Positions 1 to 64,000 of a stretch of 64,000 bases of DNA are shown in pieces. The DNA comes from the human T2T-CHM13v2.0 reference genome, Homo sapiens. The notes under the pieces were generated by a model, which had not been told where the DNA came from, did not search any database, and was given only the letters and a program-made list of their open reading frames with translations. Position numbers and translations under genes: made by a program. The stretch lies in assembly GCF_009914755.1 (NCBI RefSeq), contig NC_060932.1; one strand, written 5' to 3'. How positions within the stretch are numbered: the first letter of the stretch is position 1; each line of letters starts with the position of its first letter.

Positions 1-560
1 GTGGTTTTATTTTGCATTTTTCTAATGGCTAAACAGATTAAATACCTTTCCATTATTTATTGGTCATATAAATATCTTCTTTTATGAAATCCTGGACAAG
101 TTATTGGCCATTTTTCTATCACATTTTATTTTTGTTTTATTGATTGTCGAATTTCTTTATGTATTCTGAAAGAGTCGTTTGTTGGATAAATATACTGAAA
201 ATATTTTTGCTCATGCTTTGGTTTGTCTTTGCACTTTCTCAATGTGGTCTTTGACAGAGAGTTCCTATTTTAATGTAGCAAAATATATCAACTCTTTCTT
301 TATGGGTCTTGCTTTAAACGTCCTATTTAAAAAATAGTTACCTACCTTTAGGTTTGCAGATCCTCTTCTATGTTTTCCTCTAAAAGCTTTCTTTGCTTAG
401 CTTTTAAATTCGTATTGACAATTCATCTGAGATTTATTTTTAAGATTTGTGTTAGGTAGAGATTAAGATTCTTCCTTTCCCCAGTCCCCACTCCACCCAC
501 ATAAAGAGATCCAGTGTATATGTATCCAGCACCATGTATTAAGAAGATCCTTTTTCATTT
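1..560 (-). mobile_element. Old degraded L1 (L1M-type) remnant, antisense
   Basis: Antisense L1 motifs such as 'gtggttttattttgcatttttctaatg' and 'ccagcaccat'; highly diverged; further remnants probably continue to ~1830. Confidence 0.5.
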
Positions 561-579
561 GGAAATCAGTGTCTTCTTC

Positions 580-890
580 TTTGTAGTTGCAATCCTCTAA
601 TGGTACCTGGATCTTTCTGGTGGCCAGCACTCAACCTGAAGCTATCTAGGGATGCCCCCTTGCCCCCTACCACCAGTCTCATTAGCATAAAAAATCACTG
701 TTATTATTCTGGAGGTTCCAAGAGTCTTACGCTCTTGTGTAGAAACTGGGGACAAAGACCAAATATTATTAACAGAAGATGTCCCTGCAACCCCCTATCA
801 CTCAGGAAGCTACAAAGGTTTTTATAAACTCTATTACAGGAAACTGGGACAGAGACCACATATATATTCATTTTAGGGTACAATACCACA
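580..890 (-). mobile_element. MER21-like LTR fragment
   Basis: Recalled MER21 motifs 'caatcctctaat', 'ctgaagctatctagg', 'ctcattagcataaa' and a twice-repeated 'gaaactggg..acaaagacc'. Confidence 0.55.
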
Positions 891-1853
891 TTTAAAATAT
901 TGTTAAATTTTATTTTTAAGTTGTTGATAATATAGAGAACACAAATAATTTTTATATGTTAACTTTGTAATTTTAAACCTTGCCAAATTCCCTCAATAAT
1001 CCTAACAGTTTGTAGTTGCATTCTTTGAAGTCTCTATATATATGACCATTTCATCTGTAAATAATGATAGTTCAAATCCCTATACATTTTATTGTATTGT
1101 ATTTGCCTTATTGCACTCTTTAGAACTTTTCTTATAGTATTGCACCATATATCTCTTTTAATTTCAATGTCTTTATATTCTTAAGGATTTGCCTCTTGAA
1201 AGAGAAGGCAGTTGTGTTTGCGTTTGTTTTCTATGCAGTCTGACAGTCTTAGTCATCAAATGGAATCTTTAATTTATATGTATATTTAATGCAGTTATTG
1301 TTATTGATGTATCCTAAATTTTTCTGTATTTTTATTTTTTTCACAGTACTATGTTCTCCTTTCCTCCTTTTTTGATTTGTTTTGGATTAAGGGTATTTTA
1401 TCATTCATTTTCCCTGTGATTACCTTGTTAATTTTACATTTTTTAGTTGTTTTTAAAATATATTTTCCTAGAGACTAAAATATGTATCCTTGGATTTTAG
1501 CATATATCAATAATTTTAGAAAGTAGTCATAAAAATTGCCAAAAACATAGAAAACTTACTCCCACTAGTTTTTATAATTCATGTCATGTATTTTGACTCT
1601 ACCTATATTAAAACCCACCAGACATCATCATCATTATTATTGTAATTGTAGTACTTAGTAGGTTTTGATTTGATTGCTTGTTCAGTGGCTTTTCTTTCTT
1701 TATTACTTGGTTTTTGCTTGAGATCATTTTTTTGTCTGTGTGAAGAATTCCGTGAATAACTTGTTTACTGCAGGTGCATTGATGAGAAATTTTGTTTTGG
1801 TTTGAATACAAAATTCTTTATTTCACCTTCACCATCTAAAAATGTACACTATA

Positions 1854-2087
1854 GCAGCGAGCCAAGATCGTGCCACTGCACTCCAGCCTGGCAATAGAGT
1901 GAGACTCCGTCTCAAAAAAAAACCCAAAACAAACAAACAAAGAAAACCACTTGGGGAGGCCGAGGCGGGGGGATCACGAGGTCAAGAGATTGAGACCATC
2001 CTGGCTAACACGGTGAAACCCCGTCTCTACTCAAAAATACAAAAAATTAGCCGGATGTGGTGGCGGGCGCCTGTAGTCCCAGCTACT
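1854..2087 (+). mobile_element. Two Alu (AluY-like) fragments in permuted order: 3' end plus A-tail (1854-~1946), then left arm, linker and start of right arm (1948-2087)
   Basis: 'gccactgcactccagcctgg...gagactccgtctcaaaa' is followed by 'gggaggccgaggcg...gagaccatcctggctaacacggtgaaacc...cccagctact'. Confidence 0.85.
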
Positions 2088-2482
2088 GAAATGGCTTAAT
2101 ACAGTATGCTAACATGAACACCTGTGTTACCTTACCCAAGTGAAGAAATAGACGTTTGCCAAACATCTTACACATCTCGTTCATGCGCCTCAACCCAATC
2201 CAACATCCTTCCTCTTCCTAGAGAAAATAATGATTCTATCAACTGTATTAATCATCTCCTAGCATCTTTACAAAAAGTCCTACATTCTTTTAAAGAAATA
2301 TTATTTCAAGACAAAAATCTGTAAGGTAAGGATGGTACTTCCCATTGATTTAGTCATTTTTCTTGGCAATTTCAGTGTACAGAGCTAGGGTACAAACATA
2401 TATATTCATGAGTTCATATTAAAATTCTAATTCAAAATTAAACCACAGAGATTTTATTATTCTACTCTCTATTACATTGTAT

Positions 2483-2635
2483 TTACATGTTGAGTACATT
2501 GGTTCTAAGGAACATAGATATTGATAGAAATAGAATACAGCCATAATTAAATGTAAGATTACATATTGAGTATATTGGTTCCAAGGAACATAGACATTGA
2601 TAGAAATAAAATATGCCATAATTCAATCTAAGATT
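2483..2635. repeat. Tandem duplication, 76-bp unit x2
   Basis: 'ttacatgttgagtacattggttctaaggaacatag...' at 2483 repeats as 'ttacatattgagtatattggttccaaggaacatag...' at 2559. Confidence 0.9.
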
Positions 2636-3721
2636 TATTTCATATTTTATACACTTAACAATACTAATGATATCACCAATAGAATTATAGAAAACATAAA
2701 AATTTTCATATGCTTCTGTCATTCTTCTCATTTTAAAAAACTTATTCTATATCTACATTGATATAACTAACATCTATTTATTACACAAAATATACTGCTC
2801 CTCTCAAAACTCATTTAATCTTAAGTGGTTCTATATGTAATAATTAATAAATGCTCACCAACCTTTCTTATCACACTTCATGGTGATGTCCTTCCAGTCA
2901 TTTTGATTTTCTAAAGCTTATTCCCTGGCAAGATACTTTATGAAATTTTCAAGCAAACACAATTCCCTGATTTTTTGCATGTTGAAAAGTTTGTTATATT
3001 TATACTTTAGATTAAGTTTCTATTTTTTAAGATAAAATTCTTTACTTATACCTGCATTTTTTTACTATTTAAATATTCCAATTTTCACTGGCGTAAAAAC
3101 TTGTTCTTAAAACATCTGATGATAATCTAATTTTCTTTCCCCTTATAAGTCATGTTCCTTCTTTTAGAGCACCAAAGATTTTTAGAAAAAAATGCATGCA
3201 ATAATTTTACCAGAATATACTTTGGTGTTGAAAATTTAGGTTAATATTCTCAGTTTTGTGGGCCCCTTTCAAAATATAGTTTTAAATTCCATTTGAGAAA
3301 ATTTTTTTGAATTATATTTTTGGTATTGTCTTATTTCTTCAATTTGATTTTCCTCCCCAGATATTACACATATTCAGATGTTCAAAATTCTTAGGCAATA
3401 TTAGCATTCCTCAATTTCCTAGAAGTTTTCACATCTTTTAAAAACTTATTTTATATTTTTAAAGTTCTTTTCCTTTTGATTTTTTATTCTGCTTGACACA
3501 TTTTTTTGTGTTCATTTGCTGTGTGCTTCTTCTATTTAAGCCTTCCTTTTTAAAATAAATTTTTCTCTTTTTAATTGACTTCTGTGCTTTCCATTTTTTA
3601 TATTCTTTCTTATCTTCTATAATTTTCTTAATATTCTTTATTTTGTTTTGAAATAAGTTATAGTTTTGTTTTGTTCTGTGGGCACCTATTTCTAGCATGT
3701 TTTCATAGTCTGTAAGAATGT

Positions 3722-5702
3722 TACATTAATCTACTCTCACGCTGCTAAAAGAACACCTGAGACTGGGTAATTTAAAAAGGAAAGAGATTTAATTGGATCA
3801 CACTGAGGCATGGCTGGGGAAGCCTCAGGAAACTTACAATCATGGCAGAAGGGGAAGCAAACACGTCCTTCTTCACATGGGGGCAGGAGAGAGAAGTGCA
3901 GAGTGAAGGTGGGAATAGACCCTTAAAAAACCAACAGAGCTTGTGAGAACTAAATCACTATCACCATAACAGCATGGGGGAAACACACCAATGATCTAAT
4001 CATATCCCACGAGGTCCCTCCCTCAACATATGGAGTTTACAATTCACATTACAATTGATGAGATTTGCGTGGGGACACAGAGCCAGACCATGCCATTCTG
4101 CCCCTGATCCCTCCCAAATTTAGTCTTTCTCACATTTCACAACACAATTACTCCTTCCCAACAGTTCCCTAGTCTTAACTCATTTTAGCAGTAACCCAAA
4201 AGTCCAAGTCCATAGTCTCATCCGAGGCAAGGCAAGTTCCTTCTGCCTATGAACCTGTAAAATCAAAACCAAATTACTTCCAAGAAACAATGGGGGTACA
4301 GGCATTGGTAAATAACTCCTATTTCAAATGAAAGAAATTGGCCAAAACAAAGTCGCTATGGGCTCCACGCAAGTCCAAATCCCATAGGGCAGTCATTAAA
4401 CCTTAAAGTTCCAAAATGATCTCCTTTGACTCCAGGTCTTATATCTGGGGCACACTGATGTAACAGGTGGGCTCCCACAGCCTTGGGGAGGTCCACTCCT
4501 GTGGCTTTGCAGGGTATAGCTGCATTGTGCACATGGAAAATGCCAGCTCAGGAAAGCACCCAGGAGGGCAGCTGTACCCTGCAAAGCCCTATGAAGCAAT
4601 GGCCTGAGTTGTACCTTGGCTCCTTTTAGCCATGGTTGGAGCTGAAGCAGCTGGGATGCAGGGTACCATGTACCGAGACTGCACACAGCAGGGTGACCCT
4701 GGGCCCAGCCCACGAAACCATTTTTCCCTCTTAGGCTCCAAGCCTGTGATGGGAAAGGATGCCAGGAAGTTCTCTGACAGGCTCTGGGGACATTTTCCCC
4801 CATTGTCTTGGTGATTAACATTTGGGTCCTCATTTCTTATACAAATTTCTGCAGCAAACTTCAATTTCTCCCAAGTTAATGGTGTTCTTTTTTCTATTGT
4901 ATCATCAGGCTGCCAATTTTTCACTTTTATGCTATGCTTCCTCTTGAATGTTTTGCTGCTTAGAAATTTCTTCTCCCAGATGCCCTACATCATCTCTCTC
5001 AAGTTCAAGGTTCCACAGATCTCTAGGGAAGGGGCAAAATGCTACCAATCCCTTTGCTAAAGCATAGCAAGAGTCACCTTTGTTCCAGTTCCCTACAAGT
5101 TCCTCATCTCCGTCTGAGACCATCTCAGTCTGGACATTATTGCCCATATCACTCTCAGCATTTTGGTCAAAGCCATTTAACCAGTCTCTTGGAAGTTGCA
5201 AAATTTTCCACATTTTTCTGTCTTCTTCTTCATCCTTTAAACTATGCCAACCACCACCTGTTAGCCATTTCCAAGGTCACTTCCACATTTTTGGATATCC
5301 TTATAGCAGACCCTACTCTCTGCCATACCAATTTACTGTATTAGTCCATTCTCACACTGCTATAAAGAACTGCCTGAGACTGGGTAATTTATAAAAGAAA
5401 GAGGTTTAGTTGACTCACAGTTCCACATGGCTGTGGAGGCCTCAGGAAACTTACAATCATGGCAGATGAGGAAGCAAACACATCACTCTTCACATGGCAG
5501 CAGGAGATAGAAGTGCCAAGCAAAAGAGGAAAAGCCTCTTATAGAACAATCAGATCTCATGAAAACTCACTCACTATTATAAGAATAGCATGAGGGAATG
5601 AGTCTGATGATTCAATTACCTCCCACCAGGTCCCTTCCCCAACACATGGGGATTACAATTCAAGATGAGATTTGGATGGGGACACAGAACCAGACCATAG
5701 CA
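3722..5702 (-). mobile_element. THE1 (THE1D-like) MaLR element: LTR 3722-4095, internal region 4096-5336, LTR 5337-5702
   Basis: Two homologous LTRs ('...cctgagactgggtaattt...gggacacag..ccagacca'), THE1-int sequence between them, 5-bp flanks aatgt/aattt. Confidence 0.9.
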
Positions 5703-6766
5703 AATTTTATTTTGCTTCTTAGTATATTTTTAAAATGATAATTTTGTACAGATTATATTTTGATAATCTCATATTGCTTATTTTTACATATATTATTCTA
5801 AATTTCAGATCAGGATTGGGTTCAGGAAATTTCATTTACTTTAATAGAGCTCTCTCTTTGTGGTTTTGGTAATATTATATTACATGGCAGTTTGCTTTCA
5901 GAGGTTTGTTGATACTTTTATCTTTTTGCATTATGGTCTGAACGTTCTCTTTTCTTCATCTATCCTGTTCTTCTCTTACTCAGTTTTGACTCTATTTGCA
6001 TTATTTTCTTCTGTGTGATGGTTCTGTCATGGAAGAGAGATTTGGTTGATAAATTTTGAGAGTTAATGGGCCAAAATGCTCCAACCTGTTAAACCTTCCT
6101 ATGTCATGTTTCTTGTACTCACCTTCTGGTAGAGAGGGCAAAATTCCTCCCTGTTCAATCACTGTTCTCATATTGCCTATCCATAATTTGTTATGAGTGC
6201 CTGTTAGCATTTTGAGGTTCTCTTATTTTTGACTCAGTTGCTACTTTCATTGCTTCCAAGAGTAATATTGGCAGCTGGCTTTTAATAGAAATGTTTAAAG
6301 CTAGAAGGCAGTAAAACAATATATTTAATGTAGTAGGGAAGATATTCCTAACAAATTAGAATTCTGTACCCAGTGAAAATGACCACAAGTGACTTATAAA
6401 AGTGATAAGTCACTATAAAAGTTATAGAGGACTTTGGGAAGAGGACAGCATCAGCATTGTTTTTCAATATCTCTAATTACCCACATAGAAAAAGAGCATC
6501 AAGATAGCAAAATAAAAAACCATGGACAACATCTACAACACCACTAAGAAATGTATTCCTGAAAATTCCCAGCTATAGCAATTATATTCAAATGGTCAAC
6601 ACTGGTAAACCAATACAACTTTTCCCTAGAGATATTTGAATATTTAATATGAGAGCATTTTGCTGCATTATAGAGGTATTGCTTTTTAATTATAAGTCAT
6701 TATATTTCTCAAATCTAAAATTCCTTACATTGCTTTATTATTAATATAGGAACAATCATATGTTTT

Positions 6767-9700
6767 TGGGGGGGCAAGATTGCTGACTAGACACAGACAA
6801 GTGGAACAGCTCCCACGAAGGGACTGAGTCAACTGGTGTGCTTTTAAAAGATCTTCAGAGGGAAGGCACTTCAAGTAGACGGAGGGGAGACACAGAAGCT
6901 GGGCTGAAGGGTGAGAAAGCTGGGAAACTCACACAACAGGCTATTGTGCATTGGGACTCATTTTTGAACCACAACAGCTCAGGGAGTATGGGTGAGTTGA
7001 ACTGACAAGGAGCAACCCACTCTCACCACAGGACTCTGGACCTCCAGCAGGAGGGAACCCCTTGACCACTATGGACATTTGAGGTGGCAGAGAGAGATGC
7101 TTAGAGAAGTGGTGGGACAGCAAGCCATCTGACGTGGAGCCCAGAGGGTTTGGTGCAGGAGCATCCGGAGCAGAGCATGGCCACGGACGGCCATCCTTCT
7201 AGACTTGACTTACTCCTGTGGGAGATTTTAGCCCTAGGGAACTGTTGGGCCTGATCTCTGCAGGATGGTCATGTATCAGATGGGGCTGGTCTGACCTGAG
7301 CACTTGTTGTTCTGCTGGTCTCCCCCAGGACCCCAGCCTGGTCATGCCTACTTACAGGGCAGCTTCTGTACCAGCAGAAGCAAGGTGGCCCCTATGGCTG
7401 CACACCAGCCCACATATTTCCTCCCCATACTGTAGCTTCTCCTGAGCCCATGGCAACTCCCCACATCACTTTGCCGGTGCATGTCTGCATTAGCAGGTTT
7501 GCTTTACTTGCCCTGCCAGCATGTAGAAGTGAAATATGCCACTCAACCCCTGCAGACTGTCATTGCAGATGCAGCCTTGGGGGTCACAGAGTGAGCAAGA
7601 CCTGCCCCTGACAGTTCCCTACCCTTGGGCTAATGCTGTGCAGAGAGAACAGTATCCTCAACATGCCAAGCAATCACTCCTGCTTGTGAGGCACAGTGAA
7701 GTCACCCAGACCTGCATAGGCCAGTACCCTGTCCCAAGCCAACACAATCCCCAGTGCAACGACATGCACAGTCTCTAGCAGGGGTCCCCTGCTTTCCCTC
7801 CAGGTGCCTTGTCTCAGCTGCTGTGGTGAATTCCTGCAGGAAGGCAGGCCCCCCTGTATCCACTAGCACTCTGCTGCCGCTGCTGCATCTCAACCTTCCC
7901 CAAGTGCAATGGATGCCAAACCTCAAGGAGCCAGAGAACATCAGGGCCCAATACAATTTTCCCACAGTTGGAAAATTGCCCAACTGGGAAAAGCCCAGGA
8001 GTTTGGAGCTTAGCATTGGCCCCCTAAAATTTCCCAGAAATGAAGCCAGTTGTCTGATTCCACCTAAATCTACAATCAAATCCTTCAGGTCATCAAATAG
8101 GATTAAAGGGAAAAAAATCTAAATGTCAGCAATGACAATCTCAAAGATTGAAGGCAGATAAGCCCCCAAAGATGAGAAAGAATAAGCTCAAGAACACCAA
8201 AAAATCAATAAGCCTAAGTGCCCTTTTTTACTCAAATGACCACATCATCTCTCTAGCAAGTGTTCAGAACTGGGCTGATGCTGAGATGGCTGAAATGACA
8301 GAAATATAATTTAGAATGTGAATAGAAATGAACTACATTGAGCTACAGTAATACATTGTAACTCAATACAAGAAAACTATCAATTATGATAAAAAAAATA
8401 CAGACAAACTAGCTGGCATTGAAAAGAGTGTAACTGACCTGATAGAGCCAAAAAAACACACTACAAGAACTTCACAATGCAATGACAAACATTAATAGGA
8501 GACTAGACCAAACAGAAAAAAATAATCTCAGAACTTGAAGACTGGCTTTCTGAAATAACACAGGCAGACAAAAAGAGGGAAAAAAAGAGTGAAAAGGAAT
8601 GAACAAAACCTTCAAGAAATCTGGGATTATGTAAAGAGATCCAATCTAAGACTGATTAGTGTACCCAAAAGAGATGTGGAGAATGGAATCAATTTGGACA
8701 ACATATTTTAGGATATCATCCATGAGAACTTCCCCAACCTAGCTAGAGAGGCCAACATTTAAATTTAGAAAATGCAGAGACCCCAAGTAAGATACTTCAC
8801 AAGAAGATCATCCCCAAGACATATTATCATCAGATTTTTCAAGGTCAAAATGAAAGAAAAAGTGTTAAAGGAAGCTAGGAAGAAAGGAAGATCAGGTCAC
8901 CTACAAAGGGAAGCTCATCAGGCTAACAGCAGACATTTCAGCTAAAACCCTAAAGCCAGAAGATACTAGGGGCCAACATTCAACATTCAATATTCAACAT
9001 TCGTAAAGAAAATAAATTCCAACCAAGAATTTCATATTCAGCCAAACTAAGCTTCATAAACGAAGGAGAAATTATGACCTTTTCAGACAAGCAAATGCTG
9101 AGGGAATTTTTTTACCACCAGACCTGCTTTACAGGAGCTCCTGAAGGAAGCACTAAATATGGAAAGAAAAGACCATTATCAGCCACTTCCAAAACACACT
9201 GAAGTACACAAACCAGTAACACTATGAAGCAACTACATAAAAAAGTCTACAAAATAACCAGCTAGCATCATGATGATAGGATCAAATTCACATATAACAA
9301 TACTAACCTTAAATGTAAATGGGCTAAATGCCTAAATTAAAAAGCACAGAATGGCAAGCTGGATAAAGTACCAAGACTTCTTGGTCTGCTGTATTCAAGA
9401 GACCCATGTCATGTGCAGAGACACACATAAGCTCAAAATAAAGGGATGGAGAAAAATTTATCAAGCAAATGGAAAACAGAAAAAGCTGGGATCACAATCC
9501 TAGTTTCAGACACAACAGATTTAAACCAACGAAGATCAAAAGGGAAAAGAAAGGCATTAAATAGTGGTAAAGGGTTCAATTCAACGAGAAGAGTTCACTA
9601 TTCTAAATATATATGCACCCAATATAGGAGCACTCAGATTCATAAAGCAAGTTCTTAGAGAACTACAAAGAGACTTAGACCCCCACACAATAATAGTGGG

Positions 9701-12700
9701 AGATTTTAATACCCCACTGACAATATCAGACAGATCATTAAGACAGAAAATTAACAAAGATATTCAGGACCTGAACTAAGCTCTGGATCAAGTGGACCTC
9801 ATAGATATCTACAGAGCCCTCTACACAAAAACAACAGAATATGTATTCTTTTCATTGCCACAGCACTTACTCAAAAATTGATAACATAATTAAAAGTAAA
9901 ACATACCTCAGCAAATGCAAAAGAAATGAAATTATAACAAACAGTCTCTCAGACCATAGCACAAAATTAGAAGTCAAAATTAAGATATTCACTCAAAACC
10001 ACACAACTACATGGAAATTGAACAATATGCTCCTGAATGACTCCTGAGTAAATAATGAAATTCAGGCAGAAATAAAGAAGTTCTTTGAAACTAATGAGAA
10101 CAAAGAGACAACATACCAGAATACGTGGAATACAGCTAACGTGATGTTACAAGGGAAATTTATAGCACTAAATGCCCACATCAAAATGCTAGAAAGATCT
10201 CAAGTTAACAACCTAACATCACAATTAAAAGAACTATAGAACCAAGAGCAAAGAAACCCCAATGCTAGCAGAAGACAAGAAATAACCAAGATCAGAGTTG
10301 GACCTAAAGAAGATAGAACCATGAAAACCACTTCAAAAAAATGAATTCAGGAGCCAGTTTTTTGAAAAAATTAATAAAATAGATGGCTAGCTTGAATAAC
10401 AAAGGAGAAAAAAGAGACAAATCAAATAAACAATCAGAAATGACAAGGGGGATATTACCACTGACCCCACAGAAATACAAAGAACCATCAGAGATGACTA
10501 TCAACACCTCTATGTATATAAACTAGAAGATCTAGAAGAAATAGTTAAATTCCTGGACACTCTCCCAAGACTGAACCAGGAAGAAATTGAATCCCGAATA
10601 GAACAATAATGAGTACTGAAATTGAGGCAGTAATAAATAACCTACCAACCCCAAAAAACCCCAGGACAAGATGGATTTAGAGTTGAATTCCACCAGTGGT
10701 AAAAAGAAGAGCTGGTACCCTTTCTACTAAAACTATTCCAAAAAATTGAAAACAAGGGAATTTTCCCTAACTCATTTTATGATGTCAGCATCATCCTGAT
10801 ACCTAAACCTGGCAGAGATACAACAAAAAAAGAAAACTTCAGGCCAGTATCCCTGATGAACATCAATGCAAAAATCCTCAACAAAATACAGGCAAACCAG
10901 ATCCAGCAGCACATAAAAAAGCTTATGCACCACAATCAAGTTGGCTTCATCCCCATAATGCAAGGTTGGTTCAAAATACACAAATCAATAAATGTGATTC
11001 ATCATATAAATAGAACTTAAGACAAAAACCACATGATTATCTCAATATATGCAGAAAAGGCCTTCAATAAAGTTCAACATTAGTTCATGTTAAAAACTCT
11101 CAATAAACTAGGTATTGAAGGAACATACCTCAAAATAATAAGAGCCATATATGACAAACCCATAGCCAATATCATACTGAATGAGCAAAAGCTAGAAGCA
11201 TTCCCCTTGAAAACTGGCACAAGACAAGGCACAAGACAAGAATGCCCTCTCTCATCACTCCTATTCTGCACAATATTGGAAATTCTTGCCAGGGCAATCA
11301 GGCCAGAAAAAGAAATAAAGGATATTCAAATAGGAAGAGAGGAAGTCAAATTATCTTTGTTTACAGATGACATGATCTTATGTCTGGGAAACCCCATTGT
11401 TTCAGCTCAAAAGCTTTCTAAGCTGATAAGCAACCTCAGCAAAGTCTCAGGATACAAAATTAGTGTGCAAAAATTGCTAACATTTCTATTCAGCAAGAGC
11501 AGACAAGCCAAGAGCCAAATTATGAATGAACTCCCATTCACAATTGCTACAAAAAGACTAAAATTCCTAGGAATGTAGCTAACAAGGGAAGTGAAGGACC
11601 TCTTCAAGGAGAACTACAAACCACTGCTCAAAGAAATCAGAAAGAACACAACACAAACAAATGGAAAAGCATTCCATACTTATAAATAGGAAGGATCAAT
11701 ATCATGGAAATGGCCATACTGCCCAAAGTAATTTATAGATTCAATGCTATTCCCATTAAACTACCAGTGACATTTTTCACAGAATTAGAAAAACTATTTT
11801 AAAATTCTTATGGATCCAAGAAAGAGCCCAAATAGCCAAAACAATACTAAGCAATAAGAACAAAGCTGAGGCATCATGTTACCTTCAAACTGCAATACAA
11901 GGCAACAGTAACCAAAACAGTATGGTACTCATATAAGAACAGATGCATAAACCAATGGAACAGAATAGGGAACTCATAAATAAGACCACACAGCTACAGC
12001 CATCTGATCTTTGACAAACCTGACAAAAGGAATGGGGAAAGGATTCCCTATGTAGTACATGGTTTTGGGAGAATTCGCTAGCCATGTTCAGAAAATTGAA
12101 ACTGGACCCCTTCCTTATACCTTATACAAAAATTAACTCAAGATGGATTAAAAACTTAAATGTAAAATCCAAAACTATAAAAACCCTAGAAGAAAATCTA
12201 GACAATATCATTCAGGACATAGGTACAGGAAAAGATTTCATCACAAAAATGCCAAAAGCAGTTGCAACAAAAACCAAAATTGACAAATTGAATTTAATTA
12301 AACTAAAGAGCTTTTGTGCAGAAAAAGATACTATCATCAGTGCAAAGAGATAACCTACAGAATGGGAGAATACTTTTGCAATCTATCCAACTGACAAAGG
12401 TTTAATATCCAGTCTACAAGAAACTTAAATTCACAAGAAAAAACAACCCTATTCAAAAGTTGGCAAAGGGCATGAACATACGCTTCTCAAAAGAAGGCAT
12501 ATATACAGCCAAAAAATATGAAAAAAGCTCAATATCACTGATCATTAGGGAAATGCAAATCAAAACAACGAGATACCATCTTATGCCAGTAAGAATGGGT
12601 ATTATTAAAAAGTAAAAAATATAACAGTTGCTGGCAAGGTGTGGAGAAAAATGAATGCTTTTACATTTTTGGTGGGAGTGTAAATTAGTTCAACCATTGT

Positions 12701-13309
12701 GGAAGACAGTGTGGTGATTCCTCAAAGATCTAGAGGCAAAAGCACCAATTAACCCATCAATCTTATTACTAGGTATATACCTAGAGAAAGATAAATCATT
12801 TTATTATAAAGATACATGTATGGGTATCTTCATTGCGGCAATATTCACAATAGCAAAGACATGGAATCAACTCAAATGCCCATCAATGATAGACTGAATG
12901 AAGAAAATGTGGTACATATACACCATGGAATAAAAGGAACATAAAAGGAATAAAAGCAGACATAACAGGAACAAGATCATGCAGGGACATGGATGGAGCT
13001 GGAAGCCATTAGCCTCAGTATCCTCTGGAACAGAAAACCAAACACTGAATGTTTTCACTTACAAGTGGGAGCTGAACAATAAGAACACAGGGACACATGG
13101 TTCATGGAACAACACACACTGCGGCCTGTTGAGGGGAGTAGTAGGGGGAGGGAGAGCATCAGGAAAAATACTAATCAATGCTGGGCATAATACCTAGGTG
13201 ATGGGATGATCTGTGCAGCACAACATTATGGAACACATTTATTTATGTAACAAACCTGCACATCCTGCACATACACCCCTGAACTTAAAATAAAACTTGA
13301 AGAAAAAAA
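6767..13309 (+). mobile_element. Full-length inactive L1 (about L1PA11-L1PA14): 5'UTR, ORF1 from ~8172, ORF2 from ~9269, 3'UTR and A-tail
   Basis: 5' end 'gggggcaagattgctgactag'; ORF fragments with EN motif (IIVGDFNTPL) and RT motif (LFTDDMIL); many stops and frameshifts; 3'UTR 'gagagcatcaggaaaaata'. Confidence 0.92.
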
Positions 13310-13319
13310 TTCCAATATT

Positions 13320-13757
13320 AAAGTTAGTGTAGCCTTATTGCACAGTGTTTACAGTAGTGTACAGCAATGTACCAGGCCTTCACATTCATTCACCACTCAC
13401 TGACACATCCAGAGCAACTTCCAGTTCTGCAAGCTCCATTCATGGTAAGTTCCCTATAAAGGTGTACCATTTTTGCCTTTTATTCTGCATCTATACAGTA
13501 CCTTTTCTATCTTTAGATATGTTTATAAACACAAAAACTTACCATTATGTTACAATTGCCTGTGGTATTCAGTATAGTAAAATGCTGCACAGGTTTGTAG
13601 CCTAGGTGCAATAGGCTATACCATATAGCCCAGATGTACAATAGGCTATACCATCTAGGTTTGTGTAAGTGCACTCTATGATGCTCAAACAAAAATAAAA
13701 AGCCTAACAATGCATTTATCAGAATGTATCCCTGTCATGAAGTGACACATAACTATA
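13320..13757 (+). mobile_element. Tigger3 (Golem) DNA transposon, 3' portion
   Basis: 'ccaggccttcacattcattcaccactcactgac...gcaagctccattcatggtaag'; ends in TIR-like 'gacacataactata'. Confidence 0.8.
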
Positions 13758-16700
13758 TAACTATATTTTGATTTAGAAAAAGGCAGAAAGGAAATCCTTG
13801 ATGGTTGAAGAGTTAGCATGAGTAATCTCTTTACATATTTTCATGTAGTCCATCACTTTGTTTTGAGATTATTTGTGTAACTGTACATAAGATGTGTCTC
13901 TTGAAGACAGCATACTAATGGGTCTTGGTTCTTAATTAAGCTTGCCACTCTGTGTCTTTTAAGTGGGGCATGTAGCCCATTTACATTGAAGGTAAGTATT
14001 GATTTGTGTGGATTTGATCCTGTCATCATGATGTTAGCTGGTTATTTTGCAGACTTGTTTATGTGGTTCCTTTACAATATCACTGGTCTCTGACCTGCCT
14101 CACAAGAGTTCCAGAAAGAAGTACTAAATATAGAAAGGAAAGACTGTAACCAGCCCTAACCAAAACACACTGAAGTACACAAACCAGTAACTATAAAGCA
14201 ATCACATGAACAAGTCTGCAAAATAACCAGCTAACATCATGGTGACAGGATAAAATCCACACATATCAATACTAACCTTAAATGTAAACGGGCTACATGC
14301 CCCACTTAAAAGACACAGAGGGGCAACCTCAGTAAAGAACTAAGACCCATTAGTATGCTGTCTTCAAGAGACACATCTCACGTGCAATGACACAAATAGT
14401 CTCAAAATAAAGGGATGGAGAAAAATCTATCAAGCAAATGGAAAACAGAAAAAACAGGGGCTGCAATCCTAGTTGTTGACAAAACAGACGTTGAACATAG
14501 ATCAAAAAAGAAAAAGAAGGACATTTCATAATGTTAAAGAGTTCAATTAAACAAGAGGATCTAACTATCCTAAATAGATATGCACCCAAGAGAGGAACAC
14601 CCAGATTCATAAAACAGGTTCTTAGAGACCTTCAAAGAGAATTAGACTCCCACAGAATAATAGTGGGAGATTTTAACACCCCACTGACAATATTAGACAG
14701 ATCATTGAGACAGAAAATTAACAAAGATATTCAGGACCTGAACTCAGAATGGGAACAAATGGATTTGATAGCTATCTACAGAACTCTCCACCCCAAAACA
14801 AAAGAATATACATTCTTGCCATTGCTACATGGCACATTCTCTAAAACTGACCCCATAATTGAAAGTAAAAACACTCCTCAGCAAATGCAAAATAACTTAT
14901 AACAGTCTCTCAGACCACAGCACAATAAAATTAGATTCAAGACTAAGAAGTTCACTCAAAACCATACAATTACATGGAAATTGAATAACCTGGTCCTGAA
15001 TGACTTTTGGGTAAATAATGAAATTAAGGCAGAAATCAATAAGTTCTTTGAAACTAATGAGAACACAGATACAATGTACTAGAATCTCTGGGACAGAGGT
15101 AAGGGAGTGTTAAGAGGGAAATTTATAACACTAAATGCCCTCATCAAAAATTAGAAATATCTCAAGTTAGCAACCTAACATCACAACTAAAGGAGCTGGA
15201 GAACCAAGAGCAAATGAATTCCAAAGCTAGAAGAAGACAAGAAATAACCAAAATGAGAGCTGAACTGAAGATGATTGAGATATGAACAACCATACAAAAG
15301 ATCAATACATCCTGGGGCTGTTATTTAAAATAAATAAAATAGGCCAGTAGCTACGACCACTAAGAAGAGAAGAGAGAAGATTCAAGTATTACCACTGACC
15401 ACACAAGAAATACAACCATCAGAAAATATGAATACCTCTATGCACATAAACTATAAAATCTAGAATACATGGATAAATTCCTGAACATATACACCCTCCC
15501 AAGAATAAACCAGGAAGAAATTAAATCCTGAAAAGATCAATAACAAGCTCCAAAATTGAGGCAGTAATAAATAGCCTACCAACTAAAAAAAGCCCATACC
15601 AGATGGATGCACAGCTGAATTCTACCAGATGTATGACGAAGAGCTGGTATCATTTCTACTAAAACTATTCTGAACAATTCAGGAGAAGGGATTCCTCTCT
15701 AAGTCATTCTGTGAGGTCAGCATCATCCTAATACCAAAGCCTGACAGAGATACAACAAAAAAGAAAACTTCAGGCCAGTAGCCTGGATTCAATGCAAAAA
15801 TCCTCAACAAAATATGGGCAAACTGAATCCTGTAGTACATAAAAAAGCTTATCCAGCATGAACAAGTAGATTTTATCCCTGGCATACAAGATTGGTTTAA
15901 CAAAGGCTAATCAATAAATGTGATTCATCACATAAACAGAACTAAGGACAAAAACCACATGGTTATTTCAATAGATGGAGAAAAGCCTTTCGATAAATTC
16001 AACATCCATTCATGTTAAAAACTCTGAATAAACTAGGTATTGAAGGAACATACCTCAAAATAATAAGAGCTATCTATGACAAACCCACAGCCAACATCAT
16101 ACTAAATGGGCAAAATCCGGAAGCTTCCCCTTGAAAACCGGCACAAAACAAGGATGCCCTCTCTTACCACTCCTGGAAGTCCTTGCCAGGGCCATTAGGC
16201 AAGATAAAAAAAAAAAAAGGAGATCTAAATAGGAAGAGAGGAAGTCAAACTATCTCTTTTTGCAGATGACAAGATTCTATTTCTAGAAAACCCCATAGTC
16301 TCAGCCTGAAAGCTTCTTAAGCTGATAAACAACTTCAGTAAAGTCTCAGGATTCAAAATCAATGTACAAAAATTGCTAGCATACTTATACACCAACAGCA
16401 GTCAAGCTGAGAGCCAAATCAAGAATGCACTCCCATTCACAATTGCCACAAAAAGAATAAAATACCTAGGAATACAGGGAAGTGAAAGATCTCTACAAGG
16501 AGAAATACAAAAGCTGCTCAAAGAAATTAGAGATAACATAAAAAAATGAAAAAACATTCCATGCTCATGGATAGGAAGGATCAATATTGTGAAAATGGCC
16601 ATACTGCTGAAAGCAATTTATTGATTCAATGTTATTCCTATTAAGCTATCAATGAGATTCTTCACAAAACTTAAAAAAAAACTATTTTAAAATTCATATG

Positions 16701-18710
16701 GAACCAAAAAAGAGTCCAAATAGCCAAGGCAATCCTAAGCAAAAAGAACAAAGTTGGAGGGATCATGCTACATGACCTCAAACAATACTACAGGGATACA
16801 GTAATCAAAACAGCATTGTACTGATACAAAACAGTCACATAGACCGATGGAACAGAGTAGAGAACCCAGAAATAAGACTGCACAGCTACAAGTATCTGAT
16901 CTTCAACAAACCTGACAAAAACAAGCAATGGGAAAAGTACTCCCTATTCAATAAATGGTCCTGGGATAACTGGCTAGCCGTATGCAGAAGACTGAAGCTG
17001 GACCACTTCTTTATACTACATACAAAAAATTAACTCAAGATGGAATAAAGACTTAAATGTAAATCCCAAAACTATGAAAACCCTGGTAGACAATCTAGGC
17101 AATACCATCCAAGACATACACATGGGAAAGGATTTCATGATGAAGACTCCAAAAGCATATGCAACAAAAGCAAAAATTGACAAATAGTATCTATTTAAAC
17201 TAGAGGGCTTCTGCATAGCAAAGGAAACTATCAAGAGTAAACAGACAACCTACAGAATGGGAGAAAATATTTGCAATCTGTGCATCTGACAAGACCTAAT
17301 ATCCAGCATCTGTAAAGAACTTAAACAAATTTACAAGAAGAAAAAAACAAATAACCCTATTAAAAAGTAGGCAAAGGTTATGAACAGACACTTCTCAAAA
17401 GAAGACATACATGTGACCAACAATGATATGAAGAAAAGCTCAACATCACTGATCATTAGAGAAATACAAATCAAAACCACAATGAGATACCATCTCACAC
17501 CAGTCAGAATGGTTATTACTAATAAGTCAAAAAATAACACATGCTTGTGAGGCTGTGGAGAAAAAGGAGCACTTTTGCTCTGTTAGTGGGATTGTAAATT
17601 ATTTCAACCATTGTGGAAGACAGTGTGGCGATTTTTCAAAGTCCTAAAGACAGAAATAACAATTATAATAAAATAGAGTGATTTATATTCCTTTGGGTAT
17701 ATATCCAGCAATTCCTTTGGGTATATACCCATACCATTGCTGGTTATATACCCAAAGGAATATAAATCACTCTATTGTAAAGACACATGCACGTGTATGT
17801 TCATTGCGGCACTATTCACAATAGCAAATACTTGGAATCAACCTAAATGCCTATCAGTGATAGAGCAGATAAGAAAATGCGGTACATATACACCATGGAA
17901 TACTATGCAGCCATAAAAAAAGAATGAGATCAGCAGCTGCGGTGGCTGGGCATGGAGTGTGAGTGGCCTGAGTCCCACGGGTGACTGCTCCAGGGCTTCT
18001 CCCCGCCTGCACCAGGCGCTGTTCGAAAGCGCGCCCTCCACTCATGAAGCGCTTGAGCTCTGTGCAGTGGAAAATGCCGTGTGTTTGTGACGGCGGTGAA
18101 AGAGGAGCCTTCTGCCAAAAGGGAACATCAGATCAGCCATAGCTTTGGGCCCAGCTAGATAGAAAGCTCAACAAACAAGTTGAAAAAAGATTTTAAAATC
18201 TTCTACATTCAAATGAAAACCCAAAATAATTTTTTTTGGAATGTTGAGGAGGACTTCAAACCGGCTCTAGAGTGCTGGATACCAGCAAAGGAAATAGAAC
18301 AAATAAATAGGAACCCAGTGCCTAATGAAAATAGATACATTCCTGATTGGGTACCAGTATAGAAAAACAACAAACAGTATTGCTAGCATTCCTCTGTAGT
18401 TAATTATGAATTTGAAATTGCCCTGGTACTAAAACATCATGCTGATGATTCTGGACTTTTGGAAATTACTGCAGTGCCACTATCAGATCTCTTAGAACAA
18501 ACACTGGAGATCACAGGAAAAAATATCAATGGAAACCCATATGCGTTAGGGAGCAAGAAACATCCATTACAACTTCTTATACCACATGGAGCGTTTCAAA
18601 TAAGAAATCTACCTTCGTTGAAGCACAATGATATCATGTCCTGGTTTGAAGGTTGCAGTGGGTAAAATTGAAGGAATAGTATGGCATCGCAGTGATGGCT
18701 GTTAATAAAG

Positions 18711-18839
18711 GTGCTGGACATACACAGTCAACCAAACAAGGTGTCTGCCTTCATGAAGCTCACATTCTGATGGGGAAGGTAGACAATAAACAAATGTGTA
18801 ATATGTCAGGAGAAGAACAGCTATGAAAAAAAAAACAGG
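18711..18839 (-). mobile_element. L2-derived 129-nt segment inside the pseudogene CDS (probable cassette exon of the parent mRNA)
   Basis: 'tctgccttcatgaagctcacattctgatggggaaggtagacaataaacaa' resembles the antisense L2 3' region; sits exactly between the K and V codons of the 'K-VHRHHL' motif. Confidence 0.65.
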
Positions 18840-19819
18840 GTCCATCGTCATCATCTTGGCTTATGCTGGTCAATTCAAGATACTTACATGAATTCAAGAG
18901 CAGTTATTATCAACGTGTACCTGAAAAACTGTGACTCTGCCTTGATGTTAAGTGTTTGTTTAATCATTTTTCAAAAGTACATAATCAGAAATTTGCTAGA
19001 CTCAAAGATATAATATTTGATATATAAAATGCAAATAAAATTATTTTATTATCATTATATTTTAATCTTGAATATTCTACCATGTTTAAGAATATCTCAA
19101 GGTTCCTGTTCATTATGAAACATCAATTTGTCTTCTACCATTTGTGAAGAAATGAATTTTCCAGTTTCAAATATCTATTTAAAATTTTATTAAAAACCAG
19201 CAAATTAATTTTAATCTCTAGCCATAAAAACATAAGTAACAGTAAGCTCCTAAGCTTGTACAAAGGCTGGATTCTCTCCACTATAATTGAGTGGTAATTT
19301 AAAGACAACAATTAAACCAAGAATTTAATGTCACTAATTTTCAAAATTACATAGTTTAAGCTCAATTTGATTTTGCTAGGTATTTAACAAAACATATGGC
19401 TCAACTTCATAACCTATATGTGTGTATGTCTACATCTGTATTTATGTACATCATAGTTAGGATTTGAGAATCTTACCATATGTATAAATAAGTATATATA
19501 AACTCCAATTTTAAATATTAAAATTGCTGAATTTACCCTCATGCTCTTTAAAAAACTTAAAACTTTATGAATGTAGAGAAATTCACCAGAGCTCATTGCC
19601 TATTTGATGGCCATAACTTACTCTAAGTCTTCAGATATATACGTTTATAATAGGTTGAAAATTTCATATAATTTTATTTATTAAGAATTCCAATCTAAGT
19701 ATAAAGGTACAAGGTAGTGAGAAGGAAACACTACAGCTCAGAGAATTTCTTATTTCCAGATCGATTTTAACATATAAAGTTAATAAATATTTAAACGAAA
19801 CAAAGTTTATAGGTGACCT

Positions 19820-20059
19820 TTAGTAAATGGGGAAATGAACAAGACTTTCTTCTTCATCTTCAAACTCTTCAGAAGCAGCAACAGGGCTAGTTAATTCAAC
19901 TCCCAATTGTTCTGGAAGTTTTTTTTTTTTTTTAACCTTCTCTTCTAAGAGAATATTGTTCTTCACTTCTTCCTTGTAATTATACTTCAGATCTTCAATT
20001 TCTTTGAAAAATGAAGGATCAAAATTTTGGAGTTCTTTTTTCAGCTTTTTTATTTCCTC
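19820..20059 (-). pseudogene. CEP290: Copy of the CEP290 terminal coding exon, carried antisense within the RLIG1 retrocopy 3' UTR
   Basis: Minus strand reads EEIKKLKKELQNFDPSFFKEIEDLKYNYKEEVKNNILLEEKV..EQLGVELTSPVAASEEFEDEEESLVHFPIY*, matching the recalled CEP290 C-terminus; preceded by acceptor 'tttctattAG' (20060-20061). Confidence 0.88.
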
Positions 20060-23000
20060 CTAATAGAAACATTATCTTTAAAAGTTGCATATAGGAAATA
20101 TACATATTTTAGGCTTGAACTAAGAGATTTAACTGTAAATATGAAAGCCAACGTATTCCTGAATGGTCAGATACAGCTATAAAGGCAGAAGTATTAAGAT
20201 TTTTGTTTGCTCCATTGTACAGTGTAAATAACTAAGTTGTTAACTGTCAAGTCCAATTATCTATTTTGTAAGTTGTGTTCTAGTCTTTGACTAAAATTTA
20301 TCAACTCTTATAACGGGATTTAATCTTTCTCTAAAAGCACATAAGATCCTCTCAATAGAGCAATCAATCAAGAAGATTTTGTGATTCATAACACTGAAGT
20401 TAGTCTGGTTAAGAGTTTTGGGTTAGACTTAATTTATGTTTTCATTACAAATGTCTAATTTTTAATGAATAATGATCAACTTTTTATAAAGTTATTAATA
20501 TGATCAGGGAAACCTTTGGGACTTCTGCCAATTAGGCATCTGGTAAAGAGAGAATTCAAGCCTTAGTGACTGTTTAGAGTAGTCAGTGATCACTAGCTAA
20601 CGCTTATATCCATGCTTTTTTGTCCTGTTTGCAGTATTCAAGGAGGTAAAACATAGCAAATATATTTTTTAAGTGAACTATAACCTTAAGATTACTGAAA
20701 AGAATTTCAAAGCAAATTAAAGACACTGTTGCCAATGTGACCCAAAACTTAAGAACATACTAATGGCATATATTTGTTATAATTAAAAAATAAATTTACT
20801 ATTTAATCCTAAAAAAAAATGAGATCATGTCCTTTGCAAGGACATGAATGGAGCTGGAGGCCATTATCCTAGGCAAAATAATGCAGGAACAGAAAACCAA
20901 ATACCGGTGTTCTCACTTATAAGTGGGAGCTAAATTATGAGAACACATTGACACACAGCGGGGAACAACACACACTGGGGCCTATCAGAGGGTGGAAGGT
21001 GGGAAGAAGGAGAGGATCAGGAAAAATAACTTATGGGTACTAGGCTTAATACCTGAGTGATGAAATGATCTGTACAAAAAAACCCTGTGCCACAAATTTA
21101 CCTATGTAACAAACCTGCGCACGTACTCCTGAACTTAAAATAAAAGTTAAAAAAAAATCCTAAATTAAGTATTCAAATTATGAAGCTAGAAAATGAATAG
21201 TAAATAAGAAAAGGCAACTGGAAGGAATAAAGTATGAAATACATATAAAGGCAAAGAGATAAATATACTAAAAACCTGAAGATCACCACTTTTTAAATAT
21301 TAAAAGAGATATAAATAATTATAGCTGTCAAAATGATGTTTTAGAATAAAACTGTTTTGTAACATCATGTGCCAATAAGTATGAGAATACAGATTTTCCC
21401 CAGCAAAATATAAACAATTAAATTGATCCCACAAATGAATAAAAACTTGAATAAGAACCACAGAAGAAATCAGAAAGTGGTTAAAAGGTATATTATTTTA
21501 AATACACCGAAGCCATATGATCTTTTACTGAGATATAATAAGGCCTTAAACTATGTATTTCAGCATTTTAAAACAATGTAGACTGTAGAAAAGACAAAAA
21601 TGATTGGTTATGTTATGTTAATTGATATAAAATCTTATTTAGTATAATAAGAAAAGTACATATTAATTTGTTAGATAAAAGGTTGAAATATTAGCAAACT
21701 AAATCCAGTGGTATATTCTAAGTGCTACTTCTCATGCATAGGACTGTGTTTGGCACACATTAAGTGCTCTATAAATATTGGTTGATTAAAAAATAAACCT
21801 TTAGTTTATTGGAATAAGAGCAGTAGCCACATATGATTATTAGGAAACATTATCTGCCAAGTAATTTTTACAATATAGTGTTAGTGTAATCACACATTTA
21901 TGATTATGTCAGTTTATATGTAAACATATAGAAAATTATTGAAGGATACATACCAAGTTATTAAAATCAGGCACAGGAGATATGTTCAAAGAGTATGTAT
22001 TATTTTAGTTCTTAAACATGTAGTAACATAATTTTAAAAAATTATTATCTGGAAAAAAAACTTATGACTAGATAATTGACTCCAGATAGAGAATACAGAG
22101 TTGCAAGAGCAGTGAGCTGAAGAAAGAACCCTAGACATACCAACATTGGTGAGACTAGCCAACTATTATCTGCAACTTATGTGTAATTTTTCTGGTTTTA
22201 AACTCAGTATATAACACACATGTTCTCAAGCTTGAAATTCTGAATTCTTTCACTTTTAAAAATACCTTACCCAATAAATAACCAAATTCTGTCATATTTA
22301 CTTCTTAAATATTCTCATTCATCTTTCCTTTTCATTGCCTCTGCCCTGCCTTAACACACAATTCATACTTTTCAGTACTATTTTACAACCTCTGCAAAGA
22401 TTTCAATTTTGTCTTCCTCCCATGCATTTTCTGAATCATAGTCATAAGTTTCCTTATATTAGGTCTGAAATAGAACTCTTGATATTTTGCCCATGGGCAC
22501 ATTATAGCTCCTGTCTTCCTCAATTCAGTAAGTGGTTCTAACATCCATTCAGTCATAGCCAGAAAACTCCCCTTTCCACAGTCCGCTATAGTTCAAAATA
22601 TATTTGTTTTGAATTTATCCCAACTCTTGTCCTCTCTGTTGTTACTACCTCAGTTCAGTTTTACAGGGCACTGAGTTGCTCCTTCCACTGCACCCACCTT
22701 TATAACTATCTTTTCCTCTTTCCCAACTTCTGCATTATGCCAGATAGCTGTATTAAGGAAATTGCATCAATATGCCGGTTTATACAATTTCAAAGGTATG
22801 GTCTCCAGCTCCAGGTAGACATTCAGTGCTATTCAGAAATTTGTCTACATGTTATGTTCAAAGTTTTTTTCTAATTTACTAAAAAATCATTTATAAAAGT
22901 TTTGCTGACCGTTGCAATGAACATCTACTTGAGGATCAATAGTGGCTTTACTTTCTTCTTCAGAGAGCCATTAGTCAGGAATTTTATTAATTTATTGTTC

Positions 23001-23245
23001 ATCCAGCACCCAGCTATTCATATCAGCGTATCTACATTTTCAATTTTTCTTACCCCTTCCTTCTTTAAAATATCAAAGTATACACTGTCTCTTGGTTGTA
23101 TACTGTTCTGACCCTCTGGGACTTTGAAACTTCAATTTATACCCTATAACTGCAATATCAGTAAACATGTCCTCCTCAGAAGATGCTTCCCCTCGTAAGG
23201 GGAAGAGACGCAAGTCTCTTCCATAAAAACTTTTACACACAATAC

Positions 23246-23440
23246 ATCTGTTACTTTCACACACGTAGATTCACCTGCTGTCTCTCTTACATACACACAC
23301 ATAACACACACATGTGTATTCTGCATCCTCATAAAACTGTTGTCTGTTACTTTCACTAACATACATTCTCCTGCTTTCTCTCTTACACACACACATACAC
23401 ACAGACATGCACACATATTCTGCATTCTCATAAAACTGTT
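23246..23440. repeat. Diverged tandem duplication, ~97-bp unit x2, with internal CA-rich tract
   Basis: 'tctgttactttcac...tattctgcat.ctcataaaactgtt' occurs twice. Confidence 0.8.
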
Positions 23441-23587
23441 CACAATGTATCCTCTTCTAAGTCCCTCCTTATTTTCAGTAAACAAACTTTGGAAAATTTA
23501 TTTCTAATTATAATTGTTTATACTTCCTCATTAAATAACTTTGGTCACCTGGTCACATTTTCACTTTCCTAATTCTATTGAAGTTAT

Positions 23588-25409
23588 TTTCAGCTTTCTA
23601 CATATGGCTAGCCAGTTTTCCCAACACCGTTTTTTAAATAGGGAATCTTTTTCCCATTTCTTGTTTTTGTCAGGTTTGTCAAAGATAAGATTGTTGTTGT
23701 AGATGTGTGGTGTTATTTCTGAGGCCTCTGTTCTGTTCCATTGGTCTATCTTTCTGTTTTGGTACCAGTACCATGCTGTTTTGGTTACTGCAGCCTTGTA
23801 GTATAGTTTGCAGTTGGGTAGCATGATGCCTCCAGCTTTGTTCTTTTTGCTGAGGATTGTCTTGGCAATGCGGGCTCTTTTTGGTTCCATATGAACTTTA
23901 AAGTAGTTTTTTCCAATTCTGTAAAGAAAGTCATTGGTAGCTTGAGGGAGATAGCATTGAATCTATAAATTACGTTGGGCAGTACAACTGTTTTCACAAT
24001 ATTGATTCTTCCTATCCATGAACATAGAATGTTCTTCCACTTGTTTGTGTCCTCTTTTATTTCGTTGAGCAGTGGTTTATAGTTCTCCTTGAAGAGGTCC
24101 TTCACATCCCTTGTAAGTTGGATTCCTAGGTATTTTATTCTCTTTGTAGCAATTGTGAATGCGAGTTCACTCATGATTTGGCTGTCTGTTTGTCTGGTAT
24201 TGGTGTATAGGAATGCTCCCTTCCTTACATCTTATACAAAAATTAATTCAAGATGGATTAAAGACTTAAATGTTAGACCTAAAACCATAAAAACCCTAGA
24301 AGAAAACCTAGGCATTACCATTCAGGACATAGGCATGGTCAAGGACTTCATGACTAAAACACCAAAAGCAATGCCAACAAAAGCCAAAAGCCAAAATAGA
24401 CAAATGGGATCTAATGAAACTAAAGAGCTTCTGCACAGCAAAAGAAACTACCATCAGAGTGAACAGACAACCTACAGAATGGGAGAAAATTTTTGCAATC
24501 TACCCATCCGACAAAGGGCTAATATCCAGAATCTACAAAGAACTTAAACAAATTTACAAGAAAAAAACAAACAACCCCATCAAAAAGTGGGCAAAGAATA
24601 TGAACAGACACTACTCAAAGAAGACATTTATGTAGCCAACAGACACATGAAAAAATGCCCATCATCACTGGTCATCAGAGAAATGCGGATCAAAACCACA
24701 ATGAGATACCATCTCACACCAGTTAGAATGGCGATCATTAAAAAGTCAGGAAACATCAGGTGCTGGAGAGGATGTGGAGAAATAACACTTTTACACTGTT
24801 GGTGGGAGTGTAAACTAGTTCAACCATTGTAGAAGATAGTGTGGCAATTCCTCAAGGATCTAGAACTTGAAATACCATTTGACCCAGCAATCCCATTACT
24901 GGGTATATACCCAAAGGATTATAAATCATGCTACTATAAAGACACATGCACACGTATGTCTATTGCAGCACTATTTACAATAGCAAAAACTTGGAACCAA
25001 CCCAAATTTCCATCAATGATAGACTGGATTAAGAAAATGTGGCACATATACACCATGGAATATTATGCAGACATAAAAAAGAATGAGTTTATGTCCTTTG
25101 TAGGGACATGGATGAAGCTGGAAACCATTATTTTCAGCAAACTATCGCAAGGACAGAAAACCAAACACTGCATGTTCTCACTTATAGGTGGGAATTGAAC
25201 AATGAGAACACTTGGACACAGGGCGGTGAGCATCACACATGGGGGCTTGTCGTGGGGTGGGAGGCAGGGGGAGGGGTAGCATTAGGAGAAATACCTAATG
25301 TAAATGATGAGTTAATGGATGCAGCAAACCGACATGACACATGTATACCTATGTAACAAACCTGCACATTGTGCACATGTACCCTAAAACTTAAAGTACA
25401 AAAAAAAAA
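23588..25409 (+). mobile_element. 5'-inverted (twin-primed) L1, about L1PA5: inverted part 23588-~24216 (-), forward part ~24217-25409 (+)
   Basis: ORF2 peptides switch strand at 'ggaatgc|tcccttcctt'; 15-bp TSD gaagttattttcagc (23580-23594) / gaaattcttttcagc (25410-25424). Confidence 0.92.
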
Positions 25410-25924
25410 GAAATTCTTTTCAGCAAGGTAATCAATAAAGTAATTGAGGCATACAATGCACTGTTTAAATTTGTTTTATTTTTTACATGAAAACATGTTG
25501 AATCTCTCACCTTCTATTTCAACCATAGCATCACCCTGATGATTTTTCTAAATTTAAAAACAATGTTGACTTTTTATATTTAAAAATGGAGTTGTAGTTT
25601 TTTTCTTCAATGTAAATGTAGCACATGCTTATTAAGTGTTATGGGGGAAGCTGACATAAATAAAATCATCATTTTATGTGAAAAATGAAATGAGTTGGAA
25701 TATTTACTCAACAAAGTGCCCTTGATAGTGATTAGCTATGTATTCAATGTGTTTGTTGAATGAAAAAATGGTAAAATATCAATATTAGTTGTATTGATGA
25801 TGATTATAGAACTATGATGCTCAATTTTTAGATAAAAAATAAAAATATAAACTGGATTGAATAAAGATATATATACATATATGATAGTAGATCAAAATTT
25901 AATTAGTATATCTGCTTAAGGTGT

Positions 25925-26100
25925 AATAATAGTAATAATAATGCTATGAATTACATGTGCAGCAAATATTTCATTTAATGTTCACTGCAACCCTGTGAGG
26001 TATGTGATATTACCAGCCCCACTTTGCAAATGAGGAAACTGAGTCAGAAATTGCTAAGAAATATGTTAAGGCTACATAGCTAGTCACCAGTAGAGCAGAT
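25925..26100 (-). mobile_element. MIR SINE
   Basis: Core 'caaccctgtgaggta...cccactttgcaaatgaggaaactgag'. Confidence 0.7.
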
Positions 26101-26893
26101 AGGTTATGTAAACATTGTGACAAAAACATATGGTTTAAAATGATGATATCTGCTGATAGAAAATACAGGCAGAGAAAATAAACACTTGGATAGAAAACAA
26201 CAGACTTAAAAATTGTAACCCCTTTTTTGGCTGCTAAAATATTTTTTAAGAATGGCGATCATACAGAGTTCTCAATCCTAATTATATTTCTTTAATGCTT
26301 TGTGAGTTTTATGCTGTTAAATTAATGCTATATTTTATTCAGTAAACAAAACTGATATTAAGCAAGCCTTTGTAAGATCAATGTTCCTTGTAGGAAATTT
26401 AGAAAATTGCTGAAAATCTTAAGAAAATTAAAAATTTGTAACCTCATAAGTATCCCTTGTAAATTGCAGCAATTTTTCTTTCTAGCTCCTCATATATACT
26501 TGAATATTTTTGGAAGTTGATAACTACTAATTTCTCATCATTATAAATATATATTTTTGAATTATCCTTGTTGATAATGAAAAGTTTTCTTTTATCTCTA
26601 CCCTGAGTATTGTAAAGCATTAGGATTCTGGTACCTGGAAGTAAGCTGAGGACAGATAGAGATCTGCAAGTTACTGACATGTAGTTGACATTTGAAATCA
26701 TAACAATAGATGGATGTTTCCCAGGGATAATATGTAGAGAGATAAAAGAAGAAGGCCAAAAAGAGATGCTGAGGAGATAACAACACCTAATAAGCTAGTG
26801 AAAGGGGAGACATCTTCCATGACCACCAAGACAAAGGGCCTGGAAACAGGAGAAAAATGTAGACGTGGTTTCTAAATAAGGGAGAAGTAAGTA

Positions 26894-27258
26894 CAGATGC
26901 TCCTCGACTTATGATGGGGCTACATCATGATTAACTCAACATAACTTGAAAATATTATAAGTTGAAGATGCATTTAATACACCTAAACTGCTGAACATCA
27001 TCACTTAGCCTAGCCTATGTTAAACGTGCTCAGATTTACATCAACCTACATTTGGGCAAAATCATCTAATACAATGCCAATTTTATACTTAAGTGTTGAC
27101 TATTTCATGTAATTTACTGAATACTGTACTGAAAGTGAAAAACAGAATGGTGGTATGGCACTCACCAAAGTACAGTTTCTACTGAATACGTATCACTTTC
27201 TTACCATAATAAAGTCAAAAAATCTTAAGTTGTACCATCCTATGTCAGCGACTATCTG
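26894..27258 (+). mobile_element. Tigger4 (Zombi) non-autonomous DNA transposon within L2-like remnants
   Basis: Starts 'cagatgctcctcgacttatgatgggg', ends 'gactatctg', TA on both sides. Confidence 0.8.
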
Positions 27259-28096
27259 TAATGAATGACAAAGACTCAAAAGTATCAAATGCTACAGAGA
27301 AATCAATTAATATAGAGACCATAAAGTAATATTGATTGCACTCAGAAAGTAGGCATTTATCATTAATCTTGTCAAGGAAATTTTTGCTAGAGTTGGAGAG
27401 ACTCAGGGATGGGCGTGAAGTTAAAAACTATAACTGAATATGAGACGAGAAAATTAAGAAGGCCAACGGACCTGACTTGAAATAGAGAGGAGGACCTAGA
27501 AACGGCTGGAAGTTATTTGTGATAGATGACACTGCCATTGGTAAATCAATCAATATTTTTAACCAGACTATTATGAATGCCAGGCAATTCAGCATACATA
27601 ATCATCATCCTATTCAAACTAACAAAAGACCAAAGACATAAATAGAAACAATTGTTACATAAATAATTTGTATTTTCCATATACTACGTATTTAAATTTC
27701 AACTAATACAACATTCTGAATATTTTCTGATTAGGAAATTTTAGTCAGTTATCATTGGGCTGATTGTCTAATGATACATGATATTTCATTTTGAAAAAAT
27801 AATTAGCAAAACACACATTTATTTCTTTATCTTTAATAGAATCTACTTTGAATGGAGGAAAACATTCTTTATCTGGTTAGAATTGCTCTATAATTTTGTG
27901 CTCTAGTTTTTGGCAATAATGAAGAAAAGCTTTGTGAAAGCCTATGATTATTGGAGTTTTATGAGGACAAATCACGGCTGATAATTTGAGGCTATCAGGT
28001 CCTTTTCATCTTGATAATTATCAGGTATTTAATATTTTGTGAACATTTCCAAATTAATCATTAATTAGTCCATTTTTGCAAGTCAGGTCAATCCTA

Positions 28097-28660
<564 letters not shown>

Positions 28661-29088
28661 TCAAAGATTAAAATCTTTAAAAAACTGTGAACTTCACATT
28701 GGAAACATTTTTTTTTTAAGCAGCAATAATAGACACCATTGGGCTGGTGCTATATAAACAGACTTTACAGAGTTGAAGAGGGAGAATATTTTGGTTATAA
28801 ACACAATGCCAAGGCAATGAATACAATGCGAAGTGCAGAAGAGGGATTGAAAAGACTTTAGAATTACTAGAGTACTGTTAATGGAGAGTTGGAATGCATA
28901 CAGTATGGTAGAATGCCTCTTAGTGTGGAAAATTTTAACTTTCATCACTGTTAAAGAAAGCCAAAAAACTCAAAAACAACCTAAGTGATTTTAAAATCTG
29001 CGGTTATTTTCTTTCTTTCTTTTCTTATTCCTCTACTTAAGGTTAACACCCAAGTCCTTAGGTGCCAAGATCAATAAATCCCTTTCCA

Positions 29089-29395
29089 GGCCGGGCACGG
29101 TGGATCACACCTGTAATCCCAGCACTTTGGGATGCCAAGGCAGGCTGATCACCTGAGGTCAGGAGTTCAAGACCAGCCTGGCCAACATGATGAAATCCCA
29201 TCTCTACCAAAAATTCAAAAAAATTAGATGGATGTGGTGGCAGGTGCCTGTAATCCCAGCTACTCGGCAGGCTGAGGCAGGAGAATCGATTGAACCCGGG
29301 AGATGGAGGTTGCAGTGAGCCAAGATCTCCCACTGCACTCCAGCCTGGGCAACAGAGTGAAACTCCATTTCAAAAATAAAATAAAATAAAATAAA
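29089..29395 (+). mobile_element. AluS
   Basis: Complete dimer; TSD aataaatccctttcca/aataaatccccttcta. Confidence 0.95.
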
Positions 29396-29568
29396 AATAA
29401 ATCCCCTTCTAGGTTTTCATATTAATTACTCTGCTTTTCAATACTTTCTTTACTATTGGAGCACAAATTGTTTTTTCTTGTATACTTGATTGTACCCCTA
29501 AACAATTGAAAAAGATGTACTTCTTCTGGGATTATTAGTTGTACCTAGGGGATAGTTTTCAGGTTTTA

Positions 29569-29658
29569 TTTGATTGGTGCAAAAGTAATTGTGGCTTTTG
29601 CTGTAATTATTTTCTGCAAGTAATGGCAAGAACCACAATTACTTTTGCAGCAACCTAA
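29569..29658. mobile_element. MADE1 (Hsmar1-derived MITE), palindromic
   Basis: 'ttggtgcaaaagtaattgtgg...ccacaattacttttgcagcaacctaa' with TA flanks. Confidence 0.9.
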
Positions 29659-30359
29659 TATTAATCTGCCATATTACTGTAACCAGAAGACAGTGAGTGT
29701 TTTCAAGTATGATAAGCATAATTTTATAATCACTTAAGTACCATGCTCAATTCTATTTTTAATACTTCGTTATTTCAATTGTTTAGTTTTGAAAATTTAG
29801 AATATTTTCAATCTTTAGCTATTATGAAAAAGGCCATAATGAACATCTTCAAATATGCAAACTACTGAGAATATTTCCTGTATGGAAACTGAGACTACCT
29901 AGTAACCAACCTGAAAGTATGGTTTTCTTCTCATGGAAATAGATGCAATTCGCAGGTGTTACCATTGTTCTTAGAGGAAGTATGCCAGGATCTGTGTATC
30001 ATTTTTCAAATAATAGTTTACATAATTGCAATGAGAGAGTAGAACTCATCGCAATTATGAATCATCTTTGCTTGACTTACTGATGTATGTGTACTCATCT
30101 ATTTTGCTTATACAAAATAGGAAAATTTTTGTTTCTTACTGTCTTAAATAAGTTATTTTTTTCAAATTTTCAAGTTGTGGTCAGAAGTCATAAATTTTAC
30201 TTATTCACAAAGTAAAAAAATAAAGAAAAAATATAGATTCCCACCTTCATACCTCTGGGAATTGACACATGGCTATTCATACAGGGACTAAGCATCAGGC
30301 CTTGACAGCCATCCTTACTGATTGCCACCATTATGATCAAGAGGTAGCTTAATCTTCAG

Positions 30360-31041
30360 CAGGGGTTCACAGCTATAGCTGTGGGCCAATCCCAACCTAC
30401 TTTTTGTTTTTGTAGGACTCCTGAGTTAAGAATAATTCTTAAATTTTTCAGGATTGAAAGAAATCCAAAGAACAATAATATTTCATGAAATAAGAAAATG
30501 AGACTATTCTTCTAAGTGAAGTAACTCAGAAATGGAAAACCAAACATCATATGTTCTCATTCATAATTGGGAGCTAAGCTATGAGGACGCAAAGGCATAA
30601 GAATGATATAATGGACTTTGGGTTCTTGGGTGAAAGGGTGGGAGGGAGGTGAGGAATAAAAGACTACACATTGGGCACAGTGTACGCTGCTTGGGTGATG
30701 GGTGCACCAAAATCTCAGAAATCACCATTAAAGAACTTTATTCATGTAACCAAACACCACCTATTTCACAGAAACCTAATGAAATAAAAGATAAATTTAA
30801 AAATAAATAAATTAATAAAAGCCAATAAAATAATAAAAAAGAAAATCATATGATATTCAAATTTCAGAGTCCATAAATAAAGTGTTATTGGAACACAGCC
30901 ACACTTATTTATTTTCATATGCCTATGGCTGCTTTTTCACCATTGAGTAGCTGCCACAGGGACCTACTGGCCTGCAAAGCTGAAGAGGTTTACTATTTAC
31001 TAAAAAGTTAGACCGTTTACTAAAAAGTGTGCTGACCACTG
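30360..31041 (+). mobile_element. MER58-type hAT-Charlie element split by an L1PB insertion
   Basis: Start 'caggggt'; 'aaataaagtgttattggaacacagccac'; end 'tttactaaaaagtgtgctgaccactg'. Confidence 0.7.
30500..30838 (+). mobile_element. Short 5'-truncated L1PB 3' end
   Basis: 'gctaagctatgaggacgcaaaggcataagaatgata'; A-rich tail; TSD-like aagaaaatga/aagaaaatca. Confidence 0.85.
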
Positions 31042-31620
31042 TTCTACTTGAACTGTGGGTCCTGTTAATATTCATGTCCTTGAAGTCTCCGACTATGAGG
31101 AAGTTGTAGGAATAGAAAGATTAATACCTTGCATGATTACTATCAGGATGTGAAGTGTAAGTGAAACCCTTTATTTAACTGACCTCAGTTTCTCCCTACA
31201 GTCATGTGGGTTTTAATCTGTTGTGATCACAAAAATTAAAATGCAGGATAGCACTGAAGATAAACCGGAAAAATGGCATGTACTAAAAATATATCCTCGA
31301 GCTAATTTGATAATTTCCTTAACCTAATTTTATGCACACATGTAAGGTATTAAAACATATTGTGCCATTCTTATTTGTAAAAATAGGGTCAATGTTCATA
31401 CCCAATTGAAAAGTTTAAAAAGTACTATTTTCCCATACCCATGGCAAAATGCTTGTGTTTGCATCTGTGTCTCTGTGTGTGTATTATATACATATATTTA
31501 TGTGTGTGTATATATTCTTATGTGTGTATATATAAAATATACATTCTAATTTGAAAGTTGAAAAGCTTTGTCATGTGGCTCAATTCCACTTCTTATGTAT
31601 GTGTTCATCTACATTACTTC

Positions 31621-33244
31621 TTTTTTTTTTAAATTTTACTTTAAGTTCTGGGATACACGTGCAGAATGTGCAGGTTTGTTACATAGGTATATATGTGCCA
31701 TGGTGGTTTACTGCACCTATCAACGCATCATCTAGGTTTTAAGCCCCACATGCATTAGGTATTTGTCCTATTGCTCTCCCTTCTCTTGCCCCCTAGCCCC
31801 CAACAGGCCCCAGTGTGTGATGTTCCCCTCCCTGTGTCCATGTGTTCTCATTGTTCAACTTCCACTTATAAGTGAGAACATGCAATGTTTGGTTTTCTGC
31901 TCCTGTGTTAGTTTGCTGAGAATGATGGCTCCCAGCTTCATCCATGTCCCTGTAAAGTACATGAACTCATTCTTTTTTATGGCTGCATAGTATTCCATAG
32001 TGTATATGTGCCACATTTTCTTTATCCAGTCTATCATTGACGGGCATTTGGGTTGGTTCCAACTCTCTGCTATTGTAAATAGTGCTGCAGTAAACATACG
32101 TGTGCATGTGTCTTTATAGTAGAATGATTTATAATCATAATGGGATTGCTTGGCGAAATGGTATTTCTGGTTCTAGATCCTTGAGGAATTTCCACACTGT
32201 CTTCCACAATGGTTAAACTAATTTACACTCCCACTAACAGTGTAAAAGCATTCCTATTTCTCCACAGCCTTGCCAGCATCTGACTTTTTAATAATCGCCA
32301 TTCTAACTGGCGTGAGATGGTATCTCATTGTGGTTTTGATTTGCATTTCTCTAATGACCAGTGATGATGAGCTTTTTTTCTGCCAGGTTTGTTGGAGATC
32401 AGATGGTTGTAGATGTGTGGTATTATTTCTGAGCCCTCTGTTCTGTTCCATTGGTCTATATATCTGTTTTTGTACCAGGACTTTGCTGTTTTAGTTACTG
32501 TAGCCTTGTAGTATAGTTCAAAGTCAGGTAGCATGATGCCTCCAGCTTTGTTCTTTTTGCTTAGGATTGTCTTGGCTATTTGGGCTCTTTTTTGGTTCCA
32601 TATGAAATTGAAAGTAGTTTTTTTCTAATTCTGCAAAGAAAGTCAATGGTAGTTTGATGGGAATAGCATTGAATCTATAGATAATTTTGGGCAGCATTGC
32701 CATTTTCACGCTACTGATTCTTCGTATCCATGAGCATGGAATTTTTTTCCATTTGTTTATGTCCTCTCTTATTTTCTTGAGCAGTGTTTTGTAGTTCTCC
32801 TTGAAGAGGTCCTTCGTGTCCCTTGTAAGTTGTATTCTTAGGTATTTTATTCTTTTTGTAGCAATTGTGAATGAGAGTTCATTCATGATTTGGCTCTCTG
32901 TTTGTCTATTGTTGATGTATAGGAAAGCTTGTGATTTTTGCACATTGATTTTGTATCCTGAAACTTTACTGAAGTTGCTTATCAGCTTAAGGAGTTTTTG
33001 GGCTAAGACAATGGGGATTTCTAAATATACAATAATTTCATCTGCAGAGAAAATTTGACTTCCTTTCTTTTTATTTGAACACAGTTTATTTCTTTCTCTT
33101 GCCTGATTGCCCTGGCCAGAACTTCCAATACTGTGTTGAATAGGAGTGGTGAGGGAGGGCATTCTTGCCTTGTGCCAGTTTACAAAGGGAATGCTTCCAG
33201 CTTTTGCTCATTCAGTATGATATTGTCTATGGGTTTGTCATAAA
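31621..33244 (-). mobile_element. 5'-truncated L1 (about L1PA8) with internal deletions
   Basis: T-tail at 31621; 3'UTR 'tctaggttttaagccccacatgcattagg'; ORF2 peptides on minus strand; TSD tacattacttct/tacattgcttct. Confidence 0.92.
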
Positions 33245-36200
33245 TACATTGCTTCTATAAGTGTTTCTTCAATTTTATATATTAATTTTGACTACCCAGT
33301 TTAATCAATATTTTTATTATTACAAAAATCTCTTAAACATGGTAGAGGTAAATCTGTTATATCAAAGTCTGAAATTATTTACTCTTAAGCTTAAGTACCA
33401 CAACAGGGCAACATTCTCTGTCCACTGATATTTAATAGAAATTTATCCATGCTAGTTCAGGTTGGATTTTAAGTTAGATGGGTTTGTGCTTTGTATTCTG
33501 ACTTATTTTAATGACAATATATTCCACACTACCATTGAGTTCTTCTATGCCCTATCTCAAAAGTACTATTTTTTTACTGAATATTCATCTACTTGATTCC
33601 TAACATTGTATATAAAAATATATATATTTTTTATTTCACTGATTAGCATTTGAAGCATGTATTCTCTTCTCCTTTCCTTGGGTTGCCCCTAGTTTCATCC
33701 ATACTTCTTCAGTAACCAGTTGAAGAGAGCCATGTTATAAAAAACTTCCCTTGGAACAAGTGAGAAATTTACCATTTTAGTCTAGTGATTTAGACACTTA
33801 AAAGGGTCTGAACGTGAGGCAGAGGTAGATGTTTTTTGCAAAACTTTCTCTGAGTATTCCTCAAATTATGGTCCAATTTTATTAGAATCCATTGAAATTG
33901 CAATCTTTGAGGGTTGGTTCCAGCAATCTTCATTTTCAATAAGAAATACAAATAATTCTTTTGCACACTAATATTTGAGCGTCAATGTAATCAATATTTT
34001 CCTTACTATCATATATAATAATATATCGTTTATATTTATATAGTGAATTTGCTACCATTAAGGAATGATTCTGTATAACATTTGCTTATGTATTGCTGCA
34101 GAAATGTAAACGTAGTTCCATATTTTTTGCATAACCATGTTGTAAATCAACAATGTCAAATATAATTCTTCAGAGTGTGTAGGTTCTAGGGAGATGCCCG
34201 ATGGACAACTACCAGGAAGAGAGGAAAGAGGACAGAGGGGAAGGCTCACAGCTAGTATCCCACATCCTTTGGCCCTTAAAGCAATTCTGTTCTGATTCAT
34301 TTTATACATTTAGATACTTCTTTTATGTTTTATATTCCATATAAGAATTCTTTGGGATACAGTGTTCTGCTGTTAGAGGGAAAAAGTTTGAAAAGCACTA
34401 GAAAGCCACCATTTTACTTTTAAATCTATGAATGTTATTCTTTCAGAAGACAAAAATGTGTTCATTGCTTTGAATTGGTTGGCACTACTAAAATCTACCT
34501 GGGCAGAAGCACACCATTACATTTGATATTTCAAGCCATGTTTAGTTCAGTCGGTAGTTTTCACATTTCTGCATCAGACAAGTGCTTTGAAATCACCATG
34601 GCAATCACAACTGCCTAGATATGTGTCTGATGATTAGTAGTGTGTCAGGATCTTCAGAGATGCTTTCCCATATATTATTAAAATTGCAGATGCAGATTCT
34701 GTCTCTGTAGATTTTCTATATATTTTTGTTTTTTAAAATTACAGTATTTTTTTACTGCTGCAAGATAGTATTTTGTTAAAAATTTTAGAAAAATTATAAG
34801 CTAATTTTACCACACAGAAGTAAGGGTTCTATACCTTTCGCTATTTGTATGAATATACAGTTTTTTACTGTGTGTACATTCACTTTATAAAATATATTTC
34901 ACGTATTTCCCAATATATTTCATTAAAAATGAAGAATACATTTTCAAAACCCATATTGTATAAAAGGTACTTTATTTATATATACTTTAAATAGATATAC
35001 CATTATCACCAAAAATGTCATCATGTCTCTTTTAAGACATACTTTTTCATTTAGCAAAAATATCTTTCTATATCAATCAAGTTTGATTTAGCATATTATT
35101 TTCACAGGCTGCATTATTGTCCATCATATTGATGTACCTCAATTTATTTAGGTGTTTACATCTTATTTGAAATTCAGATTGTCCCCATTGCTTGCTTCAC
35201 TATTATAAAGACTAATTTGATACACATACATTTTATGTATGTTTAAAAATATTATATTAAACACAGTTGTGAGAGTACAATTATATGATTAAAACATATG
35301 CATATATTTTATTTTTTCAGAATACCTTGTTAATTGCATCCCAGATAGGTTATCCCAATTTGCACTCTCACCAATGATTAATAATATTGAAGGTAGGCTT
35401 GGATTCCAATTGAAAAGGGATAATAATAACAAAATTATTGTTTAAAACATTTTTGTGTTTTGTTGACAAACTGTCCAGAATTTGGTAAAAAAAAATTCAT
35501 TGGTTTAAGGAGCTATTGCCCTTAAATAGCACCCATTAGAAAAATAATCATTTTAAAGATTAAATTATAATATTTGAGAGAAAGATAATTCCGGTAAAAA
35601 CTACCCTAATAGATATAGAGTGACTTTTTAATACAAAATTTCAATATATTTTATAGTATTTAAGTAATATCACTTTCTTTTTTTTTGCTGTGCTTTGTTA
35701 CCTGCAATACAGAACGGCATTAGTATTAATTGGATTTCAACCTCATTGCTAATCAAAAAATATAAATGGAAAAGCATTGTAGTAGATATTGGTAGAAAAA
35801 AAGTCATTTAGAAAAATAATTTCTTTCTACCACTTAATTACCTCTCCCTTTTAATAATTCTAGCATGAAAACACTTGTAAATGTGGAGTTATGCCTTTTA
35901 AAATTCAAGTTGGTAAACTACGTTATTGTAGTAAGAATCTTTGAGCTCTCTTGTTGCTAATTAGACAAGCTATTAAGGTAATTCTCTGAAGGGAGCAAAG
36001 GTATTTTTATAGGTCTTGACCTAAATATGTGGAAAATATCCTAGAGCAGGTATCCTTAGAATTGTAATTCTAAATAGGTTTTCTACATAGGTGTCAGTAT
36101 GCTAGAATTTTCATCAATGAAGATTTGTCATTTCCTCTTAAGTGTGCCTTCACTTTTATAAGCAAACAGCATTAAATCAGGTACACTGTTGTAGCTGGTT

Positions 36201-36680
36201 TCACTTTTGCCTAGTTGTTTATTATCTTTAGGTCATGGTGAATATATAAAGGACATTTTATATAACAAATATGATATATTAACTATTCATCAGATAAGAA
36301 CAATTTGTATTAGTTACATGTAAAAAGTTCTTATATAATAGTTTTAATAAGTCTGAAGCAAAAATATTTTAATGATAAAGAAAATTGTCTTTACATTTTT
36401 GCAAGGCCATTCCTTTGTTCTATCATCAAGCGTATGATCTAAAATAAAATTGCCCAACTGATTTAGGAAAGAGACTAGGATAGAAATTAGAAATAATGAA
36501 TTATGTTTTCATCACTGTAATATGTTGTATTTCACAAATTTTGAAAAGCAAGAGGAGGGTCTTCAATTGTGAGAAAATATAATTAACCACGCTGTGTACC
36601 TCATTACAAATAGTGATGAGGACACACACACACACACACAGACACACACACACACATCTATATATATTTGTCATGGTATG

Positions 36681-36763
36681 TAGAAGCATGTATATCAGGA
36701 TTCTGGAATGGGCCTGCTTGTTTAGTGTTGGTCCATTCCAGAATCCTGATATACATGCTTCTA
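36681..36763. repeat. Perfect 31-bp inverted repeat with 21-nt spacer
   Basis: tagaagcatgtatatcaggattctggaatgg (36681-36711) and its exact reverse complement (36733-36763). Confidence 0.97.
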
Positions 36764-38018
36764 AATACTTGTGAATGGTCTCTCATAATTACATAAAAGT
36801 AAGTTGAAAAGCACGAAGTTTCCCAGAATAAGAGCACAGTAACCTAGGTTTGTGTGTATGAGGGCAAACGTGCATGTGTGTCAGTCTGTGTGTGTGTTTC
36901 AGTTGCTTAGTACAAGCTTTGTCACTCCTTGATATAGTTACAAGGAGGAATATACACATTTGTGAGGGTGGAAACCAGTCCTATCACCTCATTTTTATGG
37001 GAGATCTATTGGGATGGATCAGAGCAGAAAAGAATAACAATGAGTCCCTTGAAATAAAATAAGTCCCAGAGATCCAGAAAAGGGCATAAAAGCCCAGGAA
37101 TGTGTGTGTATGGGGAGGGATGGTATGATGATCATGGTAGGCTTTTTGATTCATGGCAAGTGACAGATAATGAAAATGCCATCTGGGTTTAGCCATTTTA
37201 GTATAGAGTGCACTCTTTGGAAAAAAATAATTAAATTTATTGAGGAAGGGCTGAAAGAGTGATAAACCACAAGACAAGTGTAAGACATCTGAGTTACTTC
37301 TGAGGATGAGTCTTCAGAAGGAATTTCACGTGGCAGTGAGAATCAGTGTCTATATTTAACTGAAGAGTTTGTGGTACACTCACAGGAGAACTGAGTTCCT
37401 CGGACTGGGTTTCTTAAATTATTGAAAGAGATGGAGAAGCCATCTCTTGTATTAGTAAAGTTGATTACACTAATTTTATAGAAAACTATACATGAAAATT
37501 TTAATTAGTAGGTGCTGGGTTAACAACAGTTGCTAAATAAAAGTTATCATATAATACCATGTAATAGCATCACTTGGGAAATAATGAGAGATCTGACATT
37601 TAGGATCTGTCAGCAAATCTGGCAAGTCTCTTTTTATCTGCGTCCTTGCCACATAAAGTCAATATCTGCATGTGTTTCAGGGTTAAACAAGTTAATTTCT
37701 TGAAGCAGGAATTTTGTGAGAATAGACATATTTATCATTGCTTATGGGTCTCATTTCACTGAGATATTCGATAACATCATTTTAAAAAGGTGCATCCTTT
37801 TAGTTATATGGCCATTCTTACAATGACACTCCACACTATTCTCTTGTTAATTGTAGAAAAAAATAGAAGACACATTTGAGTCTTTAAGTAACATAAAGTG
37901 AATAAACAACAGGGCAAAAAAGTGCCATATCTTTGAAATTGTTCTTAAAATTTAGTTTTATTTTAAAATTCAGAAACAATTTTCTGTATCCAAAGGCAAA
38001 TGGTGTAGGTGTCCATTA

Positions 38019-38346
<328 letters not shown>

Positions 38347-39276
38347 ACAAACATGAAAACAAGAGAAACACACAGAGTGACACCAACAAAATGACAAAAT
38401 AAAGTTTTCCCAGAACTCAACCCCTCACAGAAACATCAAGTTGAATAAACATTGATGCATGAGAATAACTTCATAAGTGCCAGGGAATCCAGATGACAGA
38501 TGGCAACACATATGGCGATCACAGAATAAGAAAAGACTCACTGAAGATGGTAGGAAGGGCAGATTCACATTACCCATGTCATCTTTTCCCCAAGCCCATG
38601 AAACACAGTGAGAAGACAGATAGCCTATGTGTGAGAAAAAGAAAATAAAATGAGCACCCAACTTTGCCACAGACTCTAGGACCAGGCCTACCCCAGTGTA
38701 CCCTCGTGCCAGGCTGGTATTTGCAGACCCAGGCTGTAAGCCTTACCCCTGTGTACTCAGGCTCTAGGCCTACCCCATATCCTCAGGCTCCATGTCCACT
38801 TCAGCACCAGGCAAGCTCCATGATTCAGGGTCCTGGCCACCCAGTAAAAACCCAACCCTTTTAACCCCAGGCTTCAGGCCATCCCTTAAAGACCCAAGTT
38901 CTAGGTTTGTAGCTGCATGAGGCAAGCCTAGGCACCAGGTAACAGGCCAATCCCTGCAGACACAGTTCCAGGACCACCCCAGCACCAGGCCTGCCTGCTC
39001 AATGGCCCAGGCATCAGGCCCACCCAACAGAAAACTTCAGCAGTAAGCCCACTTGCAGATCCTGCCAGTCAGACAGCCCAAGTAATCTCTGGGCAGGCTG
39101 CTTGGTGAATGGCTTTCCCTGCCAAAGACATAGATGATTTAAAAGCAGAAAGAAAAAATGACTCATCACCTGCAAGGGAAATCCCATAAGACTGTCAGTA
39201 AGTTCCTCAGCAGAAACCTGGTAGGCCAGGAGAGAGTAGGATTATGCAATTAAAATATTGAAAGAAAGAAACTGTC

Positions 39277-39633
<357 letters not shown>

Positions 39634-41358
39634 TTATTGTACCAGGAAAACTGCCATTGAGAAATGAAGAGGACATAAAGACTCTCCTAGACAAAAACTA
39701 AAAGAATTCAACATCACTAGACCTGCCTTACAAGAAATGCTAAAAGGAGTTCTTCAAGTTGAAATGAAAAGAAACTAATTAACAACTTGATATCTTATGA
39801 AAGTATAAAACTCACTGCAAAAGTATGAATACAGCCAAATTCAGAATACTGTAATACTGTAATGGTGGTTTGTAAATCACATTTAATTCTATTATAAAAG
39901 CCTTAAACATATTAAAAATCACTAAAGATACAATAATTTGTTAATGGATACATGATATAAAAAGACTTAAATAATGGCATCAATAACACAAAGTGTGGCG
40001 GGAAGAGGAGTTAAAATGTGGAGTTTCTGTATGTAATCAAACTTATCAGCTTAAAAGAGATTATTATGACTATAATAAGTTTTATGTAAGAGTCATAATA
40101 ATGACAAAGAAAAAATTCCTGTAATGGATACACAAAAAAACAGAAGAACAAAGCATACTACTACAAAAATTATCAAATAACAAAGGAAGACAATAAGAGA
40201 CAAAGGATGGAACAAAGGAACTATAAAACAAAAACCAATTAACAAAAATGGCAATAGTAAGTTATTCCTAACAATTCATGTAATGTGAATGGATAATATT
40301 CTCCAATTAAAAGACATAGAATGTTGAATGGATAAAAATACAAGATCAAATTATATGCTGCCTACAAGAGATTCATTTTAGCTTTAAGGACATATATAGG
40401 TTTTAAGTAAAGAGTAGAAACAAGATATTTCATGCAAATGGTAACCAGAAGAGAGAATGAGGTGGCTACACTTTTCTAAGACAAAATAGATGCTGTGTCA
40501 AAAACTGTCAAAAGAGACAAACAAGGTCATAATATAATAATAAGGGATCAATTTATTGTGAAGCTATAACAATTATAAATATATTTGCACCCAATATTGG
40601 AGAACCTATGTATATAATACAAATGCTAACAGACCTAAAAAAGGGAAACAGAGAGCAATGCAATAATAGTAAAAATTTTATAGCCCACCTTCACAATGAG
40701 TAGATCATCCAGAAAAAAATCACAGAGAAACTGTGGACTTGAACAATAGTTGGCCTAATGAACATAATAGATATACATAACTTTTCATCAATAGTAGCAT
40801 AATACATATTCTTTTCATGAGCACATAAAAATATTTTCAAGGATAGATAATATGTTATGCCACAAAACAAGTCTTAATAAATTAAAAAAAAATGGAAGTT
40901 ATATCAAATGTCTTTTCTGGCAACAATGGCATGAAATCAGAAAATTCACAAATATATGAAAATCAAACAATACACTACTGAACAACTAATGGGACAAAGA
41001 ATAAATCAAAAAAGAAAACAAAAAGTTTATTAACACAAATAGAAATGGAAACACAGCATATACTGAAACTGATAGGATGTAGCAAAAATAGTTCCATGAG
41101 GGACGTTTGTAACAATAAATGCCTGCATCAAGAAAAAACTCTCAAATAAATGACCTAACTGTATATCTCAAGGAACTAGAAAAAGAAGAGCAAACAAAGG
41201 CCAAAGTTAGTAGATGGAAAGAAATAATAAAGATAAGGAGACTTAAAAAATAAAAACAGTTTAAAAAACTAACAATTGGTTTTTTGAAAAGATAAACAAA
41301 ATAGAAAAACCTTTATTTACCTGGAAAATGAAAGAAAATTCAAATAAATAAAATTATT

Positions 41359-41644
41359 GGCCAGGTTCAGTGGCTCATGCCTGTAATCTCAGCCCTTTCG
41401 GAGGTCGAGGTGAGCACATCACTTGAGGTCAGGACTTTGAGGCCAGCCTGGCCAACATGATGAAACCCTGTCTCTATTAAGAATACAAAAATTTATCAGA
41501 CATGGTGGTGCATGCCTGTAATCCCAACCACTTGGGAGGCTGAGGCACAAGAATTGCTTGAACTCAGGAGGCAGATGTTGCAGTGAGCCGAGAGTGCACC
41601 AATGCACTACAGCCTGGGTGGCAGAGGGAGACTCTGTCTCAAAA
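41359..41644 (+). mobile_element. AluS nested in L1MA, almost tail-less
   Basis: Complete dimer ending 'ctgtctcaaaa'; no TSD seen. Confidence 0.92.
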
Positions 41645-42019
41645 TATATGTTTATGTTCAATAAAACATTTCATGGTTAATGAAAGAGAAGACATTACTA
41701 GTGATACCACAGCAATATAAAGGGTCATAAGAGATTACTATGAACCATTAATGTGACAACAAGTTGGATAACTTACAGGAAATAAATAAATTACTAGAAA
41801 CGTAAAACCTAAGAAGAGAAAATCATGAAGAAATGAAAAATTTGAAGAGCCAGTAATGGGTAAGAAGATTGCATCTGAAATTAAAAAGCTGCCATCAAAG
41901 AAAAGTCTAGAACCTGATGAATTTATTGATGAATTCTACCAAACATTTAAAGAATTAACACCAATCCTCAAACACTTCCCCAATACTGAAGAGAATGCTT
42001 CCAAATTCCTTTTATGAGG

Positions 42020-42415
42020 TGTATTACTCAGGGTTATCTTAGGGGGACAGAGCTAATAGGGTGTATATATATATATATACATATATATGTACACACACAC
42101 CTATATATATATGAAATATGTAATATATATAATACTTAATAAACTCTCCTTTATATTATAGATGTTCGAGGGCAGGGATCATCCAGCATGGGAGAAAGAT
42201 ATAGGCTGGGAGTCTAGGCCCATCTCTCCTTTTTCTGCCTGCTTTATATTCGCTGGAAGCTGATTAGATTTGCCCAGCAGATTAAGGGTAGATCTGCCTC
42301 CCCAGCCCACTGACTCCAATGTTAATATCTTTTGGCAACACCCACACAGACACACCCACGATTAATACTTTGTATCCCTCCATCCAATCAAGTTGACACA
42401 GTATTAGCCATCACA
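42020..42415 (-). mobile_element. MLT2A (HERV-L) solo LTR with internal TA-rich tract
   Basis: 'tgtattactcagggtt...atccagcatgggagaaaga...caatcaagttgacaca..ccatcaca'; perfect 5-bp TSD tgagg. Confidence 0.88.
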
Positions 42416-42599
42416 TGAGGCAAGCATTATTATGATTTCAAAGTCAGACAAGGACACTAAAATAAAGGAAATTACAGGCTAATATTGCTGTTGATGGAAA
42501 AATCCTCAACATAATACTAGCAAAGAAAATTCAGCAGCACATTTAAAGGATGATACACCATGATCAAATGTGATTTACCCCCAGGATGCAATGATAGCT

Positions 42600-43030
42600 T
42601 GCTATAGTTTGGATATTTGATCCTCCAAACCTCATGTTGAAATTTGAGTCCCAATGCTGAAGTTAGGGCCTAGTGAGAAGTGTGTGGGTCACGAGGGGAG
42701 GATCCCTCATGAACAGTTTTAATGCCCTCCTTGATGGGGGATGGGGAGGGATGAGTGAGTTCTCACTCTTATTAGTTCCCATGAGAGACAGTTGTTAAAA
42801 AGAACCTGGCATCTCCCTATTCTTCCTCTCTTTCTTCCTCTCTCACCATGTGATCTCTATATATGCCTGCTTCCCTTCACCTTCCACCATGAGTGGAAGT
42901 AGTCCGAGGCTCTCATCAGAAGCAGATGCTGGTACCGTGCTTGTACAGCCTGCAGAACGGTAAGCCAAATAATCCTCTAACTTACCCAGCCCTAGGTATT
43001 CCTTTATAGCAATATGAATGGACTAACATA
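42600..43030 (+). mobile_element. MST (MSTB-like) MaLR solo LTR
   Basis: 'tgctatagtttggatatttg..aaacctcatgttgaaatt...ttcctttatagcaa'; TSD tagct/tggct. Confidence 0.85.
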
Positions 43031-43363
43031 TGGCTTAATATATGCAAACCAATAGATGTGATACAAGACGTTAAAAGAATGAAGGGTAAAAATCATATAG
43101 TAATTGCAATAAAAGTGAAGGAAAACATTTAACAAAATTCAGCTCCTTTCATAATAAAAACTCCCAAATTAGGAAGAAAAGGGAAGTACCTCAACACAAT
43201 AAAGCCTACAGCTTTCTGGATTATATGACAAGCCCACAGCTAACATCACTCTCAATGGTTAAAAGCCGAAAGCTTTTCCTCTAAGATCAGGAACGTGAAA
43301 AGGGTGCCCACTTTTACCACTACTGTTCAACACAGTAGTGAAAGTTCTAGCTGGAGAAATTAG

Positions 43364-43745
43364 TCTCTCTCTCTCTCTCTCTGTCTATATATATAAAACA
43401 TATATTTATGTTCAATAAAATGTTTCATGGTTAATGAAATAAAAGACATTTATATATAAATGTTATATTTATATATAAGTATATATTTGTATGTATAAAT
43501 ATATAAATATGGTTTCAGGTCTTACATGTAAGTCTTTGATTCACTTTGATTCACTTTGCATTGATTCATATACTTATATAAACCACTCGATTTATATATT
43601 TATATATAAATATATATTAACTTATATATTTGGATATATATGAAATATATAACATATATTTATATATGCCATATTTTATATATACACACACAAATAAAAG
43701 GCAAATTTTACTTCTTGAATTAAAAATATATTACAACATATATAT
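43364..43745. repeat. (CT)n/(TA)n low-complexity tract with embedded copied fragments
   Basis: AT-rich tract interrupts L1MA ORF2; see findings. Confidence 0.8.
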
Positions 43746-44497
43746 CACAATCAGATAAGAAAATAAGTAAAATTAGCTCTGTTTGCAGATGATAACATCT
43801 CAATATAGAACATTCTAAAGACTACCTTAAAAACTGTTAGAATAAAATATGAATTCAGTAAAGTTGGAGGATATAAAATAACACAGATATTCTGTTGTAT
43901 TTTTTATACACTAACAACCAACCATCTGAAAGTAAATCAAGAAAACTATGTCATTTATAATAGTTTAAAAATAAAATACTTAGAAATAAATTTAACTACG
44001 GAGATGAAAGATCTGTACACTGAAAACTATAGAATGCTTATAAATTGTGTAATGCACAAATAAATGGAAATATATCCTGCGTTCATGAGTTGGAAGAGTT
44101 AATATTATTAAAATGTCAGTACTACCTGAAGTGATTTATAGATTTAATGCAATCCTTATCAACATTTCAGTGGCATTTTTTACAGAAGTAGAAAACTTTT
44201 TCTGGAAACAAAAAAGATCCTAAAGAGCCAAATCAATTTAGAAACAAAAAAGAAGGCTGAAGCATCATACTTCTCATCATACTTCTTGAATTAAAACTCT
44301 ACTACAACATTACATTAATCGAAACAGTTTGGTACTGTCATGAAAACAGACATACACCAACAGAAGAGAATAGAGTGCCCCAAAATAAATCCATACATTT
44401 ATGTTTAATTTATCTTCACCAATGATACCAATAACATACAATGGGAAAAGGATAGTCTCTTCAATAAATGATTTTAGGTAAACTGGATATTCACATG

Positions 44498-44861
44498 TGC
44501 TATTGTTTGTCCTTTTTTCAAAACTCATGTTGAATTTTAATTGCCATTGTGATAGTATCAAAAGGTGGAACATTTTAAGAGGTAATTAGGTGAAGAGACT
44601 TACGCTTTCATGAATGGATTAATGCCATTATGGGCAGAGTAGGCTCCCCCCATTTTCTCTCTGTCCTGCACAATTCCTGCCTTTTTCTCTTTGAGCCATG
44701 GGATGATGCAACAAGAAAGCCCTCACCAGATAGCTAAGCAGATGCCAGCACCACATCTTAGGACTTCCTAGCTTCCAGAAGCATGAGTTAAATAATTTTT
44801 TTTTCTTTACAAATTACTCAGGCTGTGGTACTATATTATAGCAGCAGAAAATCTAAGGCCA
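44498..44861 (+). mobile_element. MST/MLT1A-type MaLR solo LTR
   Basis: 'tgcta..aaaactcatgttgaa...ggacttcctagcttccagaa...tatagcagcagaaaa'. Confidence 0.75.
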
Positions 44862-45954
44862 TATAAAACTTAATAAAATTGACCCCCTTTTTTCACAGCA
44901 TATCAATGTAAAGTAAATCATGACTTAAATGTAGGACCTGAAACCATAAAACTACTAAGAAAACATAGGAGAAATGCTCCTTAATGTTGGTGTGGGTTAT
45001 GATTTTTGAAAATGAACTTAAAAGCACAAGTAACAATATCAAAAATGGACAAACAAAATTTTATCAAATTATAAAGCTTCTGCAGAGCAAAGGAAACAAA
45101 AAAGTGAATAGACAATCCATAGCATGGGAGAAAATATTCATAAACCATACATAGGGCTTAACTCAAAATGAATAAAAACTCAAATAATTCAACAGAAAAA
45201 AACAGTAACTAATTTAAAAGACATTTTTCAAAAGAAGACATACCCGTTATTAACAGCTATATTAAAAGGTGCTCAACTGTCACTAAACATTAGGGAAATG
45301 CAAATTAAAACTGCAATGAGTTGTCATCTCACGTCTGCTAGAATGGCTATTATTAAACTGACAAAACAATTGTTGGCAAAGACATGCAGTAAAGGGAACC
45401 CTTGTAGACTATTAAGGGGAATGTAAATTAGTACAGCTATTATAGAAAACTGTATGGAGGTTTCTCAAAAATGTAAACAAACAAACAAAAATGACACATG
45501 ACCTAGCTATCTGCCTCCTGGGTATATATCTGAAAGAAATTAATTCAGTATGATGAAGAGATATCTGCATTCCCATGTTCATTGCAGCATTATTCACAAT
45601 AGCTAAGATATGTAAGTAACTCGAGTGTCCATCAGTGTATGAATAAAGAAAATGTGGTATACATACACAATGGAACATTATTTAGCCTTAAAAAATGAAA
45701 TTCTGTCATTTGTGACAACATGGATAAACCTGGAGCACATTACGCTAATGACATTAATCAAGCACAAAAAGACAAATACCACACGATGTCACTTATATGT
45801 GGAATGTAGAAATATCAGACTAATAGAAGCAGAGAGTAGAATGGTGGTTGCCAGTGAATTTGGGGACTGGGGAAATGAGGAGATCTTGGTCAAAGGATAC
45901 AGTTTCAGTTATGCAGGATGAATATATTCGGGAGATACACTACAGCATGCTGAC

Positions 45955-46310
45955 TGATATGGTTTTGGTGTGTCCCCACCCAAATCTCTCCTTGAATTGT
46001 AATAATCCTCACGTGTCAAGGGCAGGGCCTGGTGGAGATAATTGAATCATGGGGGCAGTCTGCCCCGTACTGTTCTCATGGTACTGAATAAGTCTCACGA
46101 GATAGGATAGTTTTATAAATGGGAGTTCCCCTGCACAAGTTCTCTTTCCTGCTGCCGTGTAAGATGGAACTTTGCTGTTCATTTGCCTTTGACCGTAATT
46201 GTGAGGCCTCCCCAGCCATGTAGAACTGTGAGTCAATTAAACCTCTTTCCTTTATAAATTACTCAGTCTCAGGTATGTCTTTATTAGCAGCGTGAGAACA
46301 AACTAATACA
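45955..46310 (+). mobile_element. THE1 (THE1B/C-like) solo LTR
   Basis: 'tgatatggtttt..gtgtccccacccaaatctc...aactaataca'; TSD ctgac/gtgac. Confidence 0.92.
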
Positions 46311-46759
46311 GTGACTATAGTTAATAATACCGTATTGTATACTTGAAATTTGCTAAAGAGTAGATGTTAAATGTTCTCACCACAAAAAAAATAAGGTGAC
46401 TATATGAGGTTTTGGATATGATAATTAGCTGGATTGTCGTAATCATTTCACAATGTGTATATATACATAAGTATCACACTGTAAACCTCAAATATGTACA
46501 ATTTTAATTTGTTAATTTTACCTCAATAAAGCTGGAAAATGATGAACAAAGTACAAATAGTCAAACTTAATCTTCAGTATTGGTTTGGTGTTTTATAGAA
46601 ACCTGAGAAAAAGGTAATGGCTATGTCTCACAGACTCTTCTTGGGAATGTGAAATAGGAGAACTTATATGATATGATCAGAGAAGGCATACATATAGAAC
46701 GATTAGCTTTCTGCATTCAATGATGTCTTAGTATTAAGAAATGTATTAACATATTTTGT

Positions 46760-48140
46760 CACATCGACAAGTTCAAAAACTGAAATCAAGATGACCTGAG
46801 TAGATGCCTCAAGGGCATTTGATAAATACAAATTCCCTCCTAAACTGAAAAAAAGTAAAATAGAAACAAGTCTCTCCTTTAATATAATGAAAGATATTTA
46901 TTTCAAAACAATAGTTAGTATCTTAATTACTAGTGAAACACTAAGAATGTTACTATTAAACTTGGGACTAAGACAAGGATGATTATGTCCTGCAGTGATT
47001 AACTTTATTTGAAAATCATTCCCTGATGCAGCTTACACACAAGGTGGGAAACACAGTATAAGAAAAAATTGAAATTATTTACATTTAACATGCTTAAAAA
47101 TAGAGAATCATTGAAAAATATTAGGACTTCTAAAAATATTGGGTAAAATAAATAATTACTAAAATATTCAACAGCTTCTTCTAGCACTGCCCCACCCAAA
47201 TTTAGAAAATATAATGAGCAAAAAAAGATTGCATATATAGTATTTTATTAAGTAGTTGTTAGGGTCTATTAGGAATGCTCTAAAAATTGCAGTGACTGGC
47301 ATAAATGAGGACTCTATATTTCTCAAAGTGAAGATTCAATAATTTTAAAAAGTCAACTTTTACCTATTTTTAATTTTTAATTTAATTACAATGAAAGGAA
47401 AATCACATTTTAATTAGCAAAGTGATTTTAAAATGTTCTTCTAGCATAAAATATATGTGAGAATAACAAAAATATAAACATGCTCTTCCAAATGTCAAAA
47501 TTAATATAAAACTAGAACAATGAAACATTGTGGCCTTGGCACAGAAGTAGATAGATAATTGGAACAGAGTAAGAAGTCCACATAGCAATTGTAAGACATA
47601 TAAACATTTCAGTTTGTCTTGAATTATCATTTCAGATCAGTGCAGGATTTTGTGCATTTGTAAGTAGTGTTATGACAAGTATTTAGAAATATAAATTAAG
47701 TAAATAAATAAATAAATAAATGGAGTTTAGAACAGAATCTCTCACCACATACCAACACAATTTCTAAAAGATTTACAACTGGTTACAGTGGCTTCTTTCA
47801 TAAAAACACCAGAAACACATAGGTGATTATCTGGTCTCAGGATGAATAAGGCTCTTAAACAGGACAATAAAAAATATAAGCAACAGACATTATGGGGAAA
47901 ATTAGATGCTATATAAAATAAAAATCTCTTTTATCAAACAGCATAAAAGGAAGTTATTGGAAAAATAAATATTGATGAAAATAATTGGAATATGTATGTA
48001 AGATAATAGGTTAGCTGTCCTTAACACCAAAGATGGAAAAGGGTCAAAGAACACAAATGGATAATTTGTTAATGGAAAAATACAATTTTTCATTATTTTG
48101 AAATATGATATTTATCCCCAGAAATCAAGAAATTCATTTA
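46760..48140 (+). mobile_element. Highly degraded old L1 (L1MC/L1ME-like) ORF2 remnant
   Basis: 'tagatgc..gcatttgataaa', 'ggcacagaagtagatagataattggaacagagt'. Confidence 0.5.
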
Positions 48141-51100
48141 ATACAGCAAGTCTATGTCCTGTCTTACTTGATTATTCTGTTTTCTTTCATATGGAAATCC
48201 AAATTTGAGAACTCATGATGATTTTCCTGCATTTATAGCTCTTTCCCCTCTAAATTAAATTACAAAAAGAAAGTACTAAAAAGCCTAAAGCTTGTGTTCA
48301 AGGATGCCAATAATTTCACCCGTCTCTGAATTATGTCTCTTTTAATTATTATATAATTCTGGACAAAAGCCAGATAATGTTCTCACTGAAAAAAAAAAAA
48401 AAAACCCAAGTTTTCTGTAGAAATATGGCTTATATTTTACCGCAGGAATCAAAAGCTATTTTTAAATGAATTATTATCTTTCCTTTTTTTGCCAAAATAA
48501 AAATCACGCAGAATCCTATTTTTATTAAAATAAAAGGACCTTAGCATTTCTGAATTCTAGTTAAAATGGAAGCCTTTTGCTACAACATATGTGGAGATTT
48601 CAGTGCCTTGCTTATTTTAGCTCTTTCTTCTTACACTTAGTAATATTACCTGCCCACTTTACATTTGCAAACAGTGATTTGAACTGCATTATGCAGAAAA
48701 GACAGGAGTGTCTAGGAGAGAGTAAATCCTGGCCTGTCTGTAGAGTTGAATGTAGCAGCAGCATCTGCTCTGCTGCTACTCTCAGAGCAGTGCTCCTCTA
48801 CTCTTACATTATACACATATTTTACTTTGATGTTCATACCCGTCAGCTATGGGCCCCTCTCCATTCTCAACACCATAGGAATTCTAATTTCTTACTTTTA
48901 CACTGAATACTTTGGCACTAGACTCTTTGCCTCGTCATCCTTGTAACTCAATATATGGACCATTTATTGAACTTACTAGCCTCTCAGGTTCTCTGTGTCC
49001 ACATTTTCAATAACCTCCCTTTTACTTTACTGAAGTGCCTTTTCCTGACAACACTCTGAGTCATGATATCATCATCATTCACTTCATCTCTGAAATCAGA
49101 TGAGTTTTTAAAATCTGGATAAAACGTTTTATCTTGTCTTCTCCCCCTTTTAATTGCCTTATTTCATTGGTCTAGATGCCTTTTCTTTGTCTATATTCAT
49201 CCCTTTCTATCTCAATTTATTTCCATGTCTGGCTTTGATTCTGTACTCACTGTTCTTCTAGTGTACCTAACCCTATATCAATCCAAGGTCAATGTAGCCT
49301 TCTCTATACCTAGGCTTGAATTGTTGAGCAGAAATGAAGAAAATTACAAAATGTGTATATTGGTGTTTATATCAACTGGGTTTTCAGTTGCAAATATCAG
49401 AAACAAACTCTGACTCATTTAAACAGTATATTAGTATAATAAAAGGTATTGACTGAGTGGCTCACACAATTTCCAGAAGGACCTGAATTCTTGGCCATAG
49501 AAAATGCTCAAAGTCATGCTGAAGAACCACCCTATAAGACTCAAATGTTATTTCTGCTGGCTCAGTGGATGCAGGATATTTAACTATGTTATTAAAACTG
49601 TTGTTACTGATATCTTTGAAAACTGCATATAGTAATGTATTTCTAGCAGAATGTTGGGCTAGAAATTCTGAATCATCCAGAATATGTGGGTTAAATCATA
49701 ATCAACATACTTTTAAAAGCTTCTGAACATTTAAGAAAGTAAGTATTACCATCCAGTCTGTACCAAGGAAAATCAAACAAAAATCAAAATTTATTTGAGA
49801 TGATACAAATTGCTAGAAAGAGAAAATAGTATTAGCCCAAAGTCACATTCATATTTCAATTATTTAGATTCTTTGGGATAAAAGTCTGTTCCTGTAATGG
49901 TGTCTCTGAACCCACAGTGGAAGATAAACCTCAATGCTATGCATAACATGATATATAATATAAAATAATAAAACATTATATATTTATGTCATAAGAAATA
50001 AAACATGATTACTCATGTACTCATGAGCCACTGTAAGAAATGAAATATTTCCAAAATTTGTGAAGCCCCTTGTGTGACCATCCACAATCCTTCCTTTCCT
50101 ATTTCCATAACGCAGTAGCTATCAGATTGGCTGAACACAATCCTTCCTTCCCTCTCCCCTATTTTCTTCTGAGCTTCAAGCCTGTTGATTTTGGCTTCAA
50201 AATACATCTCAGCTGTATCCATTGCTTTTCCTTCCCACTGCTACTACTTGCTCCAGATTTCAATTGTTTTCTGTTATATCAGTAGCCTAAAACCTGGTCT
50301 TTGCAAATCTACCATGGCTCCATTCTAACCCATTCTCAATATTGCTATCTCAATGACCTGTTTCAAAAACAGAAATATGTCTACATTGTTGTCTGGTTAA
50401 AAACCCTCAATGCTTCCCTATTGTCTTTTTAAGAAAGTCAAAACTCCTTATATAAGGCCCTTCCTTTATTCCCTGTTCTGTCTACATGTCCAGAGCCATC
50501 TCTCTATGGTTCTCAGCTTAGATATAATTTCCCCTGTGAGCCTGTTGAGTGTATCTGTTATTAGCTTCTAGCATCCATTTTATCCTTCCTTGATGAGACC
50601 AGAATGTTTCGCTCACTCGGTACTTGTGCTATTAGGAAGGAGCATGTGATTCGGCCCTAGGTCACCCAGAATAACCCACTTCTCTGAGCCATGTGATTAT
50701 TTATGTATGATGGACACATGACCCAAGCCAATCCATTCAGAGGATATCTCAGTGCTTTGCTTGAGCTGTCTGCAAAGACTCAGAGAGTTGGGTTTGGCCT
50801 GATGTGATGATGCAAACCTGAAGACACTGGGCCACCATGTGCAAATTAGTTTAGAATCACCCATAATTGAATCCTGCATCTTCTATGCATGTTTTATGTA
50901 TGTGAACAAATTTATTTTTTCAAATACATTGGAGTTGTGTTTTCTGTGACTTGAAATGAAAAGATTGAGCACAGAGTCCTGCCCTAATTGTGCTTGAGTG
51001 GGTCAACCCTGCTGTCTGTTCTGAAGACCCTACACTACGCCCATGGCAATGCAGTTGTCACATTTCAAACTCGCCTCCTTGCTCACTCTGTTCTAACCAC

Positions 51101-51266
51101 GCTAGCCTCCTTGTTGTTTCTCCAGCAAGGGAAGCTTCAGCACCTCGGTGCCTTGGTAATTATTTTCCTTCTGCCTCATTCTTTCCCAACAATAGACTGT
51201 TTCTCAAAGTAACATTCTCAGAGAGCCTTTTGGTGGACACTCTCTTAAAAAATATAAATATGTCTT

Positions 51267-51556
<290 letters not shown>

Positions 51557-51594
51557 TTATATATATATAAAATTATATATATATTTATACATTT

Positions 51595-51726
51595 ATAGGC
51601 TTATAAGAGTTCAGAAATATATATAATATATTTATACATTTATATATAATATATAAATATATTAATTATATATAAATATATTAATTATATATAAATATAT
51701 ATATTTCTGAACTCTTATAAGCCTAT
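51595..51726. repeat. Perfect 31-bp inverted repeat around a 70-nt almost pure A/T spacer
   Basis: ataggcttataagagttcagaaatatatata (51595-51625) / tatatatatttctgaactcttataagcctat (51696-51726). Confidence 0.95.
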
Positions 51727-53559
51727 TTTTTCTACTTACCACTTGTAGCAATTTAATATACTCTAAGTATTTACTTATTTATCACACTATTGCTTATCTC
51801 TTCCATAACACACACTTAAGATGGAAATTGATATGTGTATTGCCTAGAACAATGTCTCACACATGATAAGGACGCAGTCTGTATTTTTCAACAAATGAAT
51901 ACAACTGTTTTTGAGTTTCGCCTATGTTCAGGCACTATTTTAGATTCTAAGTCTACACAAGTAAATATGACTGGCATGGTTCTTTTGCAGATAGCATATA
52001 GCCTAAAAGGAGAAATGCTAAACAAGTAATTATTAGTTTTGTTTTAGATCTACAAGGTCAAGGACATTTTTTTTATCATTGTATCTACTGCTCTGAGCAC
52101 ATGACCAGGAATTAAATACATATTTTTAAATGGTTGAACAAATTAATATCCTTCCTATCAAAACATAATCTGTCTAACCTGGGTGACTAACTGCCTGAGT
52201 AACCTGAAAGAGCTATAATAACTGTATTCTCATTTCTAAAATTGCAACCATACCAGTTGTCTTCCCTATTAGAAGAACCCAGGGCAAGACAAAGAGGACA
52301 TGCATATGAAAACACTTACAAAGAAATGAAATAATATATGAACAGAGTTATCATTACTGCTATTACTTTAATCACTTAAAATTTCCTTAGATAGAATTTA
52401 TTATAACTATTTCACTTAGGTAACATATACTTTCAGTTGTAAAACCTTATTATATTAATGCAGACATCATGGTACTATTTGTTAAAAAAATTTTATATGA
52501 TTTTTTGGGTTAATCATCCTGATTATAATTGTTTGCATTTCATACCTTTCCAAGACATCCCTCTTTAGCAACTCTAAACTTCTGAACAAAACCCACAGGC
52601 TTGTAACACATGCAATCAACAGCCAATCAGTGTTTGTCAAAAACTCTATTGACAAGATCTTGTTACCATTATGTTTTTTAAAGTTCTACCAAAACTAAAT
52701 TGATCTTTTTTAACTAGTTAAGAAAAAGCTAGTTTATAAATTAGAAATAAAAATTCTTTCATCTCCTATAGAAATAATATTTTACATTAGTAATTGTGTC
52801 ATTCTTATCTTGGTTCCTCACCAAGAATATTATAAAAGTAATTCTTGATCATATCATCATAGTGAGTGTACATTTTACCTTCATCTTGTTCACAGAAGAA
52901 CTGGTAATTGAATCATAATTCAATTACTATTTGGTTCTTTTCTTTTTTATTTGATTACCTTTTATCTCATTTTCTCCTAAATTGATTTGTTAAAACTGAA
53001 TTACTAATTGTTTTAATCTAAAAAGCTATTCTCATTTCTCATTCTGCCTGACCCGTTTGTACTTGACAATATTAATATTTTTGTGTGTAAATTAATAGTC
53101 CTTTGTACCCAAAATACACCTTTTTAATACTTTAAATTTTATTAATTTCAAATCATATTATCTTAGCAAATATCCCTGAGAGGAATTGGCAATGACAATC
53201 AATTACTGGCACATAAATTAATTTAATCTGTTTGTCTCTTCTAGCTAAGAAACATCATGTATGGAATGAGTTTGATTCATGTTAAAGAGGAAGTAATGAG
53301 AGATGATTGGTTGCATGAAAAATGCTGGAGAAGGGAATACTTGGGTTCTTAATGTAGTCAGAGAGACACAAGTAGGAAAGACATATTAAAAGGAGAGGAA
53401 AAAGGCAGAAAAGATTTATGAGCGGGAAGGTAAACAATGACTTTAGGTTTTCTTTGCACTGTCTCATTTTTTTCTACATTGGCTAATTTCAGATTGTCTA
53501 GTTCTTATCTTTTTTTGACATTATAAGCCAGGCAGGGATAAGAAGAAAACAGTCAAGTA

Positions 53560-54370
53560 TTTTGAACTTCTTATAGGATAAAGTCACTTGGTTGTTTATA
53601 AACTCCTCAAAGTCAAAATTTACAATATTCAAGAGCATCTTCCTCCCTGTGCATTTGCCTTTCTCTTTACCTTGCTTAATTGTGCCTGGTCCAGCCATTA
53701 TCAAACCCAGAATATCAGGATCAATGAAATTTTCTCCATCTGCTTTGATCATGATAGTCAATAATTATGGCACCTTGTCAATTGCACCTTCCCTCAGTTG
53801 GGTTACCTTTACTTCTTCTCCACTGGCACTTCTTTATTTCTGACCTTCATTACCTTTGTATTTTTGTCGTAACATAGTAATCTAATGTTCCTATTCACCT
53901 GTATAATAACTATATTCATTTCCCATTGTCTATGGGAATGGGCCTTGCAGTATCTGATTTCCATCTAATTTACAGTTTCAATAGGCAATCCTATGGATCC
54001 TATACTTTCATCACATCACACCACTTGCCATCCCTTGGCCATGTTTATCATATTTTATGCCTATATGTCTTTACATAAGTTGTTCCGTCTAGCTAGAATT
54101 GACTCCTACTCCTTCCTCTGGTGAAGTCCTAGTTATGTTCAACATCCAGCCCAAATGTTGTCTTTGCTGTGATATCTTTTCGGTACACAGATTATAGTAA
54201 GAAGAGTTATTTCTTTCTAACTCTGTATTCCCATAACACTACTGCATAATTATTTATGTTAAATTTTGTTTGCTGGCTCACTTTCTATTCTGTAAGCTGC
54301 TTGGTGACTGGGTTTGGAATAGTGCCTAATGCACAGTAGGTGCTGACTAAAATTTTGTTGAATGAAATTA
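53560..54370 (+). mobile_element. L2 remnants
   Basis: L2 3'-end-like 'atagtgcctaatgcacagtaggtgctgactaaaattttgttgaatgaa'. Confidence 0.5.
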
Positions 54371-54914
54371 GTCATCTCTGTTCAATAGTTTAGCATCCTA
54401 GAAAGACTTCACCGTGACAGTTGCAGTACTGACTATATTCAAAGGGTGTGCGTGTGGTTGTGGGTGTGTGTATTCAAAAATATTTTATATGCATGAACAT
54501 TGTAGCAGGCACCGTAATTTTAGGCTGTCATTAGGTAACTTGTACCTACTGAGAATAAATAAACAACAATTCTCAGGCCAAATGAGATGCATTAGGCTTA
54601 ACAACGGAAAAAACTCACAAGGATGAACTTTCTAATTCTATTCTTTAAGTACAACATACATTGCTGGGGTATCTTGAAAGTTTGCAACATCAAGAGAGGA
54701 GTTTGTAGGTTTTCAGCTGCTAATACACAGACCTTTATGGGTTACTCAGAACAATCATTGTTCCAGGAGATAAATGTTTCATAATCAAGTAAAATTATTG
54801 GTAATTAAACAAATGTAGGTGTACCTGCTAACTGCTAGGATGCAACTATAATGGAGCAACTTGTTTAACTTCTGTCCTTATGTGACCTGAGCTTTGAAGT
54901 TTCAATGTCCTGAC

Positions 54915-55026
54915 AAGAAGAAGAAGGAGAAGGAGGAGAAAGAGGAGGAGGAGGAGGAGAAGAAAAAGGAGGAGGAGGAAAAAGAGCAGCAGAAGGAGGA
55001 GGAAGAAGAAGAGGAGAAAGAGGAGC
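54915..55026. repeat. (GAG/GAA)n purine-rich microsatellite
   Basis: ~110 nt almost purely purine. Confidence 0.95.
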
Positions 55027-55746
55027 AAACTTTGAAAGAATTTTACAGATGCATGTGGACTAACTATAAATTATAAATAGGGTTTATTGGTATTAGGGTT
55101 TTCTTTGTTAGTATTAGTAACAGAAATTCAACAGGAACAGTCACAGACTGAAACTAATGTGAAGTATTGTTAAAAATTTTCCTTTGATTACATTGCAGAA
55201 TATATACATACATTTTCTAATTTGTTCAAATATTTTGTTTGTATCTGAACCTACAAAATATTTTCCTTTGCATGTTGACAAAGTAATTTTTCTTACTGTG
55301 ATGCTGAACTCCAATATCTCCTGCCCTTCTCTGACACATTGTTGTGACTAACCCATTATGCAAACTGCTGAAAAATGTAGTTCCAGCCTCAAATCTGTAT
55401 TGGTCAGTGCCAGCCACTGCTGTATCTTCATTTTCCAATATTCTTATCAGTATTCCTTGAGTCATTAACTTAGTCATATTTAATGAAAAGTTCTTGTCAT
55501 AAGATTACTTACACTATTCTTTAAATTTCTTCTAAAATCTATTTAGGTTTATGTCAGTAGGCATTAGGTGTTCTCCACCACAGAACACAAAAAATCAATC
55601 ATTTGATTTTCATGTTCATATTTTCATTCCTCTCTTAATATCTCAAATTACTCTATCTGATTAATGTAGATATTTAACAGTTACTAATTAAAATAGTCAT
55701 CATGCTATCTTTTAGATCAACAGAAGATAAAAATAAATCATTTAAA

Positions 55747-55997
55747 ATTTTTATTTTTAATTGACAAATAATTGCATATATTATATATTTATGAGGTAAA
55801 ATAGCTTTTGATATGTGTTTAAAATGTGAAATGATTAAATAAAGCTAATAAATCTATCACCTCATATTCATACCATATTTTTGTGGTGAAAACATTTAAA
55901 ATTCATTCAGTGATTTTGAAATATACAATGCATTATTATTTATTATTGTCACTATTCTGTGCAATGGATGACTAAAGCTCTTTCCTCCTATCTAACC
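55747..55997 (-). mobile_element. L1MA 3'-end fragment
   Basis: 'tttttatttttaattgacaaataattg...atcacctcata..tttttgtggtga'. Confidence 0.75.
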
Positions 55998-56102
55998 AAT
56001 CAAAGGCTACAAATACATCCTTTAATATTCAACTGTTTAGTGTTATTTCCCAGAATTCTACAAAAGTCTTATAATGTTATATCATATATTTCCTTGAAAA
56101 TA

Positions 56103-56414
56103 GGCCAGGTGTGGTGACTTATGCCTGTAATCTCAGCACTTTCGGAGGCCGAGGTTGGTGGATTACTTGAGGTCAAGTGTTCGAGACCAGCCTGACCAAC
56201 ATGGCGAAACCCCGACTCTACTAAAAATACAAAAATTAGCTGGGTGCTGTGGTGGGCTCCTGTAATGCCAGCTACTCGGAGGTTGAGGCAGGAGAATCGC
56301 TTAAACCCGGGAAGATGAGGTTGCAGTGAGCTGAGATCAAGCCAATTCACTCCAGCCTGAGTGATAGAGTGAGACTCTTTCTCAAAAAAACAACAAAACA
56401 AAACAAAACAAAAA
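56103..56414 (+). mobile_element. AluS with (CAAAA)n tail
   Basis: Complete dimer. Confidence 0.95.
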
Positions 56415-56569
56415 CCATCCACCATTTTGAAGATAAAATTACATCTTATTGTAAAGTTTTAAATCCCAATTGTATACTATGGATTTCAATTATAATTTGT
56501 TTTCCTGGAGAGAAAGCTGCTTGCTTTCTTTAAACATTTGGATATTAGGATTTGCTCTAGCAATTAGTT

Positions 56570-56780
56570 AAGTACTGTTTCCAACATTTACTAGCTGTGT
56601 GACCAACATTCAGTAGCTTTGTCACCTTGAGGCAAGTTACTTTAAATCTCTGTTCCTCAGTTTTCGTAGCAAGAGAATAGGGATAATTATCATACCTATT
56701 TCATAGGGCTTATGTGATTTTTGCATTTTGTAATGCATCAAAGTCCCAACAGTATAAAGGACTTAACTATTATTATTACC
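56570..56780 (+). mobile_element. MIR SINE with a 22-bp internal tandem duplication
   Basis: 'tactagctgtgtgacc...gcaagttactttaaatctctgttcctcagtttt'. Confidence 0.7.
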
Positions 56781-57818
56781 ATCACTATAATTATTGATTA
56801 TTTATACTTGCTGAGAGCTCATAGTATGCTCTGGAAATAGGAATAATTTTTGAATAAGATAAAATATTATCAGAACATTTAAGACATTTTCCTGAAATTA
56901 TGGCTTTTACCTACATCCTGGCTTCTGGTCTAGAAACTCTTATAATTTGAGCAGATTAACTATAATAAAAAAATCCTCAACAATCTTACCACTTACTGCC
57001 AATGAAGTTAATGTTCAACTTCATTAAAATCCGCATTCCTTATCTGATAAAATAGATAAGGGAGAAAGAAGGTGGATTTCAATTCCTCTTCAGAGCCATT
57101 AACAGTAGAAAAAGGCTCATTCAACTGTCCTAATTGGTACATTAAATGGGGACATGATTATGGCAAAGAAGCCTCAACACGGGCTTTCTCTAGCATCATC
57201 CAGAAGTATCTCCTGCTCAGAGAAATAATAAGATAATAAGGAGAAAAATTATTGTGTATAATAGTCATAAGCATGGAAAAAATAAGATGACAGAAGAAGT
57301 AGTCCTTGAAAAGGAGAAAGAACATTTGCAATCCATTGACAATATGAGAAGAGAAAACAAATTATAGTAAAAACAACAGAACTTGAATGTGGAGTAGTCC
57401 AGATTTGTGATACTTTTTGCATAGAAGGGCCCTGTGGGAGGGAAACAAATAACAAAGTATCAATTACCCAAATTTGGCCTCTCAATACAATTCCAGTTCC
57501 CCAGAGAGGTGCTACCCAATTCCTTCATTTTTTTTTAAACAGAATGTTAAATCTCTTTTTTTCTCCATGTGTCAGAGTGCAGAGAAATGCTTGTGGACAG
57601 TTGGAACACTGCTAGACATACATTAAAAACTTGGTGAAACCTAGACTGATTTGTGGTTTCGGAGATAATTTGTGAATTTTCTCTGCTAACACTTTAGAGG
57701 ACATATGGCACTAACTGAAAGAGGGACTCTATACATATGGTGGGGTGACAGATAAAAGACTTCTGGAATAGTAGTGCCAAGATTGATGAATATAAAAAAA
57801 CTTTTGAAAGTATAACAT

Positions 57819-60800
57819 AGGTGGGTGGCAAGATGGCTGAATAGGAACAACTCTGGTCTGCAGCTCCCAGCGAGATCAATGCAGAAGGCAGGTGATTTCT
57901 GCATTTCCAACTGAGGTATCCGGCTCATCTCATTGGGACTGGTTAGACAGTGGGTGCAGCCCACGGAGGATGAGCCAAAGCAAGGTGGGGCATCGCTTCA
58001 CCCTGGAAGCGCAAGCAGTCAGGGAACTCCCTCCCCTAGCCAAGGGAAGCCATGAGGGACTGTGCCATGAGGAATGGTGCATTCAGGCCCAGATATTATG
58101 CTTTTCCCATGGTCTTCACAACCCACAGACCAGGAGATTCCCTTGGGTGCCTACACCACCATGGCCCTGGGTTTCAAGCACAAAACTGGCTGGCCATTTG
58201 GGTAGACACTGAGCTAGCTATAGTTTTTTTAATACACCGGTGGTACCTGGAACACCACCGAAACCGAACTGTTCACTCTCCTGGAAAGGGAGCTGAAACC
58301 AGGGAGCCAGGTGGTCTAGCTCAGCAGATCCCACCCCCACGGAGCCCAGCAAGCTAAGATCCACTGGCTTGAAATCCTCCCTGCCAGCACAGCAGTCTGA
58401 AGTCGACCTGGGACTCTCCAGCTTGGTGGGGGGAGGGGCGTCCACCATTACTGAAGCTTGAGTAAGCAAGCAGTTTTCCCCTCACAGTGTAAGCAAAGCC
58501 TACAGGAAGTTGGAACTGGGTCGAGCCCACTGAAGCTCCGAAAAGCCACTGTAGCAAGACTGAATCTCTAGATTTCTCCTGTCTGGGCAGGGCATCTCTG
58601 AAAGAAAGGCAGCAGACCCAGTCAGAAGTTTATAAATAAAACTCCCATCTCCCTGGGACAGAGCACCTAGGGGAAGGGGCAGCTGTGGGTGCAACTTCAG
58701 CAGACTTAAACATTCCTGTCTGCCAGCTCTGAAGAGAGCAGCAGATCTCCCAGCACAGCGCTCGAGCTCTGCTAAGGGACAGACTGCCTCCTCAAGTGGG
58801 TCCCTGCCCCCCGTGCCTCCTGACTGGCAGACACCTCCCAACAGGGATTTTGACAGACACCTCATACAGGAGAGCTCTGGCAGGCATCTGGGGGGTGCCC
58901 CTCTGGGATGAAGCTTCCAGAGGAAGGAACAGGCAGCAATCTTTGCTGTTTTGCAGCCTCTGCTGGTGATACCCAGGTAAACAGGTTCTGGAGTTGACCT
59001 CCAGCAAACTCCAGCAGACCTGCATCAGAGGGGCCTGACTGTTAGAAGGAGAACTAACAAACAGAAAGGAATAGCATCAACATAAAAGAAAAGGACTTCC
59101 ACACAGAAATCCCATCTGAAACTCACCAACATCAGAGACCAAATGTAGATCAATCCACAAAGATGAGGAAAAACCAGCACAAAAAGGCTGAAAACTCCAA
59201 AAACCAGGACGCCTCCTCTCCTCCGAAGCATCTCAACTCCTCACCAGCAAGGGAACAAAACTGGATGGAGAATGAGTTTAATGAATTGACAGAAGTAGGC
59301 TTCAGAAGGTGGGTAATAACAAACCCCTCTGACCTAAAGGAGCATGTTCTAACCCAATGCAAGGAAGCTAAGAACCTTGAAAAAGGTTAAAGAAATTGCT
59401 AACTGGAATAACCAGTTTAGAGAAGAACATAAATGACCTGATGGACCTGAAAAACACAGCACAAGAACTTCGTGAAGCATATGCAAGTATAAATAGCCAA
59501 ATCAATCAAGCAGAAGAGAGGATATCAGAGATTAAAGATCAACTTAATGAAATAAAGCATGAAGAGAAGTTTAGAGAATAAAGAATAAAAAGGGATGAAC
59601 AAAGCCTCCAAGAAATATGGGACTATGTGAAAACCTACGTTTGACTGGTGTACCTGAAAGTGACGGGGAGAATGGAACCAAGTTGGAAAACGCTCTTCAG
59701 GATATTATCCAGGAGAACTTCCCCAACCTAGCAAGACAGGCCAACATTCAAATTCAGGAAACACAGAGAACACCACAAAGATACTCCTTGAGGAGAGCAA
59801 CCCTAGGACACATAAGTATCAGATTCACCAAGGTTGAAATGAGGAAAAAATGTTAAGGGTGGCCAGAGAGAAAGGTCAGGTTACCCACAAAGGGAAGCCC
59901 ATCAGACTAACAGCAGGTCTCTTGGCAGAAACCCTACAAGCCAGAAGAGAGTGGGGGCTAATATTCAACACTCTTGAAGAAAAGAATTTTCAACCCAGAA
60001 TTTCATAACCAGCCAAACTAAGCTTCATAAGCAAAGGATAAATAAAATCCTTTACAGACAAGCAAATGCTGAGAGATTTTTGTCACAACTAGGCCTGCCT
60101 TGCAAGACCTCCAGAAGGAAGCACTAAATATGTAAAGGAAAAACTGGTTCCAGCCACTGCAAAAACATACCAAATTGTAAAGACTGTCGACACTATGAAT
60201 AAACTACATCAAATAATGGTCAAAATAACCAACTAGCATCATAATGATAGGATCAAATTCAAGCATAGCAATATTAACCTTAAATCTAAGTGGGTTAAAT
60301 GCCTCAAGTAAAAGATACAGAGAGCCAAATCAGGAGTGAACTCCCATTCACAATTGCTACAAAGAGAATAAAATACCTAGGAATACAATTTACAAGAAAT
60401 GTGAAGGACCTCTTCAAGGAGAACTACAAACCGCTGCTCAAAGAAATAATAGAGGACATAAACAAATGGAAAAACGTTACATGTTCCTGGATAGGAAGAA
60501 TCAATATCGTGAAAATGGCAGTACTGCCCAAAGTAATTTATAGATTCAATGATATACTCATCAAGCTACTACTGACTTTCTTCACATCATTAGAAAAAAC
60601 TACTTTAAATTTCATATGGAACCAAAAAGAGCCTGTATAGCCAAGAAAATCCTAAGCAAAAAGAAAAAAGCTGGAGGCATCATGCTACTTAACTTCAAAC
60701 TATACTACAAGGCTACAGTAACCAAAACAGCATGGTACTGGTACCAAAACAGATATATAGACCAATGGAACAGAACAGAGCCCTCAGAAATAATGCCACA

Positions 60801-62047
60801 CATCTACAACCATTTGATCTTTGACAAACATGACAAAAACAAGCAATGGGGAAAGGATTCCCTATTTAATGAATGGTTTTGGGAAAACTGTCTAGCCATA
60901 TGCAGAAAACTGAAACTGGACCCCTCCCTTACACCTTATACAAATATTAACTCAAGATGGATTAAAGACTTAAACATAGTACCCAAAACCATAAAATCCC
61001 TAGAAGAAACCCTAGGCAATACCATTCAAGACATAGGCATGGGCAAAGACTTCATAACTAAAACACCAAAAGCAATGGCAACAAAAGCCAAATTGACAAT
61101 TGGGATCTAATTGAACTAAAGAGCTTCTGCACAGCAAAAGAAACTATCATCAGAATGAACAGGCAACCTACAGAATGGGAGAAAATTTTTGCAATCTAGC
61201 CATCTGACAAAGGGCTAATATCCAGAATCTGCAAGGAACTTAAACAAATTTACAAGAAAATAACAAACAACCACATCAAAAAGTGGGCAAAGGATATGAA
61301 CATACAGTTCTCAAAATAAGACATTTATGTGACCAACAAACATATGAAAAAAGTTCATCATCACTGGTCATTAAAGAAATGCAAATCTAAACAACAGTGA
61401 GGTACCATCTCATGCCAGCTAGAATGGTGATCATTAAAAAGTCAGGAAACAACAGATGCTGGAGAGGATGTGGAGAAATAGGAATGCTCTTACACTGTTG
61501 GTGGGAGTATAAATTAGTTAATCATTGTGGAAGACATTGTGGCGATTCCTCAAGGATCTAGAACCCAAAATACCATTTGACCCAGCAATCCCATTACCGG
61601 GTATATACCCAAAGGACTATAAATCATTCTACTATAAAGACACATGCACAGGTATGTTTATTGCAGCACTACTCACAATAGCAAAGACTTGGAACCAACT
61701 CAAATGCCCATCAATGATAGACTGGATAAAGAAAATGTCCTTTGCAGGGACATGGATGAAGCTGGAAACCTTCATTCTCAACAAACTAACACAGGAACAG
61801 AAAACCAAACACTGTATGTTCTCACTCCTAAGTGGGAGTTGAACAGTGAGAACACATGGACGCTGGGAGGGGAACATTACACACTGGGGCCTGTTGGGGG
61901 GTGGAAGGCTAGGGAAGGGATAGCATTAGAAATACCTAATGTAGATGAGAGGCTGATGGGTACAGCAAACCACCATGGCACGTGTATACCTATGTAATAA
62001 AACTGCACATTCTGTACATGTACCCCAGAACTTAAAGTATAAAAAAA
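57819..62047 (+). mobile_element. L1 (about L1PA7) with full-length 5'UTR, disrupted ORF1 (59163-~60180) and ORF2 lacking ~2.2 kb
   Basis: 5' end 'ggcaagatggctgaataggaaca'; ORF1 peptides; junction at ~60320; 3'UTR and A-tail; approximate TSD aaagtataacata/aaatataaaata. Confidence 0.93.
58218..58448 (-). other. Open ORF0-like antisense reading frame (76 aa) in the L1 5'UTR
   Basis: MVDAPPPTKLESPRSTSDCCAG..GSVGVG resembles recalled L1 ORF0 (MAGAPPPASL..SDCCAS..SVGVG); ATG context gtaATGG. Confidence 0.6.
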
Positions 62048-62089
62048 GGAAATATAAAATATTTGTCCATAAAAGTTTAAAAGCATTAG

Positions 62090-63020
62090 GGTAAAGCTTG
62101 ATGTATGCTCATAAAGTTAATACACCTGTGTAACTTGAACCCAAGTAAAGAAATTGAACATTATCCAGAAGTACCCTCATGAGTCCCTGTAGTCACTGCA
62201 GCCCCAAAGTTAGCCATTATCCTGATAATATATGCTAGCCTACCATTTTTGCAATTTATGTAAATAAATTCATATGTGATGTACTATTTTTGCCTGGTTT
62301 CTTTAACTTCATATATTTGTGAGATTCATCACTATTGTGGAACACATTAGTAGTTTGTTTACTGCCATTATTGTGCACTATTCTATTAATTGACTTTGAG
62401 TTGTTCCCAGTTTGTAACTGCCATTACAAATAGTTCTGCTATGAACATTGCTGTTGTACATGTCTTTCATAATAATAGGAATTGCTGAGGATTCTTTGGT
62501 TATCATTAAGATACCTGAATTATAAGGGTGTCTAGATCAGAAACAAGACTGCAAGTAAAAACCATAATCCGAAAATATCACACACACACACATACACACA
62601 CACACACACTCACTTTTATTGGGAATGAAATATAAGATTGGAATTACTTAGCATGCCTATTTTCAGCTCTAGTACAAACTACCAAACCATTTTCCAAAAT
62701 CTTTGTTTCAACTTACATTCTGGCCAGTACTGTATTGAGTCTAATTGTTCCATATTCTTGACAAAACTTATTATTACTTGTCCTTTTCTTGAGTTATGTA
62801 CTAGTATTACATGATGGCTTTATTTGTATCATTCTAACAGAAAAATGACTTTTTTTCATATCTCTAATGGCGTTAGAATATACTTATTTGTGATGGGCCT
62901 TTTTAAGCTCATTTTTTGTCTATTGGGTTGTCTTTAGAATATTAATTTGTATGCACTCCTATATTCTGAATATGGGTCATTTGTTAGAAAAATAATTTGC
63001 AAATAGCTTTTACAAGTCCA
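62090..63020 (-). mobile_element. Degraded L1ME-type 3' region with (CA)n at ~62579-62612
   Basis: 'tagttctgctatgaacattg', 'ttccaaa...caacttacattc'. Confidence 0.55.
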
Positions 63021-63129
63021 TAGCTCCTAAACTGCCATCATATTTCTCAACCATCGTTTTATATTTTTGATGCTCATGTTTTTAAATTTATTCAAAAATT
63101 AGGTATTATCATCTATGTTCCAGTTTGAT

Positions 63130-63481
63130 CACTCTTGTAGGTGATGGAAATAAAATAATGAATATGAGTTAAAAATTCATGTTCTTATGGAGCCTAGATA
63201 TTTATGAATAGGCATAGAAAAATTAATGAATACATATTACATTACGTGGTAATAAGTAGAAATAAGTGCTATGTAGAAAAATTTGCCAAGAGTCAGTAGA
63301 TTGAGGAGAAGACGTTGCAATTCTAAATAAGGTGTTCTGGAAAGTCTTCCCAGAGAAGGTGAAATGAGAGTAAAGGTTTGAGCGTGGTAAGGGAGTGAGC
63401 TATCCACATTCATGGAAACAGGGAGTTCCAAGAAGAGGGATCAGAAAGAACAAGCTTTCCCTGATGAAGAATTATGTATGA
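63130..63481 (-). mobile_element. L2 remnant interrupted by an MLT1 LTR
   Basis: 'tcttatggagcctaga', 'ataagtgctatg', 'ggaaagtcttcccagagaaggtga'. Confidence 0.55.
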
Positions 63482-63949
63482 TGTAACGGGTTGACTGGTG
63501 GCACTCAAATATATATGTCCACACCCTAAGCCCCAGAATCTATGATTCCAACCTTATTTCGAAAAAGGTTCTTTGTACCTATAACTAAGTAAAGGATCTT
63601 GAGATGAGATAATTCTGGACTATCCGGTGGGCCCTAAATCCAATGACAAATGTCTTTATAAGAGAGAGTAAGAGGGAGATTTGACACAGACACATAGGGG
63701 AATAGAAGGCCATGTGAAGACAAACACAGAGATTGGAGTGATGCAGCCACGAGCCGAGGAACAGCTGGAGCCACCAGGTGCTGGAAGAGGCAAGCAAGAA
63801 TTCTCCCTTTAAACCCTTGGAGGAGTGCCACCCTGCTGTCACTGTGATTTTGGACTTCTGGCCTTGAGAACTGTGACAGAATAAATTTCTCTGTTTTAAG
63901 CCACCAAGTTTGTGGTAATTTGTCATAGTAGCCCTAGGAAATGAATACA
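63482..63949 (+). mobile_element. MLT1 (B/C-like) MaLR solo LTR
   Basis: 'gggccctaaatccaatgac..gtctttataagag...ttggacttctggcc..gaactgtga...ggaaatgaataca'; TSD tatga/tatgg. Confidence 0.88.
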
Positions 63950-64000
63950 TATGGGATGTTTGAATATACACAGAGCTGTGTGCCTGCCGGGGTGAGATGT

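What the first reader, a model, noticed from the sequence alone, without database searches (positions are those of the whole stretch)
17933..20827. RLIG1 (C12orf29) RNA-ligase retrocopy nested in an L1 preserves a non-canonical mRNA isoform
Seen: a 2.9-kb non-L1 insert with a GC-rich 5' leader, intronless disabled CDS, AATAAA, A-tail and 10-bp TSD, landing in the A-run of the L1 near the end of ORF2; the L1 resumes in register after it. Known: the peptides match the recalled C12orf29/RLIG1 protein. Inference: L1-mediated retrotransposition froze a germline transcript with three atypical features (listed separately), giving a fossil record of RLIG1 splicing and 3'-end processing that postdates the host L1.
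Basis: partly seen in the sequence, partly recalled or inferred. Interest (0 to 1): 0.75.

Follow-up and report, generated by a model that had tools for sequence, protein, structure and literature searches.

The report
Dead RLIG1 retrocopy inside an L1
This is an ordinary, already annotated dead copy of the RNA-ligase gene RLIG1, pasted into an older L1 repeat from a mis-spliced messenger RNA; it has value only as a small fossil record of how that gene was spliced.

Summary
Window 17933-20810 is an L1-mediated processed pseudogene of RLIG1 (annotated as RLIG1P3). It sits in an older L1 about 37 codons before the end of ORF2. The parent lies on contig C12 of the same genome.

- **Structure:** six introns are removed exactly.
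- **Missing exon:** the copy lacks the 118-nt exon 2. That exon carries the catalytic K57 in KVDG, and skipping it shifts the frame.
- **Extra exon:** the copy contains a 127/128-nt cassette exon from the last intron, which has AG and GT splice sites in the parent.
- **3' end:** it ends at a distal poly(A) site 1.74 kb past the stop codon.
- **Antisense cargo:** this long 3'UTR carries, in antisense, the last coding exon of CEP290 and about 750 nt of its last intron.
- **Decay:** the copy was dead on arrival. It has since gained 5 stop codons and 5 frame-shifting indels, and differs from the parent by K2P 0.07.

The genome holds two older RLIG1 retrocopies. The C5 copy also lacks exon 2. Both older copies lack the cassette exon and end at a proximal poly(A) site.

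The RefSeq model stops at 19089 and treats the cassette exon as a gap, so it under-calls the copy by 1.7 kb. The finding is sound but ordinary, and I found no sign of function.

The parts
17337..17931 (+). Left part of the host L1 (3' end of ORF2). It ends in an A-run (17915-21) followed by GAATGAGATC.
   Evidence: The frame 17677-17916 matches L1 ORF2p residues 1173-1222 (E 4e-17). The flank matches 5 other places in the window.
17915..17931 (+). 5' copy of the target-site duplication. The exact 9-bp core is 17923-17931.
17933..18131 (+). Exon 1 of RLIG1: 5'UTR, ATG at 18045, codons 1-30. It carries a 21-nt deletion before the ATG and a 2-nt deletion in codons 12-13.
   Evidence: Matches C12:88017395-88017616.
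18132..18227 (+). Exon 3, joined directly to exon 1. The 118-nt exon 2 (codons 31-69, with K57-V-D-G) is absent.
   Evidence: The junction is exact. Exon 2 was found in the parent at C12:88022026-88022143.
18228..18345 (+). Exon 4
18346..18543 (+). Exon 5
18544..18710 (+). Exon 6
18711..18839 (+). Cassette exon (E6b) from the parent's last intron. It is not part of the conserved protein and derives from an old dispersed repeat.
   Evidence: 95% identical to C12:88029870-88029997, which has an AG acceptor and a GTAAGA donor. There are 5 further partial matches elsewhere in the genome.
18840..20810 (+). Last exon: end of the CDS (stop 19025-19027), unused proximal AATAAA at 19034, and a 1.74-kb 3'UTR running to the distal poly(A) site.
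   Evidence: Colinear with C12:88030112-88032037, K2P 0.067.
19655..20059 (-). Antisense copy of the last exon of CEP290. The splice acceptor is at 20060/20059, the stop codon is at 19817-19819 and the minus-strand AATAAA is at 19682. The lower bound, 19655, is an estimate.
   Evidence: The 79-aa ORF is 88% identical to a primate CEP290 and 81% to the cattle protein. Splice and poly(A) context come.
20060..20810 (-). Antisense copy of the 3' end of CEP290's last intron, unspliced. This shows the template was the RLIG1-sense transcript.
20789..20794 (+). Distal AATAAA poly(A) signal
20811..20826 (+). A-run (9 A) plus the 3' copy of the target-site duplication. The exact core is 20818-20826.
20827..21168 (+). 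Right part of the host L1 (last codons of ORF2 and the 3'UTR), in register with the left part.
18613..18766 (-). Exon of the predicted lncRNA LOC105375629, antisense to exons 6 and E6b of the retrocopy.
   Evidence: Coordinates are from the hub annotation. The minus-strand AG acceptor and GT donor were confirmed. The exon is 93% identical to the parent, with a longest perfect run of 33 nt.

Best explanation
An RLIG1 mRNA from the chromosome-12 gene was reverse-transcribed and inserted by the L1 machinery (target-primed reverse transcription). It landed at a T-rich nick in the A-run near the end of ORF2 of an older, already inactive L1.

The template was an unproductive isoform:
- It was near full length at the 5' end.
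- Exon 2 was skipped, which removes the adenylated lysine K57 and shifts the frame.
- A repeat-derived cassette exon was included between exons 6 and 7.
- It was cleaved at a distal poly(A) site 1.74 kb past the stop codon, inside the last intron of the convergent neighbour CEP290.

The copy could therefore never encode a ligase, and it has decayed neutrally since. Shown here: the parentage, the junctions, the lesions, the nesting in the L1 and the identity of the antisense CEP290 exon. Inferred: the TPRT mechanism, expression in the germline or early embryo, and an age of roughly 25-35 Myr.
For: - **Parentage:** there are seven colinear blocks against C12, with introns of 0.1-7 kb removed. 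Every block is bounded by AG/GT in the parent.
- **Exon 2:** the E1/E3 junction is exact. The parent's exon 2 covers Pfam profile positions 30-74 and translates to a peptide containing KVDG. K57 is the adenylation site (passages of PMC9931718, and of PMC11494293). In the parent, skipping exon 2 gives a 38-aa ORF, and including E6b gives 282 aa with a stop inside E6b.
- **Retrotransposition marks:** AATAAA 16 nt before the end, an A-run and a TSD.
- **Host L1:** L1 ORF2p match and flanks in register.
- **Decay:** 193 mismatches in 2828 aligned positions and 79 gap columns, K2P 0.072. There are 5 stops and 5 frame-shifting indels, and dN/dS is 0.64 over 275 codons.
- **Copy census:** a whole-genome Pfam search finds only the parent and three retrocopies.
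Against: - The E6b/E7 junction in the copy has two more G than today's parental GT/AG sites predict. This needs small indels or a since-changed donor.
- The A-tail is very short and merges with the L1's own A-run.
- One unmatched base (17932) lies between the TSD and the insert.
- No expression or primate-orthologue data could be consulted, so the dating and the tissue of origin are inference.
Confidence: 0.93

Rival explanations
1. A DNA-level (segmental) duplication of the RLIG1 locus, later trimmed by deletions.
For: None beyond the sequence similarity.
Against: Six introns are missing, at exact or near-exact exon boundaries. The copy ends at a poly(A) signal followed by an A-run, and it is flanked by a TSD inside an L1 that is otherwise continuous.
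Confidence: 0.01
2. A chimeric retrocopy in which the reverse transcriptase switched templates from an RLIG1 mRNA to an unrelated RNA from the CEP290 region.
For: The 3' 1.15 kb carries CEP290 sequence in antisense.
Against: The whole last block (1.93 kb in the parent) is colinear with C12 genomic DNA from the exon 7 acceptor to the distal site, with no breakpoint. The CEP290 intron is retained, and the terminal AATAAA is in the RLIG1 sense. A single long RLIG1 3'UTR explains all of this.
Confidence: 0.03
3. The missing exon 2 and the extra 128 nt arose after a canonical mRNA was inserted, by deletion and insertion, and do not reflect splicing.
For: The copy does carry other indels, such as a 21-nt deletion in the 5'UTR.
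Against: - The exon 2 loss is exact to the base, and both copies of the short ATCAG repeat at the join are kept, so slippage did not cause it.
- An independent, older retrocopy on C5 has the same exact E1/E3 join.
- The extra piece matches a segment of the parent's last intron that is bounded by AG and GTAAGA.
Confidence: 0.02
4. The locus has gained a function. Its antisense strand supplies an exon to the lncRNA LOC105375629, which could pair with RLIG1 mRNA.
For: The annotated exon 18613-18766 (-) has canonical splice sites. It is 93% complementary to RLIG1 exons 6 and E6b, with a perfect run of 33 nt.
Against: The lncRNA is only a predicted model. I saw no expression, conservation or perturbation data. 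Chance exonisation of antisense repeat sequence is common (general knowledge).
Confidence: 0.04

Closest known systems
RLIG1P3 (RefSeq pseudogene annotation of this locus, as supplied by the hub)
   Same: Same locus and same parent gene; it is the same object.
   Different: The annotation spans 17910-19089 in two blocks. The true retrocopy runs from 17933 to 20810, which adds 1.72 kb of 3'UTR-derived sequence. The annotated gap at 18711-18838 is a spliced-in cassette exon, not an insertion. The annotated start includes 23 nt of L1 and TSD.
The two other RLIG1 retrocopies in this genome (C5:57.949 Mb and C3:112.117 Mb; presumably RLIG1P1 and RLIG1P2, names not checked)
   Same: All three are near full-length processed copies of RLIG1. 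The C5 copy shares the exact exon 2 skip.
   Different: - Both are older: K2P over exons 3-6 is 0.105 (C5) and 0.160 (C3), against 0.070 here.
- Both join exon 6 to exon 7 canonically.
- Both end at the proximal poly(A) site 30-40 nt past the stop codon, and both are interrupted by Alu insertions.
- The C3 copy retains exon 2.
Processed pseudogenes as fossils of splice variants (Shemesh et al. 2006, PNAS)
   Same: The idea is the same: a retrocopy freezes an alternative mRNA isoform. I saw only this paper's title, in the reference list of PMC5470649; its content is recalled.
   Different: Nothing differs in kind. This is one more example, notable only because both splice changes make the template non-productive.
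Functional RLIG1 / C12orf29 5'-3' RNA ligase (PF17720)
   Same: Sequence descent. Pfam profile positions 14-31, 84-145, 155-245 and 263-297 are recognisable.
   Different: The copy lacks the KxDG lysine and Asp59. Its frame was broken at birth and has decayed further. It is not a ligase gene.

Membership tests
L1-mediated processed pseudogene (retrocopy) | An intron-containing parent gene elsewhere in the genome, with introns removed precisely in the copy | tested here: met
   The parent is at C12:88017395-88032037. There are six exon-exon joins. Five are exact, and the E6b/E7 join is off by two G.
L1-mediated processed pseudogene (retrocopy) | The 3' end lies at a poly(A) signal and is followed by an A-tail | tested here: met
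   AATAAA at 20789, the end of parent homology at 20810 and a 9-A run. The tail is short and merges with the target's A-run.
L1-mediated processed pseudogene (retrocopy) | Target-site duplication flanking the insert | tested here: met
   9 bp exact, or 17 versus 16 nt with one indel. The host L1 is continuous across the site in two other L1 copies, with a 17-nt overlap of the flanks.
L1-mediated processed pseudogene (retrocopy) | Insertion at an L1 endonuclease-type target (a T-run followed by A on the nicked strand) | tested here: met
   The TSD begins at a 7-A run preceded by T (17914-17921). The endonuclease consensus itself is recalled, not taken from a tool.
Active RLIG1 RNA ligase (PF17720) | KxDG motif with the adenylated lysine (K57) | tested here: not met
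   Exon 2, which encodes it, is absent. The role of K57 comes from passages of PMC9931718 and PMC11494293.
Active RLIG1 RNA ligase (PF17720) | An uninterrupted reading frame of about 325 codons | tested here: not met
   5 stop codons and 5 frame-shifting indel events in the parental frame, plus the exon 2 frameshift and the E6b insertion.
Expressed or functional retrogene | Sense-strand transcription and selective constraint | not testable with these tools
   No expression data were available. The pairwise dN/dS of 0.64 includes the constrained parental branch and fits relaxed constraint.

The most novel reading that the evidence does not exclude
Exon 2 skipping of RLIG1 both removes the catalytic lysine and shifts the frame. 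The proposal is that it is not splicing noise but a long-lived, abundant splice form in the primate germline or early embryo.

Two independent retrotransposition events of different age captured it: the C5 copy (K2P 0.105) and this copy (K2P 0.070). A skipped-exon event in C12orf29 is also reported as conserved in human, chimpanzee and orangutan iPSCs, although the text does not name the exon (10.1101/2023.04.21.537863, passages).

This would point to regulated unproductive splicing that sets the dose of RLIG1. The convergent overlap of the RLIG1 and CEP290 3' ends would be similarly old.
Probability: 0.25. Interest if true: 0.35.

Novelty: already known. Interest (0 to 1): 0.15.

Why it matters
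It matters little beyond annotation.

- **Annotation:** RLIG1P3 should extend to 20810, and its internal gap is really an exon.
- **Splicing history:** together with its two sister copies, it gives a three-point fossil series for RLIG1 mRNA structure. The series records exon 2 skipped in 2 of 3 copies, one cassette-exon inclusion, and the proximal poly(A) site in 2 of 3 copies against the distal site in 1.
- **Neighbouring gene:** it shows that RLIG1-sense transcription already ran through the last exon of CEP290 tens of millions of years ago.
- **Current biology:** this could interest people who study RLIG1 regulation or convergent RLIG1/CEP290 transcription. It changes no current view.

Tried and rejected
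- **PDB sequence search, RLIG1 piece:** no hit. The only RLIG1 structure mentioned in the passages I read is of a Yasminevirus homologue.
- **PDB sequence search, right L1 flank, 36 aa:** no hit.
- **Pfam on L1-region ORFs:** 28 ORF pieces from the L1 region gave no reverse-transcriptase hit. The only results were a sub-threshold endonuclease hit at 14501-14902 and a sub-threshold COX2 hit at 12024-12353, which I take as spurious.
- **ESM Atlas on the left L1 flank:** no usable hit.
- **Literature:**
  - No held paper names RLIG1P1, RLIG1P2 or RLIG1P3, or 'RLIG1 pseudogene'.
  - Searches pairing C12orf29 with CEP290, with overlap, with polyadenylation and with exon skipping gave nothing on the 3' overlap or on named isoforms. 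The exception is one preprint that mentions an unnamed skipped exon.
  - PMC1360558 is not held.
- **Slippage between short repeats as the cause of exon 2 loss:** rejected, because both repeat copies remain.
- **Not attempted:** a protein-database search for annotated isoforms that skip exon 2 or include E6b. The isoform-specific peptide is only 19 aa, and the query would have needed joined sequence.
Full report
**What is there.** The sequence 17933-20810 interrupts a dispersed repeat.

- The repeat's left flank, in the frame 17677-17916, matches human L1 ORF2p residues 1173-1222 of about 1275 (E 4e-17). By extrapolation the break lies about 37 codons before the ORF2 stop.
- When the two flanks are compared with other L1 copies in the same window (24558-25300 on the plus strand, 32136-31622 on the minus strand), they abut with a 17-nt overlap. 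This overlap is the duplicated A-run plus GAATGAGATC.
- The host L1 is therefore continuous and in register, so the insert is younger than it.
- The exact duplication is 9 bp (17923-31 and 20818-26). It extends to 17 versus 16 nt with one indel.
- A 9-A run (20811-19) follows the insert, and AATAAA lies 16 nt before its end.
- The first 200 nt are GC-rich, at 0.53-0.59.

**Identity and parent.**

- Four frame pieces hit Pfam PF17720 (RLIG1), with E-values from 0.005 down to 3e-39.
- A search of the window's own genome with the insert finds seven colinear blocks on C12:88017395-88032037.
- A whole-genome scan with PF17720 finds only that locus, exon by exon, and three intronless copies on C8 (this one), C5 and C3.
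- In the parent every block is bounded by AG and GT. The spliced parental exons give a 325-codon ORF.

**The template was a non-canonical mRNA.**

1. *Exon 2 is missing.*
   - Exon 2 lies at C12:88022026-88022143 and is 118 nt long, covering codons 31-69. It is absent from the copy, and the E1/E3 join is exact.
   - Its translation contains K57-V-D-G. K57 is the auto-adenylated lysine of the KxDG motif (passages of PMC9931718; passages of PMC11494293, where the mouse knockout also targets exon 2).
   - Because 118 is not a multiple of 3, skipping gives a 38-aa ORF in the parent.
2. *A cassette exon is included.*
   - Window 18711-18839 is 95% identical to C12:88029870-88029997, a segment of the last intron with a pyrimidine-rich AG acceptor and a GTAAGA donor.
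   - Both flanking introns are removed, so this is a cassette exon and not intron retention.
   - It is not part of the conserved protein: the Pfam profile runs from exon 6 straight into exon 7.
   - In the parent it brings a stop codon after 19 codons, giving 282 aa.
   - It has 5 further partial matches across the genome at 78-87% identity, so it derives from an old interspersed repeat. It looks like MIR to me, but that is recall and was not tested.
   - One detail is unexplained. The copy has two more G at the E6b/E7 join than today's splice sites predict.
3. *A distal poly(A) site was used.*
   - The copy runs 1.74 kb past the stop codon to a distal poly(A) site (C12:88032037), passing an AATAAA at 19034.
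   - The region 19820-20059 on the minus strand is an ORF 88% identical to a primate CEP290 and 81% to cattle CEP290, ending at the protein's C-terminus.
   - On that strand it has a splice acceptor at 20060/20059, a stop at 19817-19 and an AATAAA at 19682.
   - The RLIG1 3'UTR therefore overlaps, tail to tail, the whole last exon of CEP290 and about 750 nt of its last intron. The intron is retained, as expected for an RLIG1-sense template.

**Sister copies.**

| Copy | K2P to parent, exons 3-6 | Exon 2 | E6/E7 join | 3' end |
|---|---|---|---|---|
| C3 | 0.160 | kept | canonical | near C12:88030326; A-tail displaced by an Alu |
| C5 | 0.105 | skipped; same exact E1/E3 join | canonical | near C12:88030335; A-rich tail |
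| C8 (this copy) | 0.070 | skipped | cassette exon E6b included | distal site, C12:88032037 |

Exon 2 skipping was thus captured twice, independently. The cassette exon and the distal end are unique to this copy.

One preprint reports a skipped-exon event in C12orf29 with a conserved polysome profile in human, chimpanzee and orangutan iPSCs (10.1101/2023.04.21.537863, passages only). The exon is not named in the text, and the preprint's supplements were closed.

**State of the copy.**

- Against the virtual spliced parent there are 2828 aligned positions, 193 mismatches and 79 gap columns, giving 93.2% identity and K2P 0.072.
- In the parental frame there are stops at codons 73, 91, 102, 146 and 154. 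There are indels of -2, +1, -2, -1 and -1 nt, and 46 amino-acid differences in 281 codons.
- A 21-nt deletion lies in front of the ATG.
- dN/dS is 0.64.
- The copy was dead on arrival and has drifted since.
- A distance of about 0.07 is close to the human-macaque genomic divergence as I recall it. I therefore infer an age of roughly 25-35 Myr. This could not be tested, because no primate genomes were at hand.

**Comparison with what is known.**

- The locus is annotated as RLIG1P3, spanning 17910-19089 in two blocks. The annotation misses 1.72 kb of 3'UTR-derived sequence, treats the cassette exon as a gap and starts 23 nt too early.
- No held paper names RLIG1P1, RLIG1P2 or RLIG1P3.
- The use of processed pseudogenes as fossils of splice variants is established. 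I saw only the title of Shemesh et al. 2006, in the reference list of PMC5470649.
- I could not test whether the distal site is non-canonical today. My recollection is that the annotated RLIG1 gene overlaps the CEP290 3' end, which would make it the canonical end.

**Other readings.** I rejected segmental duplication, template-switch chimerism and post-insertion indels, for the reasons given under the rival explanations. The only hint of present-day use is the predicted lncRNA exon 18613-18766 on the minus strand. It has canonical splice sites and is 93% complementary to RLIG1 exons 6 and E6b. I give this a low probability.

Noticed in passing
window 17669-17712 and 17736-17779: A 44-nt inverted repeat, 95% complementary, with 23 nt between the arms. 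It lies inside the host L1 about 150 nt upstream of the insertion site, and other L1 copies align poorly across it. It looks like a local palindromic rearrangement of the L1.
   Followed up: partly
window 18613-18766 (-): The annotated exon of the predicted lncRNA LOC105375629 lies wholly inside the retrocopy, in antisense. Its acceptor (pyrimidine tract plus AG) comes from the antisense strand of the repeat-derived cassette exon, and its GT donor comes from exon 6. It is 93% identical to the parent, with a 33-nt perfect run.
   Followed up: partly
L003 (C5:57947501-57953500) and L004 (C3:112115501-112121500): Two older RLIG1 retrocopies, each broken by several Alu insertions. The C5 copy also lacks exon 2. 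In the C3 copy an Alu sits just before the retrocopy's own poly(A) tail.
   Followed up: yes
window 20548-20762; L005 (C10:123859425-123859802, minus): The last ~200 nt of the RLIG1 distal 3'UTR match a place on C10 at 75-86% identity, there split by an Alu. This part of the distal UTR, which ends shortly before the distal poly(A) signal, is therefore itself repeat-derived.
   Followed up: no
window 12024-12353 (+): A weak, sub-threshold Pfam COX2 hit (E 0.007, 16.7 bits against a cut-off of 22). It lies next to another L1 3' fragment (12435-13321) and is probably spurious.
   Followed up: no
window 14501-14902 (+): A sub-threshold hit to the endonuclease-reverse transcriptase family (PF14529, E 0.0024). 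It lies where the endonuclease domain of a long host L1 would be, so the host element may extend about 6 kb upstream of its 3' end.
   Followed up: no

What the first reader, a model, noticed from the sequence alone, without database searches (positions are those of the whole stretch)
19670..20810. Retrocopy 3' UTR contains the CEP290 last exon, its splice acceptor and intron in antisense
Seen: minus strand 19820-20059 encodes the CEP290-like C-terminus through its stop, with an AG acceptor at 20060-20061, ~750 nt of intron-like sequence beyond it, and minus-strand AATAAA hexamers near 19673-19682. Known: RLIG1 and CEP290 are convergent neighbours. Inference: the source mRNA used a distal poly(A) site inside the last CEP290 intron, so a cis-natural antisense overlap covering the CEP290 terminal acceptor already existed when the copy was made. 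If transcribed, the copy would be a trans-antisense RNA to CEP290, and it is a possible paralog hazard for PCR or read mapping of that exon.
Basis: partly seen in the sequence, partly recalled or inferred. Interest (0 to 1): 0.8.

Follow-up and report, generated by a model that had tools for sequence, protein, structure and literature searches.

The report
RLIG1 retrocopy carrying antisense CEP290 exon
This is a dead, roughly 30-40-million-year-old processed copy of an RLIG1 messenger RNA whose long tail ran backwards through the last exon of the neighbouring CEP290 gene, so it is an ordinary pseudogene that happens to record an old overlap between the two genes.

Summary
Window 17933-20810 (+) is one intronless retrocopy of RLIG1 (C12orf29), inserted into the 3' end of an L1 and flanked by a 10-18 nt target-site duplication.

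- **Match to the parent.** Its last 1,972 nt align without a break to the chr12 parent last exon at 93.4% substitution identity. That stretch runs antisense through the CEP290 3' UTR, the last CEP290 coding exon (79 codons still open), its AG acceptor, and 751 nt of the last CEP290 intron.
- **3' end.** The copy ends 16 nt after a conserved AATAAA. The parent has no A-tract at that point, so this is a real distal poly(A) site and not internal priming.
- **Other retrocopies.** The two other human RLIG1 retrocopies (chr5, chr3) end at the proximal site just after the stop codon.
- **Extra exon.** The chr8 copy also holds a 128-nt cassette exon that RefSeq treats as a gap. In the parent this exon has AG/GT flanks and brings a stop after 19 codons.

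No call bears on whether the copy acts as a trans-antisense RNA. The mapping hazard is small: 150-nt reads differ at 5 or more positions. RLIG1P3 is already annotated, and the finding mainly corrects its boundaries. Interest is low.

The parts
17915..17932 (+). 5' copy of the target-site duplication (A-rich start, core AATGAGATCA), part of the host L1 3' end
   Evidence: Both flanks align to an uninterrupted L1 copy on chr3 (L021). The left flank ends at subject position 324 and the right flank starts at 307, an 18-nt overlap. Sequence read.
17933..18710 (+). RLIG1 exons 1-5, spliced together (junctions near 18130, 18237, 18346, 18544); in-frame stops at 18360, 18384 and 18663
   Evidence: Five blastn blocks match C12 88017395-88028856 at 79-95%. 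The parent blocks have AG/GT flanks. Two fragments hit Pfam RLIG1 PF17720 at E 3e-39 and 2e-17. Stops read.
18711..18838 (+). Copy of a 127-128-nt cassette ('poison') exon of RLIG1; RefSeq RLIG1P3 shows this stretch as a gap
   Evidence: 95% identical to C12:88029870-88029997. The parent has ag|GTGCTGG at its start and ACA|gtaaga at its end. Inclusion gives a stop after 19 codons in both parent and copy.
18839..19027 (+). Coding part of the RLIG1 last exon, with the stop codon at 19025-19027
   Evidence: 92.6% identity to the parent. The parent frame reads through to the stop.
19034..19039 (+). Proximal RLIG1 poly(A) signal AATAAA, not used by this copy
   Evidence: The chr5 and chr3 retrocopies end with A-runs 15-25 nt after this hexamer.
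19028..19660 (+). RLIG1 3' UTR between the proximal site and the CEP290 3' end
   Evidence: 93.7% identity, contiguous with the neighbouring segments.
19661..19819 (-). Copy of the CEP290 3' UTR with two overlapping AATAAA at 19673-19682 (the lower boundary is approximate)
   Evidence: 92.4% identity. The hexamers lie in a 75-nt stretch identical to the parent.
19820..20059 (-). Copy of the last CEP290 coding exon: 79 codons plus stop, still open
   Evidence: It differs from the parent by 10 substitutions and a 9-nt expansion of a T-run (95.7% over 231 aligned bases).
20060..20810 (-). Copy of the 3' end of the last CEP290 intron, including the AG acceptor at 20060-20061
   Evidence: 92.7% identity over 744 aligned bases. 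Acceptor read.
20789..20794 (+). Distal RLIG1 poly(A) signal AATAAA, 16 nt before the end of the copy
   Evidence: Identical in the parent. The homology ends after ...TTAATCCT in both.
20811..20827 (+). A-run of 9 (poly(A) remnant and/or start of the duplication) plus the 3' copy of the target-site duplication
   Evidence: The tail and the duplication cannot be told apart.
18613..18766 (-). Annotated exon of the predicted lncRNA LOC105375629, made from the antisense strand of the retrocopy
   Evidence: Coordinates come from the hub gene table. The + strand reads 'ct' at 18767-18768 and 'ac' at 18611-18612, which is AG and GT on the minus strand.

Best explanation
Window 17933-20810 is a non-functional, L1-mediated processed pseudogene of RLIG1 (the annotated RLIG1P3, whose true extent is 1.7 kb longer). 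It was reverse-transcribed from an RLIG1 mRNA isoform with two features. The isoform included a stop-bearing cassette exon between exon 5 and the last exon. It was also cleaved at a distal AATAAA poly(A) site 1.78 kb past the stop codon.

RLIG1 and CEP290 are convergent on chr12. The long 3' UTR therefore runs antisense across the CEP290 3' UTR, the last CEP290 coding exon and its acceptor, and into the last CEP290 intron. The copy carries all of these in reverse orientation.

Shown here: co-linearity with the parent, intron loss, the target-site duplication, the absence of an A-tract at the parent end point, and the CEP290 identity of the exon. Inferred: an age of roughly 30-40 million years, and that the copy has no function of its own.
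For: - **Intron loss.** The copy matches seven parent blocks spread over 14.6 kb of C12, each with splice-site flanks.
- **Continuity.** The last block is continuous over 1,925 aligned bases at 93.4% identity, K2P 0.070.
- **3' end.** The parent has no A-tract after the end point, and AATAAA lies 16 nt upstream in both.
- **Insertion signature.** The flanks abut in an intact L1 copy, with an 18-nt overlap that marks the target-site duplication.
- **Dead coding frame.** The RLIG1 frame has three in-frame stops, and its fragments match Pfam RLIG1.
- **CEP290 identity.** The exon translation matches named CEP290 proteins. The CEP290 Pfam domain is found only on the C12 minus strand, 38 kb further on.
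- **Two copies only.** Only chr12 and chr8 hold this exon in the assembly.
- **Two poly(A) sites.** The 2 of 2 other RLIG1 retrocopies found in the assembly (chr5, chr3) lack the cassette exon and end at the proximal site.
- **Pattern of divergence.** The CEP290 coding segment is less diverged (K2P 0.045) than the intron segment (0.077). That fits a constrained parent and a freely drifting copy.
Against: - The poly(A) tail is at most 9 A and merges with the A-rich duplication, so a tail as such cannot be shown.
- The junction between the cassette and the last exon has one or two more G than the present parent sequence predicts.
- The CEP290-like frame is still open after 10 substitutions and an in-frame 9-nt insertion. 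For 79 AT-rich codons this can be chance, and I did not test it.
- One exon of a predicted lncRNA overlaps the copy, so the region is not necessarily silent.
- No expression data could be consulted.
Confidence: 0.9

Rival explanations
1. The copy is transcribed on the + strand and acts as a trans-acting natural antisense RNA on CEP290 mRNA or pre-mRNA, for example by masking the terminal acceptor or by forming duplexes.
For: Complementarity is high: 95.7% over the exon, with exact runs of 72 and 75 nt. According to the hub gene table, the region lies inside the span of the + strand predicted lncRNA LOC105375630.
Against: - The retrocopy brought no promoter with it, because it starts within exon 1.
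- No annotated + strand exon lies in the window (hub table), so at best this is intronic RNA of a predicted lncRNA.
- The parent RLIG1 mRNA already supplies a perfectly matched antisense in cis, which makes a diverged trans copy redundant.
- Divergence across the copy is at the level of the intron segment, and lower only where the parent is constrained.
Confidence: 0.03
2. The 3' end at 20810 is not a regular poly(A) site. It would be an artefact of internal priming, or of a rare read-through transcript captured by chance.
For: The tail is short, and the A-run could belong entirely to the target-site duplication.
Against: The parent reads ATGTTGAG after the end point, so there is no genomic A-tract to prime on. 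A canonical AATAAA lies 16 nt upstream and is conserved between copy and parent. By recall only, the current RLIG1 gene model ends about 1.1 kb inside CEP290, which would match this site.
Confidence: 0.05
3. The CEP290-derived terminal-exon unit (acceptor, open exon, two AATAAA) lies in sense orientation inside the intron of the minus-strand lncRNA LOC105375629. It could be used as an alternative last exon or premature termination site of that lncRNA.
For: The AG acceptor, the pyrimidine tract and both hexamers are intact in the copy. The same lncRNA has already exonised antisense retrocopy sequence at 18613-18766, with AG/GT flanks (hub table).
Against: The hub table lists no exon at 19670-20059 for any of the 3 models. 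The lncRNA is only a predicted model. No expression data were available.
Confidence: 0.05
4. The segment arose by DNA-level duplication of the chr12 RLIG1/CEP290 boundary, not by retroposition.
For: The 1.97-kb last block is co-linear with genomic DNA and contains intron sequence of CEP290.
Against: The same unit continues upstream into RLIG1 exons with all six introns removed. It ends exactly at a poly(A) signal plus 16 nt and is bracketed by a target-site duplication within an L1.
Confidence: 0.01

Closest known systems
L1-mediated processed pseudogenes (retrocopies), including the annotated RLIG1P3 itself
   Same: Intronless copy of a spliced mRNA on another chromosome. It ends just after a poly(A) signal, has a target-site duplication at an A-rich target, and has a disabled reading frame.
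   Different: The RefSeq model stops at 19089 and shows 18711-18838 as a gap. The real copy runs to 20810 and the 'gap' is a cassette exon. It derives from a long-3'-UTR, stop-bearing isoform, not from the main mRNA.
Convergent (tail-to-tail) cis natural antisense gene pairs
   Same: At the parent locus, the RLIG1 long 3' UTR overlaps the CEP290 last exon on the opposite strand. In PMC1524920 (passages read), thousands of human sense-antisense pairs are listed, and convergent pairs made up 120 of the 129 human-mouse pairs that keep the same overlap pattern.
   Different: Here the overlap is seen only through its retrocopied fossil. I looked at no RNA data for the parent locus.
Pseudogene-derived antisense regulators of parent genes (examples known to me only by recall; none was looked up)
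   Same: A pseudogene carries sequence complementary to a functional mRNA.
   Different: The complementary target here is the parent's neighbour (CEP290), not the parent. Neither transcription nor any effect has been shown.

Membership tests
L1-mediated processed pseudogene | All introns of the parent gene removed at the exact exon junctions | tested here: met
   Seven parent blocks spread over 14.6 kb are adjacent in the copy, and the parent blocks have AG/GT flanks. One junction differs by 1-2 G.
L1-mediated processed pseudogene | 3' end at a genuine cleavage site (poly(A) signal 10-30 nt upstream) followed by a poly(A) tail that is absent from the parent genome | tested here: met
   AATAAA lies at 20789-20794 and the homology ends at 20810. 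The parent continues ATGTTGAG. The tail remnant is at most 9 A and overlaps the duplication.
L1-mediated processed pseudogene | Target-site duplication flanking the insert | tested here: met
   Both flanks map onto one intact L1 copy with an 18-nt overlap. The exact shared core is AATGAGATCA.
L1-mediated processed pseudogene | Loss of coding capacity, no parental promoter | tested here: met
   In-frame stops at 18360, 18384 and 18663. The copy begins inside exon 1. Promoter activity itself cannot be tested here.
Convergent cis-NAT pair (RLIG1/CEP290 at the parent locus) | Genes on opposite strands whose mature transcripts overlap in exons | tested here: met
   Opposite strands are shown. The exon overlap is inferred from the retrocopied mRNA and not from RNA data.
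Trans-acting natural antisense RNA | The copy is transcribed in the antisense orientation and changes the level or processing of the target | not testable with these tools
   No expression or perturbation data were available. Only complementarity is shown (95.7%).

The most novel reading that the evidence does not exclude
The copy is more than a fossil. Its CEP290-derived terminal-exon unit (intact acceptor, open 79-codon exon, two AATAAA) lies in sense orientation within the minus-strand lncRNA LOC105375629, which has already exonised another piece of the retrocopy. That unit could serve as an alternative 3' end for the lncRNA. Alternatively, + strand intronic RNA of LOC105375630 could base-pair with CEP290 transcripts. 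Either way, a primate-specific RNA would be linked to the 3' end of a ciliopathy gene.
Probability: 0.05. Interest if true: 0.45.

Novelty: already known. Interest (0 to 1): 0.2.

Why it matters
The practical value is modest.

- **Annotation.** RLIG1P3 should run from 17933 to 20810, and the 18711-18838 'gap' is a retained cassette exon.
- **Evolutionary record.** The copy gives a dated record (K2P 0.07, roughly 30-40 million years under a recalled neutral rate) of three things in the primate germ line:
  - RLIG1 already used a distal poly(A) site inside the last CEP290 intron.
  - RLIG1 and CEP290 therefore already overlapped by about 1.14 kb.
  - A stop-bearing RLIG1 cassette exon was already spliced in.
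- **Diagnostics.** The chr8 copy is the only other place in the assembly with the last CEP290 exon. Primers placed in the 72-75-nt identical stretches could co-amplify it. Reads of 150 nt or more differ at 5 or more positions and should map uniquely.

Tried and rejected
- **Pfam scan of the 79-aa peptide.** Only a sub-threshold DUF3545 match (E 0.08, 13.4 bits against a cut-off of 25), so Pfam does not cover the CEP290 C-terminus.
- **PDB sequence search with the parent peptide.** Only two chance-level matches (E 0.28 and 0.62).
- **Literature.**
  - 'C12orf29' with 'CEP290': 6 papers. The two I opened as passages only place the genes next to each other.
  - 'RLIG1' with 'CEP290': 1 paper, seen as a listing only.
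  - 'C12orf29' with 'polyadenylation': 7 papers. In the 2 I opened (passages) nothing concerns a distal site.
  - 'CEP290' with 'pseudogene' and 'chromosome 8': 6 papers. In the one I opened the terms are unrelated.
  - 'RLIG1P1', 'RLIG1P2', 'RLIG1P3' or 'C12orf29P': 0 papers.
  - Within these searches, neither the overlap nor the chr8 copy of the CEP290 exon is in print. Supplementary tables were not searched.
- **chr10 match (C10:123859425-123859802, 75-84%) as a possible second retrocopy ending at the distal site.** It is interrupted by Alu elements, and the sequence beyond them is unrelated, so it says nothing either way.
- **Gene conversion as an explanation for the long identical runs.** Considered and not needed. 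By my own rough reckoning, not a call, two runs of 72 nt or more are about what 4-7% divergence gives.
- **DNA-level duplication.** Rejected on intron loss and the target-site duplication.
Full report
**What is there**

The + strand of window 17933-20810 matches seven blocks of chromosome 12 of the same assembly, in order and without the intervening DNA. The parent blocks are C12 88017395-616, 88024700-810, 88025478-592, 88027460-656, 88028686-856, 88029868-997 and 88030111-88032038, at 79-95% identity per block. In the parent each block is bounded by splice-site dinucleotides. Two translated fragments of the copy match Pfam RLIG1 (PF17720) at E 3.4e-39 and 2.1e-17. The RLIG1 frame carries in-frame stops at 18360, 18384 and 18663. 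This is the pseudogene that RefSeq calls RLIG1P3 in the hub table.

**The segment in question**

- The last block is one continuous alignment of window 18839-20810 with C12:88030111-88032037. It has 1,925 aligned bases, 1,797 of them identical (93.4%), and K2P 0.070. There are 47 bases of extra sequence in the copy and 2 in the parent.
- Identity by part, with aligned bases and K2P distance:

| Part | Identity | Aligned bases | K2P |
|---|---|---|---|
| RLIG1 coding part | 92.6% | 189 | 0.078 |
| 3' UTR up to the CEP290 end | 93.7% | 603 | 0.066 |
| CEP290 3' UTR, antisense | 92.4% | 158 | 0.080 |
| Last CEP290 coding exon, antisense | 95.7% | 231 | 0.045 |
| CEP290 intron, antisense | 92.7% | 744 | 0.077 |

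- The minus strand of 19820-20059 is open for 79 codons and ends in a stop.
- Positions 20060-20061 give AG on the minus strand. Positions 19673-19682 give two overlapping AATAAA on the minus strand.

**Is the exon CEP290?**

- The translation of the parent exon (76 aa) found 60 proteins at E <= 0.001 among 1,001 candidates.
- The best hit is the C-terminus of 'Centrosomal protein of 290 kDa' of Plecturocebus cupreus at 100% identity. Bovine Cep290 follows at 92%, and many vertebrate CEP290 records come after it.
- The Pfam domain CEP209_CC5 (PF16574) occurs in the whole assembly only at C12:88069655-88071074 on the minus strand, 38 kb beyond this exon.
- A six-frame search with the peptide matched 2 places among 6 candidates scored: chr12 (100%) and this window (92%, no stop).

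**Real poly(A) site or internal priming?**

- Homology ends after ...TTAATCCT in both sequences. The copy continues with nine A, while the parent continues ATGTTGAG. There is no genomic A-tract to prime on.
- AATAAA lies at 20789-20794, 16 nt before the end, and is identical in the parent.
The first condition (no contiguous alignment) is not met either.

**Retroposition signature**

- The sequence left of 17933 and right of 20810 is the 3' part of an L1.
- Both flanks align to one uninterrupted L1 copy on chr3. The left flank ends at subject position 324 and the right flank starts at 307. This 18-nt overlap marks the target-site duplication.
- The exactly shared core is AATGAGATCA. The A-rich start cannot be separated from a poly(A) remnant.

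**Other RLIG1 retrocopies as an internal comparison**

- The search with window 17900-19100 found two further retrocopies, on chr5 and chr3.
- Both pass straight from exon 5 to the last exon, without the cassette.
- The chr5 copy ends in an A-rich run about 25 nt after the AATAAA that follows the stop codon.
- The chr3 copy ends in a run of 13 A about 15 nt after the same AATAAA, once an inserted Alu is read past.
- Neither matched the 1.78-kb extension.
- So 2 of 3 human RLIG1 retrocopies record the proximal site, and 1 of 3 (this one) records the distal site.

**The 'gap' in RLIG1P3**

- Window 18711-18838 is 95% identical to C12:88029870-88029997, which lies between exon 5 and the last exon.
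- In the parent it is preceded by a pyrimidine tract and AG, and followed by gtaaga if the exon ends at ...ACA.
- Read in the RLIG1 frame it gives 19 codons and then a stop, in both the parent and the copy.
- In the 127-nt parent exon the stop ends 67 nt before the next junction. By the usual 50-55-nt rule (established knowledge) this would make the isoform a target of nonsense-mediated decay.
- The exon has weak matches (78-87%) on five other chromosomes, so it probably derives from an old interspersed repeat. I could not name the family.
[quoted passage not shown] The passages I read do not say which exon.

**Age (inference)**

K2P of 0.070-0.077 between the copy and the unconstrained parent parts, split over two lineages, gives about 30-40 million years. 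This uses a recalled neutral rate of about 1e-9 per site per year. The lower distance in the CEP290 coding exon (0.045) fits a parent held constant, since it is identical in protein to a New World monkey, and a drifting copy.

**Function**

- Nothing points to one. The copy starts within exon 1, so it brought no promoter, and its coding frame is broken.
- No call could address transcription.
- The hub table places the copy in introns of two predicted lncRNAs, one on each strand.
- The minus-strand lncRNA (LOC105375629) has an exon at 18613-18766 flanked by AG and GT on its strand. This is antisense retrocopy sequence that has been exonised.
- In that lncRNA's orientation the CEP290-derived acceptor, exon and poly(A) signals are in sense and intact. 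No listed model uses them.

**Mapping and PCR hazard**

- The longest identical stretches are 75 nt (CEP290 3' UTR) and 72 nt (inside the exon).
- Differences between copy and parent for parent-derived reads overlapping the exon:

| Read length | Minimum differences | Median differences |
|---|---|---|
| 75 nt | 1 | 5 |
| 100 nt | 2 | 7 |
| 150 nt | 5 | 13 |
| 250 nt | 15 | 20 |

- Unique mapping is expected for current read lengths. Careless primer placement could co-amplify the copy.

**What is known**

- RLIG1P3 is annotated.
- By recall only, the current RLIG1 gene model already overlaps the CEP290 3' end by about 1.1 kb. This would equal the overlap inferred here: C12 about 88030900 to 88032037, with the lower bound taken from the CEP290 hexamers at 88030916-88030925. 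I could not see the chr12 annotation.
- My literature searches found no mention of the overlap or of the chr8 copy of the CEP290 exon. Supplements were not searched.

**Verdict**

The object is an ordinary dead retrocopy. What is worth keeping is the corrected boundary of the pseudogene, the retained cassette exon, and the dated record of the RLIG1/CEP290 overlap.

Noticed in passing
window 18711-18838; parent L002:1070-1196 (C12:88029870-88029996): The 128-nt 'gap' in RefSeq RLIG1P3 is a retrocopied RLIG1 cassette exon. In the parent it has AG/GT flanks and gives a stop after 19 codons, so it is a likely poison exon. It has weak matches on five other chromosomes, which suggests a repeat origin.
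   Followed up: yes
window 18613-18766 (-): An exon of the predicted lncRNA LOC105375629 is built from the antisense strand of the retrocopy (RLIG1 exon 5 and the cassette exon). It has AG and GT flanks on the minus strand.
   Followed up: partly
L013:1100-1700 (chr5) and L016:1560-2180 (chr3): Two older RLIG1 retrocopies, each interrupted by Alu insertions. Both lack the cassette exon and end at the proximal poly(A) site just after the stop codon.
   Followed up: yes
L003:1380-1960 (-) = C10:123859425-123859802: A lone 75-84% match to about 290 nt of the CEP290 last-intron segment (window 20548-20762). It is split by one Alu and cut off by another. Its nature (old repeat or truncated retrocopy) is undetermined.
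   Followed up: partly
window 19917-19932: A T-run inside the CEP290-like exon has expanded by 9 nt relative to the parent. This is in frame on the minus strand and adds lysines.
   Followed up: no
window 17700-17932 and 20811-21130: The host is the 3' end of an L1 element, and the retrocopy split it cleanly. I did not determine the L1 subfamily, which would bound the insertion age.
   Followed up: partly
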